Below are positions 1-64,000 of a stretch of DNA of 64,000 nt, one piece after another (the stretch's first letter is position 1; each line of letters opens with the position of its first letter). The position numbers and the translations under genes are program-made. The stretch covers positions 23,388-87,387 of the forward strand of contig JAFVUF010000012.1 of assembly GCA_017502875.1 (NCBI GenBank), written 5' to 3'. Origin of the DNA: Clostridia bacterium. Its GTDB lineage: Bacteria; Bacillota; Clostridia; Oscillospirales; CAG-272. The notes below the pieces were generated by a model. That model was not told the DNA's origin. It did no database searches and worked only from the letters and a program-made list of their open reading frames with translations.

Positions 1-63
1 TATCGCCTTTTCAACCACGGGAAGATCACTTGCGCTGCCCATTAAAATTCCGACCTTTTTCAT
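1..63 (-). CDS. purE: 5-(carboxyamino)imidazole ribonucleotide mutase, 5' end only (runs off window)
   Basis: Reverse complement reads ATG AAA AAG GTC... = MKKVGILMGSASDLPVVEKAI, the PurE N-terminal motif; AAGGAG RBS upstream. Confidence 0.9.
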   Translation of the reverse strand, partial: MKKVGILMGSASDLPVVEKAI

Positions 64-104
64 TTTCGCCGTACTCCTTAATTATTAAATATAACTTATA
101 TGTT

Positions 105-134
105 ATTATAACATATAATAGGGCATTCTGTCAA
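105..134 (-). promoter_or_regulatory. sigmaA promoter for purE
   Basis: TTGACA-18-TATAAT with extended TG on the minus strand. Confidence 0.75.
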
Positions 135-271
135 GTATAATAACCCTATCAGAATGCCCAATATTACCATTATTTTATTAATATCTTGCCGTCAAAAAGC
201 AATACGTAAAAGCCCTTTCGGGTATCGAAAAAGCCGAAGCTGCTGCCAAGCGTCCCTGACAGCTTGAAAAA

Positions 272-691
272 TTATTGCTCCGGCGCCTTTGCCTCACAGT
301 AGCGGCAGCGGTAAAGCCTCGTACCCGCGTCGCGAAGCTCAAATATCTGAGGCACCGCCTCAACCGAGGTAATACATCTCGGGTTTTTGCACCTGACAAC
401 ATCACGGAGCAAAACGGGAAGCTGAATACGTTTTTTCTCCACGAGCTGACTGTTTTCGATAACGTTTACGGTTATTTCGGGGTCTACGTAGCCGATTATA
501 TCAAGGTCAAGATCCATTTTGGTGTCAATCTTAATGATGTCCTTTTTGCCCATACGCTTGCTCGATACGTTCTTAATAATAGCAACGGTACATTCAAGCT
601 TATCGAGCTCGAGCAGATGGTAAAGCTTCATTGCCTGACCTGCTTTTATGTGGTCGATGACCACTCCGTTCTTAATGGAATCTACGTTCAT
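272..691 (-). CDS. pyrI: aspartate carbamoyltransferase regulatory chain
   Basis: IKNGVVIDHI, KKDIIKI, Zn site CKNPRCIT...CRYCE; follows pyrB. Confidence 0.95.
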   Translation of the reverse strand: MNVDSIKNGVVIDHIKAGQAMKLYHLLELDKLECTVAIIKNVSSKRMGKKDIIKIDTKMDLDLDIIGYVDPEITVNVIENSQLVEKKRIQLPVLLRDVVRCKNPRCITSVEAVPQIFELRDAGTRLYRCRYCEAKAPEQ

Positions 692-710
692 TTCGTTACT
701 CCTTTACAAA

Positions 711-829
711 TTTTCGGCAAAGACGAAAACTTCACTTCGCCTAAACGGCGAAACTTCACTTTTACCGTAGGTAAAAACTTCACTTGGCATAAGCAAACTT
801 CACTTTCGTCAAAGACGAAAACATCACTT
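711..829. repeat. AACTTCACT-linked hairpin array, copy 1 (5 units)
   Basis: AAC(T/A)TCACT at 728, 752, 776, 796 and 820, each preceded by a short stem-loop. Confidence 0.9.
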
Positions 830-852
830 ACACCTCGCACCGACGGTGCGAT

Positions 853-993
853 AACTTTTTTCTTTGCAAGCAGCAGGCGCAAAGAAAAAAGTAACAAAAA
901 AGAAACGCCGACAAAGGTATTTCGCTCTCTGCGGAGAGCGACAAGAGCTCTGCGCCCTTGACCGCACCGCCTTTGAAAAGGCGGGCGAAACTT
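853..993. repeat. palindromic intergenic repeat family B, copy 1
   Basis: TTTCGCTCTCTGCGGAGAGCG hairpin plus CCGCCTTTGAAAAGGCGG hairpin; homologous to 27261-27343 and, inverted, to 48847-49080. Confidence 0.85.
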
Positions 994-1018
994 AAAAAAA
1001 CGATGTCTTATGAAATTT

Positions 1019-1930
1019 TTACACGCCCAGCAGCTTCATCACAAGCGCCATACGGATATATTTTCCGTTTCTGACCTGTCTGAAATACGCGGCTCTTGGG
1101 TCGTCATCAATGTCAACGTGTATCTCGTTAACTCTCGGCAACGGATGAAGCACTCTCATATCCTTACTTGCGTGTTTCATTTTGTCCGATGTAAGAATAT
1201 AGCTATCCTTTAAGCGAAGATAATCCTCCTCGTTAAAGAAGCGCTCCCTTTGAACTCTTGTCATATAAAGAATATCCAGCTCACCTATAACTCCGTCAAG
1301 GTCCTTGGTCTCGGTATAAGTAAGTCCGTTCTTTTCAAGAACTCCGTCCTTGATGTAGCCCGGAAGCTTCAATTCGTCTGGGGATATAAGCACGAATTTT
1401 ATTCCCGTGTATCTTGAAAGCGCCGAGATAAGCGAATGAACTGTACGTCCGAATTTAAGGTCTCCGCAAAATCCTACGGTAAGGTCGGTAAGTCTGCCCA
1501 TCTCCTTTTTTATCGTGAAAAGGTCGGTGAGTGTCTGGGTGGGGTGGTTATGACCTCCGTCCCCCGCGTTAATAATCGGACATTCCGAGCTGTACGAGGC
1601 GACAAGCGGAGCGCCCTCCTTTGGGTGTCGCATAACGACAATATCGGAGTAAATGCTCGCCGTTCTCACAGTATCTGAAACGCTCTCTCCCTTTGTGGTG
1701 GAGCTGCTCCCCGCGTCAGAAAAGCCAAGCACACTTCCCCCAAGCCCGTACATAGCGCTCTCAAAGCTTAGTCTGGTCCTTGTTGAAGGCTCAAAGAACA
1801 GCGTCGCCATAACCTTGTTTTTGCATTTTTCAGTATACTTATCCGGATTTTCAACTATATCCTGAGCAACATCAATAAGTCCGTCTATCTCCTCTACCGA
1901 GAGATCCATAATATCGATAAGATTTCTCAT
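1019..1930 (-). CDS. pyrB: aspartate carbamoyltransferase catalytic chain
   Basis: [21 protein letters not shown] and HPLPR motifs; start moved to the ATG after GAAAGGA. Confidence 0.97.
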
Positions 1931-1950
1931 ATAAAGCTTCCTTTCAGTAT

Positions 1951-2607
1951 TCAAGCCTTTGCGCCGTTTATCGCAAGATAATTCTTTATCCTATCAACGT
2001 TTTCCTTATTTTTTTCGTCCTCCTCAAGATACTCAATGATGTCGTAAACGTCAACTATCGAATATACGGGGAAGCCGAACTGCTCCTCAATTTCCTGCAT
2101 AGCGCCCTTGTCTGTCTGACCCTTTTCCTTTCGGTCAACCATGATGAAGGTAGCGGCGACCTTTACGCCGTCAAGGTGAGAAAGTATCTCCATGCTCTCA
2201 CGGATAGCCGTTCCGGCAGTGATGACGTCCTCAATGATAACGACCTCCTCGTTTTCCTGCGGAACGTAGCCTACGAAAACTCCGCCCTCGCCGTGATCCT
2301 TTACCTCTTTTCTGTTGAAGAAGAAGGGAACGTTGAGCTCCTGCTTGGAAAGCGCTACCGCCGCGGAGACCGCAAGGGAGATTCCCTTATAAGCGGGTCC
2401 GTAAAGCACCGCCTTCTTTGCGCCGAGCTTTTCTGTGTAGGCTCTTGCGTAGAACTCACCGAGCCTTGCTATGTCGTTTCCTGTCTTTATCATACCGGCA
2501 TTTATGAAATAGGGTATCTTTCTTCCGCTTTTCGCGGTAAAATCACCGAATTTAAGCACGCCAGCGCCCTCTAAAAACTGTATAAACTCTCTCTTGTACT
2601 GCTCCAT
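1951..2607 (-). CDS. pyrE: orotate phosphoribosyltransferase
   Basis: [37 protein letters not shown]; start at MEQYK after AAGGAG. Confidence 0.95.
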
Positions 2608-2625
2608 TTTATTTTCTCCTTTTAT

Positions 2626-2723
2626 AACTTCGCCTGCAAGGCGAAACTTCACTTTTACCTTGGGTAAAAACTTCACTTGGCGTAAGCCGAATTTCACTTT
2701 CGTCAAAGACGAAAACATCACTT
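2626..2723. repeat. AACTTCACT-linked hairpin array, copy 2 (4 units)
   Basis: Linker at 2645, 2669, 2690 and 2714; same hairpin order as 711-829. Confidence 0.9.
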
Positions 2724-2752
2724 TTAGCTCGCGCCTACGGTGCGAAAGCTTT

Positions 2753-3451
2753 TTAATCGCAGAATTCCTTAACGCATCTCTCGTAAGCCGCTACGGGATC
2801 GGACGCCGCTGTTATCGGTCTGCCGACAACAATGTAGTCCGAGCCGATTATTTTTGCTTGCTCAGGCGTCATAACTCTTTTCTGATCTCCTATATCACCG
2901 TCAGCGAAGCGCACGCCGGGAGTAACCGTAACGAAGCCGTTTCCGCAGGTATCGTGAACCTTACCGGCTTCAAGCGGCGAGCAGACCACTCCGTCAAGTC
3001 CCGCCTCCTTTGCGTTATGAGCGTAGTGCATTACCACCCTGTCAATAGGCTCCTTAATAAGTAAATCGTTTTCCATGCTCTCCTGATCGGTAGAGGTAAG
3101 CTGAGTTACGGCGATAAGCATAGGTCTGCTTCCGTCCTCTCTCGTAAGTCCCTCGATAGCCGCCTCCATCATTCTCTTTGTGCCTGCGGCGTGAAGATTT
3201 GTCATATCAACATCAAGACGGGAAAGCACCGCCATGGACTTTTTAACCGTATTAGGTATATCGTGGAGCTTGAGGTCAAGGAAAATCTTGTGTCCTCTCC
3301 TCTTTATTTCCTTTACTATCGACGGTCCCTCCGCGTAGTAAAGCTCCATACCTATCTTAACAAACGGCTTTCTGCCCGTAAATTTGTCAAGAAAAGCAAA
3401 TGTTTTTTCCGCGCTGTCAAAATCACACGCGATGATAACGTCCTTTCCCAT
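2753..3451 (-). CDS. pyrF: orotidine-5'-phosphate decarboxylase
   Basis: FLDLKLHDIPNTV, AVTQLTS, TPGVR, VVGRPIT. Confidence 0.97.
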   Translation of the reverse strand: MGKDVIIACDFDSAEKTFAFLDKFTGRKPFVKIGMELYYAEGPSIVKEIKRRGHKIFLDLKLHDIPNTVKKSMAVLSRLDVDMTNLHAAGTKRMMEAAIEGLTREDGSRPMLIAVTQLTSTDQESMENDLLIKEPIDRVVMHYAHNAKEAGLDGVVCSPLEAGKVHDTCGNGFVTVTPGVRFADGDIGDQKRVMTPEQAKIIGSDYIVVGRPITAASDPVAAYERCVKEFCD

Positions 3452-4368
3452 CAGTGCGCCCTCCCTATTATATCTGTTAATTTATTAATTTTGTACTTTT
3501 CCATTACTCTCGGTAAATCGTTTATTATGTCGCGGCAAGCGTACGGGTTAATGAGGTTTTCAGCGCCGACCTGAACTGCCGTTGCGCCCGCCATCATCAT
3601 TTCGATAACGTCCTCGGCTCTTGCGATACCGCCCATACCGATTATCGGAATTTTTACCGCCTCGTAAACCTGATAGACCATACGGACAGCCACGGGCTTT
3701 ATCGCTCTTCCCGAAAAGCCTCCCATCTTGTTTGCGATTACGGGCTTGCCTGTCTTTAAATCTATCCGCATACCGAGCAGAGTGTTAATCATACTGATAC
3801 CGTCAGCGCCCGCCTCCTCACAAGCCTTAGCGACGGAAACGATATCGGTAACGTTTGGAGTAAGCTTAATATATACGGGCTTTTTGGTAACCGCCTTTAC
3901 CGCCTTTGTTACCTCGTAGGCGTTTTTCGGGTCGGTTCCAAAGCTCATTCCGCCGTTATGAACGTTAGGACAGCTTATGTTTATTTCAAGTATACCTATC
4001 TGCTCCTCCTTATCAAGAAGCTCGGACGTGTAGGCGTATTCATCTATCCCGAAACCGCTGATATTGGCTATCGCCTTTTTATTAAAGCATTTTTTCAGCT
4101 TCGGAAGCTCGTCCGATATTACCTTGTGAACACCGGGATTTTGCAGTCCGACGCTGTTGATAAGTGCCTCTGTGCATTCCGCTATTCTTGGGGTTGGGTT
4201 GCCAAAGCGCGCGTCCTTGGTAGTGCCTTTAAGCGAGATAGAGCCAAGAACATTTATATCGTAAAAATCCGCGAACTCATAGCCGAACCCAAACGTTCCG
4301 CTTGCGGGAATTACAGGGTTGTCAAGCTTAAGACCGCTAAGCGTTACCGCTGTATCAAAATTTACCAT
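3451..4368 (-). CDS. pyrD: dihydroorotate dehydrogenase B catalytic subunit
   Basis: ASGTFGFG, GNPTPRIAE, EINISCPNV, KLTPNVTDI; start at MVNFD. Confidence 0.95.
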   Translation of the reverse strand: MVNFDTAVTLSGLKLDNPVIPASGTFGFGYEFADFYDINVLGSISLKGTTKDARFGNPTPRIAECTEALINSVGLQNPGVHKVISDELPKLKKCFNKKAIANISGFGIDEYAYTSELLDKEEQIGILEINISCPNVHNGGMSFGTDPKNAYEVTKAVKAVTKKPVYIKLTPNVTDIVSVAKACEEAGADGISMINTLLGMRIDLKTGKPVIANKMGGFSGRAIKPVAVRMVYQVYEAVKIPIIGMGGIARAEDVIEMMMAGATAVQVGAENLINPYACRDIINDLPRVMEKYKINKLTDIIGRAH

Positions 4369-4382
4369 TTCAAGCTCTCCTC

Positions 4383-5111
4383 TCACCAGATTATTTCTTC
4401 CTTAACAAGCACAGGTCCGTCCTTGCATATGCGCTTGTTGCCGTACTTCGTTTTGCAGGTACAGCCCATACAAGCGCCAAAGCCGCAGCCCATTCTCTCC
4501 TCAAAGGAGAACTGACCGCTTGTTTTGCCCGTATTGTAAACCGCTTTAAGCATAGGCTCAGGACCGCAGCAGAAGGTATATGTGTAATCAAAATCCATTG
4601 CGTTTGTTACAAAGCCCTTAGTTCCGTAGCTGCCGTCAACCGTGGTAACAATGACCTCGCAGCCAATTTTTTTGAACTCATTTTCGGCGAATATCTCACC
4701 CGCGGTGTTGAATCCGAGAATCGCCGTAACACTTTTGCCCTCGGCGATAAGCTCCTTGGCGAGCTTAAACATAGGAGGCACACCGACACCGCCGCCGATA
4801 ACGACGGGCTTGTCTCCGGATAACGAAGTGTCGAAGCCGTTGCCAAGACCGATAAGCACGTCCAGCTCCTTGCCCTCGGCAAGCGTAGCCATGTACTCAG
4901 TACCCTCGCCCACCACCTTATAAATAATGGTAACGAAATCCTCTCCGCAGTCGTAAACGGAGATAGGGCGGCGCAGATAGAAGCCGTCAAGCTTAATGTT
5001 TATAAACTGTCCGGGCTTTGTAATACCCGAGCAATCGCCTGAAAGAGTCATCTGCCAAACAGTATCTGTCAGCGCTTTGTTTTCTTCAATTTTCAAAATA
5101 ACGTTTTTCAT
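4383..5111 (-). CDS. pyrK: dihydroorotate dehydrogenase electron transfer subunit
   Basis: LRRPIS, GGGVGVPP, CGPEPM, MGCGFGACMGC...RICKDGPV 2Fe-2S motif. Confidence 0.95.
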   Translation of the reverse strand: MKNVILKIEENKALTDTVWQMTLSGDCSGITKPGQFINIKLDGFYLRRPISVYDCGEDFVTIIYKVVGEGTEYMATLAEGKELDVLIGLGNGFDTSLSGDKPVVIGGGVGVPPMFKLAKELIAEGKSVTAILGFNTAGEIFAENEFKKIGCEVIVTTVDGSYGTKGFVTNAMDFDYTYTFCCGPEPMLKAVYNTGKTSGQFSFEERMGCGFGACMGCTCKTKYGNKRICKDGPVLVKEEIIW

Positions 5112-6391
5112 TTCTGATTTTCCTTTTTATATACTACCTTGCCGTTATATACCGTCATCATACAGGCTCCGTACACCCTCTTGCCTTCAAACGGAGTCGC
5201 CTTGCCCATCGACACAAAATCCTTCGGTTCAACCGTATATTCCGTATCAAGCTCAAAGACGCACATACTGCCGTTTTCATAACCCACGGGGAGCGAAAAA
5301 CGGTTTGCGGGTGCGATGGACATAACCTCAACCAGCTTTTCGAGAGTGATTATTCCCGTCCTTACAAGGTCAGTGTAAAGCACCGCGAACGCCGTTTCAA
5401 GACCAACCACACCCATAGCGCTGCCCGCAAGCCCCTTCGACTTTTCCTCAGCGGAATGAGGCGCATGGTCTGTGGCAATCATATCAACCGTACCGTCGAT
5501 AAGTCCCTCAATAAGCGCTCTTTTGTCCTCCTCGCTTCTCAACGGAGGATTCATTTTGAAGCGCCCCTCGTCCTTTAAATCCATATCCGTCATTGTAAGG
5601 TAATGCGGACCTGTCTCGCACGTAACGTCAAGCCCCTCTGCCTTTGCCCTGCGGATAAGCTCAACGCTCTCCTTGGTCGATATATGGCATACGTGATAGG
5701 AGCAGCCCGTTTCCTTTACGAGCTTAAGGTCTCGCTCGACCTGCTTCCACTCGCTCTCGGAGCTGATGCCTATAAATCCGTTTTTCCTTGCGTACTCGCC
5801 GTCGTGGATACAGCCGCCCTTGCTTATAAGCGACATATCCTCGCAGTGAGCCACTATTATCTTACCAAGCGCCTTAGCTTTAAGCATAGCCTTACGCATA
5901 AGCTCCTCGGTCTGAATACCGCTTCCGTCGTCGGAAAATCCCGCAACCCTGTCAGCCATGCTCTCCATATCGGAAAGCGCCTGTCCCTGACGTGAAGCGG
6001 TTATCGTTCCGTAAGGCAGAACGTGAATTAAGGCGTCCTTTTCTATTATACTGAGCTGCTGACCAAGTGTTTCGGCGGAATCGGGAGCTGGGTTTAGGTT
6101 GGGCATAGGGCAAACGGAAACGTAACCGCCCCTTGCCGCCGAAGCCGTACCGCTTTTAACCGTTTCTTTATAAGAAAAGCCCGGCTCTCGCAAATGTACG
6201 TGAACATCTGCAAAACCGGGAAAAACGAATAACGGCTTGCTCTTTTTATCGGACGTCAAAGCGCCTCCGCCCGTAGCATCGGAGATGATTACTGTACCGT
6301 TTTGAAGCTCGACGTCGGCAGTTTTAAAGATTCCGTTATCAAACACCGCGCAGTCGGAAAGCTTAAAATTTTCAGCCGCCTTTTTAGTCAT
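5108..6391 (-). CDS. pyrC: dihydroorotase
   Basis: DVHVHLREPG, MPNL, FKMNPPLR, IATDHAPH. Confidence 0.95.
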   Translation of the reverse strand: MTKKAAENFKLSDCAVFDNGIFKTADVELQNGTVIISDATGGGALTSDKKSKPLFVFPGFADVHVHLREPGFSYKETVKSGTASAARGGYVSVCPMPNLNPAPDSAETLGQQLSIIEKDALIHVLPYGTITASRQGQALSDMESMADRVAGFSDDGSGIQTEELMRKAMLKAKALGKIIVAHCEDMSLISKGGCIHDGEYARKNGFIGISSESEWKQVERDLKLVKETGCSYHVCHISTKESVELIRRAKAEGLDVTCETGPHYLTMTDMDLKDEGRFKMNPPLRSEEDKRALIEGLIDGTVDMIATDHAPHSAEEKSKGLAGSAMGVVGLETAFAVLYTDLVRTGIITLEKLVEVMSIAPANRFSLPVGYENGSMCVFELDTEYTVEPKDFVSMGKATPFEGKRVYGACMMTVYNGKVVYKKENQK

Positions 6392-6440
6392 AAGCAAGTC
6401 CTTTCAGCTTTAATTTCGTCTTAAAAATTCTTCATCTATT

Positions 6441-6469
6441 AGTATAACATTTTTTATTAAAAAAAGCAA
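6441..6469 (-). promoter_or_regulatory. sigmaA promoter of pyr operon
   Basis: TTGCTT-17-TATACT with extended TG. Confidence 0.6.
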
Positions 6470-6501
6470 TAGGATTTTCAAGGAATTTATAAAAAAACTA
6501 A

Positions 6502-6531
6502 AAATGGCTGAGTCGCTTGACTCAGCCATTT
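6502..6531 (-). terminator. intrinsic terminator after the large lipoprotein gene
   Basis: AAATGGCTGAGTC/GACTCAGCCATTT stem followed by a T-run on the minus strand. Confidence 0.85.
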
Positions 6532-6550
6532 CATGTTTTGTTTACTGATA

Positions 6551-9500
6551 TTACTCAGCTATCCATTTAGCCTTGATGAGCTTATCGTTTCCGTTAGCGG
6601 ATATAATAACCTCAGGGCAAACGGTTGATACGTAATTAACAGTAGTAAGAGCAGTTCCGCTGAACGCGAACTGTTGAACCTCGGTAAGAACCGCGTTAAT
6701 GGTTATGGTTGTAAGTTTTTTGCATCCGAAGAACGCGCCGTTGCTTATCACCGCGCAATTTTCGGGAAGCTTAATGCTTTCAAGAGCAGTACAGCCGTAG
6801 AATATCTCCGCGGGAAGGACTGTCATATCCGCAGGAAGTGTTACGTTCACAAGCTTATCGCAATCCCTGAATGCTCCGTCAGCAACCTTAACGCCCGCGG
6901 GAATTACCACAGAGGTTATATCGGTGTCCGCGAATACCCTACCGAGTATAACAGGCTTGCCGGAGTAGGTTGAAGGAATGACTATCTCAGTAGCATTGCC
7001 CTCGTAACCGGTGATTACGTACGCGCCGTTATTGTTGTAGGTAAATTCAAGTCCCTGTGTTCCTTCGTAAATAGCGGGTACCTTTTCCGTAGTATCTGGC
7101 TTAGGCTGACCGCAGACGGTACAAGGTATGTACCTGATTCCCTCAATAGTCTTATCAGCAGCGTTGGTGTAGAAGTACTCCTCACTGTAGGTGTGGCCAC
7201 CTGTTGCGGGGATTACACACTCCTGCTTCTCAGCTTCAGAACCTACCACAGACTTCTTAGCTCCGCAGACTTGACATATTGCTTCTCTGTGTCCGTTTTT
7301 ACCGCAGGTTTCTTCCTCAACTATTGTAAATTCACCCCATACGTGAGGCTCCTTGCCAAGCTCTACCTCGTATTCCTCTACAAACTCTCCGCATACACGG
7401 CAGTTGTACTGAACGCCCTTATAAGAAGTGCAGCTCTTATCGACAAAGATAACGATGTAATCAGCAGGCATATCGTGTCCGAGCGCAGGAAGAACGGTTT
7501 CGCTCTTTACGTAGTCGCAACCCTCTCTGTCGCACTTAACAACTATACTTCCGTCATTTACACAGTCAGCAGGTGTATTAATAGTAACCATGCTGTGCTC
7601 AAGCTTCGTTCCCTCGTAGGTGATTTTTACGTTCTCGTGGCAAACCACACATTCACCGACAGAATATCTGTCGTTATAGCAGTCCGCCTCGGTTACGGTA
7701 GCGCTGGCGTCGTGCTTATGACCGAGAGGAGCAGTATTTACCAAGAATTTATTGTAGCTATGGCTTTCGCCACAGGTATATCCGGAACAGTTTTCGTTAA
7801 CGCAAACGTATACGTCAACGCCACCCTCGGTGCAGGTTGCGGCTACGTAGCCGTCCTCAGCGGTAGCGTCGTCCTTACGCACGTAATTGTGCAGGAGAGC
7901 GTCGGTAACCTCTTTTGTCTTGTAGTCGCAGCCCTCATTTGTGCACTTGTAAACATTCTTGCCGTTTGTATCGCAGTTTGCGGGAACGCACTCCGTCGCT
8001 ACAAGCTCAAGGGTGTGGCCCTGACCGCGAACAACGGTAACCTCTTTGTAGCCGCACTCGGAGCATACCTTATAGGTATATCCGATTCCGTCGCAGCCTA
8101 CCGCTTCAACAACCGTTGCCTCTCCGAAGGTATGCTCAGCGCAAGGCGAGCCTTCCACAGCGTAACCGGTATTCTCAAGCGTGATGTCAGCCTTGACAAG
8201 AGTTATACTCTCAAGGTAAACTGTAAGTCCGTCAACGGGAGCAAAATGCTCTACGTTTGTACAGTTTTCATCTGTGCAAGAGGTGTCTGTATGAGCGCCG
8301 GTAGTCATGCCGGAGAACATTAATTCAAGACTTTCGATGTTATTCCAGCCAGCGTTGACAGGCATAGATATTTCATGCCAGCCGGTGCTGTAATTATCAA
8401 CAGGTCCGTTTATTACGCTATCATCGGCATTATTCGCATTTACCTGAATGTTGTAGCCATTCTGAGTTTTATTCTTAACGTATACTCTGAACACTACCTC
8501 GGAATAACCGGTCAAATCGTAATTTCCGTTGGAATTAATGGGCGCGCCATTCAAATCAAAGAATGCTATGTTCTTCGCGCCGTTTGTTTTGTGATCGTTG
8601 CTGGAAAGCACCCAGATGCCGCCCTCGGTAACCTCATCACCCATGGGATCAATCATAACGTATCTGAGGTTGCCCTCAGCAAGCGCGTCAGCAGGCGCCT
8701 TTTCAAGAGACAGGTAGCTGTGCTCTATTTCGGTGTAATAATATCCGTTTGCGATTGTGCTGCCCAAAACTCTTATGCCATTGCCGCTCATAAGATGAGC
8801 TATCTTCTCGGTACCGTCAAATTTAACAACTACGTTTATGTCGCCGTCAACAACCTTATCGCCAACGGTCTTGCCCGAGTAGTTAGACGGAGTAACGTAA
8901 TCCGCAAAGTAGTCTATCTCGTTGATAAGAATATCAATGTTGTTACCCGCGGCGCCCTCCTGAGAGAGTATCTTATAGGTGAGCTTACTGGACGGATAAG
9001 CATAGTCATGATAGCTGTAATCATAGCTGTCAAGAACCATTTCTCCGTCGATATAGATATCATAGGTCTTGGCAGTCTCGTTATCTACTACGTAGAAATC
9101 AAGCGTTTCGTTTGCGTATACTCTACGAAGCACTCCGCCGTCCTCTGTTTTGATAACGCCGTACGGCTTATTTGTTCCGTCCTCGATACCAACGTATTCA
9201 TAATGTAAGAACGGGAATTCAACAGTTTGCGAGCCGTTAGGTCCTCCATTTTCAACCCGTCCCTTAAATATACCTATTTTACCCGTTACCTCGGTAAAGG
9301 TAATATTGGTATGGAAGGTGTATGTGCCGCCGTTAGTAAATCCTTCGTGCTGAATATATGAGTTGCCTCCATTTGTCGACACACTTGGGATGTTAGCATT
9401 ATACTGATAGCGGAAGGCGTCGTTAACGCTGTCGTTGTTTTTATCATACAGCGAGAGCTTGGCATTGCTCTTATGATTAAAGTTTGCTCCGCCGATTTTT

Positions 9501-12163
9501 TGAACATAATCCTCAAAGCCGGCGGTTGTAACCATATCCGCCGAGGTTATGTTAGAGGGTTTAATGTTCTTTATGTCTACGTTAAGCTCGGGAGCCTCGG
9601 TTATATACACGGGCATATCCGAGTAATACATATACATGTTGTCAATATCAATGACCGTTGTTTTATCATCATGCCTTGTGAAATTAAGTCTGACAGCTTT
9701 GATGTAATCGTATTTCCAACCGGCAAACGGATTTGTCGCCACCTTTTTACCGTTTACGTAGATAACGTTTACACAATTCGCGAGATCGGAAACAACCGCG
9801 ATCCTGGTCCACTCCAGGCTGGTGATATTACCGACAACTGCGTTTCCAACCTTGATAGAGCCGTCAGTTTCAATAGAAAACAATGCATAGACTTCCGATC
9901 CGCTGATATAGCCGTTAGCGTTAAAGCCGCCGCATGTTTGATCACTGCTCAGCTGAGTAGGGAATTTTGCGTCAAGCTCAAAGACAACCGTCTTTCCGTG
10001 ATCGGTAACCGCGCCCCAGTCTATATACGCATGGGTATTAGTTCCCTCGGCAATCGCGGCAGACGGAATCATCGTTATTCTACCGTACTTCGTGCCATCG
10101 CTGCCGGACGGATGTTCAATTGCTCCTTGCCTTAATACGACACCGCTGCTAAGAACGCTGCTGTCCGCATATGTGGTTTTTAAGAGGTTAGATTCTCCAA
10201 TTTTCTCTACCATATCCTCATAGTTGGGATATTCTTTGTCAGGATAGATGTAATCCGTCTCTGTATAAGAGCAATCTCTGCACTTGGTTACAACTCCGTT
10301 GGATTCAATGTAGGAATAAAGCTTATGTCCGGTTTTGGGGTAAACCTTCGCGTCATACACCTCACCGCAACAAACGCATTTCGCTCTGTCATAGCCATCA
10401 TCAGTGCAGTTAGCGGGAAGTCTTTCAACAAATGTGTCTCCGAAGCTGTAATGACCGTAAGGCGGAATTATCGAATAAGGATCAACGTAATCCTCTCCGC
10501 AGAACCTACATTTACCCGAAACACATCCTTGCTGAACGCAGGTAACCTGTGTCTTAACGACGTCATCACCAAGCTGGTGATCGGTTTTGGAATCTTCATC
10601 TATTATAGTAAACACTATGCCGCAGTGAGCGCACGGTCCCGTTGCGTATCCGTCAGAGGTACAGGTAGGCTCAAATACGGTAGCGTCCTCGCCGTGTACA
10701 TGCTCAAGCACGGGCTCAGTCTGCTCGCCGTTCCTTATTCCGCAATCCTGGCATGTATATACATTGTAGCCTGCCTCATAGCAGGTAGCGGGAACGGAAA
10801 CTCCTTCATCCCATCTATGACCCTTGTTAGGTACGACGTTGGATATTTTCTGACCTCCGCAGCCCGGGCAGGTAGCGATGGTATAGCCATTAAGCACGCA
10901 ATCGGGGTTGTATGTAACTACGTTAGAGGTAAAATCGTGGTCGCTTTCGGTATGGGTAGCTGTCTCAACGGGGAGCCTATAGCTAATGTTATAGGTTTCA
11001 TTTGAGCCGCTGACAGTAAAGGTATGCACACCGTACGTAAAGTTAGTGTTATTTTCGGCTTTATTGTCAAATCCGTTCGGATAAGCGCCCGCGTAGAAAT
11101 AGATATCGTCGATACCGAACGTAGAAGCGCCGCTGTCGCTCATGTAAATATTTATGCCGGCAAGCAGGATACCGGTGAAGTAATTATCTGCGTATCTGAC
11201 CGGAGCGCTCGTTACAAGCTTGTCGTTGACGAATACCTCGTAAAGCATATCTCTGTCATTGAGCTTAAGAGATACCTTGACTCCGTTTGCGAAATCGTCC
11301 GCGCCGAGCTTATAAACCGCGCCATCACGGGTGCAGATAGTTTTCGCCTCGCTGTCATAGGTAAGGAAGATCATCGACTGATTCATCGACGCCTTGGCGC
11401 CTTCGAACATAACGAGATCTCCGGTGTTCTCTTCGTCAATTATATAACGCGCCTCAAAGATATAAGACTTACCGTAAACAACCGATCCCTCGGGAGAGAG
11501 CTTAACGCCCAGCTTACTGTCGCCGGTATATTCTTCGGGACGGGTAATGCTGACGTATGTATTGCTCTTATCGCCTACGGTAACGGTCTTAAATTCCGCC
11601 GCGTTCTGAACGTTACCCTTGTAGAGCTCAAGTCTCTGATAGCTAAGGTGAGACCTGTCGCCCTCCATATCCAGCTTAAGTCCAAGAAGCTTCTCAGAGG
11701 TAGAGTCGCATCTTACGCACTTTGCGATAGCGGAATATCCGTCGGCAGTGCTTACGTAATTTACGTACTCATGACCTAACGAGGAGCCGCGGAGAACCTC
11801 CTTCATCTCATCGCCGCAGGTGTCATAATTCTCGCAGCGAACTATGGTATGTCCGTCCTCCGTACAGGTTGCATCGTGAAGATAAACCTTAAGCGTGCTG
11901 TTGTACCTATGTCCCGAAGGGGGCTGGGACTCGTACTGCTCCTTAAAGCCGCACTTCTTACACTCACGTTCCCTTATCTCCGGATCCGTGCAGGTAAGCT
12001 CCTGAATTATCTCTCGCTTCTGCGGATTCTGCTCATGTCTCCATTCGTGTTCTCCCTCCGCGCACTTATCCTCTTCCTCTGTGTTATCACAGGCGGCGAG
12101 GACGAACGCTGATGAGACCATCAGAATAACAAGCAGCAATGCAAGTAACCGAATTTTTCTCAT
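6551..12163 (-). CDS. 1870-aa surface lipoprotein: Cys/His-rich repeats, putative beta-sandwich domains, C-terminal BspA-type leucine-rich repeats
   Basis: Signal peptide with lipobox LAAC; many ATCxxxG..CxxCG..LGH repeats; C-terminal IVIPS..GKPV, GAFRDCDKL.., AFFGCKKL LRR units. Confidence 0.85.
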   Translation of the reverse strand: MRKIRLLALLLVILMVSSAFVLAACDNTEEEDKCAEGEHEWRHEQNPQKREIIQELTCTDPEIRERECKKCGFKEQYESQPPSGHRYNSTLKVYLHDATCTEDGHTIVRCENYDTCGDEMKEVLRGSSLGHEYVNYVSTADGYSAIAKCVRCDSTSEKLLGLKLDMEGDRSHLSYQRLELYKGNVQNAAEFKTVTVGDKSNTYVSITRPEEYTGDSKLGVKLSPEGSVVYGKSYIFEARYIIDEENTGDLVMFEGAKASMNQSMIFLTYDSEAKTICTRDGAVYKLGADDFANGVKVSLKLNDRDMLYEVFVNDKLVTSAPVRYADNYFTGILLAGINIYMSDSGASTFGIDDIYFYAGAYPNGFDNKAENNTNFTYGVHTFTVSGSNETYNISYRLPVETATHTESDHDFTSNVVTYNPDCVLNGYTIATCPGCGGQKISNVVPNKGHRWDEGVSVPATCYEAGYNVYTCQDCGIRNGEQTEPVLEHVHGEDATVFEPTCTSDGYATGPCAHCGIVFTIIDEDSKTDHQLGDDVVKTQVTCVQQGCVSGKCRFCGEDYVDPYSIIPPYGHYSFGDTFVERLPANCTDDGYDRAKCVCCGEVYDAKVYPKTGHKLYSYIESNGVVTKCRDCSYTETDYIYPDKEYPNYEDMVEKIGESNLLKTTYADSSVLSSGVVLRQGAIEHPSGSDGTKYGRITMIPSAAIAEGTNTHAYIDWGAVTDHGKTVVFELDAKFPTQLSSDQTCGGFNANGYISGSEVYALFSIETDGSIKVGNAVVGNITSLEWTRIAVVSDLANCVNVIYVNGKKVATNPFAGWKYDYIKAVRLNFTRHDDKTTVIDIDNMYMYYSDMPVYITEAPELNVDIKNIKPSNITSADMVTTAGFEDYVQKIGGANFNHKSNAKLSLYDKNNDSVNDAFRYQYNANIPSVSTNGGNSYIQHEGFTNGGTYTFHTNITFTEVTGKIGIFKGRVENGGPNGSQTVEFPFLHYEYVGIEDGTNKPYGVIKTEDGGVLRRVYANETLDFYVVDNETAKTYDIYIDGEMVLDSYDYSYHDYAYPSSKLTYKILSQEGAAGNNIDILINEIDYFADYVTPSNYSGKTVGDKVVDGDINVVVKFDGTEKIAHLMSGNGIRVLGSTIANGYYYTEIEHSYLSLEKAPADALAEGNLRYVMIDPMGDEVTEGGIWVLSSNDHKTNGAKNIAFFDLNGAPINSNGNYDLTGYSEVVFRVYVKNKTQNGYNIQVNANNADDSVINGPVDNYSTGWHEISMPVNAGWNNIESLELMFSGMTTGAHTDTSCTDENCTNVEHFAPVDGLTVYLESITLVKADITLENTGYAVEGSPCAEHTFGEATVVEAVGCDGIGYTYKVCSECGYKEVTVVRGQGHTLELVATECVPANCDTNGKNVYKCTNEGCDYKTKEVTDALLHNYVRKDDATAEDGYVAATCTEGGVDVYVCVNENCSGYTCGESHSYNKFLVNTAPLGHKHDASATVTEADCYNDRYSVGECVVCHENVKITYEGTKLEHSMVTINTPADCVNDGSIVVKCDREGCDYVKSETVLPALGHDMPADYIVIFVDKSCTSYKGVQYNCRVCGEFVEEYEVELGKEPHVWGEFTIVEEETCGKNGHREAICQVCGAKKSVVGSEAEKQECVIPATGGHTYSEEYFYTNAADKTIEGIRYIPCTVCGQPKPDTTEKVPAIYEGTQGLEFTYNNNGAYVITGYEGNATEIVIPSTYSGKPVILGRVFADTDITSVVIPAGVKVADGAFRDCDKLVNVTLPADMTVLPAEIFYGCTALESIKLPENCAVISNGAFFGCKKLTTITINAVLTEVQQFAFSGTALTTVNYVSTVCPEVIISANGNDKLIKAKWIAE

Positions 12164-12261
12164 AATGGCTTGACCAATCCTTTCGTATCTTTACGAAGCT
12201 TTCCCAAGCGTTTAAAACTGCTACTCAGGGTGTTTTCGCAAATGTCATTTTGGTAATTCAT

Positions 12262-12290
12262 ATTATAGCATTATAATAAAGGTTTTTCAA
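12262..12290 (-). promoter_or_regulatory. sigmaA promoter of the lipoprotein gene
   Basis: TTGAAA-17-TATAAT with extended TG. Confidence 0.65.
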
Positions 12291-12517
12291 TGTATTTTTT
12301 CAATATCGCAATGTAAAAAAATGACATCGAAGTTTAGTTTTCACACATTCAACAAAGCAACTTTTTTATTTTAATGCACAATATACAAAAAGAACTGCTT
12401 TTCATACCTCAAAAAATTTTATTTTTTTTAACAAATCGGCGCAGAAGCTCAAAATTCATAGTAAATTAACATTATTCTTTAAAAAAATTCACCCGCATAT
12501 GTTAAAATCCTCTCTGT

Positions 12518-12540
12518 AAATTGAAACTCAGTTTCATTTT
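12518..12540. promoter_or_regulatory. putative Fur-family (Zur) operator
   Basis: Palindrome AAATTGAAACT-C-AGTTTCATTTT just downstream of TGTTAAAAT -10 (12500-12508) and upstream of the zur-znu genes. Confidence 0.65.
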
Positions 12541-12568
12541 CATCAAATTCACGAAAGGACACTCCATA

Positions 12569-12979
12569 ATGGAAGTCTATAAAACAAAGCAGCGAGAGCT
12601 TGTGCTTTCGTATCTTAAAGATAACAACAGGTGTATGTCCGCGGACGAAATAATAGCGGGACTGAGAGATAACGGACACGCCGTATCGAAAACCACAGTC
12701 TACCGTTGTCTTGAACTGTTTTCAAACGCAGGACAGGCGTCAAAATTTTTAAACAGCCAAGGAGAAAGCGCGGTATACCGTTACAGTGGGGGACACGATA
12801 GCCATTTTCATCTGAAATGCACCGAATGTAACAAAACCGTATGCGCTGATTGCGGATTCATCAACCGTATGCAAGAGCACTTCTACAACCATCACGGTTT
12901 TACGGTCAGTAAAACTCACACCGTCATTTACGGGCTTTGCCGAGACTGCGGTAGGTCCAAAGGGGAGACATCGGAATGA
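12569..12979 (+). CDS. Fur-family regulator, probably Zur
   Basis: TKQRELVL, TTVYRCL, HFHLKCTECNK, CRDC; heads a metal ABC operon; start at MEVYK after AAGGA. Confidence 0.9.
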   Translation: MEVYKTKQRELVLSYLKDNNRCMSADEIIAGLRDNGHAVSKTTVYRCLELFSNAGQASKFLNSQGESAVYRYSGGHDSHFHLKCTECNKTVCADCGFINRMQEHFYNHHGFTVSKTHTVIYGLCRDCGRSKGETSE

Positions 12980-13980
12980 AAAAGCCTTTCATAGTTTTTC
13001 TGATAATGCTCCTTGCGATTTTTCCTCTCGCCGCATGCGAAGGAAACAGCTTTTACACCTCGGGGGACGGCGAGCTGAAAATAGTTACCACAGTATTCGT
13101 TCCATTTGACATAGCGCGGGAAGTAACGGGCGGACGGGCAAGTATAACGCTTCTGCAATCAAACGGAGCTGACCTTCACGACTACTCCCCCACCGCCTCG
13201 GCTCTTACCGAGCTTAACGAAGCGGATATCTTCATCTGCGTCGGAGGAGTAACTGATGAAACGTGGGTGGACGATGCCGTCGCAGCGTCTGAAAACGCCA
13301 ATTTGACCGTAATCAAGCTTACCGAGCTTTGTCAAGGACTGCTCGCCGAGCTTGAAGGACATTCCCATAACGAATACTGCGAGCAGGCTCACGGACATTC
13401 CCACGGGCATGAGCACGAGCACGGGCATACCGCAAACGACGGACACGGGCACGTTTCCGACGAGCACGTATGGACGTCTATAAGGAACGTCGTCAGTCTC
13501 ACATCGGCAGTCGCGGACGCCTGCGCCGAAAAGGACGGAGCAAACGCCGAATTCTATAAAGAAAACGCCGAGCGCTACAAAGAGAAGCTCAGTGAGCTTG
13601 ACGCCCGTTACAAGCAAGTAACGCAAGCCTCGCATAACAAAACCGCGGTCTTTGCGGACCGTTTCCCGTTCATATACCTCACGTCCGACTACGGATTATG
13701 CCACTACGCCGCGTTCAGCGGCTGTTCAAGCGAAACCGACGCAAGCTTCGCCACCGCGGTTAAGCTTATCTCCGCAGTAAGAGATAACTCGCTTGACTGC
13801 GTATTCGTAACCGAAAACACCGACGGTAAGCTCGCAAGCAGCGTTTCCGACGCCACAGGCTGCAAAATACTCGAATTAAACTCGCTCCAATCCGTTACCG
13901 CCAAGCAGATAGACGGCGGTCTCACCTACCTTGGCGCAATGGAGCAAAACCTATCTCAGCTCCAAAAGGGGCTTTCGTGA
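12976..13980 (+). CDS. znuA: Zn/Mn ABC transporter substrate-binding lipoprotein (ZnuA-like)
   Basis: Lipobox LAAC, DLHDYSP, His-rich loop, DEHVWTS. Confidence 0.85.
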   Translation: MKKPFIVFLIMLLAIFPLAACEGNSFYTSGDGELKIVTTVFVPFDIAREVTGGRASITLLQSNGADLHDYSPTASALTELNEADIFICVGGVTDETWVDDAVAASENANLTVIKLTELCQGLLAELEGHSHNEYCEQAHGHSHGHEHEHGHTANDGHGHVSDEHVWTSIRNVVSLTSAVADACAEKDGANAEFYKENAERYKEKLSELDARYKQVTQASHNKTAVFADRFPFIYLTSDYGLCHYAAFSGCSSETDASFATAVKLISAVRDNSLDCVFVTENTDGKLASSVSDATGCKILELNSLQSVTAKQIDGGLTYLGAMEQNLSQLQKGLS

Positions 13981-14002
13981 AATAAAAATTAAGGACAGAA
14001 AT

Positions 14003-14770
14003 ATGCCACTGATAGAATGTAAAAATCTTACCCTCGGTTACGAGGGAAAAACCGTGCTTGAGGGAGTAGATCTCCAAGTCAACCGAGGCGATTACCTATG
14101 TATAGTCGGAGAAAACGGCTCTGGCAAAAGCACGCTTATGAAAGCCCTGCTCGGCTTAAAGGCGGCAAGCGGCGGCTCGCTCGTCTACGGAGACGGATTA
14201 AAAAAGAACGGTATAGGCTACCTTCCCCAGCAGACAACAATACAGAAGGACTTCCCAGCGTCCGTTTACGAGGTCGTCCTCTCAGGCTGCCTTGGAAAGC
14301 GAGGACTGCTCCCGTTTTTCTCCGCCGAGCAAAAACGCCTTGCCAAAGAAAATATGAAAAGGCTCGGTATATCCGATATAGCAGAAAAATGCTACCGCGA
14401 GCTTTCAGGAGGTCAGCAGCAAAGAGTTCTGCTCGCAAGGGCGCTCTGCGCCTCGTCCGACCTGCTCCTTCTCGACGAGCCGGTTTCAGGCCTTGACCCC
14501 GTGGTAACGAATGAGCTTTACGCTCTCATTTCCGACCTCAACCGCGAGGGCTTAACGGTAATAATGATATCTCACGATATTGCCGCCGCGGTTGCCGACG
14601 CAACCCATATTCTGCACCTCAGCCACACGGCCCTGTTCTTCGGAACTACCGAAAAATACCTTGACAGCGAAATAGGCAGAAGGTTCGCAAAACGGACAAT
14701 TTCAGCAATTAATAACTACACAAATAACATTATTGGCAACAAAGGAGGAAAGCACAGATGGAAGCACTGA
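14003..14770 (+). CDS. znuC: metal ABC transporter ATP-binding protein
   Basis: GENGSGKST, LSGGQQQR, LLDEP; start at MPLIE. Confidence 0.85.
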   Translation: MPLIECKNLTLGYEGKTVLEGVDLQVNRGDYLCIVGENGSGKSTLMKALLGLKAASGGSLVYGDGLKKNGIGYLPQQTTIQKDFPASVYEVVLSGCLGKRGLLPFFSAEQKRLAKENMKRLGISDIAEKCYRELSGGQQQRVLLARALCASSDLLLLDEPVSGLDPVVTNELYALISDLNREGLTVIMISHDIAAAVADATHILHLSHTALFFGTTEKYLDSEIGRRFAKRTISAINNYTNNIIGNKGGKHRWKH

Positions 14771-15594
14771 TAAGCTATTACAAGACCTTTCCCGTAGTGC
14801 GCTACTCCACAGTAGTCATAATCCTCGTCTCGCTCTGCGCCGCCCTGCTCGGCGTCAGCCTGGTGCTCAAACGCTTTTCGATGATAGGAGACGGGCTTTC
14901 TCACGTCGCCTTCGGAGCCACCGCGATAGCGGCGGCGGCAGGCTTTGCGCCTCTCTACGTCGCCCTGCCCGTTACCGTAATCGCCGCGGTTCTGCTGCTC
15001 GGAGTAAAGAGCAGTAAAATAATGGGCGACGCCGCGATAGCCATGATATCCGCGGGCGCGCTTGCGGTAGGGTATCTTATGCTAAACCTCTTTCCGTCAA
15101 ACGCCTCGACAATAGCGGGAGACGCCTGCACGACACTTTTCGGCTCGTCAAGCATAATCGGAATAGGCGTAACCGACGTTATCGTCTGCTCCGTTCTCGC
15201 CGCCGCGGTCATATTCATCTTTATATTCTTCTATCACAAGATTTTCGCGATAACCTTCGACGAGGGCTTCGCTACCGCAACCGGAACGAAGGCGAGAGTC
15301 TATAACACCTTGCTTGCGGCGGTAACGGGAATAGTCATCGTGCTTGCTATGAAAATGGTCGGAGCGCTTCTTATTTCAGCTCTGATAACCTTTCCGGCGC
15401 TTTCGGCAATGAGAGTATTCAAAACCTTCAAAAAGGTGGTTGTCTGCTCGGCTATCATCTCTGTAAGCTGTGCGCTTCTTGGAATAATCGTATGCATTAC
15501 CGCCTCGACTCCGATAGGACCAACCATAGCCGTAGCCAATATTCTGGTATTTGCGGGCTTCTTTACCGCGGGTAAGCTGATAGAGAAAAAATGA
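14758..15594 (+). CDS. znuB: metal ABC transporter permease
   Basis: SMIGDGLSHVAF, MKMVGALLISAL; multiple hydrophobic segments. Confidence 0.85.
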   Translation: MEALISYYKTFPVVRYSTVVIILVSLCAALLGVSLVLKRFSMIGDGLSHVAFGATAIAAAAGFAPLYVALPVTVIAAVLLLGVKSSKIMGDAAIAMISAGALAVGYLMLNLFPSNASTIAGDACTTLFGSSSIIGIGVTDVIVCSVLAAAVIFIFIFFYHKIFAITFDEGFATATGTKARVYNTLLAAVTGIVIVLAMKMVGALLISALITFPALSAMRVFKTFKKVVVCSAIISVSCALLGIIVCITASTPIGPTIAVANILVFAGFFTAGKLIEKK

Positions 15595-15627
15595 CATAAT
15601 GTTGCTATTTTCCAAAAAATAATACGA

Positions 15628-15657
15628 CAAAAGCAGGTGTTTTTACACCTGCTTTTG
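15628..15657. terminator. bidirectional terminator
   Basis: CAAAAGCAGGTGT/ACACCTGCTTTTG hairpin between convergent genes. Confidence 0.85.
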
Positions 15658-15706
15658 ATTTATAAATTCACTCGCAATATTTATAGCTCGGCTTATGTTT
15701 TAAGCG

Positions 15707-16612
15707 TCAAATGAGTGCGGTGTCATATCCGTTACGAACAGTCGCGTCCGTCTCAGTCGCCTCGCCCGCAAACGCCTCATACTCGGTAACGTCAAGCACC
15801 GTTTCTCCGTCTATCTGCACAGCGGCAGGACGGTCAAATACTACCTTAATGCTCTTACCCTTATGTACCGCGACCATTTTTTCGTGTTTTACATGCTCGC
15901 CCTTGAATATACTTGGAAAGACGGCAAGCGTCTTAATCTTGCTTTTACAGAACATCAGCATAACTGAAAGCTCTCCGTCCGCGCTTTTCCTGTCCTGCTC
16001 AGGCGTAGGCATCATTCCGCCGCCGTAAAAGCGTCCCTTCATCGTAGGCGCAAGCCACACGTTTTCATACCTGTACGTTACCCCGTCAATCGTAACCGTA
16101 GCGCCGGTAGGCTTGTAGTGAAAAAGAAGTCCCTTTATCGCTATCGCGGTGTAATTTACGGGCTTATCCGATTCCGTTTTCAGTCTGTCTCCCACCTCGC
16201 AGCAGTAGCCGTCAATACCGAAGCCGACGTTGTTTAAAAAGCGGTACGTTTTTCCCTTGACCTTAACCGTAGGAAGCCCGATTAGGTATTTAGTTACGTC
16301 AATAGGGTCTCCCGCCTCGCCATCGCTTATGTCATGCAGAAAATCGTTACCGGTTCCGCACGCGTGATAAAAAATCCGACAGCGTATGTCTATTCCCTCG
16401 GTGTTGTTTACGAAGCGGTTCAGCGTTCCGTCGCCTCCGCAAATTATAACGGTGTCCTCCTCTTTAAGCTCCGAAAAAAACGCGCTATAATCCTCTATCC
16501 CCGTAATATCGAGCAGCTCAGCCTCTCCGCCGTAGTATTTAGCGAGTAGCTCGCTGTCCTCCTCGCTTTTTCCTCTTCCCGACAGCGGATTAAACAGAAT
16601 ATACCTTTTCAT
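15707..16612 (-). CDS. diacylglycerol/lipid kinase family protein (DAGK/YegS-like)
   Basis: FNPLSG, GGDGTLN, GTGNDF, GFGIDG, QIDGE; start at MKRYI after GGAGAGG. Confidence 0.9.
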   Translation of the reverse strand: MKRYILFNPLSGRGKSEEDSELLAKYYGGEAELLDITGIEDYSAFFSELKEEDTVIICGGDGTLNRFVNNTEGIDIRCRIFYHACGTGNDFLHDISDGEAGDPIDVTKYLIGLPTVKVKGKTYRFLNNVGFGIDGYCCEVGDRLKTESDKPVNYTAIAIKGLLFHYKPTGATVTIDGVTYRYENVWLAPTMKGRFYGGGMMPTPEQDRKSADGELSVMLMFCKSKIKTLAVFPSIFKGEHVKHEKMVAVHKGKSIKVVFDRPAAVQIDGETVLDVTEYEAFAGEATETDATVRNGYDTALI

Positions 16613-16666
16613 CTGACGCCCTCTCCTCCAAGATAAGCTTTGTTTTTTAATTTTACCCCCCTTAAC

Positions 16667-16683
16667 TAAACTGAAAATAAACT
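16667..16683 (-). promoter_or_regulatory. OmpR-type direct-repeat box at the -35 position of the DAGK gene
   Basis: AGTTTATTTTCAGTTTA on the minus strand, identical to 16762-16778; TAAAAT -10 at 16650-16655. Confidence 0.65.
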
Positions 16684-16718
16684 TTTTTCGACAATTTTTT
16701 CTATTTTTCTGCAATCGC

Positions 16719-16747
16719 TTGATTAAAAAGAGGCTTGGTGTTATAAT
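16719..16747 (+). promoter_or_regulatory. sigmaA promoter of the two-component operon
   Basis: TTGATT-17-TATAAT with extended TG. Confidence 0.7.
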
Positions 16748-16760
16748 ATAGTGGTAAAAG

Positions 16761-16782
16761 CAGTTTATTTTCAGTTTATATA
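16761..16782 (+). promoter_or_regulatory. OmpR-type direct-repeat box downstream of the TCS promoter
   Basis: CAGTTTAT repeated with an 11-bp period (16761, 16772). Confidence 0.65.
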
Positions 16783-16821
16783 AATGCCGTATCATTTAAA
16801 AAAACGAAAGGGAGAAGAAGC

Positions 16822-17496
16822 GTGTTCCATATTTTAGTAGCAGACGACGACAAAAACACCCGTCTTTATCTGAAAGCCGTGTTAAATAAAGCGGGCTATA
16901 CCGTTTCCGTGGCGGAAAACGGCGAGCAGGCGCTTGAAATAATGGAAAAAGAGCATATAGACCTGGCATTGCTTGATATAATGATGCCGAAAATGGACGG
17001 CTATGAATTTACAAAAACTCTACGCGAGGCGCAGAGCAGCCTTCCCATACTTATGGTATCGGCAAAGCAGCTTCCCGAAGATAAGCACAGAGGCTTTTCC
17101 GTCGGCACAGACGACTATATGGTCAAGCCGATAGACGAGGAGGAAATGCTGTATCGCATAAAGGCGCTGCTTCGCAGAGCCAGAATTGAAAGCGAGCGAA
17201 AAATAGTAATCGGAAATGTAACCGTAGATTTTGATTCTATGACGGTTACGGGGAACGGACAGATACAGGAGCTTCCGCAAAAGGAATTTCTGCTACTTTA
17301 CAAGCTGCTCTCATACCCCGGAAAGATATTCACCCGCATACAGCTTATGGACGAGATATGGGGAATGGACAGCAGTACAGGCTGGGAAACCGTAACCGTA
17401 CATATAGGCAGACTCCGCAAGCGCTTTGAGGGCTGGAAGGAATTCGAAATAGAATCGGTACGCGGACTTGGATACAAGGCGGTGAAAAAGCTATGA
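16822..17496 (+). CDS. OmpR-family response regulator (HssR-like)
   Basis: ILVADDD, LLDIMMP, DDYMVKP, FTRIQLMDEIWG, TVTVHIGRLR, VRGLGYK. Confidence 0.92.
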   Translation: MFHILVADDDKNTRLYLKAVLNKAGYTVSVAENGEQALEIMEKEHIDLALLDIMMPKMDGYEFTKTLREAQSSLPILMVSAKQLPEDKHRGFSVGTDDYMVKPIDEEEMLYRIKALLRRARIESERKIVIGNVTVDFDSMTVTGNGQIQELPQKEFLLLYKLLSYPGKIFTRIQLMDEIWGMDSSTGWETVTVHIGRLRKRFEGWKEFEIESVRGLGYKAVKKL

Positions 17497-18566
17497 AGGA
17501 AAAAAGACTTGACAGAAAGCAGAGATTTTCACTTACGCTTCTCTTTTCCGCCGTTGTCTTCATTATACTTCTCGTGGCTATATCTCTGGCGGCGCTCGCA
17601 GTCGGGCTTCTGTTTCATTTCAAGGTTATAGGCGGCGGATATGACTCAATAAAAATCAGCGATATAATAATTTTCATGGCGCTGATAAGCGCTATTCTCG
17701 GAATAGCGATAACCTTCCTCGCCGTAAAATTCCCGCTTCGCCCCATAAACACCCTGATAAATAAAATGAACGCCTTAGCGGCGGGCAACTACAACACCAG
17801 ACTTGAATACAAGGGAGTAATAGACGCAATTCCCGGCTTTAACGAGCTGACCGAAAGCTTTAATAAGCTCGCAGGTGAGCTTGATAGCACCGAAATGCTC
17901 CGAAGCGACTTCATAAATAACTTTTCTCACGAATTCAAAACGCCGATAGTATCTATATCGGGGCTTGCGAGGCTTCTGAAAAACGCGGAGCTGACCGACG
18001 AGGAAAAAAAGCAGTATATAGACGCAATCGACGAGGAGGCGACACGCCTTTCAAGCATGGCGACAAACGTCCTCAGTCTCACCAAGGTCGAAAGCCAAGC
18101 CATACTAAGCTCGGTCAGCAGCTATAACATCTCCGAGCAGCTGCGCTCCTGCCTGCTTCTTCTGGAAAGCAAATGGTCAAAAAAGAACATTGAGCTGCAA
18201 ATAGAGCTTGAAGAATATCAGATAGAGGCAAATGAGGAGCTGCTAAAACAGGTGTTTATAAACCTCATAGACAACGCGGTGAAATTTTCTCCGAGGTGCG
18301 CTACGGTTGCTATTGACATAACGGATACCGAAGATGAGATAACCGTTTCCGTAAGCAATACGGGGAGCGAGATACCGCCGGATAAGATAGATAAGATATT
18401 CGGAAAATTCTATCAGGCGGAGGAATCTCATTCGGGCGAGGGCAACGGAGTAGGACTTGCGATAGTCAAGCGCATAGTCGAGCTTCACAAGGGAAGCGTC
18501 GCGGTAAAAAGCGGAAACGGTCTGACCGTTTTCAGCGTAAGGCTCCCCAAAAAACAAAGCGTATAA
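17493..18566 (+). CDS. HAMP sensor histidine kinase (HssS-like; two TM segments with a short loop)
   Basis: FSHEFKTP H-box, NLIDNAVKF, GNGVGLAI. Confidence 0.92.
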   Translation: MKEKRLDRKQRFSLTLLFSAVVFIILLVAISLAALAVGLLFHFKVIGGGYDSIKISDIIIFMALISAILGIAITFLAVKFPLRPINTLINKMNALAAGNYNTRLEYKGVIDAIPGFNELTESFNKLAGELDSTEMLRSDFINNFSHEFKTPIVSISGLARLLKNAELTDEEKKQYIDAIDEEATRLSSMATNVLSLTKVESQAILSSVSSYNISEQLRSCLLLLESKWSKKNIELQIELEEYQIEANEELLKQVFINLIDNAVKFSPRCATVAIDITDTEDEITVSVSNTGSEIPPDKIDKIFGKFYQAEESHSGEGNGVGLAIVKRIVELHKGSVAVKSGNGLTVFSVRLPKKQSV

Positions 18567-18587
18567 AGGATAATTAAGGTCTAAGCA

Positions 18588-19232
18588 ATGGAATTTATTT
18601 ACTGTATACTTATCGGCTACTTTGTAGGAGCGCTTAACCCTACGTATATCATCGCGAAAATAAAAGGCTTTGATATACGCAAAAAGGGCTCGCGCAACGC
18701 GGGAGCGTCAAACGCACTCATAAATTTCGGCGCGGCAGTCGGGATACTGTGCGGCGCGTTTGATATTTTCAAGGCTACGGGCGCGATACTGCTTTCTCAG
18801 CTCCTTATGCCGCATTTCACCTATGCTCTTGCCGTAACGGGAACGGCGTGTATAATCGGGCATATTTTTCCGTTCTATATGGGCTTCAAGGGCGGCAAGG
18901 GAACCTCGTGCCTTGCGGGAACCGTGCTTGCTTTCGATTGGCGGGTTTTTCTGATAATGTTAGCGATAGAAATAGCTGTCGTGCTGATAAGCGACTACCT
19001 GTGCTTTTTGCCGATAAGCGTCAGCATAGCGCTCCCGATAGTCTACGGAGTTATGAGAAGCGACCTTATCGGCTCGCTTATTCTCGGTATCTCGACAGTC
19101 GTAATACTCATAAAGAACATTGAAAACATAACAAGAATAACGCAAGGGCGTGAAATGCACCTGAGCTACCTCTGGAATAAGGATAAAGAGACCGAGCGAA
19201 TGAAAAACGCAACCGACGGAAAATATGAATAA
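18588..19232 (+). CDS. plsY: glycerol-3-phosphate acyltransferase PlsY family
   Basis: DIRKKGSRNAGASN, DIFKA, GHIFP..FKGGKG. Confidence 0.85.
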   Translation: MEFIYCILIGYFVGALNPTYIIAKIKGFDIRKKGSRNAGASNALINFGAAVGILCGAFDIFKATGAILLSQLLMPHFTYALAVTGTACIIGHIFPFYMGFKGGKGTSCLAGTVLAFDWRVFLIMLAIEIAVVLISDYLCFLPISVSIALPIVYGVMRSDLIGSLILGISTVVILIKNIENITRITQGREMHLSYLWNKDKETERMKNATDGKYE

Positions 19233-19236
19233 AAGC

Positions 19237-19268
19237 AGCGGGCTGTCAAAAAAACGACAGCCCGCTTT
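19237..19268. terminator. intrinsic terminator after plsY
   Basis: AGCGGGCTGTC/GACAGCCCGCT followed by TT. Confidence 0.75.
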
Positions 19269-19358
19269 AATTATAATGTTTTTTCTTCTTTGTTAATAAG
19301 GAAGCGGTAAAGCCTACCTCTCCGAAAGCCGCGGCAAAGCCCTGCCAGAAATAATTCT

Positions 19359-19793
19359 CTATTTTTCCGTTTCCTTGATACCTGACAGCTCCTCCACCTC
19401 GGACAGCTCAACCTTTAAGTCGCCCTTGGATACAAGGAATCTGCGAATAGCGAACAGTCCGCCTATACAGAGCACGCTCGCTACGTTCAAAAGGGGATTG
19501 CTGTGATTTACGATAACCTGACGGGCAATAGCTACTATAAGAACCTCAAGCGTGTTTGCGGGAGTAAGATTTATAAGCATACGAACAAACTCAAGACCGA
19601 CGACGATAGCGAGTATATTGTTTAAGAACATATCAACGCTCTCAAAATATCCGCTGACGGCAAACATCTTGTAAACCTCGTAGCCGGTGAGAAATATAAG
19701 CACCAATATCATAAGAACAGCTATGATATATTCAAGAATATGTACTGCGCAATGAAAAAATCTGCTTGACGGAGTGTTAACTGTTTTTTTCAT
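19359..19793 (-). CDS. small membrane protein, PsiE-like family (tentative)
   Basis: Four hydrophobic segments with VVGLEF..ML and EVLIVAIARQVI motifs; own promoter TTGACA-17-TAGAAT at 19827-19855. Confidence 0.65.
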   Translation of the reverse strand: MKKTVNTPSSRFFHCAVHILEYIIAVLMILVLIFLTGYEVYKMFAVSGYFESVDMFLNNILAIVVGLEFVRMLINLTPANTLEVLIVAIARQVIVNHSNPLLNVASVLCIGGLFAIRRFLVSKGDLKVELSEVEELSGIKETEK

Positions 19794-19978
19794 ACGGTTT
19801 TCCCTTCTCTTACAGTTTTTTTATTTATTCTACCTTTTTTTCTCAAAATTGTCAATATATAATACAGTTTTTATACAATTTGTTCACCGTTATCATTCAA
19901 AAAACAAAGCCTGTTATTAATTTTTCAGCGCTTGAATATTATTCCGCTTTCCGCAAATTTAAACGTGTAAGGAAGAAT

Positions 19979-20002
19979 AAAAGCGGATTATAATCTGCTT
20001 TT
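19979..20002 (-). terminator. terminator after the AraC gene
   Basis: AAAGCGGATTA/TAATCTGCTTT inverted repeat. Confidence 0.55.
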
Positions 20003-20750
20003 ATTCCTGTTTTATGTTAGCATATTCAGACATATGTTGTTTGCGGTACTGAAGGGGCGAAAGACCGGTATGTTTTTTGAAGCAGCTGGAAAAATAGAAG
20101 GGGTCTTGAAAGCCGCACTTTGCGGAAATAACCCCAATACTGTCGTATGTAGGCATAACAAGTAATTGTTTTGCGCGTTCAATACGAAGCTCGGTAAGAT
20201 AATTATTCGGCGTTTTTTGCGTTTGCGCCTTAAAGCTTCTTCTCATATAGTCTGTGTTATATCCCATATTCTTAATTTCAGCGCAAATATCAAAGTCGGA
20301 ATTTTCTATATTTTCAAAAATAGTATTTTTTAGTCTCTCTACCTTCCAGTCATAATTTTTAGTATATAGAAAGCGGTTTGCGTATTGAAGCAGGGCATGG
20401 GCAAGGCTATTAGCTATTGATTGATAGTTATCCTCCTTTTTGTTTATGATTTCACTTATCATAAACGCAAGCTTCTCGGCGCACCCGTTATTATCGTGAA
20501 AGAACAAGGGCGCGGTAAAATCCGAAGATACTATATGAATTATCAAATCGGAAAACCCTTCTTCCGAGTAGTCATAATGAATAGTATCGGGCGGCAGAAA
20601 ATACATATCGCCGCGCGACACATTATACGTTTGATCACCTACCGTCGTATGAGTATCGCCGTTAATCCTATAAACTATCTCTATACAACTGTGTTTGTGT
20701 TTTTTTGAACATAACATATCCGTGTTAATCGCAGACTGCAAAACCTTCAT
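20001..20750 (-). CDS. AraC-family regulator with cupin sensor domain
   Basis: HKHSCIEI cupin motif; RIERAKQLL, CGFQDPFYFSSCFKKHTGLSPLQYR HTH. Confidence 0.92.
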   Translation of the reverse strand: MKVLQSAINTDMLCSKKHKHSCIEIVYRINGDTHTTVGDQTYNVSRGDMYFLPPDTIHYDYSEEGFSDLIIHIVSSDFTAPLFFHDNNGCAEKLAFMISEIINKKEDNYQSIANSLAHALLQYANRFLYTKNYDWKVERLKNTIFENIENSDFDICAEIKNMGYNTDYMRRSFKAQTQKTPNNYLTELRIERAKQLLVMPTYDSIGVISAKCGFQDPFYFSSCFKKHTGLSPLQYRKQHMSEYANIKQE

Positions 20751-20773
20751 ATTTTCCCCTCCGTTCTGACAAC

Positions 20774-20852
20774 AGAATATCACAAAAAGTCGGTATTGTC
20801 AAGATTTATGTCGTAATTTAATATTGCGTTTTTTATAACAATCTAATATACT
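20774..20852. promoter_or_regulatory. divergent promoters for araC and the GRE operon
   Basis: Minus: TTGACA(20797-20802)-17-TATTCT; plus: TTGCGT(20824)-17-TATACT. Confidence 0.6.
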
Positions 20853-20893
20853 GTCCTTGTAAAATACAGGGCTGTGAGAGGAGAAAACAAACG

Positions 20894-22987
20894 GTGAATT
20901 GTCGCATTGAAAAATTACTCAATATTGTTCTTAAAGAAAACTATCCGTTCCGCTGTAAAGACGGTCATATAGGCTCTAAGCTTGCAGACGCAAACGAAAG
21001 CGAACGACTGAGAATTATTAAAGAGGAATACGCTAAGGTAATTGAAATTGACGAAGTATCTCTTTTAGCAGGCTATTATCCCACCATTTCATTTACTGAA
21101 TTCAATAAAATAGATGATTCAAGCGCCAAAGCCATGCTAAATGAAAAATACACTCCTTGTAATACTAACATTTATAAGGTAGGCGGACACCACTTCGACT
21201 CTGATTTCGAAGGTGTAATAACAAACGGCTTCTCGGGACTTTTGGAGCAAATAGAGAGTAAAAGAGATATTGTTACAGACGAAGAGCAAAAGAAATTTCT
21301 TGATGAGCTGCGCTATGCGGCTCAGGCTGTAATAGCTTGGACACAGGCTTACGCCGAAGCGCTCCGTATAGCAGCCGAGAAAGAAACGTCAAAAGAGAGA
21401 AGCGCCGAGCTGCTTCAAATGGCAGATATATGTAGCCGTGTTCCAAGACTTCCCGCCACAAATTTCCGCGAGGCAATTCAAAGCTATTACTTCACATTTA
21501 TCCTTTACCCCGATGGACTAGGACGGCTGGATCAGTATTTATATCCTTATTATTCAGCGGATATTGAAAAGGGAATTTTAACTAAGCAAGACGCGCTGCA
21601 TCTGATTGAGGAGTTATTCATTAAAGTATTCGCGTCAAACGGCAAAAAAGAAGTCCGCAGCGCAAATAATCATTGCGTGGTTGGTGGATATACACCTAAC
21701 GGGGAGTGCGGACATAACGAATGTACCTCCTTAATACTAAAAGCGGTAACCGAATTACCCACTTGGCGCCCGCAGGTATCATACCGTGTTACGGCGAAAA
21801 CAACGTCAGAGCAGCTAAGTGAAGTAGTCGAAATGAACTACAAGCGCCACGACCTGATTATGTTCCTGAACGACGATGCGATTATAAACGGACTTTTAAG
21901 CGTAGGCGTAGAGCGCGCGGATGCCATTAATTATTCTTCTTCGGGATGCAACGAAACCGTACTCACGGGCTGCTCTCAGATGGGGGCGTTAGAGGGGCAC
22001 GTTAATCTCATGCATAGCTTGGAAAAAATGATGAAGGATACGGAAAAACTAAAATCCTTTAATGATTTTGATGAGTTTTACGCCGCGTATGAGGACTATC
22101 TTAGCGAGGATTTGGATTTTATTTTCAGATTTTCATATGATCGCGATTCGGTTATGGCGCTCCAGCCTCGAATTCTGCAATCATTACTTACAACGGGCTG
22201 TATAGACTCAGCGACTCCCATAATGAGAGGCGGCGCAAAATACAATTTTTGCACATGGTGCTTAACAGGTCTTGTAAACTTAGCCAACTCTCTGAGTATT
22301 ATCAAGCAGACCGTATTTGATGAAAAGCGCTTCACTCTTACCGAGCTTAGCCGTTTTCTCGAAAACAACTGGAAGGGCTACGAGGGGCAACGAGCTTATA
22401 TCATAAACAACTGTCGGTATTTTGGAAACGATGACGATTATGTTGATCTTCTGATTAACAGGATTGGTGTGTCCGTAAACACATTCGCAAAAAAATACAC
22501 GCCATACCGAGGCGGAAAATATTTATTCGGTACGCTTACAGGCTATGAATTGGCGCATATACATTTCGGGGCAGGCTCCGGAGCCTCTTTGGACGGCAGA
22601 TATGCCTCAGAGCCTTTTGCCGCGTCAATAGATTCCTTCCCCGGAACAAACACAAACGGAATTACATCGTATTTAAAGTCTGCTTCAAAAATTGACGAAG
22701 CCGTAATACAGTCCTCCGTTGTAGTGAATATGAAGATAGACAGAGCTATTGCGGATACCGAGGAAAAGCGTCAGCGTCTTAATGAAGTTTTGTACACGTA
22801 TTTCAGGCTGGGAGGCATTCAGCTTCAATTAAACTATCTTTCCGCGGATGAGCTGATACAAGCGCAGCAAAATCCTGAGCGCTACCAAAGCTTGCGCGTG
22901 CGCGTTACGGGCTTTTCCGGATTTTTCACTTCTTTTGATAAAGACTTACAAGACGAGCTTATTCAACGCTATTTGCATACAAATTAA
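20894..22987 (+). CDS. glycyl radical enzyme (PFL superfamily), uncharacterised subtype
   Basis: PATNFREAIQ, GRLDQYLYPYY, Cys loop SSGCNE, FGNDDDYVD, SLDGR, Gly loop LRVRVTGFSGFF; GTG start after AGGAG. Confidence 0.92.
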   Translation: MNCRIEKLLNIVLKENYPFRCKDGHIGSKLADANESERLRIIKEEYAKVIEIDEVSLLAGYYPTISFTEFNKIDDSSAKAMLNEKYTPCNTNIYKVGGHHFDSDFEGVITNGFSGLLEQIESKRDIVTDEEQKKFLDELRYAAQAVIAWTQAYAEALRIAAEKETSKERSAELLQMADICSRVPRLPATNFREAIQSYYFTFILYPDGLGRLDQYLYPYYSADIEKGILTKQDALHLIEELFIKVFASNGKKEVRSANNHCVVGGYTPNGECGHNECTSLILKAVTELPTWRPQVSYRVTAKTTSEQLSEVVEMNYKRHDLIMFLNDDAIINGLLSVGVERADAINYSSSGCNETVLTGCSQMGALEGHVNLMHSLEKMMKDTEKLKSFNDFDEFYAAYEDYLSEDLDFIFRFSYDRDSVMALQPRILQSLLTTGCIDSATPIMRGGAKYNFCTWCLTGLVNLANSLSIIKQTVFDEKRFTLTELSRFLENNWKGYEGQRAYIINNCRYFGNDDDYVDLLINRIGVSVNTFAKKYTPYRGGKYLFGTLTGYELAHIHFGAGSGASLDGRYASEPFAASIDSFPGTNTNGITSYLKSASKIDEAVIQSSVVVNMKIDRAIADTEEKRQRLNEVLYTYFRLGGIQLQLNYLSADELIQAQQNPERYQSLRVRVTGFSGFFTSFDKDLQDELIQRYLHTN

Positions 22988-22999
22988 GGAGCGAGCATA

Positions 23000-23836
23000 A
23001 TGGAGCATGGAATGATATTTGACGTTGTGCACGGTTCATTTGTAGACGGTCCGGGCGTCCGTACTGTAATATTTTTTAAAGGATGCAATCTTAGGTGTAA
23101 TTGGTGTCATAATCCGGAAAGTCAAAGCTTTAAAATCGAAATCATGCTTTATAAGAATAAATGCAACGGTTGCGGAATATGTAAGAATGTGTGTCCGCAA
23201 AAGGGAGAGGGCTGTAATTTGTGCGGCGTTTGTACGCAGTACTGTCCGTCGCAGGCAAGAAAGATTTGCGGTAAAATACGGACTGTCGATGAAGTAATGA
23301 CCGAGATTGAAAAAGACAAGGCTTTTTATAATAACCTGAGTGGCGGCGTTACCTTTTCGGGTGGAGAATGTATGCTTCAGCTTAATTTCTTAAAGGCGCT
23401 GCTAAAACGGTGCCATGAAGAAGGAATACACACCGCGGTAGACACAGCAGGCGATGTAGCTTGGGAAAGCTTTGAAGAAATCATTCCTTATACCGATGCG
23501 TTCTTATACGATGTTAAATGCTTCACCGATAAGCTGCATCAGCAGGGCACAGGAGTATCCAATAAGAAAATTTTAGATAACCTGAAAAAGCTGTCAAAAA
23601 CCTTTAAAGGCGATATTTTTATCCGTATTCCGATTATACCGGGATTTAATACAGATGAGGCGGAGCTTTTAAAAATGGCAACGTTTTTGAAAGATATTTC
23701 CTGTAAGAAAACAGAGCTGCTTCCATATCATAAGCTGGGAGCAAATAAATACGCAGCTTTGGGCAGGGAAGAAAAAATTTATACCGTACCGTCAAAAGCA
23801 GATATGGAAAAAATCAATCTCATATTTAATACATAA
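23000..23836 (+). CDS. glycyl-radical activating enzyme (radical SAM with ferredoxin-like insert)
   Basis: DGPGVRT, GCNLRCNWCHNPES, CNGCGIC...CP and CNLCGVC...CP, GGVTFSGGE, LLPYH. Confidence 0.95.
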   Translation: MEHGMIFDVVHGSFVDGPGVRTVIFFKGCNLRCNWCHNPESQSFKIEIMLYKNKCNGCGICKNVCPQKGEGCNLCGVCTQYCPSQARKICGKIRTVDEVMTEIEKDKAFYNNLSGGVTFSGGECMLQLNFLKALLKRCHEEGIHTAVDTAGDVAWESFEEIIPYTDAFLYDVKCFTDKLHQQGTGVSNKKILDNLKKLSKTFKGDIFIRIPIIPGFNTDEAELLKMATFLKDISCKKTELLPYHKLGANKYAALGREEKIYTVPSKADMEKINLIFNT

Positions 23837-23875
23837 ATAATAAATAATAAAAGAAAGGTGAAAAAGGTGAAAAAA

Positions 23876-24346
23876 ATGAAGAAATTAATTATTGGAGCAG
23901 ATGGCTCGGGATATGAGCTGAAGGAGGCTGTAAAGGCATATTTAAACGAAGCGGGTATCAGCTATGACGACGTAGGCGCGCAAAGCTTGGAGGACAGCGT
24001 TCCTTATTATACCACGGCATGCAGAGCCGCTAAAGGAATTTCCGAGGGTAGCTATGAAAAAGGACTTTTGTTCTGCGGAACAGGTATGGGCATGAGTATT
24101 ATCGCAAATAAGCATAAGGGCATCTATGCATCAGTTGTAGAAAGTGTTTACGCCGCTGAAAAATGCCGCGCGATAAATAATTCCAACATTTTGTGTATGG
24201 GCGGATTTATCGTTGGCAGCGAAATGGCGATTGAGATGGTAAAAACATTTTTAAAGACAGAATTTACAGAAAATATGGGTGGTTTTAAGGACTTTTTAAA
24301 ACAAGCCTACGCCGATATTCAAAATATGGAAAACGAACTGTTTTAA
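23876..24346 (+). CDS. RpiB/LacA/LacB family sugar isomerase (atypical residues)
   Basis: IIGAD..G..LK, FCGTGMGMSIIANK, NNSNILCMG. Confidence 0.88.
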   Translation: MKKLIIGADGSGYELKEAVKAYLNEAGISYDDVGAQSLEDSVPYYTTACRAAKGISEGSYEKGLLFCGTGMGMSIIANKHKGIYASVVESVYAAEKCRAINNSNILCMGGFIVGSEMAIEMVKTFLKTEFTENMGGFKDFLKQAYADIQNMENELF

Positions 24347-24543
24347 AAGAATAATAGCGGCGCAGTGAAATACCGAATATATGCTTCCAACGGTATTATC
24401 TTTATCGAAAAATACCGTATATAATGGGTGATGTTCTTAGCGGAGAATTATAAAAATACCACTAAGTGCGAGCATCGCATTTGACCAGTCAAATGCAAAT
24501 GGGCTAAGCCCAAACCCATATACGTAAACCCCTACACAAGCAG

Positions 24544-24595
24544 AAAGAGCAAGAGTAAAAGGAAATAAATCCTTCTATTCTTGCTCTTGTTTTTT
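24544..24595 (+). terminator. probable terminator downstream of the GRE operon
   Basis: AAGAGCAAGAG.../...TTCTTGCTCTT followed by GTTTTTT. Confidence 0.6.
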
Positions 24596-24600
24596 CTTCT

Positions 24601-24772
24601 GTCGATATATCAACTTCGTTGACTCGATATGCTTTCGCTACACTGCGAACCACCAAAATCTCATTCTTCGCTTCGGGGAACCCCAGCCGCTCAAGCTCGA
24701 TATATTGCCGCTACGCACCAATTCGATATTAGATAAATCCCTCGTTTGCGAAGCAAACATATCGAGTGCGAA
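24601..24772. repeat. TCGATAT-linked hairpin array
   Basis: TCGATAT at 24602, 24624, 24697 and 24723, inverted at 24759; hairpins CAAC-TTC-GTTG and GTTTGC-GAA-GCAAAC. Confidence 0.75.
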
Positions 24773-26044
24773 TCATTCAAGAATATATGTGTTCGAATTT
24801 GAATAGCAATATATTTCAATTTGCCATTTACCATTTGAGTAAATAACATCATTTATTCTATAAGCCCAAAATTTATCATTTTCATCATTTTTGTTTTCAT
24901 ATCCAAAATTTTGAGGATTTACCTCTAGCACAAATTGCTTAGCATCATAATAAAAAGAATATTCTTTATTATGATCTTTATCGTTGGGTAAATTTGTTGT
25001 TAGCCACTCACTCTCGCCATCTGAATACCACCGAAAAGAGTAAAATGAGTTTTCCCATTGTTTCCCGAAAACAAGCCTTCCAAATTGTTCCTCGGTAATA
25101 TAATCAAGATATTGGCTCAAATCCCAGTTGTAATTTTGTTTATTGAATTGATAAAGAGCAACATATGCTTCTCTTGCATTTTCGCTATCATTTACGTCTG
25201 TACCATATGCCGATTCAATTGTCCTTATATACTTTTGAATCTGTTTGTATTGCTTTTCTATATCCTCTACATCTTTATAACCCGAAGGTAACTTATTAAT
25301 TAAGGCAGCAATATCATCATTATTGGATTCAGTTACATTTAACATAATTGATGAGAGCTTTTGATATAATTTTTTGTAATATACAGGTATACCAATTGCC
25401 AAGCTTCCTGCAATCAATCCCAAAGTAATGACTATACCGATAATCAGATGTGATTTTTTAATTCTTTTTACTTTTATGTTTTTTTGAGAGACGGATTCTG
25501 TGGTGGCACAAATACTGAATCCCTTAGGCGCAAAGTTAGAGTTGGAAGCTCCATACATATTGATGTAAATCGTTTTGTATTCTTCTCCAGAAGGCAAGAA
25601 GGTATCGTATACGTCAACCATTCCATTGATGCCATCAACACTCATAGAACCGCGGCGATTCCACTTGATAGGGTCGCCGTTGATAGTGCAGAGAGATTTC
25701 AAGTACTTTTCCTGCTCATCGATGCCTACCGTATAAACGGGTTTTTGAGGTACAAGTCCAAAATCAGCATCAAGCTCGTTATGAGGTTGACTAGCTTTAT
25801 TGGCTTCCATGGCTTTTTGTTCTTCAATGATACCAGAATCAAGGATATTGGCAAACGTTTCGTTTTCATCAGTGGGGTTGATAATTTCTTCAGTATTGGG
25901 TTCACTATTTATTTCTATCTTGTTATAATCGGGTGCTACAACGGGAACTTCAATCTTAATACCGCAATACTGGCAAAATCCGCTATCCTGAGGAAGTTCG
26001 TTCTTACAGTTTGGGCAAATAATCTTATCATCAGTTGTTGTCAT
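24773..26044 (-). CDS. zinc-ribbon membrane-anchored hypothetical protein
   Basis: N-terminal CPNC..CQYCG, central TM (LIIGIVITLGLIAGSLAIGIPV), AT-rich; start at MTTTD after GGAG. Confidence 0.8.
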   Translation of the reverse strand: MTTTDDKIICPNCKNELPQDSGFCQYCGIKIEVPVVAPDYNKIEINSEPNTEEIINPTDENETFANILDSGIIEEQKAMEANKASQPHNELDADFGLVPQKPVYTVGIDEQEKYLKSLCTINGDPIKWNRRGSMSVDGINGMVDVYDTFLPSGEEYKTIYINMYGASNSNFAPKGFSICATTESVSQKNIKVKRIKKSHLIIGIVITLGLIAGSLAIGIPVYYKKLYQKLSSIMLNVTESNNDDIAALINKLPSGYKDVEDIEKQYKQIQKYIRTIESAYGTDVNDSENAREAYVALYQFNKQNYNWDLSQYLDYITEEQFGRLVFGKQWENSFYSFRWYSDGESEWLTTNLPNDKDHNKEYSFYYDAKQFVLEVNPQNFGYENKNDENDKFWAYRINDVIYSNGKWQIEIYCYSNSNTYILE

Positions 26045-26501
26045 AATCAATCTCCTTTTTTTCTTCATCGATTACTTTTGTTCCGCATTTTCGACAAAAC
26101 CTGCTACCGTGACTAAGCCCTGTTCCGCATTGCCTGCAAAAGCAAATTTTTTGATTTTGTTCAACCGGTTCTTGTGTAGGTTGATTTTCTTCTAATAATA
26201 GCCCTTGGGTTTCTAATATTTTTGAACCATAACTTGAAAAAAACCATGTCCACAAAAGATATGGTCCGCCAGACGATACTCCGTTTAACGCAACAAAAAA
26301 CACCATTCCAATGAAATTTATACCAAAACAAAGACATTTATATTTTTTCTTGGTTATAGATGCTTTTCTCACTTTTGCAAAAATTATAGGGAATGCACCG
26401 TATACCAAAACGGTCACTATCAGCGAAACCAATATCGCAACAAAAAACAAACCCGGGCTTTCTTGCAACAACTCAAAATAACTCACGATAAATCTCCTCA
26501 A
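26031..26501 (-). CDS. membrane protein with C-terminal zinc ribbon
   Basis: Three hydrophobic segments, FCRQCG..FCRKCGT; overlaps the next gene. Confidence 0.7.
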   Translation of the reverse strand: MRRFIVSYFELLQESPGLFFVAILVSLIVTVLVYGAFPIIFAKVRKASITKKKYKCLCFGINFIGMVFFVALNGVSSGGPYLLWTWFFSSYGSKILETQGLLLEENQPTQEPVEQNQKICFCRQCGTGLSHGSRFCRKCGTKVIDEEKKEIDYDNN

Positions 26502-26556
26502 ACATGATGATTTTTCTATATTATATCACACTATTCTTAAAATGTAAAGCCCATAA

Positions 26557-26585
26557 GTATAAATCTCCTTATTTTGCAGATACTA
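26557..26585 (+). promoter_or_regulatory. sigmaG-like forespore promoter for spoVT
   Basis: GTATA-17-GATACTA resembles the sigmaG consensus. Confidence 0.6.
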
Positions 26586-26622
26586 ACAAGGCAGTAATTT
26601 GCAAAACAAGGAGATTTTTATT

Positions 26623-27186
26623 ATGAAAGCAACCGGAATAGTCCGTAGAATAGACGACCTCGGACGTGTCGTCATACCCAAGGAAATAAGAAGAACAATG
26701 CGAATCCGCGAGGGCGACCCACTTGAAATATACACTGACCGAGAGGGTGAGGTCATATTTAAGAAGTATTCCCCTATCGGCGAGATGAATTCGTTTGCCC
26801 AACAGTATGCGGAAACACTCCATAAGACCTGCGGATTTGGCGTGGTTATCACCGACCGGGACGGCGTTATCGCCTGCGCGGGTGTGCCCAAGAAGGAGTA
26901 TTTTGAAAAGCGTCTCTCTGCCGACCTTGAAAAAATATCGGAAAACCGTTCCCCATACCGCTACCAAAACGGAGACCGTAAGCTCGCCATAATCGACGAC
27001 GCCTCTGGAACGCATTTTATATCGTGCGCCGTTCCGATAATAGCGGACGGAGACCTTATCGGCGCAGTCGTTTCCGCGATGAGCGACGAAACGGACAAAT
27101 CTGCCCGCGACGAGCTGAGAGGCACAGACGTCGAGTACCGACTTGTGCAGACCGCCGCCGCGTTTCTCGCAAGACAGCTGCAATAA
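26623..27186 (+). CDS. spoVT: stage V sporulation protein T
   Basis: MKATGIVRRIDDLGRVVIPKEIRRTMRIREGDPLEI AbrB domain plus GAF-like C-terminus ending AAAFLARQL. Confidence 0.95.
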   Translation: MKATGIVRRIDDLGRVVIPKEIRRTMRIREGDPLEIYTDREGEVIFKKYSPIGEMNSFAQQYAETLHKTCGFGVVITDRDGVIACAGVPKKEYFEKRLSADLEKISENRSPYRYQNGDRKLAIIDDASGTHFISCAVPIIADGDLIGAVVSAMSDETDKSARDELRGTDVEYRLVQTAAAFLARQLQ

Positions 27187-27193
27187 TAAAAAA

Positions 27194-27237
27194 GAAATGA
27201 CCCGTAATCCGCCATTTTGGCGTTCACGGGTCATTTT
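27194..27237. terminator. terminator after spoVT
   Basis: AAATGACCCGT/ACGGGTCATTT stem. Confidence 0.7.
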
Positions 27238-27260
27238 CAGTATCAATAAAGAAATCTCAT

Positions 27261-27343
27261 CAAAAGCATTTCGCTCTCTGCGGAGAGCAACAAGACCTGC
27301 GCGGTCTTGACTGCGCGAGCTTTTGAAAAAGCTCGACCAAAGC
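27261..27343. repeat. repeat family B, copy 2 (partial)
   Basis: TTTCGCTCTCTGCGGAGAGC, CAAGACC/GGTCTTG and CGAGCTTTTGAAAAAGCTCG hairpins. Confidence 0.85.
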
Positions 27344-27363
27344 ATCTAAACACTACGAACTTC

Positions 27364-27457
27364 TGTGTAAACCTTCCACCATACAATGCCTAGCGCCGTC
27401 CACCGTGAAACGCTCAGATAAAGGCGGCGCCAATCCGCTGCAGGCCGGCGCCTGCTA
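27364..27457 (-). repeat. stop-codon-anchored structured repeat D, copy 1 (after polA)
   Basis: Near-identical to 47833-47928; starts at the polA TAG. Confidence 0.9.
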
Positions 27458-30064
27458 CTTGCATTCGTACCAGCTATTGCCCGTTTGAAGCTCAACGGTA
27501 AGCGGAACGGAAAGCGAAACTACGTTCTCCATCTCTCTTTTTAGTATCTCTGCGGCTCGCTCGGCGCACTCACGGCTCGCCTCAACTATCAGCTCGTCGT
27601 GTATCTGTAAAATCAGCCTCGCGTCAATTCCCTCGGCCCTTAGCGCCCTGTGAACGTTTATCATCGCAAACTTGATTATATCGGCGCTTGAGCCTTGGAT
27701 AGGACTGTTCATCGCTACTCGCTCGCCAAACGCCCGAAGCACAGCCTTACCCGACGTAAGCTCAGGAATGTACCTTCTTCTGCCGAATATAGTCTCAACG
27801 TAGCCAAGCGCTTTCGCCGACTCCACCGCCGCTTCGAGATACATAGAAATGCCGCGGTATTTTTCAAAATAACTCTTAATATAAGCGCCCGCTTCCTTAC
27901 GGGTAACGCCGATATCCTGCGCGAGTGAAAACTCGCCGATGCCGTACACAATACCGAAGTTTACAGCCTTGGCGTGCTTTCTCATCTCACCCGTAACCTC
28001 TGAAACGGGAACGCCAAAGACCTGCGAGGCGGTAACGGTATGAATGTCCTCGCCCGAAATAAAGGCATTTATCATCGTTTCGTCATGCGCTATATGAGCG
28101 AGCAGACGAAGCTCTATCTGTGAATAGTCGGCGTCGATAAGCACGTGGTTTTCATCACTCGCTACAAAAAATCGGCGCATTTCTCTGCCAATCTCGGTGC
28201 GAACAGGGATGTTTTGCAGATTAGGCTCGCTTGACGCGAGTCTGCCCGTAACGGCAGTCGTCTGACTGAACACCGTGTGAACTCTGCCGCTTTCGTCCGC
28301 AACCCTGAGAAGCGCCTCGGCATAAGTGGAACGAAGCTTTGCCACCGCGCGAAATTCAAGTATCTCCGAGACTATCGGGTGCGCGCCACGGAGCTTTTCA
28401 AGTATCTCGGCGTTAGTCGAATAGCCTGTCTTCGTCTTTTTCCCCGCTTCAAGACCAAGCTCCTCAAACAAAACAACACCGAGCTGCTTTGGCGAATTTA
28501 TATTGAACTCGTGTCCCGCAAGCCCGTAAATGCGTTCTGTGTACTGCTTTTCGGTCTCGGTAAGCTTTGAAAGAAAGCCTTTAAGCGCCTCTGTGTCGAG
28601 CTTAAAGCCTGCTCTTTCCATATCGGAAAGCACCGCGGCAAGCGGAAGCTCGCACTCGCGGTAAAGCTCGTACATATTCACCGCCTTCAAGCGTTCATTA
28701 AGTCTTTCATTTAACCCGTAAACCGCAAAAGCCTTGTCCGAGAGCGTTTCGTCAACGCTTGTTTTAAGGTAAATCTCGGCAAGGTCGAAAAGCGCGTAAC
28801 CGCTTCTTGCGGGGTCAAGCACGTATGCGGCGAGCATAACGTCATCAACAATATTTACGTCAACGCCTTGACAGCTAAAATCACTTATTGTCTTTTTGCA
28901 GTCGAAGGCTATTATTTCAAGCTTCAAGGCGTTTACCGTCTGACAAAGCTCGGAAAAGCTGTCAAAATACACCTCGTAGCAGCCGTTTTCATCGCAAAAC
29001 GCCGCCCTTGCTCCGTCATACACCATAGCGCAGCGCTTGCCAAGCTTTCTTTTGAGCTCCTTTACCGAGCAGACGGAAATCGGCTTTCTCTCTGAGGCTT
29101 CGCTTTCGCCAAGGTCAAAGGAAAGCTGACCGCCCTCGCCGTTTTCAACGGTCATATCAGACGTTTCGGCGGTTACGGGCGCGTTCTTTGGCACAGGAGC
29201 AGCCTCGTTTAAGCCAAGACGCTTGATGTGAGAGGTGAATTCAAGCTCTTGCAGCAGCGCGTACATTCCGCCCTTATCCATACCCTCGCTCTTTAACTCA
29301 TCAAGAGTGAAGTCAACGGGCGCGTGAGTCTCGATAGTCGCCAGGCGTTTTGAAAGATACGCAAGCTCCCTGCCGTCAAGCATCTTCTGCTTTGCGGACT
29401 TACCAAGTCCCGCGTTTTCAATATTTTCATAAACGTTATCTATGTTTTTAAATTCCGCTATCAGCTTAAAGGCGGTCTTTTCGCCAATACCGGGAACGCC
29501 GGGAATATTGTCGGATGAGTCGCCCATAAGCGCCTTTACGTCAACAAAATCTGTAGGCTCAATGCCGTATTTCTCAAAAAAGGCGTCTCTGTCAAAGGGT
29601 AGCGTGTCGTTGTTCGTCGCGAGCAGGACGGTGGTCTTGTCGGAAATGAGCTGAAGCGAATCCCTGTCGCCTGTCAGTACGTAGCTGCGCACTCCCCTCG
29701 TTTCTGCCATTTTAGCGACTGTTCCGAGCAGGTCGTCCGCCTCGTAGCCCTCAAGGGTTATGACTTTAAGCCCCAGAAGCTCCGACATTTTCTTACTGTA
29801 TGGAAGCTGAACGGCAAGCTCCTCAGGCATTTTCTTTCTTCCCGCCTTGTATTCGGAGTATTCCTTATGCCGAAAGGTCGGCGCGGAAAGGTCAAAGGCT
29901 ATCGCGGCGTAGTCGGGCTTTATCTCGCCCATCTGCTTTAAAAGTATGTTGAGCATGCCGAAAAGAGCGTTGGTATGAAGCCCGCCGCTGTTAGTAAGCG
30001 GCCTTATTCCGTAAAACGCCCTGTTCAGTATACTGTTTCCGTCTATAACAAGTAGCTTTTCCAT
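27455..30064 (-). CDS. polA: DNA polymerase I
   Basis: IDGNSILNRAFY, GDSSDNIPGVPGIG, DADYSQIELR, AKAVNFGIVYG, QIHDEL; start at MEKLL after GGAGG. Confidence 0.98.
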   Translation of the reverse strand: MEKLLVIDGNSILNRAFYGIRPLTNSGGLHTNALFGMLNILLKQMGEIKPDYAAIAFDLSAPTFRHKEYSEYKAGRKKMPEELAVQLPYSKKMSELLGLKVITLEGYEADDLLGTVAKMAETRGVRSYVLTGDRDSLQLISDKTTVLLATNNDTLPFDRDAFFEKYGIEPTDFVDVKALMGDSSDNIPGVPGIGEKTAFKLIAEFKNIDNVYENIENAGLGKSAKQKMLDGRELAYLSKRLATIETHAPVDFTLDELKSEGMDKGGMYALLQELEFTSHIKRLGLNEAAPVPKNAPVTAETSDMTVENGEGGQLSFDLGESEASERKPISVCSVKELKRKLGKRCAMVYDGARAAFCDENGCYEVYFDSFSELCQTVNALKLEIIAFDCKKTISDFSCQGVDVNIVDDVMLAAYVLDPARSGYALFDLAEIYLKTSVDETLSDKAFAVYGLNERLNERLKAVNMYELYRECELPLAAVLSDMERAGFKLDTEALKGFLSKLTETEKQYTERIYGLAGHEFNINSPKQLGVVLFEELGLEAGKKTKTGYSTNAEILEKLRGAHPIVSEILEFRAVAKLRSTYAEALLRVADESGRVHTVFSQTTAVTGRLASSEPNLQNIPVRTEIGREMRRFFVASDENHVLIDADYSQIELRLLAHIAHDETMINAFISGEDIHTVTASQVFGVPVSEVTGEMRKHAKAVNFGIVYGIGEFSLAQDIGVTRKEAGAYIKSYFEKYRGISMYLEAAVESAKALGYVETIFGRRRYIPELTSGKAVLRAFGERVAMNSPIQGSSADIIKFAMINVHRALRAEGIDARLILQIHDELIVEASRECAERAAEILKREMENVVSLSVPLTVELQTGNSWYECK

Positions 30065-30079
30065 ATTAACCTCCGATAT

Positions 30080-30176
30080 GGAATACGCGCTTTCTTGAAA
30101 GAAAGCTGCGCAAAGAACTCTCTTACACCGACAACATAGGCTATCGGTGTAAGAGATATTTTGTATTTTTCTTCCC
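30080..30176 (-). repeat. repeat family C, copy 1
   Basis: TCTCTTACACCGA/TCGGTGTAAGAGA hairpin plus GCTTTCTTTCAAGAAAGC hairpin; homologous to 62851-62949. Confidence 0.85.
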
Positions 30177-30223
30177 AAGACAGATGTATATCTCACGAAG
30201 GTGCATATATACAAATTCTGGAA

Positions 30224-30895
30224 TTAGTATCTATAATTATTCTTTCTCCACTTATAATCTTGGTAAGCTCGCTTTATTCTATTTATAAGGTCGTACCCAA
30301 AGAAAAGCAGGAAATTCAGAATAGCCGCCAAAATAGCCGCGCGGTCAGCCCAAGAGCCTAAAATAAACAGAAGTAGTAAAAGCGCTCCCTCAGCGATACC
30401 TATCCATTTGACTTTAACGGGAATGAAGAAAAAGAGCAACACCTTGGTTTCCGGGAACATAGCGGAAAACGCAAGGAAAATGCTTAAATTCAGGTACATA
30501 TTGTCGATATACCCGACTATAAATCCCGCGATTAGTGTTCCGATTATTCCGAATAAATAATAAAGGTTAAACCGAGCCTTACCCCAATACCCTTCAACCG
30601 CTGTGCCCGTCCAATAGTAAAAATACAGGGCGAGCAAGGTAAATAAAAGGTTCGTGGACGCGGGATAAACAAAGATAAAGGATACAATTCTCCACACCTG
30701 CCCTCTGAAAATAGCCGCGCGGTCAAAGGCAAGCAGAGCGTTGAGCGATATCGCCTGACCGTCGGAAGCAAACATAAGCACGGTGTCAACGGCAAAAACG
30801 ATAAGCATTGCGACCGAAATCATCTGCATAAGCTTCTCTATCGCTATTTTCCGTATCTTGTTTTCAAGCTTGTATAGAAATAAATTCAGTTTCAT
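30224..30895 (-). CDS. rhomboid-like membrane protein
   Basis: GQVWRIVSFIF, FFFIPVKVKWIG; no clear GxS catalytic motif. Confidence 0.7.
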   Translation of the reverse strand: MKLNLFLYKLENKIRKIAIEKLMQMISVAMLIVFAVDTVLMFASDGQAISLNALLAFDRAAIFRGQVWRIVSFIFVYPASTNLLFTLLALYFYYWTGTAVEGYWGKARFNLYYLFGIIGTLIAGFIVGYIDNMYLNLSIFLAFSAMFPETKVLLFFFIPVKVKWIGIAEGALLLLLFILGSWADRAAILAAILNFLLFFGYDLINRIKRAYQDYKWRKNNYRY

Positions 30896-30977
30896 CAGTT
30901 TCCCACCTATATAGCGAACGCCCACCTTGTTTAGTGAGCGTCCGTGGAATTTATCAAAAGCAAAAACTGCCCGTTTT

Positions 30978-32612
30978 TTAGTTTTTGGGAGCGATTACAG
31001 ACTTATCCCACATATCGGGAGCCTCGTAGCCGAGCATATTCACCGTGGTAGCGGCGACGTTTGAAAGACCGTACTCGCCGTCCTTTACCACCTCGTAGCC
31101 GTCCGCGCCGAAGTTGTCGTAAATTATCATCGGAACGGGGTTAAGCGTATGGCTTGTCTTAGCCTTACCAACCTTAGGCGCCTTAGTCTTTTTGTCAAGC
31201 TCGTACATCTCGTCGGCGTTTCCGTGGTCTGCGGTTATGATAGCCGCGCCCTTCACGGAGTCGATAACGGGAAGGATTCTGGCAAGCTGAAGGTCAAGCG
31301 CCTCCATGCTTATCTTCGTAGCGGGAAGCGATCCGGTATGACCGACCATATCTCCGTTGGGGAAGTTGCAGCGGATATACTTGTACTTGCCCGAGGTTAT
31401 AGCCTCGATAAGCGCGTCGGTTATCTCAGCGCACTTCATCCAAGGTCTCTGCTCAAAGGGAACAACGTCGGAGGGAACCTCCATATAGGTTTCAAGCTCC
31501 TCGCTGAACTTACCGGAGCGATTGCCGTTCCAGAAATAAGTTACGTGGCCGTACTTCTGAGTCTCGGACAGAGCAAACTGATTTATACCCGTATTAACGA
31601 GGTACTCACTCATCGTGTTACTGATTTCGGGGGGATTTACAAGGAAATGCGAGGGAATGTGAAGGTCGCCGTCATACTCAAGCATACCCGCGTAGAAAAC
31701 GTCAGGAACTCTCTTGCGGTCAAATCTATCAAAGTCCTCTCCCGCTTCAAACGTCTTGCTTATCTCAATAGCTCTGTCTCCGCGGAAGTTGAAGAACACT
31801 ACGCTGTCGCCGTCCTCAACAGTACCGACAGGCTTGCCGTCCTCAGCTATGACAAAGGGAGGAAGGTCCTGGTCGATAACGCCTGTTTCCGCGCGGTAAG
31901 CCTTGATAGCCTCCTCAGCCGAAGCAAACTGTCTGCCCTCACCGAGAACGTGGGTGTACCAGCCCGTCTCAACCATAGACCAGTTCGCTTCGTAGCGGTC
32001 CATAGTTACCTGCATTCTACCGCCGCCGCTGGCTATCTTGATATCGAAGCAGTCGCCGCGAAGCTCGGATATGAACTCCTCAAAGGGAAGCACGTAATCA
32101 AGCGCCGAGGTCTCGCCAACATCACGTCCGTCAAGCAGAATGTGAATTCTCACTCTGCTAACTCCGTCCGCCTTGGCTCTGACGAGCATGGCCTTCAAAT
32201 GGTCGATATGACTGTGAACGTTGCCGTCGGAGAAAAGTCCGATAAAATGAAGCGTTCCGCCCTTGCAGCTCGCAACAAGCTTCTTCCACGTTTCAGAATT
32301 AAACATTTTTCCGCTTTCAATGGAATTTGAAACAAGCTTCGCTCCCTGAGCGAACACCTGACCCGCGCCGAGCGCGTTGTGTCCGACCTCGGAGTTACCC
32401 ATATCGTCGTCGGAGGGGAGACCTACCGCCGTTCCGTGAGCCTTTAACGCCACCATGGGATAGTTCTTCATAAGCATGTCAAGAGTGGGGGTGGAGGCAA
32501 GGTATACCGCATTGCCCTCGTTTTCGGGAGCGATACCTACGCCGTCCATAACTATCGTTACGAGAGGGCCCTGCACTCCCTTGAAATTTGCCGATTTTTT
32601 AAGCTGTGCCAT
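30978..32612 (-). CDS. gpmI: 2,3-bisphosphoglycerate-independent phosphoglycerate mutase
   Basis: MGNSEVGH, SDGNVHSH, FNFRGDR, ETQKYGHVT, DMVGHTG, TADHGNAD. Confidence 0.97.
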   Translation of the reverse strand: MAQLKKSANFKGVQGPLVTIVMDGVGIAPENEGNAVYLASTPTLDMLMKNYPMVALKAHGTAVGLPSDDDMGNSEVGHNALGAGQVFAQGAKLVSNSIESGKMFNSETWKKLVASCKGGTLHFIGLFSDGNVHSHIDHLKAMLVRAKADGVSRVRIHILLDGRDVGETSALDYVLPFEEFISELRGDCFDIKIASGGGRMQVTMDRYEANWSMVETGWYTHVLGEGRQFASAEEAIKAYRAETGVIDQDLPPFVIAEDGKPVGTVEDGDSVVFFNFRGDRAIEISKTFEAGEDFDRFDRKRVPDVFYAGMLEYDGDLHIPSHFLVNPPEISNTMSEYLVNTGINQFALSETQKYGHVTYFWNGNRSGKFSEELETYMEVPSDVVPFEQRPWMKCAEITDALIEAITSGKYKYIRCNFPNGDMVGHTGSLPATKISMEALDLQLARILPVIDSVKGAAIITADHGNADEMYELDKKTKAPKVGKAKTSHTLNPVPMIIYDNFGADGYEVVKDGEYGLSNVAATTVNMLGYEAPDMWDKSVIAPKN

Positions 32613-32699
32613 TTTTTATGTCTTTCCTTTCGGTAATTTAATTACTAAGAATGATTATAAACCAAATTTATGAATTTAGTATTTACATTAATTATCTTT

Positions 32700-33077
32700 T
32701 TATGAAAAATACGCTATTCCCAGAAGGTAATCCATTCTTTCGGTGTCGCCCGTAAGCGCCAGATACCCGAAAACCGCCTCAAAGCCCGTAGCTCTCAGGT
32801 ACTGCTGAAGCGTGCAGCTCTTAGGAAAAGAATTCACGTGAACGTTCTTGCCTCGCTTGAAAATCGCCGTCTCCTCCTCGCTCAGATGAGGCAGTATTTT
32901 ATCAAGAGCCTCGCACTGAGCCTTAGCTGATACCATTTGGTCAGCCTTTTTGTTAAGCTCGCCTATTTTTCCGCCCGCCGTAACGAGCCTTTTTCTTACG
33001 AGAAGCTCTATCTGCGCATCTCCGAGATAAGCCAAAAGCAGACCGTTCATCTCACCCGCAATTGATAATTCGCTCAT
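32700..33077 (-). CDS. mrnC: Mini-ribonuclease III
   Basis: LAYLGDA, VSAKAQ, KRGKN, ATGFEAVFGYL; no dsRBD. Confidence 0.85.
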   Translation of the reverse strand: MSELSIAGEMNGLLLAYLGDAQIELLVRKRLVTAGGKIGELNKKADQMVSAKAQCEALDKILPHLSEEETAIFKRGKNVHVNSFPKSCTLQQYLRATGFEAVFGYLALTGDTERMDYLLGIAYFS

Positions 33078-34549
33078 TTTACGCCTCCGTCCTCGCTCGG
33101 TATAAGCTTAAAACCAACCGCGTTAAGTATGCTGACCTGTTCATTTGTGAAATGAGAGAATATCGCCTTCATATGAGTAACGAAAACGTATCTGCACTTA
33201 AAAGCGGTCAGGGCGTTCAAAATATCCTTCATTCCCTGCGCGCCCTCGCGGTAAGCGGTGGTCTGGAAGGTCTCGTTTAAAAGCACAAGCGAATACGGAC
33301 GGATACTGTCCATAATCTCGGCTATCTCCTTTACCTCGCCCTCAAATCTACCCGCGGCGTCTCCGTCGGTAAAATCCTTTTCAGCGGACGAAAAATGAGT
33401 AAATATCGCGCTTCGTACGCTCACCCTCATCGACTCGGCGCAAACGAACAGTCCGTTCTGAGCGAACAGAACCGCAGAGCCTACCGAGCGCAAAAACGAG
33501 GTCTTACCGCAGTTGTTGTCGCCTCTTGCGAGTATGCTCTTTTCAAGCGAAACCGAGTTTGCCACTATACTCCTTTTGTCCTTGCCCTCGTTCAAAAGAA
33601 GCATATCGTATATGCCCTCCGCCGTAAGAACGTCCTTTTCGGCGCTCAGCACCTCAGGGAAGCAGTAGGTCATACCGCTTTTTTTCAGCCTGTCCGCTAT
33701 ATCAAGCGCAACGCTGTAAAACATAAGCTCCTCGCCTATGCCCTTAAAAACGGAATAAATACCGCTTGCGAGGTCGGAAAAAATTCCCGAAAGCTCACCC
33801 ATAGCTATCGAAACGGCGCTTCCGGCGTTATCGGCGGACGAGCCGCCTATATCAACGCTGACCTCCTGATTTTTTCTGAATTTCGAAAAAATACCCTTCT
33901 TTTCCTTTGCCGAGGCGTCAGTTACGTCGGAAATCGAGCAGGAGCAGATACGCATAGCCTCGTCAAGCGTGGCGTCTACCGAAAAGCGGTAACTCGTTAC
34001 GCTCTCGCTGCGGAAGCGCTCCGCCGCCTTTTCAAGCTCGTCAATGCACTTACTCTCGCTCATCGAAACGCAGAAGCTCTTCATTTGGAGCAGCCCCTCG
34101 CTTTCAACCTCATAGCCGCTGAAAAGCTCGTAAATTTCCGAAAAATAAGCGATAACGTTACGCGCGTAGTGAGCGTTAACGTAAAGCTCCTCATAGGCGT
34201 AGTCAAGCATTCCGCTTGCCGAGACGGGCGCTCCGTAGCGGAATATCTCCTTAATGACCTCCTCGGTCTCATCGGGAAGATTTTCATATCCCCTGAAAAG
34301 CTGAGAAAGCGAGGCAAGAAGATTTGGATATTTGATAAAATCCTTTAATATCGCGGCTCGGTAAAGCGCGTTTTCCTCGCTTACGCACCTTCTGCAAAGC
34401 ACCGACAGAAAGTAATCCGCCTGTTTGGTTTTATCGCACGCGGCTCTGGTCATTCTGTCGATATTCAGATTGTAAAGCGCCTGCTCAATACTCTTTTCAA
34501 TCTCACCCGCAACGCCGTTTTTGTAAAGTAAGCTGATTTTCTTCTGCAT
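33074..34549 (-). CDS. MutS domain V ATPase (MutS4B-like)
   Basis: GDNNCGKTSFLRSVG, IFTHF, GRFEGE, LLNETFQTT, VTH; no mismatch-binding domain. Confidence 0.85.
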   Translation of the reverse strand: MQKKISLLYKNGVAGEIEKSIEQALYNLNIDRMTRAACDKTKQADYFLSVLCRRCVSEENALYRAAILKDFIKYPNLLASLSQLFRGYENLPDETEEVIKEIFRYGAPVSASGMLDYAYEELYVNAHYARNVIAYFSEIYELFSGYEVESEGLLQMKSFCVSMSESKCIDELEKAAERFRSESVTSYRFSVDATLDEAMRICSCSISDVTDASAKEKKGIFSKFRKNQEVSVDIGGSSADNAGSAVSIAMGELSGIFSDLASGIYSVFKGIGEELMFYSVALDIADRLKKSGMTYCFPEVLSAEKDVLTAEGIYDMLLLNEGKDKRSIVANSVSLEKSILARGDNNCGKTSFLRSVGSAVLFAQNGLFVCAESMRVSVRSAIFTHFSSAEKDFTDGDAAGRFEGEVKEIAEIMDSIRPYSLVLLNETFQTTAYREGAQGMKDILNALTAFKCRYVFVTHMKAIFSHFTNEQVSILNAVGFKLIPSEDGGVK

Positions 34550-34553
34550 ATCA

Positions 34554-35999
34554 TCAACCTCCAAAGCGCGCTTTCAGCGAATTCTTATCAAGCCCGTATT
34601 TTTCCAGAATGTCGTTTGCAAACGAGCGCGGAGGCAAGCGGCGCTTCTCTATCTTATAGGTACGTCTGTTGCGGTCATTTTCGTCAACCGTAACACCCAG
34701 AAACGGAATTTCCTTTTCGGAAACGTCGTGCTGATGGGTGATATACAGTCCGAGATTACCACTCTTATACAGCGTCCTCGCAAGTATATCGGTCTGCTCT
34801 ATCGCCTTCTCCTCACCCGTGGTCGAAAAGGTTTCGTTAAGCAGAATAAGGGCGTTTCCGTCCTGTTTCTCCAGTATTAAGTCAACGCGGTTTTTTTCGT
34901 CAAGGAAGCGTCCGGTGCCCTCAAAGCGCTCGTCCTTGGGGAAATGCGTATAAACAGCGCTGAGTATCGACGCCTGCCCGCCCTCACAGAAAACAGGAGC
35001 GCCCGCAAGGAGCAAAAGCATAGCTCCTCCCACCGCGCGAATATACGTGGTCTTACCGCCGCCGTTTGCGCCCGTTAGGTAGAAAAACGGCTCCTTTTCG
35101 GTAAATTCCACGTCGTTTGGCACAATCACCGAGCCCTCTTTTTTAAGCAAGGTAACGTCGTATACGTTCCTTAACGAAATCCCCTTACGCTCCGTAATCT
35201 CAGGAAAGCAGTACGGCAGTCCGTTATCGGCGGCTTTTTTTGTGAATGAAACGATACCGATAACGAATTCAAGCTCGGGAATATAGTCAATTATCTCACC
35301 CGTAACAAGCGTTCTGTATTTTGAAAGCAGCTCTGCGGCGGCGTTAAGCTCCTCGGGATATACCGTACCGAGCGCCTCGGCTACCCCCTTTTGAAGCGTG
35401 ATGGACGAGCGCGGTCTTTCACCAAGCGAAATATCAAGCTCCGCGGCGCACGCCCGAAGCGCTTCCGTCATGCCCTCGCCGCGCGGAGCGCTGATAACGG
35501 CGCTTTCTCCGTCGGTTTTTAAGGTAAGCGCCGAGATGGCGGCAAGTCTTTTTTTAAGCTCCGACGCCTCGCTTACGGCGTTTTGAAAGCTCACCTTTTC
35601 CGATATCTCCGCAAAAGCTCCGCAAAAGCGTTCAAGCAGCGCCCCGTATCCGTTTAGCGCCCTGACACTCTCGCAAAGCTCGCTCAGCTTTAAGATAAGA
35701 TGAACGAACACAAAGGAAGCGGTTTTTTCACTCACCGCCGCCGTCATCGCCCTGTAAAGCTCACGTGCCGCTAAAAGCTTGTCCAGAGCCTCTCGCAGTC
35801 TCGCCTCCGAGCTGTCATCGGAAAGCAGCGCCTTGAACATCTCACGTCTCGCCATAAGCGTCTCTCTTTCGGGAGCTAAAATGAGGTAATCGCTCACCTC
35901 CGGCGGAAATATCAGGTCAAGCTTTAAGTCCGTTATGACGTCCGCTTCGCACGAAACGGGCGTTTTTTCATTTACGAATATCAGTCTCGGAAATGCCAT
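34554..35999 (-). CDS. MutS domain V ATPase (MutS4A-like)
   Basis: TGANGGGKTTYIRAVG, VYTHFP, GRFLDE, LLNETFSTT, ITHQH, SFANDILEKYGL. Confidence 0.85.
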   Translation of the reverse strand: MAFPRLIFVNEKTPVSCEADVITDLKLDLIFPPEVSDYLILAPERETLMARREMFKALLSDDSSEARLREALDKLLAARELYRAMTAAVSEKTASFVFVHLILKLSELCESVRALNGYGALLERFCGAFAEISEKVSFQNAVSEASELKKRLAAISALTLKTDGESAVISAPRGEGMTEALRACAAELDISLGERPRSSITLQKGVAEALGTVYPEELNAAAELLSKYRTLVTGEIIDYIPELEFVIGIVSFTKKAADNGLPYCFPEITERKGISLRNVYDVTLLKKEGSVIVPNDVEFTEKEPFFYLTGANGGGKTTYIRAVGGAMLLLLAGAPVFCEGGQASILSAVYTHFPKDERFEGTGRFLDEKNRVDLILEKQDGNALILLNETFSTTGEEKAIEQTDILARTLYKSGNLGLYITHQHDVSEKEIPFLGVTVDENDRNRRTYKIEKRRLPPRSFANDILEKYGLDKNSLKARFGG

Positions 36000-36024
36000 A
36001 ATCTATCCTTTCAAGCATATTTCT

Positions 36025-37230
36025 TCATTTTTCGGAGCTAACTATCGGAAGCTCCTTGACGTCGGTAGGCAGCGGCAGAAGCTTGGCAAGCGTCGGGGTA
36101 GTTCCGAGAAGCTCACACGCCGCCTTGTATTGATCAACCGTCGCGCCCGCAGTCCGTCTTTTGCCCGTTTTGATCGCGCGGATTATAACGTTCTTCGGTG
36201 TCTCCTCAGGGTCGATAAGCTCGCAGACGGTAACCTTGTAGCCGTATATTTCAAGAAGTCTCGCTCGAAGCGCGTCGGTCATAGCCGAGGCTATCTTCTG
36301 CTTTAAAATCGAGTAGTCGGTAGCAAACGCAAGCTCCTCGCAATTCATCTCGCGGTTAAGCTCGTGCTGACAGCAGGGGGTGGACAGTATCACCCTCGCG
36401 CCGCTTTTGACCGCGCCCGCAAGCGCGTAATCGGTAGCCACGTCGCAAGCGTGGAGCGAAATAACAAGGTCGGGAGCCTTCGGCGGAGCAAAAGCGCTTA
36501 CGTCTCCGCACTCAAAGGTCATCTTGTCCCAGCCGAGCCGAGCAGCAACCTCACGGCAATACTCAATAACGTCTTTTTTTAAGTCTATGCCGTACATCTC
36601 CACCTGTCTGCCCTTGTGAAAGGTAAAATATCGGTAAACGGCAAAGGTCAGATAGCTTTTCCCGCAGCAAAGGTCGCATATACAAAGCGGCCCGTCGGGA
36701 AGCGCGTCGCTTATCGCCTCTATCTGCTCTATAAACTTGTTTATCTGGCGGTATTTCGCCTGCTTTTTGTCGTGAATTCTGCCGTTTTTGTCGGTGATAC
36801 CAAGCTCAAAAAGAAAATCTCCGTCCGTCTCCGGCGTGATAGCGTAGCTTTTTTTCTTATCCTGAGACGAGGCAAGCTCCACCTTTTTCGCGCCGTCAAG
36901 CGAACCCGAAAACCGTATTTTCCCCTTTTCAGAAACAATAAGCTCAAGAGCCCTCTCTCCCGCGATAATGTTTATCTGGCGGTAACACTCCGGAGCGCCG
37001 AAAACAAGCTCCGCGGCCTCGTCTGCCGAAAGCACCCTCTGAATAGCCTTTCCGTCTGACAGAAACCTCTCGCTCTTAACAGAAATCCTCCCGTTTTTTT
37101 CAAAGGGAATTAAAACGAGCTTGCCTTCACTCTTGATTTTCGGACGGGAAAGCACCGCTTTTTTGAGTGTCCTCAAATTCAGTGCCTCCGTAAATTCAGT
37201 TTTTAATCTCTCTTTTGCCCCGTTTAACAT
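36025..37230 (-). CDS. class I SAM-dependent methyltransferase
   Basis: KYRQINKF, DLCCGKSYLTF, SLHACDVATD, PCCQHE, TPKN. Confidence 0.88.
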   Translation of the reverse strand: MLNGAKERLKTEFTEALNLRTLKKAVLSRPKIKSEGKLVLIPFEKNGRISVKSERFLSDGKAIQRVLSADEAAELVFGAPECYRQINIIAGERALELIVSEKGKIRFSGSLDGAKKVELASSQDKKKSYAITPETDGDFLFELGITDKNGRIHDKKQAKYRQINKFIEQIEAISDALPDGPLCICDLCCGKSYLTFAVYRYFTFHKGRQVEMYGIDLKKDVIEYCREVAARLGWDKMTFECGDVSAFAPPKAPDLVISLHACDVATDYALAGAVKSGARVILSTPCCQHELNREMNCEELAFATDYSILKQKIASAMTDALRARLLEIYGYKVTVCELIDPEETPKNVIIRAIKTGKRRTAGATVDQYKAACELLGTTPTLAKLLPLPTDVKELPIVSSEK

Positions 37231-37262
37231 AAACACCTCACGGCAATAATATCTCACTTTAT

Positions 37263-37291
37263 ATTATATATTAATATCTTTAAAATGTCAA
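37263..37291 (-). promoter_or_regulatory. sigmaA promoter of the methyltransferase-mutS-mrnC operon
   Basis: Consensus TTGACA-17-TATAAT. Confidence 0.8.
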
Positions 37292-37362
37292 GTGGCAGTC
37301 GCAAACTCCGCGCGTTTTCAACGTTAACACGTCAAAAAATTTGAAAAACGACCTTTTCACTC

Positions 37363-37391
37363 TTGACAATGAATTGAATATATATTATAAT
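37363..37391 (+). promoter_or_regulatory. sigmaA promoter of the transketolase genes
   Basis: Consensus TTGACA-17-TATAAT. Confidence 0.8.
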
Positions 37392-37467
37392 TATACTGTA
37401 TTATTTTTGCCGTCGGTCTTAACTGCGCCTGATAGGTAAATTTAAGAAAACGAAAGGACTGCAAACT

Positions 37468-38307
37468 ATGGAAAGCAATCGCAAAACAGAACTGCAAAGA
37501 ATCGCTACCAACGTACGCCTCGGCATAATCGAAGCGGTGTACAATGCGGCGTCAGGGCACCCGGGTGGGTCTCTCTCAATAGCGGACGTTCTCACCTATC
37601 TCTATTTCGAGGAAATGAACATTGATCCCAAAAATCCCAAAATGGAAAACAGGGACCGCTTCGTTCTCTCTAAGGGTCATACCTCGCCGGCACTCTACGC
37701 GACTCTTGCCAACAGAGGCTTCTTCCCCGTCGAGGACCTCAAAACCTTCAGAAAATTAGGCTCTTATCTTCAGGGCCACCCCGATATGAAGGGTGTTCCG
37801 GGCGTGGACATGTCCGCTGGCTCGCTTGGGCTTGGAATCTCGTCCGCATGCGGAATGGCTCTTTCGGCTAAATATAACAAGAAAGACTACCGCGTTTACG
37901 CCGCCATCGGAGACGGTGAAAGCGAGGAGGGACAGGTATGGGAGGCGGCTATGTTCGCCGCCCACTATAAGCTTGATAACCTCTGCGTAGTTCTCGACTA
38001 TAACGGACTTCAGATAGACGGCCCCGTTGCCGAGGTAATCGGCCCCGCCCCCTTTGATAGCAAATTCGAGGCATTCGGCTGGAACGTTATCAAGATAAAC
38101 GCTCACGATTTCGATGAAATTGAAGCGGCGTTCAAGGCGGCAAGAGAATGTAAGGGTAAGCCTACTCTCATTCTCGCTAACTCCGTAAAGGGTAAGGGCG
38201 TTTCTTACATGGAAAACAAGTGCGAGTGGCACGGCGCCGCACCCAAGACCGATCTCTACGAGGTTGCCGTTAATGACCTTAACGCCATTCTCGATTCGCT
38301 TAACTAA
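37468..38307 (+). CDS. transketolase N-terminal subunit
   Basis: SGHPGGSLS, DRFVLSKGH, LQGHP, GDGESEEGQVWEA TPP motif. Confidence 0.95.
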   Translation: MESNRKTELQRIATNVRLGIIEAVYNAASGHPGGSLSIADVLTYLYFEEMNIDPKNPKMENRDRFVLSKGHTSPALYATLANRGFFPVEDLKTFRKLGSYLQGHPDMKGVPGVDMSAGSLGLGISSACGMALSAKYNKKDYRVYAAIGDGESEEGQVWEAAMFAAHYKLDNLCVVLDYNGLQIDGPVAEVIGPAPFDSKFEAFGWNVIKINAHDFDEIEAAFKAARECKGKPTLILANSVKGKGVSYMENKCEWHGAAPKTDLYEVAVNDLNAILDSLN

Positions 38308-38325
38308 GAAAGGACGGACGCAAAA

Positions 38326-39252
38326 ATGGCAGATACTATGGCAACAAGAGACGCCTACGGAAAGGCGCTCGTCGAGCTTGGTGAAAAATACGATTTCGTG
38401 GTTCTTGACGCTGACCTTGCGGCTGCGACCAAGACCTGTAACTTCAAAAAGGCGTTTCCCGACCGCTTCTTCGATTGCGGTATAGCCGAGGGAAACATGA
38501 TGAGCGTAGCGGCAGGAATAGCGGCTACGGGTCAGCTCGTTTTCGCGAGCAGCTTCGCTATGTTCGCGGCGGGCAGAGCCTTTGAGCAGGTAAGAAACTC
38601 AATAGGCTACCCCCACTTAAATGTTAAGATTGGCGCGACTCACGCAGGCATAACCGTCGGCGAGGACGGCGCGACACACCAGTGTAATGAGGATATCGCT
38701 CTTATGCGAACCATACCGGGAATGACGGTTATCTGTCCGGCTGACGCCGTTTCCGCCCGCGCGGCAGTCGAGGCGGCGATTCTGCATAATGGACCGGTTT
38801 ATATGCGTTTCGGACGCGCGCCTGTGCCGATAATATACGGCGATAATTATAAGTTCGAGCTTGGTAAGGGAACGGTTCTTGCGGACGGTAAGGATGTTAC
38901 CGTAGTCGCTACGGGAATTACCGTGTTTATGGCTCTGCAGGCAAGAGAAAAGCTCGTAGCAGAAGGCATTGACGCAGCGGTTATCGACATTTCCACTATC
39001 AAGCCTATCGACGAGGAGCTTCTCGTTAAGTACGCGAAGAAGACCGGAAAAATAGTTACCTGCGAGGAGCATAGCGTTATCGGAGGACTCGGCGGCGCGG
39101 TAAGCGAGGTGCTTTCAGAAAAGTGCCCTACCAAAATCAAGAGAGTCGGTATAAACGATACATACGGCTCGTCCGGTAAAGCCTTTGAGGTCGCCGCGCA
39201 TTACGGCATCTCCGCCGAGCATATATACAACGCTGTAAAAGGCATAGTGTGA
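38326..39252 (+). CDS. transketolase C-terminal subunit
   Basis: CGIAEGNM, RAFEQVRN, GEDGATHQ, EEHSVIGGLG. Confidence 0.95.
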   Translation: MADTMATRDAYGKALVELGEKYDFVVLDADLAAATKTCNFKKAFPDRFFDCGIAEGNMMSVAAGIAATGQLVFASSFAMFAAGRAFEQVRNSIGYPHLNVKIGATHAGITVGEDGATHQCNEDIALMRTIPGMTVICPADAVSARAAVEAAILHNGPVYMRFGRAPVPIIYGDNYKFELGKGTVLADGKDVTVVATGITVFMALQAREKLVAEGIDAAVIDISTIKPIDEELLVKYAKKTGKIVTCEEHSVIGGLGGAVSEVLSEKCPTKIKRVGINDTYGSSGKAFEVAAHYGISAEHIYNAVKGIV

Positions 39253-39354
39253 TTTGAGATACGCGCGTATTTTCTCTTTTACGAAACACAAATCCACATC
39301 GTAAAACCCCATACATCATTAAAATTAACAATTTAATCGCAAGATTCCGTTGTT

Positions 39355-39460
39355 TTTGAGAAATCTACGAAAGCCTATATAACCGCTGCCCGTATAAAAA
39401 TACGGGGAAGCGGTTATACAAAAGTTTTGCGGAGCTTTTTCAAAAGCGACCGTAATCCTT
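39355..39460 (+). repeat. repeat family C, copy 2
   Basis: TATAACCGCT/AGCGGTTATA hairpin plus AAAGTTTTGCGGAGCTTTTTCAAAAGCGACCGTA, matching 59190-59289. Confidence 0.85.
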
Positions 39461-39468
39461 TTGAAAAC

Positions 39469-40023
39469 ATGGTAGATTTAATAGCACTTGAAAAAGAATT
39501 TCTTTCATCCCATATAAAAGAAGGCGGCGTCGCGGTTGACTTCACGATGGGCAACGGACACGACACCGCGTGGCTATCAAAGGCAGTCGGAGAAAACGGC
39601 AGAGTGTACGCCTTCGACGTACAGGAAAAGGCGCTCGAAAGCACCCGCGAGACGTTAAAAGCGGAAAACTGCCCTGACAACTGCTCGCTGATTTTAGACA
39701 GCCATTCAAACGTACTTGACTACGTTAAAGAGAAAATTTGCGTAGGGGTTTTCAATCTCGGATATCTTCCGGGAAGCGGAAACAAGGCGCTCACCACACT
39801 TCGCCCGACCACAAAAAAGGCTGTCGAGGCGGCGATATCCCTGCTTGACAAGGACGCTATTATACTGATAGCCGTCTATCCCGGACACGAGGAGGGCAGG
39901 CTTGAAGGCGAAATGCTTGACGAAATGCTGCAAGGCTATGACAGACGTAAGCTTTGTGTCTCCAAATTCAAGCTCGTCAATTCCCCCACGTCCCCCTTCT
40001 TCTTCGCTATCGAAAGCAAGTAG
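39469..40023 (+). CDS. SAM-dependent RNA methyltransferase, YtqB/MnmM-like
   Basis: VDFTMGNGHDT, YAFDVQ, FNLGYLPG, VYPGHEEG. Confidence 0.85.
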   Translation: MVDLIALEKEFLSSHIKEGGVAVDFTMGNGHDTAWLSKAVGENGRVYAFDVQEKALESTRETLKAENCPDNCSLILDSHSNVLDYVKEKICVGVFNLGYLPGSGNKALTTLRPTTKKAVEAAISLLDKDAIILIAVYPGHEEGRLEGEMLDEMLQGYDRRKLCVSKFKLVNSPTSPFFFAIESK

Positions 40024-40122
40024 GCGTTTAGTCAAAAATCGAAGCGAGCTTTTCTTTCAAGAAAACGCTTGTTTTCACATACACTAATAATAAAAAACAA
40101 ATCACATACAGGAGTAAACACT

Positions 40123-41208
40123 ATGGACAAGAAATTAAGAGTCGGCGTCATCGGCGCCACAGGAATGGTCGGTCAGCGTTTCCTTACGCTGCTTGACGGA
40201 CACCCCTACTACGACGTAACCTGCGTTGCGGCAAGCGCTCGCTCGGCGGGTAAGGCGTACGAGGAGGTCGTAGGCGAGAGATGGAAGCTTAAAGCTCCCA
40301 TGCCCGAATACGTTAAGAAGATGATAATAGTTGACGCAAGCGAGGTCGAGAAGGTAGCTTCTCTGGTAGACTTCGTATTCTGCGCCGTCGATATGCCCAA
40401 GGACGCCATCAAGGCGCTTGAATATGAGTACGCCAAGGCGGAAACACCCGTTGTTTCCAACAACAGCGCTCACCGCTGGACACCCGACGTGCCTATGATG
40501 ATTCCCGAGGTAAACGCCGATCACGCCAAGGTCATTGAGGACCAGAAGAAGCGCCTCGGCACCAAGAGAGGCTTTATCGCCGTAAAGCCCAACTGCTCTA
40601 TCCAGAGCTACGTTCCGCTTATCGCTCCGCTTATGGAGTTCGAGCCTACCGAGATAGTCGTCTCCACCTATCAGGCGATTTCGGGCGCGGGTAAGACCTT
40701 CAAGGAATTCCCCGAAATTCTTGACAACATCATTCCCTTCATCGGCGGCGAGGAGGAAAAGAGCGAGCAGGAGCCCCTTAAAGTCTGGGGTAAAATCGAA
40801 AACGGCGAGATAGTCAAGGCGTCCGCGCCCGTCATCTCGGCTCAGTGCTACCGCGTACCCGTAGCGGACGGACACACAGCGGCTGTATACGTAAACTTTA
40901 AGAAAAAGCCCACCAAGGAGGAAATTCTTGATCGTTGGGCTAACTTCAAGGGACTTCCCCAGGAGCTTGAGCTTCCCCACGCCCCCAAGCAGTTCATCAC
41001 CTACTTCGAGGAGGACAACTATCCTCAGGCTAATCTCCACAGAGATACTGAGGGCGGTATGGGCGTAACGGCAGGAAGACTCCGCGAGGACAATCTCTTT
41101 GATTGGAAGTTCGTCGGACTTTCTCACAACACCCTTCGCGGCGCGGCAGGCGGAGCTATGCTGACCGCTGAGCTTCTCACCAGACTTGGATATATCACTT
41201 CAAAATAA
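40123..41208 (+). CDS. asd: aspartate-semialdehyde dehydrogenase
   Basis: GATGMVGQ, KPNCS, TYQAISGAG, SHNTLRGAAGG. Confidence 0.97.
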   Translation: MDKKLRVGVIGATGMVGQRFLTLLDGHPYYDVTCVAASARSAGKAYEEVVGERWKLKAPMPEYVKKMIIVDASEVEKVASLVDFVFCAVDMPKDAIKALEYEYAKAETPVVSNNSAHRWTPDVPMMIPEVNADHAKVIEDQKKRLGTKRGFIAVKPNCSIQSYVPLIAPLMEFEPTEIVVSTYQAISGAGKTFKEFPEILDNIIPFIGGEEEKSEQEPLKVWGKIENGEIVKASAPVISAQCYRVPVADGHTAAVYVNFKKKPTKEEILDRWANFKGLPQELELPHAPKQFITYFEEDNYPQANLHRDTEGGMGVTAGRLREDNLFDWKFVGLSHNTLRGAAGGAMLTAELLTRLGYITSK

Positions 41209-41283
41209 GGTCGGTAAGCATCGACAGGCAAATGGCGGCGCAGGCTGTGAACGCCGCTAATCTAAATCTTCTGAAAATAACAC

Positions 41284-41320
41284 AACGGGCTTTCTCAGTC
41301 GAGAAAGCCCGTTCTTTTTT
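41284..41320. terminator. bidirectional terminator between asd and dacF
   Basis: AACGGGCTTTCTC/GAGAAAGCCCGTT plus T-run. Confidence 0.85.
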
Positions 41321-42468
41321 TAATATAGCAGGTTCTTGAAAAGCCGTTCAAGTATTTGAAGATACGTAATACGCGGAATATCCTTTCCCGCCGTTATCGG
41401 CACCTCGGCTACGACCTCGCCATTCAAGCGGTAAATCACCTTGCCAATCTCCTGCCCCTTAGCGACGGGCGCGGAAAGCGTTTCGGGGAGCGATATCTCC
41501 GCCTCGGTCTTACCGAGATTCTGCTTTTCCACCACGGTCTTAAACTGACCGTACTCAATCGGAACGGAGCTTTCAATCGCACCCGTAACCGAGATTTCAG
41601 TCATTTCACCGCCGTCAAAGCACTCATATCCGTAATTTGCGAAGCCGTAATCGAGCAGCTTTTTCGCCACCTCGTTTCTGCTATCGCGGCTCTGCGCGCC
41701 CATGACCACGCAGATAAGCTGCATACCGTCCCGCTTCGCGCTTGCGCTTATGCAGAATTTCGCCTTCGAGGTCGAGCCGGTCTTTAAGCCGTTTGCGCCG
41801 CTATAGAAACGGATAAGGCGGTTAGTGTTGGTCAGACCGAATTCACCGCCCCGGATACTGTCCATCCAGATAGAAGAATATTCAAGTATTTTCGGGTGCT
41901 TCGTAATAAGCTCCGCACTCATAATAGCTATATCTCTTGCGCTTATGACGTGGTTAACGGTATCGTCGTCAAGACCGTTTGTGTTCTCAAATACTGTGTG
42001 CGTCATTCCAAGCTCACGGGCTCTTTCGTTCATACGGGCAACGAAGGCCTCCTCACTGCCGTAAACGTATTCCGCAAGCGCCACGCAAGCGTCGTTTGCC
42101 GAGCTTACCACAACGCATTTAAGCAGCTCGTGCACGCTCATCTGCTCGCCCTCTTCTAAATAGACCTGCGAGCCGCCCATTTTCGCCGCGTAAGCGCTCA
42201 CAGTTACGGTGTCGTCAAGAGTAATCTTTCCGCTGTCGATAGCCTCCATTACGAGAAGCATTGACATGACCTTTGTAACTGAAGCGGGGGGAAGGGGCAG
42301 ATCGGCGTCCTTTTCGTAGAGGACGGCGCCTGTTTCAGCCTCTATTAAAATGAGAGACTTTGCGTCGCTCTCAATACTGACTGAGCGAGCGCTCTCTGCA
42401 GAGACGGAAACCGCAAAAACGGAGCAAAGCGCGAGCAAAACGGATAAAAATTTCAGAATAGCCTTCAT
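41320..42468 (-). CDS. dacF: D-alanyl-D-alanine carboxypeptidase (DacF-like)
   Basis: Signal peptide, PASVTK (SxxK), GGSQVYL, SAND, GLKTG. Confidence 0.8.
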   Translation of the reverse strand: MKAILKFLSVLLALCSVFAVSVSAESARSVSIESDAKSLILIEAETGAVLYEKDADLPLPPASVTKVMSMLLVMEAIDSGKITLDDTVTVSAYAAKMGGSQVYLEEGEQMSVHELLKCVVVSSANDACVALAEYVYGSEEAFVARMNERARELGMTHTVFENTNGLDDDTVNHVISARDIAIMSAELITKHPKILEYSSIWMDSIRGGEFGLTNTNRLIRFYSGANGLKTGSTSKAKFCISASAKRDGMQLICVVMGAQSRDSRNEVAKKLLDYGFANYGYECFDGGEMTEISVTGAIESSVPIEYGQFKTVVEKQNLGKTEAEISLPETLSAPVAKGQEIGKVIYRLNGEVVAEVPITAGKDIPRITYLQILERLFKNLLY

Positions 42469-42516
42469 ATCACCTATATTCCTTTCCGGAAGAGACAGCT
42501 TCCCGGCTTTCTGTCA

Positions 42517-42546
42517 ATTCTATGCGAAAAGGAATTTTTTTATGAC
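42517..42546 (-). promoter_or_regulatory. sigmaE-like sporulation promoter
   Basis: GTCATA-16-CATAGAAT upstream of the dac gene. Confidence 0.6.
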
Positions 42547-42550
42547 CGTT

Positions 42551-42973
42551 CTACGCCAAAATAAAACAAAGCGCGAGGATAAGGATATCGTCTCCGCCCT
42601 CGCACATCAAAAGCACGATGAGAGCGATAACAAAAAGCTCGTCATTTGAAAAGCTCCTCAAAAAGCCGCCTCTGTCCCTATTCTTGCCTCGCTTAACGTC
42701 CTCTCTGTCCGGCTCACAGCAAGCAGGCTCTGACTCAGCTTCAGACGGACACCGGTACACTTGCTCCTCGCAGCGCTCCTTGAGTACAGGAATTCTCACC
42801 GCGCGGAAACGGCGTTTAGGACGGATTTCGGCATTTTCCTCGGTTGCGGGCGCGTTCATTTCGCTCATCTCCACACTTTCGCATGCCGTTTCCTCCTCTA
42901 TCGGCGGTATCGCGCTGTCCTCGGCGCACGGCTTTGGCGGCTCCTTTTTCATCTGATAGTTTCGGGTATACAA
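42551..42973 (-). CDS. hypothetical protein with C-terminal hydrophobic hairpin
   Basis: ORF with AAGGGGG RBS; ends DELFVIALIVLLMCEGGDDILILALCFILA. Confidence 0.7.
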   Translation of the reverse strand: MYTRNYQMKKEPPKPCAEDSAIPPIEEETACESVEMSEMNAPATEENAEIRPKRRFRAVRIPVLKERCEEQVYRCPSEAESEPACCEPDREDVKRGKNRDRGGFLRSFSNDELFVIALIVLLMCEGGDDILILALCFILA

Positions 42974-42987
42974 GCTATCCCCCCTTT

Positions 42988-43416
42988 CTATTTACCGTCA
43001 AGAAGCGAGCCAAGCGACCCAAGCTCCGCAAGCCTGAGCAGCCGTATTACGGTTTCAAGCCTCTGCCTGCGCTCCTCGCCGAGATACGGACGCACGGCGC
43101 TAAGCAAAAGTATTCGGTTTTTTATCTCCTCCTGCGTTCCGAACACCTTGCCTAAGCTTAAATTCGAGCCTGTGTTTTCTCCGACGTCCTTTTTTGGCGA
43201 AGCAGAGCCGCCGAGCAAGCCCATAATAGCCGAAAGCGCGTCGGCGCCCTGCGTGTCAGTAGCCCTTGGCGGCGGAGCTTCACGCTTGACGGAAGCGGCT
43301 CCCATCGAACCCATAAGCCCCGATAACGCCGAAAGCGCCGCGGGATTTTCACTTAGCTTCGCTATCAACGGCATAAGCTCGGCTATGTTTAAATTTCCTA
43401 AATTATCCATATCCAC
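42988..43416 (-). CDS. hypothetical protein
   Basis: RILLLSAVRPYL..ERRQRLE motif that I associate with small clostridial sporulation-region proteins (from memory). Confidence 0.7.
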   Translation of the reverse strand: MDMDNLGNLNIAELMPLIAKLSENPAALSALSGLMGSMGAASVKREAPPPRATDTQGADALSAIMGLLGGSASPKKDVGENTGSNLSLGKVFGTQEEIKNRILLLSAVRPYLGEERRQRLETVIRLLRLAELGSLGSLLDGK

Positions 43417-43428
43417 CCCGCCCCTTTA

Positions 43429-43674
43429 CTACTTGCCGCCCCCGATTTGCCTTAGCGTATCATTTATGTCCCGCGATCCGAGAGAGGCGAGCAAATCTGA
43501 TATCTGCCTGTCGCTCAGCGCCGCTATCATTCGTCGAAGTCTGGGGATATCCGAGGTAAGCTGCTCCGCTTTTCTTCTGTCAACACCGGCGGCTGCGCAA
43601 GCGGAGTTTATCAGCCTATAAAGCTCTATATCCGACATACCGACAAGCCTGTCTTTTATACTCATGTCCGACAT
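43429..43674 (-). CDS. hypothetical protein
   Basis: AAAGGAG RBS; first of three tightly packed ORFs. Confidence 0.7.
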   Translation of the reverse strand: MSDMSIKDRLVGMSDIELYRLINSACAAAGVDRRKAEQLTSDIPRLRRMIAALSDRQISDLLASLGSRDINDTLRQIGGGK

Positions 43675-43707
43675 TCATTCTTCTCCTTTACAAAGCGTTC
43701 ACTAAAA

Positions 43708-43735
43708 ATTATATGCTGAGAGATATGAAAGGTGC
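43708..43735 (-). promoter_or_regulatory. sigmaK-like sporulation promoter
   Basis: GCAC-16-CATATAAT. Confidence 0.5.
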
Positions 43736-43750
43736 GGAGGAAAGTAAACA

Positions 43751-43790
43751 AAAAACGGGCGCGCCCGATTTCGACCTGACACGCCCGTAC
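43751..43790 (-). terminator. terminator after the Cys/Gly peptide gene
   Basis: ACGGGCGTGTC...GGCGCGCCCGT followed by TTTTT on the minus strand. Confidence 0.65.
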
Positions 43791-43832
43791 ATTTATTATT
43801 CCTTAGCGTTAAACGTCCGAGCTTATCCTCGC

Positions 43833-43970
43833 TCAATCGCCGCAGCCGCAGCCACAGCCGCAGGAGCCGTATCCGGCGCCGCAGCCGTTGTTACAGCTGA
43901 GAAGGAAGAGCGCGAAGATAACTAACCAGAGGAACTTGCTATCCTCGAAGATCTGACATAAGCATCCCAT
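43833..43970 (-). CDS. 45-aa Cys/Gly-rich membrane peptide
   Basis: AAAGGAGG RBS, then MGCLCQIFEDSKFLWLVIFALFLLSCNNGCGAGYGSCGCGCGCGD; own terminator. Confidence 0.8.
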   Translation of the reverse strand: MGCLCQIFEDSKFLWLVIFALFLLSCNNGCGAGYGSCGCGCGCGD

Positions 43971-44139
43971 TTTGTGTTTCCTCCTTTCATATTCCTCGGA
44001 CGGCGAGCAGAATTCGTCTTGCCCGCTCCGCTTTCCGCCCTGTGCTAACATTCTATGTCGTAAAGACACTTTTGCCATTGAAGCATAGCGCCCGTAAAAG
44101 TGAATATTGAAAAGAAAACGGAAAAATCTAAAAAAACCG

Positions 44140-44168
44140 TTGACACGGAGATAAAAAAGAGATATAAT
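44140..44168 (+). promoter_or_regulatory. sigmaA promoter of typA
   Basis: TTGACA-17-TATAAT. Confidence 0.8.
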
Positions 44169-44216
44169 TAATAAATAAAATTATTTTGAATTTCTCGCAA
44201 AGGAAGTACAAGCTAA

Positions 44217-46046
44217 ATGATAAGAGAAGACCTCAGAAATATCGCTATAATCGCCCACGTTGACCACGGAAAGACCACCCTTGTAGACGAAATGTTAAAG
44301 CAGGGCGGCGCATACAGGGAAAACCAGGCGACCTCGGAGCGAGTAATGGATAGCGGAGATATTGAAAAGGAGCGAGGCATAACAATTCTCGCCAAAAACA
44401 CTTCTATTCATTATAATGACGTCAAGATAAACATTATCGACACACCCGGACACGCGGATTTCGGAGGAGAGGTCGAGCGTATTCTCAAAATGGTAAACGG
44501 AGTTCTGCTTCTCGTGGACGCGGCGGAGGGCCCTATGCCCCAGACACGCTTCGTTCTTGAAAGAGCTCTTGAGCTCGGACACAGAGTTATAGTGGTCATC
44601 AATAAGATAGATCGCCCCGACGCCCGTCTTGACGAGGTTCAGGACGAGGTTCTTGAGCTTCTTATGGAGCTTGACGCAACCGATGAACAGCTCGACAGCC
44701 CCATGGTTTTCTGCTCCGGACGCGCGGGAACCGCTTCCCTTTCCGCCGATACGCAGGGAAAAGACCTTGTCCCGCTTTTTGAAAAGATAATTGACTATAT
44801 CCCCGCCCCGGAGGGCGAGCCCGACGAGCCACTCCAGCTTCTCGTCTCCTCTATCGACTATAACGACTTTGTAGGAAGAATAGGTATAGGCAGAATCGAG
44901 CGCGGAACCATAAGGCAGAATCAGGACGTTTTAATAACCAACTATCACGATTCCGAGGGTGCTCCCGTAAGAACGAGAATAGTCTCGCTTTATCAGTTCG
45001 AGGCGCTCCGCCGCGAGCCATGCGAGACCGCTAAGGTAGGCGATATCGTCTGCTTCTCAGGCGCTGAGAATATCACGATAGGCGATACTATCTGCGCGCC
45101 CGCAGACCCCACTCCCCTTCCCTTTGTCAAGATAAGCGAGCCTGTCATGGAGGTTACCGTCTCCGTAAACGACGGCCCCTTCGCGGGCAGAGAGGGTAAG
45201 CTCGTTACCTCGCGTCAGATACGCCAAAGACTTTACCGCGAAACCCTTAAAGACGTTTCACTTCGCGTAAGAGACGGCGAGACCGCCGACAGCTTCCTCG
45301 TGGCGGGACGCGGAGAAATGCACCTCTCGGTTCTTATCGAAACCATGCGCCGCGAGGGCTATGAGCTGCTTGTTTCCGCGCCCAGAGTACTGTATAAAAC
45401 CGACGAAAACGGAGCTAAGACCGAACCCGCGGAGCGAGTTATCATCGACGTTCCCGAAACCTCGCAGGGCGCTGTCATGGAAAAGCTCGGAAGCAGAAAG
45501 GGTACTCTTATCGACATGCGCTTAAACGGTAACCGTATGCGTATCGAGTATATCGTACCCGCGCGCTGCCTTTTCGGTTACAGAAGCGAATTCCTCACCG
45601 ATACCAGAGGCGAGGGTATCCTGAGCAGTATATTCGAAGGGTACATTCCGTATCAGGGAGAGATTACAACTCGGTTTACGGGTTCGCTCGTCGCGTTCAG
45701 CGAGGGCGAGGCAACATCCTACGCGCTTTACAGAGCGCAGGACAGAGGAGATCTGTTTATTACTGTAGGCGCGAAGGTCTACGAGGGTATGATAATCGGA
45801 GAAAACCCAAAGCCGGGTAACATAGAGCTTAACGTCTGCGAGCAGAAGCACCTGACCTCAATTCGCTCGTCGGGCGCTGACGAAAAGCTTATTCTGACGC
45901 CCCCAAGAGATATGAGTCTGGAAAAGGCTATTGAATTTATCGCCGCCGACGAGCTGGTCGAGGTAACTCCTCTTAACATACGTCTGCGTAAGCGAATACT
46001 TGATACCCAGCTCCGTAAAAAAGCCGAGGCAAAGCTTAGGAAATAA
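44217..46046 (+). CDS. typA: translational GTPase TypA/BipA
   Basis: [49 protein letters not shown]. Confidence 0.97.
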
Positions 46047-46072
46047 GCTATAAACCGTTTCATCGCACCCGT

Positions 46073-46105
46073 AACCGCCGAAAAGCAATTTTTCGGCGGT
46101 TTTTT
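46073..46105 (+). terminator. terminator after typA
   Basis: AACCGCCGAAAA/TTTTCGGCGGTT plus T-run. Confidence 0.85.
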
Positions 46106-46160
46106 AATAGCAATTTTTGTCTTAAAAAGTGTAAATAAATTTATTTTTTATAAATAGCAC

Positions 46161-46189
46161 TTGACAATTCCGCCAATTCAGTATAAAAT
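46161..46189 (+). promoter_or_regulatory. sigmaA promoter of rny
   Basis: TTGACA-17-TAAAAT. Confidence 0.7.
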
Positions 46190-46278
46190 ATAAGTTGTGT
46201 AATTGTAAAGTCAACTATTTTATAAATATTTATTTGATTTTTGCATATAAACATAATCTTAAATTTCGGAGGACACTT

Positions 46279-47835
46279 ATGCACCCGGCAATTATTATCG
46301 CTATTACAGCCGCGGTTTGCCTCGCCGTATTCGGCAGCGTGGGATTTCTCCTCGGTTACAAACAGCGTAAAAGACTTGCGGAGGCAAAGATCGGCTCAGC
46401 AGAGCTGGAAGCCAAACGCATTGTAGATGAAGCGGCAAAGGAAGCCGAAAGCAGTAAAAAAACCGCTGTGCTTGAAGCCAAGGAGCAGATCCTTAAAGAA
46501 AGAAACGAGGCAGAAAGAGAATTAAAGGAACAGCGCAAGGAGATTACCCGTCAGGAGCAGCGCATAGTCTCCAAGGAGGAGGCTCTTGACCGCAAGAGCG
46601 AAAACCTTGACAAAAAGAACGAGCAGCTTACTCAGAAGCTCAGTGAGGCGGACGAGCTCAAGGCAGAGGTCGAAGCTCTTATCGGCAAGCACCTTCAGGA
46701 GCTTCAGCGCATTTCTCACTGCACAGCCGAGGAGGCTAAGGCAGAGCTTCTTCAGCGCATAGAGGAGGACGTTCAGCACGACGCCGCCCTCAAAATAATC
46801 GAGATAGAGTCCAGACTCAGAGAGGACGCTGACAGAAAGGCAAAGGAGATAATCTCCCTCGCTATTCAGAGATGCGCCTCCGACCACGTTTCCGAGACCA
46901 CGACCTCAACCGTTACACTTCCTAGCGACGATATGAAGGGACGTATCATCGGACGTGAGGGCAGAAATATCCGTTCCATTGAACAGCTTACGGGCGTTGA
47001 CCTCATCATCGACGATACCCCCGAGGCTATCACCGTTTCCTGCTTTGATCCCATTCGCCGTGAAATCGCCCGTCTTACGCTTGAAAAGCTCATTTCCGAC
47101 GGACGTATACACCCAACCAGAATTGAGGACACCGTTGACAAGGCTCGCCGCGAGGTCGAGGCTGAGGTCAAGGCAGCGGGAGAGCGCGCCACCTTTGAAA
47201 TAGGTATTCACGCTATCAATCCCGAGCTTGTTAAGCTCCTCGGAAGACTTAAATACCGCACCAGCTACGGTCAGAACGTTCTTACCCACTCCCTTGAGGT
47301 TGCCTATATTTCGGGCATAATCGCGGACGAGCTTGGAGTCGACAGCGTTGTGGCTAAGCGCGCCGGACTGCTCCACGATATCGGTAAGGCTCTTACCGCC
47401 GAGGTCGAGGGCTCACACGTCCAGCTTGGTGTTGATATAGCGAAGAAATATAAGGAAAACAATGAGGTTGTCCACGCCATTGAGGCGCACCACGGCGATG
47501 TTGAGCCGCAGACTATCATTGCGGTTATCGTGCAGGCGGCAGACGCAATTTCCGCCGCGCGTCCCGGCGCAAGACGTGAGAACCTTGAAAACTACATCAA
47601 GAGACTCCAGAAGCTTGAGGAAATCGCAAACGGCTTCGGCGGCGTAGAAAAGTCCTACGCGGTTCAGGCAGGCCGTGAGATCAGAATTATGGTCAAGCCC
47701 GAGGAGGTAAACGACGAGCAGATGGTGCTTGTTGCGCGCGACATAGTCAAAAAGATCGAGGAGAGCCTTGAATATCCCGGTCAGATCAAGATAAACGTCA
47801 TTCGCGAAAGCCGCGCGGTAGACTACGCAAAATAG
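46279..47835 (+). CDS. rny: ribonuclease Y
   Basis: N-terminal TM, coiled coil, KH domain [16 protein letters not shown] domain GLLHDIGK. Confidence 0.97.
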
Positions 47836-47928
47836 CAGGCGCCGGCCTGCAGCGGATCGGCGGCGCCTTCGTCAGAGCGTTTCACGGTGGACGCCGCTAG
47901 GCATTGTGTGGTGGAAAGTTTAAACACA
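47833..47928 (+). repeat. stop-codon-anchored structured repeat D, copy 2 (after rny)
   Basis: Near-identical to the reverse complement of 27364-27457; starts at the rny TAG. Confidence 0.9.
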
Positions 47929-47987
47929 ATATCCGTCTTGTTTTATATGGAAAGGCGTTCTGACGCCGTCAAATCATTAAAAAACCA

Positions 47988-48012
47988 AAACGCCCGTTTC
48001 AAACGGGCGTTT
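47988..48012. terminator. hairpin / possible terminator between rny and ymdB
   Basis: AAACGCCCGTTT-C-AAACGGGCGTTT. Confidence 0.55.
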
Positions 48013-48054
48013 ACTGTCAAAAGCCGTATTTAACGGCATAGAAAGCGATAAATA

Positions 48055-48819
48055 ATGAAAATATTGGCCATCGGAGATGTAGTAGGACAAGAGTCTGTCG
48101 CATATCTTAGTGAAAGGCTTCGCCGCTTCAAGCGTGAAAATGGGATAGACGTAACCGTAATAAACGGAGAAAACTCCGCAAAAAATAACGGCATAGACCC
48201 GCTGTCCGCGCAGGCGCTTCTCGACGCGGGCGCCGACGTCATAACCACGGGTAACCACGTTTACAGGATAAACGCGGTATACGATATGCTCGACGCATGC
48301 GACTTAGTTATCCGTCCAGCAAACTACCCGAAATCCTGCCCCGGCAAGGGATTTGCGGTAGTAGACCTCGGACACATAAGAGTTCTCGTTATCAACGTTT
48401 TGGGTGTCGTTACCCTTGAACCGCTTGACTGCCCCTTTGATACGGTTGACCGGATATTAAAGGATATGGAGGGCGAATACGACGTTTCCGTCCTTGACGT
48501 GCACGCCGAGGCAACGTCAGAAAAGGCGGCGATAGCGCGTTATTTTGACGGCAGGATAAATGCCGTTTTCGGCACGCATACCCACGTCCAGACCGCCGAC
48601 GCGCGTATTCTTCCAAAGGGTACGGGCTTTATCACCGACCTCGGAATGTGCGGCCCGACGAACTCTATACTCGGCGTAAAAAGCGAGATAATTATTGACA
48701 GGCTGCGCTCCCATATGCCCAAGCGTTTTGAGTACGCCGTTGGCGAAATCGAAGCTACGGGTGCAATCTTTACGGTTGAAAACGGCAAAACCACCGCCGT
48801 TACAGCGGTAAGGTTTTAG
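48055..48819 (+). CDS. ymdB: YmdB-family metallophosphoesterase
   Basis: IGDVVG, NGENSA, TTGNH, DVHAEATSEK, GTHTHVQTAD; follows rny. Confidence 0.93.
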   Translation: MKILAIGDVVGQESVAYLSERLRRFKRENGIDVTVINGENSAKNNGIDPLSAQALLDAGADVITTGNHVYRINAVYDMLDACDLVIRPANYPKSCPGKGFAVVDLGHIRVLVINVLGVVTLEPLDCPFDTVDRILKDMEGEYDVSVLDVHAEATSEKAAIARYFDGRINAVFGTHTHVQTADARILPKGTGFITDLGMCGPTNSILGVKSEIIIDRLRSHMPKRFEYAVGEIEATGAIFTVENGKTTAVTAVRF

Positions 48820-48846
48820 CAGGCGACATAATTTTTATATCAACAA

Positions 48847-49080
48847 AAGTTTCGTCCACGTTTTCAAGGGTGGCGAGGCGGACGGGCGAGTAGCCCTCCT
48901 CGCTCTCCGCGGAGAGCGAAATTCTCACGCGGTGTTTTTCTTTTTGCGAGCTTGAATTTACACGATGTATCCGTCATACGCCAGAATTTTGTGTCTTTGC
49001 GTAGCAAAGCTGCGACTTGCTGATTGTCGCAGAACTAAATTCGAGGTTAAATGCGCCTGCGTAACCAAAAGAAAAGGCGA
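48847..49080. repeat. repeat family B, copy 3 (inverted, with nested insertion)
   Basis: AAGTTTCG..TTTTCAA.., CGCTCTCCGCGGAGAGCGAAAT, TGCGCCTGC..AAAGAAAA match the reverse complement of 853-993. Confidence 0.8.
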
Positions 49081-49171
49081 ACTTCAAAGCTTTATTAGAC
49101 ATAAATTTGCGCGTTTAACTGCGCCCACAGCGTAACCAAGCCACTATATTAACCCGAAAGGACGTCCGAAT

Positions 49172-49696
49172 ATGTACTACGTTCCTAAAAAGCAACCGAA
49201 AATCGCGGGCATAATCTCCGTAGCGCTCTACGGAGTGGCGGCGGCGCTTTACGTTGTCGGCGAATTCTTCACCCCAAGACTGCTGTATCAGCTTTTAGCA
49301 CTCGTTTTCGTAGCGGTCGGTCTGTTTTTTACCTCTCGCTATATCCTGACAGACTATAAGTACGTAATAAAGGATATCGAGACAAAGGGCGCGGAGGCGT
49401 CGTTTTCCATAATCAAGCTCAGCGGAAAGCGTGAGGCGATAGTCGCCAACTTCGATATCATCTCCGTGTACGCCCTTGAAAAATGCAGAAAAAACTCCGA
49501 TTTCGAGGCAAAGCACGGCAAGGTAACCAAAATTTATAACTATACCTCAAACTTCGCTTCCCCCGATACCTATAAGCTTGCTATTAACTTCAATAATATG
49601 AAGGTTCTGTTCTCTGTCGAGCTTTCCGATGAGTTCGCTTCTGAGATAAGGGAAAGAATGGTTGCGAAGGTACAAAAAGACGGCAAAAATCCGTAG
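49172..49696 (+). CDS. hypothetical membrane protein (2 TM)
   Basis: GAAAGGA RBS; two N-terminal hydrophobic segments. Confidence 0.75.
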   Translation: MYYVPKKQPKIAGIISVALYGVAAALYVVGEFFTPRLLYQLLALVFVAVGLFFTSRYILTDYKYVIKDIETKGAEASFSIIKLSGKREAIVANFDIISVYALEKCRKNSDFEAKHGKVTKIYNYTSNFASPDTYKLAINFNNMKVLFSVELSDEFASEIRERMVAKVQKDGKNP

Positions 49697-49742
49697 AAAG
49701 TTTATAATATTGTTAATATATTAAATTATGGGCGAAAAGGTC

Positions 49743-49771
49743 TTGACTTTTTCGCTTTTCTCTTATATAAT
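49743..49771 (+). promoter_or_regulatory. sigmaA promoter of the rnf operon
   Basis: TTGACT-17-TATAAT. Confidence 0.75.
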
Positions 49772-49841
49772 ATTATAACGGTTATATCATTTTTGATATA
49801 ATGATATGTATTTTTTAAATACTGAAAGGAGTTGGAATAAC

Positions 49842-51206
49842 TTGGCACATACATTCAGAGGCGGAGTCCATATGAATGAGTACAAGATCACCGCATCCAA
49901 GCCCATTGAGAAGCTTCCCGTTCCCGAAACGGTCGTAGTGCCTCTATCTCAGCACATCGGCGCTCCCTGTACCGCAACCGTAAAGGTTGGCGACACGGTA
50001 GACAAGGGCCAGATAATCGGCGTAGTCGAAAAAGGTCTCGGCTGCCCCGTTCATGCGTCGGTGTCGGGTAAGGTCAGTAAGATCGAAACGGTAATAACAC
50101 CGTCCGGCAGAAAAGTGGAGCAGATCGTTATTGAAAACGACGGCGAGGAGAGACTCTTAGCGGACATCAGGCATAACGGCAAATCTATCGAGGACATAAC
50201 CGCGGAGGAGTGCATCGAAGCAGTGCGTCTTGCGGGTATATCGGGTATGGGAGGAGCTACCTTCCCCACCTACGCAAAGATATCCTCAGCGCTCGGCAAG
50301 GCAAAGCACATTATAATCAATAGCGCGGAGTGCGAGCCGTTCATCACGGCAAACCACCGCTTAATGCTGGAGGAGCCAAAGAAGATAATCGACGGCTTAA
50401 AGCTCCTTATGCGCGTTTTCGGAATTGAAAAGGGCGTTATCGCAATCGAGGACAACAAAATGGACGCGGTTGAGATGCTCCGTAAAACGCTCGGAGACGA
50501 CACAAGCGTCGAGGTTACCGTAATGAAAACCAAATACCCGCAGGGCGATGAAAGGCAGATAATCTACGCTCTTACGGGCGTTGAGCTGAAATCGGGTAAG
50601 CTCCCGGCTGACGTCGGCTGCGTAATATTCAACTCCGAGACCTGCTATAACGTCTACCGCGCGGTCTTTGAGGGAATGCCCCTTATAGAAAGAATAGTTA
50701 CGGTATCGGGTAACTGCGTAAAGGAGCCTAAGAACATCTTAGCTCCCATAGGCACCTCGATATCCAAGCTTATAGACTTCTGCGGCGGCTTTACCGAAGC
50801 CCCTGAGAAGATAGTCCTGGGCGGTCCTATGATGGGCTTTGCTCAGTGGGATATCAACGTTCCCGTAACGAAGGGAACGAATGCGGTTCTCGCTCTTTCC
50901 GAGAGCTTCAACAAGAAGGCTTCAACCCCCTACGCCTGCTTGCACTGCGGTAAATGCGTAAGCGTGTGCCCTATGCACCTTATGCCGCTTTACCTCGCTC
51001 AGCACGCGCAGAACAAGGACTTCGAGACCTGCGAAAAATATAACGCGCTAAGCTGTGTAGAGTGTGGAAGCTGCGCCTACATATGCCCCGGAAACGTTCC
51101 GTTGGTTCAGCTTATACGTCTGGCCAAGGGCGTAATAAACGATAAGAGAAGGGCGCAGGCAGCGCAAGCTCCCAAGCCCGAGGAAAAGAAGGAGGAAAAG
51201 AAGTAA
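49842..51206 (+). CDS. rnfC: Rnf complex subunit C
   Basis: TFRGGVH, QHIGAP, GMGGATFPT, ECEPF, KYPQG, two 4Fe-4S motifs; TTG start after AAAGGAG. Confidence 0.95.
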   Translation: MAHTFRGGVHMNEYKITASKPIEKLPVPETVVVPLSQHIGAPCTATVKVGDTVDKGQIIGVVEKGLGCPVHASVSGKVSKIETVITPSGRKVEQIVIENDGEERLLADIRHNGKSIEDITAEECIEAVRLAGISGMGGATFPTYAKISSALGKAKHIIINSAECEPFITANHRLMLEEPKKIIDGLKLLMRVFGIEKGVIAIEDNKMDAVEMLRKTLGDDTSVEVTVMKTKYPQGDERQIIYALTGVELKSGKLPADVGCVIFNSETCYNVYRAVFEGMPLIERIVTVSGNCVKEPKNILAPIGTSISKLIDFCGGFTEAPEKIVLGGPMMGFAQWDINVPVTKGTNAVLALSESFNKKASTPYACLHCGKCVSVCPMHLMPLYLAQHAQNKDFETCEKYNALSCVECGSCAYICPGNVPLVQLIRLAKGVINDKRRAQAAQAPKPEEKKEEKK

Positions 51207-52204
51207 TGGATTCAAATAAAACCCTTACCCTATCCCCCTCTCCCCACGTCAAGCACAAAAACAACACTCAGGCGGTAATGCGCGATGTGCTTATCGCGCT
51301 AACCCCCGCGTTTATCTGGTCGATAGTCATTTACGGCTGGATGGCGGCGGTGCTTACCGTTCTTTCAGTAGCGCTCTGCGTTTTCTATGAATTCGCGTAT
51401 CAGAAGCTTACCAAAAAGCCGATAACTGTCTCCGACTGCTCAGCGGCTATAACCGGTATGCTGATAGCGTTCAACCTTCCCGTTACAACAGCGCCCTGGG
51501 TACTTATTTTCGGCTGCTTCTTCGCTATCGTCATAGTCAAGCAGCTTTTCGGCGGTATAGGTAAAAACATAGTCAACCCCGCAATAGCGGCGAGAATATT
51601 TATGTTCGTTTCGTGGCCGGGTCAGCTTTCGCACTTCCCCAAGGGCTACTATAACCCCTTCGTTTCCGCTGACGCCGTATCCTCGGCAACTCCTCTCACC
51701 GCCCTGAAAGGCGGAGCCGTTCCCGAAACGAGCGTGCTTGAATCCTTCTTCGGTCAGATAGGCGGAAGCCTCGGTGAGATTTCAGCGCTTCTGCTACTTG
51801 CGGGCGGCGCGTATCTCATTATCCGCCGTGTCATCACCTGGCATATTCCCGTAGCGTTCATCGCCACGGTGGCGGTGTTCGCGTTCTTTTTCCCGCAGGC
51901 GGGTGTTTCAGGCTTAACCTCTATGGGCTACCACGTTTTCTCAGGCGGACTTATTCTCGGAGCTATCTTTATGGCTACCGACTATACCACCTCTCCCGTA
52001 ACTCCCGTTGGCAGACTTATCTTCGGAGTCGGCTGCGGACTTCTTACCGTAATGATCCGTTACCTCGGAGCATACCCGGAGGGCGCTTCATTCGCGATTA
52101 TGATAATGAACCTGCTCGTCTGGTACATCGACCGTATAACGATGCCAAGAGTATTCGGTCAGCGTAAGGAAAAGAAGGCAAAGGAAGGGGGAGAAGCGAA
52201 ATGA
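51206..52204 (+). CDS. rnfD: Rnf complex subunit D
   Basis: SPSPH, KQLFGGIGKNIVNPA, SSATPL FMN site, FMATDY. Confidence 0.95.
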   Translation: MDSNKTLTLSPSPHVKHKNNTQAVMRDVLIALTPAFIWSIVIYGWMAAVLTVLSVALCVFYEFAYQKLTKKPITVSDCSAAITGMLIAFNLPVTTAPWVLIFGCFFAIVIVKQLFGGIGKNIVNPAIAARIFMFVSWPGQLSHFPKGYYNPFVSADAVSSATPLTALKGGAVPETSVLESFFGQIGGSLGEISALLLLAGGAYLIIRRVITWHIPVAFIATVAVFAFFFPQAGVSGLTSMGYHVFSGGLILGAIFMATDYTTSPVTPVGRLIFGVGCGLLTVMIRYLGAYPEGASFAIMIMNLLVWYIDRITMPRVFGQRKEKKAKEGGEAK

Positions 52205-52788
52205 CAGTAACTAAAAAAGACGTCTCCTACTTTGCTAAAATAATCGGAGTCCTGCTTTTAATCACGATGTGCGTGGCAGCGCTCCTGTCCCTCGTTAACG
52301 CAATAACAAAGGACACCATTACCGAAAACGAGGCAAAAAAGACCTCTGAGGCAATAAAACAGCTATTCCCAACCGCCACCTCTCCCGTCGCCACCGACAC
52401 AAAGACCTCGCTTGACGACGACAGCTTCGTGGCTCTTTATAAGGTAAAAGACGGCGAAAGCGAGATAGGCTACTACGCCGAGGTCGCGCCCACGGGCTTC
52501 AAGGGTAAAATAACTATGCTGGTCGGTATGGATAACGATGGCAAGGTCTGCGGAATTCAGATTCTCAGCCACGGCGAAACCGTAGGTATAGGCGACAAAA
52601 TAGAAAACCCCGACTTTCTTGCCCGTCTTACAGGTAAAAGCGGAAGCGTAACCTACAAAAAGGGCGCTGGCGGAAGCGGCTCGGAGATAGACGGTATAAG
52701 CGGCGCGACTTACAGCTCCAAGGCTGTTATCGCGGGAACGAATACCGCCTTAAAGGCTTACAACACTTATAAAGGAGGCGCGGCGTAA
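52201..52788 (+). CDS. rnfG: Rnf complex subunit G
   Basis: N-terminal TM, HGET.G.G, DGISGATYSS FMN motif. Confidence 0.93.
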   Translation: MTVTKKDVSYFAKIIGVLLLITMCVAALLSLVNAITKDTITENEAKKTSEAIKQLFPTATSPVATDTKTSLDDDSFVALYKVKDGESEIGYYAEVAPTGFKGKITMLVGMDNDGKVCGIQILSHGETVGIGDKIENPDFLARLTGKSGSVTYKKGAGGSGSEIDGISGATYSSKAVIAGTNTALKAYNTYKGGAA

Positions 52789-53453
52789 TGGATAATCAGA
52801 GCAAAAGATATTCATTTAAGGCTATGCTCGGCCAGTTAAAAAACGGCATAATCGACCAGAACCCCACCTTCGTGCAGGTGCTTGGAATGTGCCCTACGCT
52901 CGCCACCACCACCTCGGTGATAAACGCGCTCGGTATGGGACTCGCCACGACGGCGGTTCTGATGTTTTCAAACCTTTTCATCTCCCTGCTCCGTAAATTT
53001 ATACCCAAGCAGGTCAGAATAGCGGCGTACATAGTCATAATCTCAGGCTTCGTTACCGCCGTTGAAATGCTGATGAAGGCGTTTCTGCCCGAATTAAACG
53101 ACGCGCTGGGCGTGTTTATAGCGCTTATCGTCGTTAACTGTATCATTCTTGCCAGAGCCGAAGCGTTCGCGTCAAAAAATAAGCCTATCCCCTCGTTTAT
53201 CGACGGACTTTCAATGGGACTTGGCTTCACCATGGCGCTTTCTATACTCGGCGCGATAAGAGAAATACTCGGCGCAGGCACCATCTTCGGCATAAGCATT
53301 TTCGGAAGCGCCTTCCAGCCCGCGCAGCTCTTTATAATGCCTGCGGGCGCGTTCATTACGCTCGGCTGCCTCATAGCGCTCGTTAACGCTATAAGAAGCA
53401 GAGAGAAAAAGCCGAAGGCAACGGCAGATGCAGCGGAAAAGGAGGCGGAATAA
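52788..53453 (+). CDS. rnfE: Rnf complex subunit E
   Basis: LGMCPTLA, LIVVNCIILARAE. Confidence 0.95.
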   Translation: MDNQSKRYSFKAMLGQLKNGIIDQNPTFVQVLGMCPTLATTTSVINALGMGLATTAVLMFSNLFISLLRKFIPKQVRIAAYIVIISGFVTAVEMLMKAFLPELNDALGVFIALIVVNCIILARAEAFASKNKPIPSFIDGLSMGLGFTMALSILGAIREILGAGTIFGISIFGSAFQPAQLFIMPAGAFITLGCLIALVNAIRSREKKPKATADAAEKEAE

Positions 53454-54043
53454 TGGACGGAATAATAGATATCCTCATTTTGATGTTCACGGCGATATTC
53501 ATCGAGAACTTCATCTTCGCCAAATTCTACGGCTGCTGCCCCTTCCTCGGAGTTTCCGAAAAGCCGGGCACAGCGCTCGGTATGGGCATGGCGGTAACCT
53601 TCGTTATGACCGTAGCCTCAGCTGTAACCTGGACGGTGTACGAGTTCCTTCTCGCTCCGTTTGGACTTGATTACTTAAAGACCATAGCGTTTATACTCGT
53701 TATCGCGGGTCTGGTTCAGTTTATTGAAATGTTCCTTCGCCGCTTCGTGCCGTCGCTTTACAGCTCGCTCGGAATATTCCTTCCGCTTATAACGACCAAC
53801 TGCGCGGTACTCGGCGCGGCGCTCGTCAATATCCAGAACGGCTACAACTTTATTCAGTCCGTCGCGTTTGGATTTTCGGCGGCTCTGGGCTTTACCATGG
53901 CAATAGTAGTCTTTGCGGGAGTACGTGTAAGACTGCAATTCGCAAATCCCCCAAAGGCGTTCAAGGGTATGCCGATAGCGCTCGTAACCGCCGGTCTTAT
54001 CGCTATGGCGTTCATGGGATTTTCGGGAATGAGTATAGGTTAA
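53453..54043 (+). CDS. rnfA: Rnf complex subunit A
   Basis: CPFLGVS, LGIFLPLITTNCAVLG. Confidence 0.95.
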   Translation: MDGIIDILILMFTAIFIENFIFAKFYGCCPFLGVSEKPGTALGMGMAVTFVMTVASAVTWTVYEFLLAPFGLDYLKTIAFILVIAGLVQFIEMFLRRFVPSLYSSLGIFLPLITTNCAVLGAALVNIQNGYNFIQSVAFGFSAALGFTMAIVVFAGVRVRLQFANPPKAFKGMPIALVTAGLIAMAFMGFSGMSIG

Positions 54044-54061
54044 GAAAGGAAGGACACTGAT

Positions 54062-54844
54062 ATGGAAATTTTAATTCCCGCACTTATATTCGCGGGTCTT
54101 GGCGCGGCTATCGGTATTCTTCTTGCCGTTGCCTCAAAGGCGTTTGCCGTTCCCGCAAACGAAAAGGCGGAGCAGATAGCGGAGCTTCTTCCCGGCGCTA
54201 ACTGCGGTGGCTGCGGCTACTCAGGCTGCGCCGCGCTTGCCGAGGCAATAGCCGAGGGCAAGGCAAAGCCCAACGCCTGCGCAGTCGGAGGCGACGCGGA
54301 AGCCGCTGAGATAGCTAAAATAATGGGCGTTGCGGCAGAAAAGCCGGTAAGACTTCACGCTCAGGTAATGTGCAGCGGCTGCGAGGGCGTAGCTAAATAT
54401 AAATTCGAGTATGAGGGTGTTGCGGACTGCAAAGCGGCTATGCAGCTCGGCGGCGGAAGCAAGACCTGCCCTAACGGCTGTCTTGGCCTTGGCTCATGCG
54501 TTGCCAAATGCCAATTTAACGCAATCTCGATAGTTGACGGCATAGCTGTTGTTGACCGTGAAAAGTGCAAGGCGTGCGGTATGTGCGTAGCGACCTGCCC
54601 TAAGAATATTATCAAGCTTATCCCCTTTGATTCCAAGTACTACGTCGGCTGCGTTTCCACCGAAAAGGGCGCCGTCAAGCGCGCTTACTGCGACGCAAGC
54701 TGTATTGGCTGTAAGATGTGCGAAAAGGCTTGTCCTACCGGCGCTATCGCGGTTGAGAATTTCGTAGCTAAAATAGACTACGAAAAATGTATTAACTGTG
54801 GCGCCTGCGTAAGCAAATGCCCTCGTAAAATAATCAGAATTTAA
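54062..54844 (+). CDS. rnfB: Rnf complex subunit B
   Basis: LPGANCGGCGYSGC and multiple CxxCxxCxxxCP motifs. Confidence 0.95.
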   Translation: MEILIPALIFAGLGAAIGILLAVASKAFAVPANEKAEQIAELLPGANCGGCGYSGCAALAEAIAEGKAKPNACAVGGDAEAAEIAKIMGVAAEKPVRLHAQVMCSGCEGVAKYKFEYEGVADCKAAMQLGGGSKTCPNGCLGLGSCVAKCQFNAISIVDGIAVVDREKCKACGMCVATCPKNIIKLIPFDSKYYVGCVSTEKGAVKRAYCDASCIGCKMCEKACPTGAIAVENFVAKIDYEKCINCGACVSKCPRKIIRI

Positions 54845-54850
54845 AAAAAC

Positions 54851-54882
54851 AAAGCCGTCCGCGTCATAGCGCGGACGGCTTT
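54851..54882 (+). terminator. terminator after rnfB
   Basis: AAAGCCGTCCGCG/CGCGGACGGCTTT. Confidence 0.8.
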
Positions 54883-54898
54883 AAACTGAGCTACTGTC

Positions 54899-55561
54899 AT
54901 GAATAAGAAAAAATGTTATATTTTCGGCTCTGCCGAAGCAGTTTTGCCGTCGGAAGCTATAAACGGCGTAACCCGTAACCCCGAAAACCTATATATTGCC
55001 GCTGACCGAGGCTTTGTTTCAATGAAGGCGCTGGGGCTTTCCCCCGACGTTATTTTAGGCGACTTCGACTCCTGTCCCCTGACTGACGAAATGCGCTCCT
55101 GCGGCGCTGAAATAATACGCCACCCCGTAGAAAAGGACGACACCGACCTAATGCTCGCTATCAAGCTTGGTCTATACCGAGGCTATACGGAATTTATCAT
55201 AGTCGGCTGTCTTGGCGGCGAGCGCTTCGACCACAGTATAGCGACAGTTCAAAGCCTTGCTTACGTCGCTGATGCGGGCGGAATAGCGTGCGCCTACGGA
55301 AAGGGCGAAAACGGAAGCCTAATCTGCGCAACCGTTATTAAAAACGGTTTAATCGAGCTTAAAGCAAGGGATAGCGGATACGTTTCGGTGTTTGCCTTAA
55401 CGGATAAGGCGGAGGGCGTAAGCATCACAGGACTGAGATACGAGCTTACGGGAGCAAGCCTTACAAGCTCGTTTCCACTCGGCGTATCAAACGCCTTTGT
55501 CGGAAAAAACGCCACCGTAACGGTAGAAAACGGCACTATCCTGATAATTTACAATCAATAA
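54899..55561 (+). CDS. thiN: thiamine diphosphokinase
   Basis: IAADRG, LGDFDS, EKDDTD, RFDH, GLRYEL, LGVSN. Confidence 0.92.
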   Translation: MNKKKCYIFGSAEAVLPSEAINGVTRNPENLYIAADRGFVSMKALGLSPDVILGDFDSCPLTDEMRSCGAEIIRHPVEKDDTDLMLAIKLGLYRGYTEFIIVGCLGGERFDHSIATVQSLAYVADAGGIACAYGKGENGSLICATVIKNGLIELKARDSGYVSVFALTDKAEGVSITGLRYELTGASLTSSFPLGVSNAFVGKNATVTVENGTILIIYNQ

Positions 55562-55568
55562 AACAACT

Positions 55569-55603
55569 AACGTGGCAGCTGCGTTTGCAGCTGCCACGTT
55601 TTT
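55569..55603. terminator. bidirectional terminator
   Basis: AACGTGGCAGCTGC/GCAGCTGCCACGTT. Confidence 0.85.
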
Positions 55604-55605
55604 AC

Positions 55606-55824
55606 TTAGTATAGCTTTTTGGGAACGTCAACAAGTCCCGCAATATAGTCAAGACTGACGTTATAAAATTTAGCGAGCTTGATATACTTATCAATTCCCA
55701 TCATCTGCTTGCCCGTTTCGTACTTGCTTATCTGCTGTTGGTTTGTTTCAAGCAATTTTGCGATATCAGACTGTTTGAGTTCTCTATCCTCTCTTAAATC
55801 TTTAAGCCTTTCAAAATATCTCAT
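55606..55824 (-). CDS. XRE-family helix-turn-helix regulator
   Basis: RLKDLRED, QQQISKYETG, LAKFYNVSLDYI. Confidence 0.9.
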   Translation of the reverse strand: MRYFERLKDLREDRELKQSDIAKLLETNQQQISKYETGKQMMGIDKYIKLAKFYNVSLDYIAGLVDVPKKLY

Positions 55825-55852
55825 TTGTACACCTCAAAAAATGTAATTACTA

Positions 55853-55881
55853 TTGACATTATATCCTTTAAGGTGTATAAT
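55853..55881 (+). promoter_or_regulatory. sigmaA promoter of the small divergent gene
   Basis: TTGACA-17-TATAAT. Confidence 0.75.
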
Positions 55882-55928
55882 ATTCTCGTAATACATCTTA
55901 TAAACTGTACAGCAAGGAGTAAAATATT

Positions 55929-56207
55929 ATGAGACCAACAATAACAGATTTATTTTTAGGTAAGCTTGACCCAAGCGCTGACTGTATTCTTGACACGCCT
56001 GAGAGCAATTCGCTTGCAATTTGCGTGGAGCAACTGTATACTAAACTGTTAAAAACCTTAAATGAGGAAACAGCATGCATTTTTAAAGAATACTGCCAAG
56101 ACCAAGCCACTCTGTCCTCGTTTGAAAAGGCTCACTGTTATGCCGAAGGCTTTTCACTCGGCATGCGGCTTGCGACTGAATGTTATATCTCTGATGACGG
56201 TAAATAA
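55929..56207 (+). CDS. small hypothetical protein (DUF6809-like, tentative)
   Basis: AAGGAG RBS; I.DLF.G...P and Y.EGFSLGMRL motifs. Confidence 0.7.
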   Translation: MRPTITDLFLGKLDPSADCILDTPESNSLAICVEQLYTKLLKTLNEETACIFKEYCQDQATLSSFEKAHCYAEGFSLGMRLATECYISDDGK

Positions 56208-56213
56208 GCTAAC

Positions 56214-56245
56214 AACGGGGCTGTCGCCTTTTCGACAGCCCCGTT
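56214..56245. terminator. terminator
   Basis: AACGGGGCTGTCG/CGACAGCCCCGTT. Confidence 0.8.
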
Positions 56246-56349
56246 ATTATATTTAAACCTGACGGCTACGTTAGCAAAGGATATTTTCCTTTACAATTAT
56301 TTCAGTATCCTTCTGCGCTTCTCCCCGAAGTCCTTCTTATGAAGCTTGT

Positions 56350-57252
56350 CTACCCTACGCGGAATTGCTTTACAGGCTTTATGGCGCTTCCGTCCTCGAA
56401 GTCCATAACTCTGCCAAGAGCGAAAAAGCCGTCCTTATCAAATAATCTGACGAGCGCTCCATTTTCAAAGTGAGTACCGAGCTTTTTTTGGTAAAGCTCG
56501 CACCCGTGAGCGCCCAAATGGGCGAAGAAGTCTGAAAGCACCACCGTATCGCACTCATCAAAAAGCTCCTCAACGGGACGCAAAAGCGCATAGCGCTCCT
56601 CGAAGGTCATCTTTTCAAGCTGCTCCTCGGTTACGGCGTCCTCTATTCCAAACGAGCCGCAAGACGTACGGATAAGCGAGCTCATAACCGCGCCCGTACC
56701 AAGACTTTTACCTATATCAGCGCAAAGAGTACGGATATACGTGCCCTTAGAAACTCTGGCGTTAAGCATGTACTCGTCATTTCTTTCGGTTGGATAAAGC
56801 TCAAGCCTGTCAACGTAGACCTGCCTTGCTTTCCTCTCTATCTCCTTGCCCTCACGTGCAAGCTCAAGCAGCTTTTTGCCGTTAACCTTAATGGCGCTAT
56901 ACATTGGTGGGATTTGTTCAATCGCACCCGTAAACGCCGAAACGGCAGCTTTCACCTCATAGGAAGTCGGCATAGCGCCGCCGTACTCCGACAAAACTGC
57001 TCCCGTAATGTCCTCGGTGTCAGTGGTCAGTCCGAGCCTCATACCCGCAATGTATTCCTTAACGTCAGAGCAAAGAAACTCCGACGCCTTTACCGCCCGT
57101 CCGACCATAAGCACAAGCACACCCTCGGCAAGCGGGTCAAGCGTACCCGTATGTCCGACCTGCCTTGTACCGTAAAGCTTCCTTATTTTATACACCACGT
57201 CGTGAGACGTGCAGCCCTTAGGCTTGTAAAAGCACAGTACACCGTTGTTCAT
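56350..57252 (-). CDS. truB: tRNA pseudouridine(55) synthase
   Basis: KPKGCTSHDVV, GHTGTLDP, QIPPMYSAIK, SKGTYIRTL. Confidence 0.97.
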   Translation of the reverse strand: MNNGVLCFYKPKGCTSHDVVYKIRKLYGTRQVGHTGTLDPLAEGVLVLMVGRAVKASEFLCSDVKEYIAGMRLGLTTDTEDITGAVLSEYGGAMPTSYEVKAAVSAFTGAIEQIPPMYSAIKVNGKKLLELAREGKEIERKARQVYVDRLELYPTERNDEYMLNARVSKGTYIRTLCADIGKSLGTGAVMSSLIRTSCGSFGIEDAVTEEQLEKMTFEERYALLRPVEELFDECDTVVLSDFFAHLGAHGCELYQKKLGTHFENGALVRLFDKDGFFALGRVMDFEDGSAIKPVKQFRVG

Positions 57253-58232
57253 ATTGCTTTAAGAACCCTTTCAAGCACAGCGCTTTTGGCAAGCTCAGGC
57301 GTAGCCGCCTCAACGGAAGCGCCCGCGGCTCGCTCGTGTCCGCCGCCGCCGAATATTTTACAAAGCTCGCTTGAGCTTATATTAAGCCCAGAGCGCATTG
57401 AAATTTTAAATTTTTCGGGAGCGTCTACGTCCTGCTTTAAGGTTATAGCAAGCTCAACCCCCTCGGTCTCTCTCATCTCCGAAACGAGCCCGCCGATATC
57501 GTCGTCGTTTGCTCCGCTGACACGGCGGAATTCGCCGGTTATAACCAGAAAAGCGACCCGTCCGTCAGCGTAATACTCTGTATTGTTGAGCATAAACTGC
57601 CTCGCCTTAAGCTCCGCGCGGCTCTTTAACTCAAAAAGTCTGTGGCAAACGTCGTAGTTATCAGCGCCGCCGTCGATAAGCTCCGCGGCAATACGCAGGG
57701 TTGTTGAGGTAACGTTAGAATATTTAAAGCAGCCCGTGTCTGAGGCTATGGCGGCGTAAAGCGCGGTGCAGGCGGCAGGCGTCATCTTAGCGCCCCTCAT
57801 CTCCTCAAGCCTGCGGATAAGCTTATATATTATCTCGCCGCAAGCCGCCGCCTTTCCGTCAATGTAATTGTATTTGCCGTACTCCGAGCCAACGTGATGA
57901 TGGTCCACTTTAAGACCGATAGTCGCTCCGTAGCGCTCGGCGTTATGACCGAGCAAGTGAAGCTCCGCTACGTCAATGGCGCAGACAAACGGCTTATCGC
58001 CGAGGTTTTCGGCATTTTTTTCGCCCTCACCGTCAAGCGCCGTAAGAAACTCAAGCCTTGCGGGGATTGCGTCAGCGCAAAGCACCTGCGCGGTCTTTCC
58101 TACCGCTTCAAGCGCGTATTTCAGCGCATACGCCGAGCCTACCGTGTCGCCATCGGGGCGCGCGTGGCAAAGAAATATAAAATTCTTCCTTTCAAGCAGC
58201 AGCTTTGCCGCCTTTTCAAGCGTACAGTTCAT
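57249..58232 (-). CDS. nrnA: DHH/DHHA1 phosphoesterase (NrnA)
   Basis: HARPDGD, VDHH, SDTGCF, GGGGHERAAG. Confidence 0.88.
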   Translation of the reverse strand: MNCTLEKAAKLLLERKNFIFLCHARPDGDTVGSAYALKYALEAVGKTAQVLCADAIPARLEFLTALDGEGEKNAENLGDKPFVCAIDVAELHLLGHNAERYGATIGLKVDHHHVGSEYGKYNYIDGKAAACGEIIYKLIRRLEEMRGAKMTPAACTALYAAIASDTGCFKYSNVTSTTLRIAAELIDGGADNYDVCHRLFELKSRAELKARQFMLNNTEYYADGRVAFLVITGEFRRVSGANDDDIGGLVSEMRETEGVELAITLKQDVDAPEKFKISMRSGLNISSSELCKIFGGGGHERAAGASVEAATPELAKSAVLERVLKAI

Positions 58233-58264
58233 TTATTTACCAATCCTTTCTTAAAGGGTGTGTG

Positions 58265-59068
58265 TCATATCAAGCGGTATACCCTTTTCGCGTTTTCGGC
58301 GGTTATTCGGCAGACCTCGTCATAGCTCAGCCCCTTTATCTCGGCAAGCCTCATCGCAGTATACGCCATAAGCGAGGAATCGTTTCGCTCTCCTCTTTTC
58401 GGGTGCGGAGCAAGATACGGGCAGTCCGTCTCAATAAGCATTCTGTCAAGCGGAACACGGACGGCAACCTCTGGGAGCTTAGCGGCGTTTTTAAAGGTCA
58501 GAACACCCGAAAACGAGATGTACCACCCCATTTTTATAAGCTCGTCCGCCATTTCGGGACTTCCGCTGAAGCTGTGAAGTATACCCGTAACGCCCTTATA
58601 TCTGCGGAGAATATCCATTACGTCTCCGTGAGCCTCACGGTCGTGAATTATTACGGGATAGCCCGTTTCCAAAGAAAGCTGAAGCTGAAGCTCGAACCAC
58701 CTTTTCTGTATTTCACGGGGAACGTCGTCCCAATGGTAGTCAAGACCTATCTCGCCTATGGCTACGCATTTCGGGTCAGCAAGATAGCTTCTTAGCATGT
58801 CAAGCGATCTTTTCTCGCCGTAATCCTCAGCGGAAGCCGCATCGTTTGGGTGAAAACCAACGCTGAAATACATAAAACCGTACTTACGGGTTAGCTCAAA
58901 CGCCTTCGGAATACTGTTAAACGAGCAGCCGACGTCCACAATAAAGCCAACGCCCTCCTTTTCAATAGAGGAAAGAAGCTCGTCTCTGTCGGCGTCAAAC
59001 CGAGCGTCGTCGTAATGAGCGTGAGTGTCAAAAAGCGGATACCCGCCCTCAAAGAATGGGTTTTTCAT
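58265..59068 (-). CDS. tatD: TatD-family hydrolase
   Basis: DTHAH, GFHP, GEIGLDY, IHDREAH, ETDCPY. Confidence 0.92.
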   Translation of the reverse strand: MKNPFFEGGYPLFDTHAHYDDARFDADRDELLSSIEKEGVGFIVDVGCSFNSIPKAFELTRKYGFMYFSVGFHPNDAASAEDYGEKRSLDMLRSYLADPKCVAIGEIGLDYHWDDVPREIQKRWFELQLQLSLETGYPVIIHDREAHGDVMDILRRYKGVTGILHSFSGSPEMADELIKMGWYISFSGVLTFKNAAKLPEVAVRVPLDRMLIETDCPYLAPHPKRGERNDSSLMAYTAMRLAEIKGLSYDEVCRITAENAKRVYRLI

Positions 59069-59189
59069 TTATTTCTCCGATAAAAACAGGCGGACACTAA
59101 GCCCGCCCGTTTGTTGTCTTCTATATTTTGGTGGGCAAATCAGCTGAGGCTTGGTTATTTCCGAAAGATATACGGTTTATCGAAAGAAT

Positions 59190-59289
59190 TTCACAGAAAT
59201 CATTTATAATCGCTGCTTCGTATATATGCGAGGCGGCGATTATAGAAAAGTTTTTGCGGAGCTTTTTTCAAAAAGCGACCGTACTCCTT
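59190..59289 (+). repeat. repeat family C, copy 3
   Basis: TATAATCGCTG../..CGGCGATTATA hairpin plus AAAGTTTTTGCGGAGCTTTTTTCAAAAAGCGACCGTA. Confidence 0.85.
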
Positions 59290-59307
59290 ATCGGACATTG
59301 TCAATCC

Positions 59308-61290
59308 TTAGCTTACTCTGTCGCCTACGTTAGCGTCGTCAGCGGCAAACAGGAGACGAACTACTGCGTCAGGCTCATGACCGCCGGAAGCAACTATCAT
59401 ACCGTTGCTTTCCTCCTCGTTTCCGTTGATTTTCATCATACGGGGAGCGAGGTTAGCGACCATAATCACCTTCTTACCGATAAGCTCCTCAGGAGAATAG
59501 TACTTAGCGATACCCGAGAAAACCTGTCTTGTTTCAAAGCCGAGGTCGAGCTTGAATTTAAGCAGCTTCTTGGACTTCGGCACCGCCTCGCACTCAAGAA
59601 CCTTAGCGACTCTCATATCAACCTTTACAAAATCGTCAAACACAACCGTGTCAGCAACGGGCTCGTATACCTTTTCAGCCGCTGCCTCCTCTACCTTTAC
59701 TTCTTCCATTTTTGCTTCCTCTTTCTTTTCCGCAGTCTCACCCTTCTGAGCTGCAAGTCTTTCATAAAATTCCTTTTCGTCAATTCTCTTAAAGAGAACC
59801 TCTGCCTCACCCGTAGCCTTTCCGCAAACGAGAGCGCCGAACTCCTCGCTCATATCGTCCGTTCCGAGCGTAGCGAGAATTTTAGCCGCTGTGTCGGGAA
59901 TAAAGGGCGAAAGCAGCGAAGCGCCAACCCTTATAGTTTCAAGCAGATTGTAAAGCACCGTACCCAAACGCGCCTTCGTATCCTCACTCTTTGCCAGCAC
60001 CCAAGGGGTAGTTTCGTCAATATATTTATTTGCGCGGCTAAGCATATCGAAAATAGCCGAAAGAGCGTCGGAAACGTGATAGGTGTCCATCTTCTCATGC
60101 ACCTTAGCCACCGTTTCCGCTACGCAAGCCTTAAGCTCTCCGTCTATCGCCTCGGAAGCGACGGGAGCCTGAATTACCGAGCCGAAATACTTCTTGTTCA
60201 TCGAAACGGTACGGGAAACGAGATTTCCGAGATTGTTTGCGAGGTCGGTGTTGAACGCCGCTATCATACTGTCGTAGGTAATGCTTCCGTCAGAGGAATA
60301 AGGCATAGCGCTCAGAGTGTAGTAACGAACCCCGTCAACGCCGAAAAGCTCCGCAAGCTCGTCCGCGTACATAACGTTGCCCCTACTCTTGCTCATCTTG
60401 TCGGTTCCGAAATTCAGCCAGCCGTGGCCGTATATCTTCTTCGGAAGCGGAATGCCGAGCGCAAGCAGCATTATAGGCCAGTAGATTGTATGGAAGCGCA
60501 CGATGTCCTTACCGATAACGTGAACGTCGCACGGCCAATACTTCTTAAACAGCTCGCCCTGCTCGTCTACCTCGTAGCCGAGGGCGGTGATATAGTTAGA
60601 AAGCGCGTCTATCCAGACGTATATAACGTGCTTCTCGTCGCCGGGAACGGGAACGCCCCAGGTAAAGGAACTTCTGGTTACGCAAAGGTCCTGAAGACCG
60701 GGCTTTAAGAAGTTGTTGACCATCTCCTTCAAACGCGCCTCAGGCTCGACAAAGCCAGGATTCTCCTCAATGTGTTTAAGCAGCCTGTCGGCGTACTTGC
60801 TCATTCTGAAAAAGTAAGCGTCCTCAGTCGCTCTCTCAACGGGACGTCCGCAGTCGGGGCACTTTCCGTCAGTTACCTGCGTGTCGGTAAAGAAGGACTC
60901 GCACGGAACACAGTAATGACCCTCGTACTGACTTTTGTATATATCCCCCTGCTCGTAGAGCTTTTTGAAGATACCCGTAACCGCCTTTTCGTGATAGTCG
61001 TCTGTCGTACGGATAAACTTATCGTACGAAGCTCCTACTAGCGCCCACATATCTCTTACCTTGGCGTAAACACCGTCAACGAACTCCTTTGGAGTAATAC
61101 CCATCTCCTTAGCCTTCGTCTCGATTTTTATACCGTGCTCGTCCGTACCCGTAAGGAAGAATACGTCGTAGCCCATCTTACGCTTATAGCGCGCGATGGC
61201 GTCGGTAAGAATCACCTCGTAGGTATTTCCTATGTGCGGCTTGCCCGAGCAATAGGGTATTGCCGTAGTAAGATAAAATTTCTCTTTCAT
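59308..61290 (-). CDS. metG: methionine--tRNA ligase
   Basis: PHIGN, GTDEHG, YVWIDAL, KMSKS, C-terminal tRNA-binding domain. Confidence 0.97.
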   Translation of the reverse strand: MKEKFYLTTAIPYCSGKPHIGNTYEVILTDAIARYKRKMGYDVFFLTGTDEHGIKIETKAKEMGITPKEFVDGVYAKVRDMWALVGASYDKFIRTTDDYHEKAVTGIFKKLYEQGDIYKSQYEGHYCVPCESFFTDTQVTDGKCPDCGRPVERATEDAYFFRMSKYADRLLKHIEENPGFVEPEARLKEMVNNFLKPGLQDLCVTRSSFTWGVPVPGDEKHVIYVWIDALSNYITALGYEVDEQGELFKKYWPCDVHVIGKDIVRFHTIYWPIMLLALGIPLPKKIYGHGWLNFGTDKMSKSRGNVMYADELAELFGVDGVRYYTLSAMPYSSDGSITYDSMIAAFNTDLANNLGNLVSRTVSMNKKYFGSVIQAPVASEAIDGELKACVAETVAKVHEKMDTYHVSDALSAIFDMLSRANKYIDETTPWVLAKSEDTKARLGTVLYNLLETIRVGASLLSPFIPDTAAKILATLGTDDMSEEFGALVCGKATGEAEVLFKRIDEKEFYERLAAQKGETAEKKEEAKMEEVKVEEAAAEKVYEPVADTVVFDDFVKVDMRVAKVLECEAVPKSKKLLKFKLDLGFETRQVFSGIAKYYSPEELIGKKVIMVANLAPRMMKINGNEEESNGMIVASGGHEPDAVVRLLFAADDANVGDRVS

Positions 61291-61314
61291 TGCTGTTACT
61301 TCTTTCTTAAAGTT

Positions 61315-62214
61315 TTATACCGTTTCTCTCAAAATTCTCAGCAGCTCCGCAAAATAACCCGGAAGCTCGCTTTCAAATTTCATATATTCGTTTGTTTTAG
61401 GGTGAACAAAGCCGAGCGACATCGCGTGAAGCGCCTGACCGCAGGCGAATTTCGGGTGCTTTTTTTCAAACGGAGTGTTGCCGCCGCCGTAAACGGTGTC
61501 AAAAAGCAACGGGTGTCCAAGCGACGCCATATGAACTCTAATCTGGTGAGTTCTTCCCGTTTCCAGCCGCATTTCGCAGTAGGAAAATCCCTTAAAGCGC
61601 TCAAGCACCTTGTAATGTGTCAAGGCTTCTCTGCCCTTTGGCGTTATAGCCATTTTCTTGCGGTCGGTTGCGTGCCTGCCTATCGGCTTATCTATCACGC
61701 CCTCGTCCGCTTTTGGGTTTCCGATAACAATAGCTCTGTATATCCTGTCCGCCTTATGCTCCTTTATCTGCATAGCCAGACTGTTGTGCGCCGAATCGTT
61801 TTTAGCCACGACCAGAAGCCCAGAGGTGTCCTTATCTATTCTATGCACTATTCCCGGACGGATAACTCCGTTGATGCCCGAAAGACCGTCTCCGCAGTGG
61901 TAAAGCAGAGCGTTTACAAGAGTGCCGGAATAGTTGCCGGCAGCGGGGTGAACGACCATACCCTTTGGCTTGTTAACGACCATCAGCTCGCCGTCCTCGT
62001 AAACCACGTCAAGCGGAATATTCTCAGGCAGAGCCGTGTCAGGTACAGGCTCAGGATAATCAATCTCCACGTCGTCGGTCTCGCTCACCTTGTAATTTTT
62101 AGGCTTTGGCGAGCCGTTAACGGTAACAAAGCCGTTTTCGATAAGCTTCTGAGCAGCGCTACGGGTTATCTGTCCAAGCTCGGAAACGTAAATATCAAGT
62201 CTTATCTCGCTCAT
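61315..62214 (-). CDS. RluA/RluD family pseudouridine synthase
   Basis: S4 domain, NKPKGMVVHP, HRIDKDTSG, GRTHQIRVH. Confidence 0.95.
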   Translation of the reverse strand: MSEIRLDIYVSELGQITRSAAQKLIENGFVTVNGSPKPKNYKVSETDDVEIDYPEPVPDTALPENIPLDVVYEDGELMVVNKPKGMVVHPAAGNYSGTLVNALLYHCGDGLSGINGVIRPGIVHRIDKDTSGLLVVAKNDSAHNSLAMQIKEHKADRIYRAIVIGNPKADEGVIDKPIGRHATDRKKMAITPKGREALTHYKVLERFKGFSYCEMRLETGRTHQIRVHMASLGHPLLFDTVYGGGNTPFEKKHPKFACGQALHAMSLGFVHPKTNEYMKFESELPGYFAELLRILRETV

Positions 62215-62229
62215 ATCCGCCTCCGCTTT

Positions 62230-62772
62230 TTACTCTCTGTCAGCGCCACCGTTTTCCGACTTAGCCGCCTTTTGCTTTTTGTAATTTCTGACCTCAGCCA
62301 TTATATACCACAGAATAAGCAGACCCGCGCCAACGCAAACGAAGCTGTCCGCCCCGTTAAATATCCATTGCCAAAGCTTCGGGAACGCCCGAAAGTCTAT
62401 AAAATCAATTACCTCGCCGTAGGCTATGCGGTCTATCATATTGCCTATACCGCCGCCCAGCACCATAGCCGCCGCCGTATAAAACAGCGCGTCCCCATCC
62501 TCCCATATCAGAATGAGAGCGACGAGGAAGATTATAAGGAGCATAGACAGCGACATAAACACCCATCGGTGCTCAGAAAAGCTGCCGAATGCGGCTCCGT
62601 CGTTTGTGATGTAGGTAAGGTGCAGTACGTCCTTTATTAGCGGAACTGTCTGCCCTATCTCCATATTTTTCATAACGGCGAGCTTAGTAAAAAAATCCGT
62701 AAGCAGCGTCGCTATGAGAACGGAAAGCGAAATTATCGCTCCCTTTTTAGTGATGTTAATTTTCAGTTTCAT
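62230..62772 (-). CDS. lspA: lipoprotein signal peptidase II
   Basis: NDGAAFG, GGIGNMIDR, VIDFI, FNGAD. Confidence 0.93.
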   Translation of the reverse strand: MKLKINITKKGAIISLSVLIATLLTDFFTKLAVMKNMEIGQTVPLIKDVLHLTYITNDGAAFGSFSEHRWVFMSLSMLLIIFLVALILIWEDGDALFYTAAAMVLGGGIGNMIDRIAYGEVIDFIDFRAFPKLWQWIFNGADSFVCVGAGLLILWYIMAEVRNYKKQKAAKSENGGADRE

Positions 62773-62850
62773 TTAGTACCTTTTTTCGAGGTAATGCCTT
62801 CTTGATTTGAACTGCACGAAAGTACGTTTCCTCAAAGAAACACACGTTTT

Positions 62851-62949
62851 TTGAAGAAGATATACGAAATATTCTTTTACACCGATAGTTCAAGCTGTCG
62901 GTGTAAAAGAAGCTTTTGCGCAGCTTTTCTCGAAAAGCGCGTATTCCTT
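62851..62949 (+). repeat. repeat family C, copy 4
   Basis: TCTTTTACACCGA/TCGGTGTAAAAGA plus GCTTTTCTCGAAAAGCGCGTATTCC; matches the reverse complement of 30080-30176. Confidence 0.85.
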
Positions 62950-62972
62950 TTAGAAAATGCTATTTCTTGTAA

Positions 62973-64000
62973 TCAAAGTCCAAGTATGCGTTTACATCTC
63001 GGGCAGACGTACTCGCCGTCAACCTCAAACGCGTCAGAGGAATGCTTCCAGCAGCGAGCGCACTTCTCGCCCTCCGCCTCGCTTACCTCAACGGAAATAG
63101 CCTCGCCCTCGGCGACCTCTCCCTTGACAAGCTCAGTTCCCGAAACTATAAACACGTCGGAAAGCTCGTCCTGTGTGAAGCCGTTAAGGAAACCGTAGGT
63201 CTCGCCGTCAGCGGTGATAACCACCTTCGCCTCAAGGGACTTACCGATAAGCTTCTGCGCTCTTGCTACCTCAAGCGCGGAAAGAACGCTGTCGCGAAGC
63301 TCAAACAGCTTCTCGTAACGCTCCTCCTCAGCCTTAAACGGCTCGCTTTCGTCATACTCAGGCATATCGTTTAAGAGAACGTTTCTTACGTCGTCGGACT
63401 CAAGATGAGCCATAGAGCGCCATATCTCATCAGCGGTAAACACGAGGATAGGCGAGATAAGACGGGTAAGAGCCGAAAGAATCTTATACATTACGGTCTG
63501 CGCGCAGCGGCGAAGCTCGCCGTCCTTCGTCTCAACGTAAGCTCTGTCCTTAACAATGTCAATATACATCTTAGACATTTCAATGGTACAGAAATTGCTT
63601 ACAGCGTGATAAACGTCGTGGAAGCGGCAGGCGTCGTACGCCTCTCTTACCTCTTTTACCAGCTTGTTGAGTCTGGCCAGCGCCCACTTATCAATATCAG
63701 GCAGCTTGCTTTCGTCAACCATATCCCTGTTGGGATCAAAATCCGTATCGGCAGTACCGAGGTTACCCATAAGAATACGGGCGGTGTTACGGATTTTCCT
63801 GTAAACCTCGGAGAGCTGCTTTAAGATATCCTTGGAGATTCTCGCGTCAACGGTAAACTCAACGGACGAAACCCACAGACGAAGGATATCCGCGCCGTAG
63901 GTGTCAATGACCTCCTTCGGAGAAACGGCGTTACCGAGGCTCTTGTGCATTGCCTTGCCCTCTCCGTCAACAGTCCAGCCGTGAGTAATTATCTTCTTGA
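62973..64000 (-). CDS. ileS: isoleucine--tRNA ligase, 3' part (starts beyond window)
   Basis: THGWTVDGEGKAMHKSLGN, YGADILRLWV, YRKIRNT, C-terminal KCARCW..CPRC; upstream of lspA. Confidence 0.95.
   Translation of the reverse strand, partial: KKIITHGWTVDGEGKAMHKSLGNAVSPKEVIDTYGADILRLWVSSVEFTVDARISKDILKQLSEVYRKIRNTARILMGNLGTADTDFDPNRDMVDESKLPDIDKWALARLNKLVKEVREAYDACRFHDVYHAVSNFCTIEMSKMYIDIVKDRAYVETKDGELRRCAQTVMYKILSALTRLISPILVFTADEIWRSMAHLESDDVRNVLLNDMPEYDESEPFKAEEERYEKLFELRDSVLSALEVARAQKLIGKSLEAKVVITADGETYGFLNGFTQDELSDVFIVSGTELVKGEVAEGEAISVEVSEAEGEKCARCWKHSSDAFEVDGEYVCPRCKRILGL

What the first reader, a model, noticed from the sequence alone, without database searches (positions are those of the whole stretch)
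20001..24346. Compact uncharacterised glycyl-radical locus: AraC / short GRE (GCNE) / activase / RpiB-like isomerase
Seen: a 697-aa GRE with a single-Cys loop SSGCNE and Gly loop RVTGF, a dedicated ferredoxin-insert activase, a sugar isomerase and a divergent cupin-AraC, in an AT-richer block. No BMC shell, kinase, transporter or alcohol dehydrogenase genes are adjacent. Known: PFL has a CC pair and an activase without the insert; eliminases (glycerol/propanediol dehydratases, CutC, HypD, IslA) use GC(V/I/L)E-type loops and are about 790-850 aa or longer. Inference: a novel anaerobic radical dehydration or C-C cleavage of a sugar or polyol, coupled to aldose-ketose isomerisation. This is the best candidate for a new pathway in the window.
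Basis: partly seen in the sequence, partly recalled or inferred. Interest (0 to 1): 0.8.

Follow-up and report, generated by a model that had tools for sequence, protein, structure and literature searches.

The report
Uncharacterised short glycyl-radical enzyme cassette
This is an intact four-gene cassette from a gut Clostridia bacterium built around an oxygen-sensitive radical enzyme from an unstudied, unusually short branch of its family, paired with an odd sugar-isomerase-like enzyme; its substrate is unknown, so it is a good enzyme-discovery lead but not a new kind of system.

Summary
At 20001-24346 lie a divergent AraC regulator, a 697-aa glycyl radical enzyme (GRE; Cys loop SSGCNE, Gly loop RVTGF), a ferredoxin-type activase and an RpiB/LacAB-family protein, in DNA of 41% GC against 49% for the rest of the window.

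The GRE is not a truncated relic. About 50 sequence clusters at 44-98% identity have the same length. They sit inside a larger, well-supported clade of ~700-aa GREs marked by G-C-N-E, mostly next to AraC genes.

No characterised GRE is close: 19-26% identity in structural alignments, and every NCBIfam equivalog cut-off is missed. The retained C-x-E motif and the His that aligns with glycerol dehydratase His164 point to eliminase- or isomerase-type C-O (or C-N/C-S) cleavage.

The RpiB-like protein is an extra paralogue. It keeps the catalytic Asp/Cys/Thr but lacks both conserved histidines and the C-terminal phosphate-anchoring motif.

The substrate remains unknown. A sugar or polyol is plausible, not shown. 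Sister clades carry non-sugar neighbours.

Verdict: a real, uncharacterised variant of a known enzyme kind, and a moderately interesting lead.

The parts
20001..20783 (-). AraC-family regulator with an N-terminal cupin/AraC_binding domain and a C-terminal HTH. The likely true start is ATG at 20750 (249 aa).
   Evidence: Searches give the ORF and domains. Homologues are 240-249 aa. A GGAGG ribosome-binding site lies 8 nt before the ATG at 20750. Orthologous AraC genes lie upstream of the GRE in L013 (44% identity) and L016 (68%). Six further contig-length coincidences link AraC homologues with clade GREs, against 0 for non-clade GREs.
20751..20893 (.). Divergent intergenic control region between the AraC and GRE genes.
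   Evidence: Promoter-like hexamers occur on both strands: + 20796-20824/5 and - 20802-20774. These are consensus matches only. A GAGGAG ribosome-binding site precedes the GTG at 20894.
20894..22987 (+). Glycyl radical enzyme, 697 aa, of the short 'GCNE' clade. Key residues: catalytic Cys352, Glu354, His100, radical Gly673.
23000..23836 (+). GRE-activating radical SAM enzyme, 278 aa, with a two-cluster ferredoxin-type insert.
   Evidence: TIGR02494 scores 305.2 against a cut-off of 174.35. Cys motifs are at 29-36, 55-65 and 72-82. The gene starts 12 nt after the GRE stop and has an AAGGAG ribosome-binding site. Activase homologues follow the GRE in L013, L014, L015 and L060.
23858..24346 (+). 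Non-canonical RpiB/LacAB-family isomerase. The likely true start is ATG at 23876 (156 aa).
   Evidence: LacAB_rpiB 3.2e-42. TIGR00689 scores 118.7 (cut-off 88.3), but the rpiB equivalog TIGR01120 scores 109.3 against 138.65. A second, better-scoring RpiB lies on contig C4 (202.8 against 144 bits). The protein keeps Asp15/Cys73/Thr75/Asn107 but has Gly16 and Ile106 where RpiBs have His, and it has no GGRHxxR motif.
24423..24770 (.). Repeat element (MITE-like) in the spacer after the cassette. It includes a terminator-like hairpin at 24545-24588 followed by a T run on the + strand, and it probably ends the operon.
   Evidence: Depth in four gut/feces metagenome runs is 197-854 in the bins 24218-25019, against about 0.4-25 over the GRE cassette genes. 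It is a multi-copy dispersed repeat in 23 of 80 related genomes. No tRNA gene or Rfam family matches. The fold has z = -6.95. Inverted repeats are listed.

Best explanation
The locus is an intact, probably horizontally acquired cassette: AraC regulator <-> GRE - activase - RpiB-like isomerase.

Shown. The GRE belongs to a conserved clade of ~700-aa enzymes that no characterised GRE falls into. It has everything needed for radical catalysis: Gly673 in RVTGF, Cys352, and an adjacent ferredoxin-type activase.

Inferred mechanism. The activase installs the glycyl radical, which makes a thiyl radical on Cys352. That radical abstracts a hydrogen next to a hydroxyl group. Glu354 of the C-N-E motif deprotonates this hydroxyl. 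His100, which aligns with glycerol dehydratase His164, helps the neighbouring group to leave. This is an eliminase- or isomerase-type cleavage of a C-O bond (less likely C-N or C-S), and it gives a carbonyl product.

Two glycerol-dehydratase active-site loops are deleted in the pairwise alignment, which suggests a larger pocket. Asn353 in the Cys loop is the clade's hallmark.

The RpiB-like enzyme keeps the Asp/Cys/Thr set used for ene-diol isomerisation. It has lost both conserved histidines and the phosphate-anchoring C-terminal motif. It most likely interconverts an alpha-hydroxy-aldehyde and an alpha-hydroxy-ketone form of a NON-phosphorylated substrate or product of the GRE.

The AraC protein would sense the substrate and switch the operon on.

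The substrate is unknown. A free small sugar, anhydro-sugar or polyol is the leading guess.
For: Intact, conserved clade:
- The 50 best clusters (P0001-P0050) align at 44-98% identity, and the full-length ones are 693-712 aa.
- G351, C352, E354, H100, R670, T672, G673 and F674 are invariant in 31 of 31 aligned members. N353 is conserved in at least 90%.
- The AF2 model has pLDDT 87 and pTM 0.89.
- The best folds are propanediol and glycerol dehydratase, HplG, CutC and HypD, at TMq 0.82-0.86.

Mechanistic class:
- The C-x-E motif defines the eliminases and isomerases (2026 review PMC13450708, sections 5.6 and 5.7 read).
- In the pairwise alignment, GD His164 aligns with H100. The GD loops holding H281/S282 and Y339 are gaps.

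Distinct clade:
- GCNE occurs in 39 of the 53 GRE ORFs over 400 aa listed, and in the short representatives.
- In the tree of 90 rows, the short clade of 34 rows has support 98 and the window's sub-clade of 10 rows has support 100. HypD and CutC fall on the other side.

Isomerase is dedicated:
- The genome has a second, canonical RpiB and no RpiA.
- The gap to the activase gene is 21-39 nt.
- Seven contig-length coincidences (eight with the window's own contig) link clade GREs with close RpiB-like proteins. Three control comparisons gave none.
- Close RpiB-like proteins were found in 0 of 400 other genomes of the order, so they are as rare as the GRE.

Isomerase residues:
- His to Gly/Ser in 29 of 29 close homologues, and His to Ile in 29 of 29. 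Cys, Thr, Asp and Asn are kept in 29 of 29 (alignments to 3HE8, 1O1X and 1NN4).
- Residue roles come from passages of PMC4783025. His11, Arg137 and Arg141 anchor the phosphate, and the H102N mutant is inactive.

A second orthologous locus, L001, carries a different isomerase-type gene (xylose-isomerase-like TIM barrel) and an aldo-keto reductase.

Acquisition: GC is 0.41 against 0.49. No orthologue was found in 12 genomes of the same genus.
Against: - No substrate evidence exists.
- The RpiB-like gene is absent next to the 52%-identical orthologue in L014, L015 and L060. It was not found at E <= 1e-38 anywhere in that genome (G719, listed as 100% complete).
- No RpiB-like cluster shares a contig length with the long contigs of several other orthologue clusters: P0010 300 kb, P0024 239 kb, P0014 72 kb, P0017 70-80 kb, P0004 56 kb.
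- The linkage evidence outside the window is indirect. It rests on contig lengths, and the DNA was not seen.
- Sister GCNE clades sit with SDR, M20 peptidase, beta-lactamase-fold, EamA and alpha/beta-hydrolase genes. The wider clade is therefore not obviously carbohydrate-directed.
- The ~50%-identical RpiB-like relatives lie next to split transketolase genes, which hints at phosphorylated sugars for that wider family.
- TIGR01774, the PFL2/glycerol dehydratase subfamily model, is missed (345 against 678.2 bits).
Confidence: 0.6

Rival explanations
1. The substrate is not a carbohydrate. As its sister clades may do, this GRE acts on some other hydroxylated gut metabolite, such as a modified amino acid or a compound released from an ester, lactone or amide. 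The RpiB-like protein then isomerises an alpha-hydroxy-carbonyl product of that chemistry, or does something else.
For: Sister GCNE clades are flanked by SDR, M20 peptidase, beta-lactamase-fold, phosphotriesterase-family, EamA and alpha/beta-hydrolase genes. Several characterised C-x-E GREs act on hydroxyprolines, choline or sulfonates. The RpiB-like protein lacks the sugar-phosphate-binding residues. No sugar transporter, kinase or glycosidase is adjacent.
Against: Both accessory genes seen next to orthologues belong to carbohydrate-type families: RpiB/LacAB here, and a xylose-isomerase-like TIM barrel plus an aldo-keto reductase in L001. None of the sister-clade neighbour types occurs next to the window's sub-clade in the loci seen.
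Confidence: 0.28
2. The RpiB-like gene is a passenger. It would be an ordinary pentose-phosphate or other isomerase that merely lies beside the GRE-activase pair and has no role in its pathway.
For: It is absent from the L014/L015/L060 type of locus and from that whole genome at E <= 1e-38. No contig-length match exists for several long orthologue contigs.
Against: A canonical RpiB exists elsewhere in the genome. The gene shares the cassette's low GC and is tightly spaced behind the activase gene. Seven independent contig-length coincidences compare with none in three controls. The phosphate-anchoring and essential His residues are replaced in 29 of 29 close homologues.
Confidence: 0.08
3. The short GRE is a truncated relic or an inactive copy of a normal 790-850-aa eliminase.
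For: It is about 90 aa shorter than characterised eliminases. It aligns only from position 138 of the 786-position TIGR01774 model.
Against: The full-length orthologues among the 50 best clusters have the same length and start, with M1 nearly invariant. All catalytic residues are invariant. The N-terminus is confidently modelled (pLDDT of each ten-residue block 78-98 over residues 1-250). The ESM Atlas nearest clusters are also 706-709 aa.
Confidence: 0.02
4. It is a divergent member of an already characterised GRE family, such as glycerol or propanediol dehydratase, HypD, CutC, IslA/HpsG, YbiW/PflD or PFL.
For: The fold and the C-x-E motif are shared. PDB sequence matches run from E 4e-73 to 2e-52 for those families.
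Against: All equivalog models are missed by wide margins: HypD 302/1100, HpsG 302/1000, CutC 263/1050, PflD-type 243/1109, PFL 73/994. Identity in the Foldseek alignments to solved GREs is 19-26%. The protein is equidistant from all of them. It falls in a separate clade with support 98.
Confidence: 0.03

Closest known systems
B12-independent glycerol dehydratase (PDB 1R8W) and 1,2-propanediol dehydratase (PDB 5I2G), the C-O-cleaving GRE 1,2-eliminases
   Same: Ten-stranded GRE barrel (TMq 0.83-0.84). A C-x-E Cys loop. The His that aligns with GD His164 (H100). An RVxG Gly loop. A ferredoxin-type activase.
   Different: Identity is 25-26%. The protein is about 90 aa shorter. Asn replaces Val/Ile inside C-x-E. 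The GD loops with H281/S282 and Y339 are gaps in the alignment. No microcompartment or alcohol dehydrogenase genes are nearby. The TIGR01774 cut-off is missed.
YbiW / PflD GRE isomerases (PDB 8ID7, 8ID0), which act on 1,5-anhydroglucitol- and 1,5-anhydromannitol-6-phosphate
   Same: A C-x-E motif, and carbohydrate-type substrates processed outside microcompartments (review PMC13450708, section 5.7). Folds match at TMq 0.81-0.84.
   Different: Identity is 23-25%, and the PflD-type equivalog scores 243 against a cut-off of 1109. Their substrates are 6-phosphates. Here the partner isomerase lacks phosphate anchors. The primary YbiW/PflD paper was not held, so phosphate-binding residues could not be mapped.
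Ribose-5-phosphate isomerase B (E. coli 1NN4/2VVR, C. thermocellum 3HE8, T. maritima 1O1X)
   Same: The LacAB_rpiB fold family. The catalytic Asp, Cys and Thr, and the Asn, are conserved.
   Different: The His after the Asp is Gly/Ser. The His of the R-x-H-N motif is Ile. The C-terminal GGRHxxR is absent. The rpiB equivalog cut-off is missed. A canonical RpiB exists elsewhere in the genome.
Other short GCNE GRE cassettes of gut Clostridia (AraC + GRE + activase with SDR, M20 peptidase or beta-lactamase-fold genes), still uncharacterised
   Same: The same ~700-aa architecture, GCNE loop, RVRV(T/S)GFS loop, AraC regulator and ferredoxin-type activase. Together they form one clade with support 98.
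   Different: Identity to the window's GRE is only 30-41%. Their accessory genes differ, and none of the held loci has an RpiB-like gene.

Membership tests
Glycyl radical enzyme superfamily (PFL-like) | PFL-like barrel domain plus a C-terminal glycine radical domain | tested here: met
   PF02901 3.3e-98 and PF01228 4.5e-22. The GRE fold is modelled with pTM 0.89 and matches solved GREs at TMq up to 0.86.
Glycyl radical enzyme superfamily (PFL-like) | Conserved radical Gly in an RVxG motif and a catalytic Cys on the Cys loop | tested here: met
   RVTGF at 670-674 and SSGCNE at 349-354. G673 and C352 are invariant in 31 of 31 clade members.
Glycyl radical enzyme superfamily (PFL-like) | A cognate radical SAM activase | tested here: met
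   The adjacent gene scores 305.2 on TIGR02494 (cut-off 174.35) and has CX3CX2C at 29-36.
Glycyl radical enzyme superfamily (PFL-like) | Formation of a stable glycyl radical (EPR) | not testable with these tools
   This needs anaerobic biochemistry.
GRE 1,2-eliminases / isomerases | C-x-E motif on the Cys loop, with the Glu hydrogen-bonded to the substrate hydroxyl | tested here: met
   C352-N353-E354, with C and E invariant. The motif definition comes from the review, sections 5.6 and 5.7. Contact with substrate is not testable here.
GRE 1,2-eliminases / isomerases | Membership of the NCBIfam PFL2/glycerol dehydratase subfamily (TIGR01774) | tested here: not met
   345 bits against a cut-off of 678.2, aligned only to model positions 138-784. 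Typical long GREs score 678-910.
Characterised eliminase/isomerase/decarboxylase equivalogs (HypD, HpsG, HpfG, CutC, PflD-type, IAD, HPAD) | Score above the curated equivalog cut-off | tested here: not met
   Scores against cut-offs: 302/1100, 302/1000, 256/1000, 263/1050, 243/1109, 270/1100, 198/1150.
Pyruvate formate-lyase | Adjacent Cys-Cys pair, and the PFL equivalog score | tested here: not met
   There is a single Cys in the loop. TIGR01255 scores 73.1 against 994.2.
Microcompartment-associated GRE loci | Shell protein genes adjacent | tested here: not met
   None among the 12 ORFs scanned between 15707 and 27186.
Ribose-5-phosphate isomerase B | rpiB equivalog score | tested here: not met
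   TIGR01120 scores 109.3 against 138.65, and PRK05571 scores 133 against 135. Only the broad subfamily TIGR00689 passes, at 118.7 against 88.3.
Ribose-5-phosphate isomerase B | Catalytic Cys and Thr, and the Asp at the N-terminal loop | tested here: met
   Asp15, Cys73 and Thr75 are conserved in 29 of 29 close homologues and align with solved RpiBs.
Ribose-5-phosphate isomerase B | Phosphate-anchoring His and Arg residues, and the essential His of the R-x-H-N motif | tested here: not met
   Gly/Ser and Ile stand at the two His positions in 29 of 29 close homologues, and there is no GGRHxxR. Residue roles come from passages of PMC4783025.
AraC/XylS regulators | C-terminal double HTH plus an N-terminal ligand-binding cupin | tested here: met
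   HTH_18 1.8e-20, HTH_AraC 6e-16, AraC_binding 4.2e-07. No equivalog is reached.

The most novel reading that the evidence does not exclude
The window's sub-clade defines a new anaerobic route for free, non-phosphorylated small sugars, anhydro-sugars or polyols. A G-C-N-E glycyl radical enzyme with an enlarged pocket would perform a radical dehydration or ring opening. The carbonyl product would then be handled by the first RpiB-family isomerase specialised for a phosphate-free substrate. The whole ~700-aa GCNE clade would be a new functional class of GREs with many substrates in gut Clostridia.
Probability: 0.3. Interest if true: 0.75.

Novelty: new variant of a known kind. Interest (0 to 1): 0.55.

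Why it matters
Glycyl radical enzymes carry out chemistry in the gut that no oxygen-dependent enzyme can. Each newly assigned clade has exposed a new nutrient or host-relevant metabolite, such as hydroxyproline, choline, isethionate and 1,5-anhydroglucitol. The 2026 review states that whole clades still lack validation.

This cassette gives a compact test system of four genes for one such clade, the short GCNE enzymes. It has an unusual partner enzyme that narrows the substrate search to compounds with an alpha-hydroxy-carbonyl form and no phosphate. It also has a dedicated AraC sensor that could be used as a reporter to find the inducer.

Tried and rejected
- **Synteny test for an insertion.** SpoVT was found in 12 of 12 other genomes of the genus. 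Neither 1.5-kb nor about 10-kb flanks in four of them carried the window's PlsY-side neighbours. Gene order is too fluid for this test, so it is inconclusive.
- **Expression.** No RNA holder was listed. The one read-laying run used DNA contigs only.
- **The genome-contig scan** used exact peptides of the window's protein and returned only 3 loci.
- **Samples of whole genomes.** The class sample found the orthologue in 0 of 399 other genomes. The order sample found it in 1 of 400. In many genomes only 2 candidates were scored, so these counts are floors.
- **3D active-site comparison.** Model coordinates are not exposed, so only sequence alignment to GD was used.
- **Residue mapping onto YbiW, PflD and IslA.** Their alignments were not printed and the primary YbiW paper is not held.
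- **The E. coli RpiB structure paper** (PMC2792017) is not held. A Leishmania RpiB mutagenesis paper was read instead.
- **Literature.** Searches found no paper on a GCNE or ~700-aa GRE clade, or on a GRE linked to RpiB. The library lacks most subscription journals. The supplementary trees of PMC11528403 were not opened and may show the clade.
- **The spacer at 24423-24770.** It is not a tRNA gene and matches no Rfam family. It gave no match in plasmids or phages.
- **Complex prediction** was not run, because GRE with activase is a textbook pair.
Full report
**What is there.**
- An AraC-family regulator lies on the minus strand at 20001-20783.
- After 110 nt of divergent intergenic DNA (143 nt with the corrected AraC start) comes a 697-aa glycyl radical enzyme (GRE, 20894-22987).
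- A 278-aa radical SAM activase starts 12 nt later (23000-23836).
- An RpiB/LacAB-family protein follows (23858-24346).

Pfam and NCBIfam agree on all four. The GRE has one Cys in the loop SSGCNE (residues 349-354) and the Gly loop RVTGF (670-674). The activase has the CX3CX2C radical SAM motif plus two CX2CX2CX3C motifs, which form the ferredoxin-type insert.

All three plus-strand genes have ribosome-binding sites. Homologue lengths and these sites move the likely starts of the AraC gene to 20750 and of the isomerase gene to 23876.

The cassette has 41% GC against 49% for the rest of the window. Of the 12 ORFs scanned between 15707 and 27186, none is a shell protein, sugar kinase, recognised transporter or alcohol dehydrogenase.

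**Not a relic, but a clade.**
The protein search gave 596 hits (E <= 0.001) among 8000 scored candidates.
- The first 50 clusters align at 44-98% identity, and the full-length ones are 693-712 aa.
- In an alignment of 31 of them, G351, C352, E354, H100 and R670/T672/G673/F674 are invariant. N353 and the initiator Met are nearly so.
- Identity then drops to 31-41% for further ~676-709-aa proteins, and to about 30% for ordinary 737-1150-aa GREs.
- The exhaustive search of representatives shows the same picture.

The Cys loop G-C-N-E and the Gly loop RVRV(T/S)GFS mark the whole short group. GCNE occurs in 39 of the 53 GRE ORFs over 400 aa extracted from the fetched loci. Those metagenome loci were fished with the peptides LRVRVTGFS and FGTLTGYE, which biases this count. 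GCNE also occurs in nearly all short representatives.

I built a FastTree tree of 90 hand-picked rows. They were 10 of the 50 orthologue clusters, 20 short representatives, 50 long ones, 4 paralogues from the same genome and 6 locus-derived proteins. The root is at the midpoint, for drawing only.
- The short proteins form one clade of 34 rows (support 98).
- The window's sub-clade has 10 rows (support 100).
- Its sister is a 19-row group.
- The rows identified by NCBIfam as HypD (P0204) and CutC (P0069) lie among the other 56 rows.

**Relation to known enzymes.**
Every NCBIfam equivalog is missed by a wide margin. Even the broad PFL2/glycerol-dehydratase subfamily model scores 345 against a cut-off of 678, and it aligns only from model position 138.

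Solved structures of CutC, glycerol and propanediol dehydratase, HypD, YbiW, IslA, HplG and PflD all match at similar E-values. The AF2 model (pLDDT 87, pTM 0.89) superposes on all of them at TMq 0.77-0.86 with 19-26% identity. No single one is closest.

According to the 2026 review (sections 5.6, 5.7 and 7 read), the C-x-E motif is shared by the 1,2-eliminases and the new isomerase class, and its Glu binds the substrate hydroxyl. In the pairwise alignment to glycerol dehydratase:
- H100 aligns with His164, the proposed proton donor.
- The loops that carry GD H281/S282 and Y339 are gaps.

I read this as a larger and differently lined pocket. This is an inference from sequence alignment only.

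**The isomerase.**
The genome has a second LacAB_rpiB gene on another contig that scores higher (202.8 against 144 bits). It has no RpiA (genome 95.7% complete). The window's copy is therefore an extra paralogue.

Solved RpiBs and the genome's own canonical RpiB have D-H, R-x-H-N and a C-terminal GGRHxxR. The window's protein has D-G and R-A-I-N, and no such C-terminal motif. It keeps Asp15, Cys73, Thr75 and Asn107.

The 29 closest homologue clusters (62-99% identity) all share these changes. A mutagenesis and modelling study of Leishmania RpiB (passages read) assigns the lost residues as follows:
- His11, Arg137 and Arg141 anchor the phosphate.
- His102 is essential.
- His138 acts in ring opening or substrate binding.

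The simplest reading is an ene-diol isomerase for a substrate without a phosphate, and perhaps without a ring.

The ~50%-identical relatives have D-K and a different tail. In three genomes they lie beside split transketolase, Fe-ADH and transporter genes.

**How conserved is the cassette?**
Loci seen directly:
- AraC upstream of the GRE in L013 and L016, and an activase gene downstream in L013, L014 and L015.
- L014, L015 and L060 are the same kind of locus from genome G719. It has GRE plus activase only, with no AraC and no RpiB-like gene.
- L001 has the GRE followed by a xylose-isomerase-like TIM barrel and an aldo-keto reductase.
- L017 has the GRE facing another GRE-activase pair.

- Seven contigs other than the window's own (4012, 4731, 5029, 6061, 12995, 13155 and 14265 nt) hold both a clade GRE and a close RpiB-like protein.
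- Six hold a clade GRE and an orthologous AraC.
- The control comparisons of non-clade GREs, or of distant RpiB-like proteins, gave no match. One unrelated pairing gave a single chance match (data).

Against a universal link: G719 has no close RpiB-like gene at E <= 1e-38. The long contigs of several orthologue clusters share no length with any RpiB-like cluster listed.

So the AraC gene and the activase gene are the core partners. The RpiB-like gene is a recurrent accessory, found in at least five lineages.

**Distribution.**
- No orthologue was found in 12 other genomes of the genus. The best hit there is a 35% paralogue of the sister clade.
- None was found in 399 other genomes of the class sample.
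- One was found in 400 other genomes of the order sample.
- The close RpiB-like protein was found in none of those 400.

Six runs labelled as gut metagenomes hold the whole stretch, but they may include the source sample. Short near-identical pieces were laid in four further gut/feces runs.

Low GC, patchy distribution and a dispersed repeat directly downstream (see below) fit horizontal acquisition. A direct synteny test was inconclusive.

**Mechanism proposed.**
Shown: all catalytic parts of a GRE system are present and conserved.

Inferred:
1. The activase makes the Gly673 radical, which gives the Cys352 thiyl radical.
2. The thiyl radical abstracts a hydrogen next to a hydroxyl. Glu354 deprotonates that hydroxyl, and His100 assists loss of the vicinal group.
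3. This gives a carbonyl product by dehydration or by ring-opening isomerisation.
4. The RpiB-like enzyme then shifts the carbonyl along an alpha-hydroxy-carbonyl unit.
5. The AraC protein senses the substrate.

The substrate class is a guess. Free small sugars, anhydro-sugars or polyols get about 40-45%, and some other hydroxylated metabolite about 30%. The sister clades, with SDR, M20 peptidase, beta-lactamase-fold, EamA and hydrolase neighbours, warn against assuming carbohydrates.

**Novelty.**
Seven literature searches found no paper on this clade or on a GRE-RpiB pairing. The review says whole clades remain untested. The ESM Atlas neighbours are unnamed 706-709-aa PFL-like proteins.

Earlier notes of this scan had already flagged short GCNE/AraC cassettes in other genomes. 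I reproduced that picture independently here. What is particular to this window is the sub-clade and its phosphate-anchor-less RpiB-like partner.

It is a new variant of a known kind and a sound discovery lead. It is not a new category of system.

Noticed in passing
window 24423-24770: The spacer after the RpiB-like gene is a dispersed repeat. Depth in four gut/feces metagenome runs is 197-854 in the bins 24218-25019, against about 0.4-25 over the GRE cassette genes. It is single-copy in this genome. It matches in 23 of 80 related genomes, with up to 11 matches per genome and often at contig ends. It folds into a three-way junction plus a terminator-like hairpin (z = -6.95). It has CGATAT-containing direct and inverted repeats. 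No tRNA gene, Rfam family, plasmid or phage matches. It is probably a MITE-like element.
   Followed up: partly
own genome G000: contigs C8, C18, C28, C19, C7, C4 (loci L004-L008): A 1.65-Mb genome carries six GRE-family loci. They include a 696-aa protein on C18 with no C-x-E motif and an 841-aa C-V-E enzyme on C7 with its own activase. That is an unusually high density of GRE genes.
   Followed up: partly
L003:6783-7049 (+): A stand-alone 88-aa glycine-radical-domain protein is 78% identical to the C-terminus of the window's GRE. It lies between DegV and topoisomerase I genes in a Clostridia MAG. It may be a GrcA-like spare radical domain for this clade, or a remnant.
   Followed up: partly
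proteins P0067, P0080, P0081, P0090: These GRE homologues of 871-884 aa carry AraC-type HTH domains (PF12833, PF00165) fused to the PFL-like domain, at 31-33% identity to the window's GRE. They are regulator-enzyme fusions.
   Followed up: no
loci L020-L051, e.g. L026, L031, L036, L038, L045: Sister-clade GCNE GREs lie in loci with two or three GRE genes, several AraC genes, and SDR, M20 peptidase, beta-lactamase-fold, phosphotriesterase-family and EamA genes. L026 also has a reverse transcriptase and a TraG-like gene close by.
   Followed up: partly
L082 (G648:C50), L083 (G755:C19), L084 (G676:C111): The ~50%-identical 'D-K-S-G' branch of the RpiB-like family lies beside split transketolase, Fe-alcohol dehydrogenase, ABC transporter and EamA genes. 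This appears to be another uncharacterised carbohydrate module.
   Followed up: partly
window 19359-19793 (-), 24773-26068 (-), 26031-26501 (-): The rest of the AT-rich block encodes a 144-aa membrane protein with no Pfam or NCBIfam match, and two zinc-ribbon proteins of 431 and 156 aa with 34-36% GC. Their relation to the cassette is unknown.
   Followed up: no
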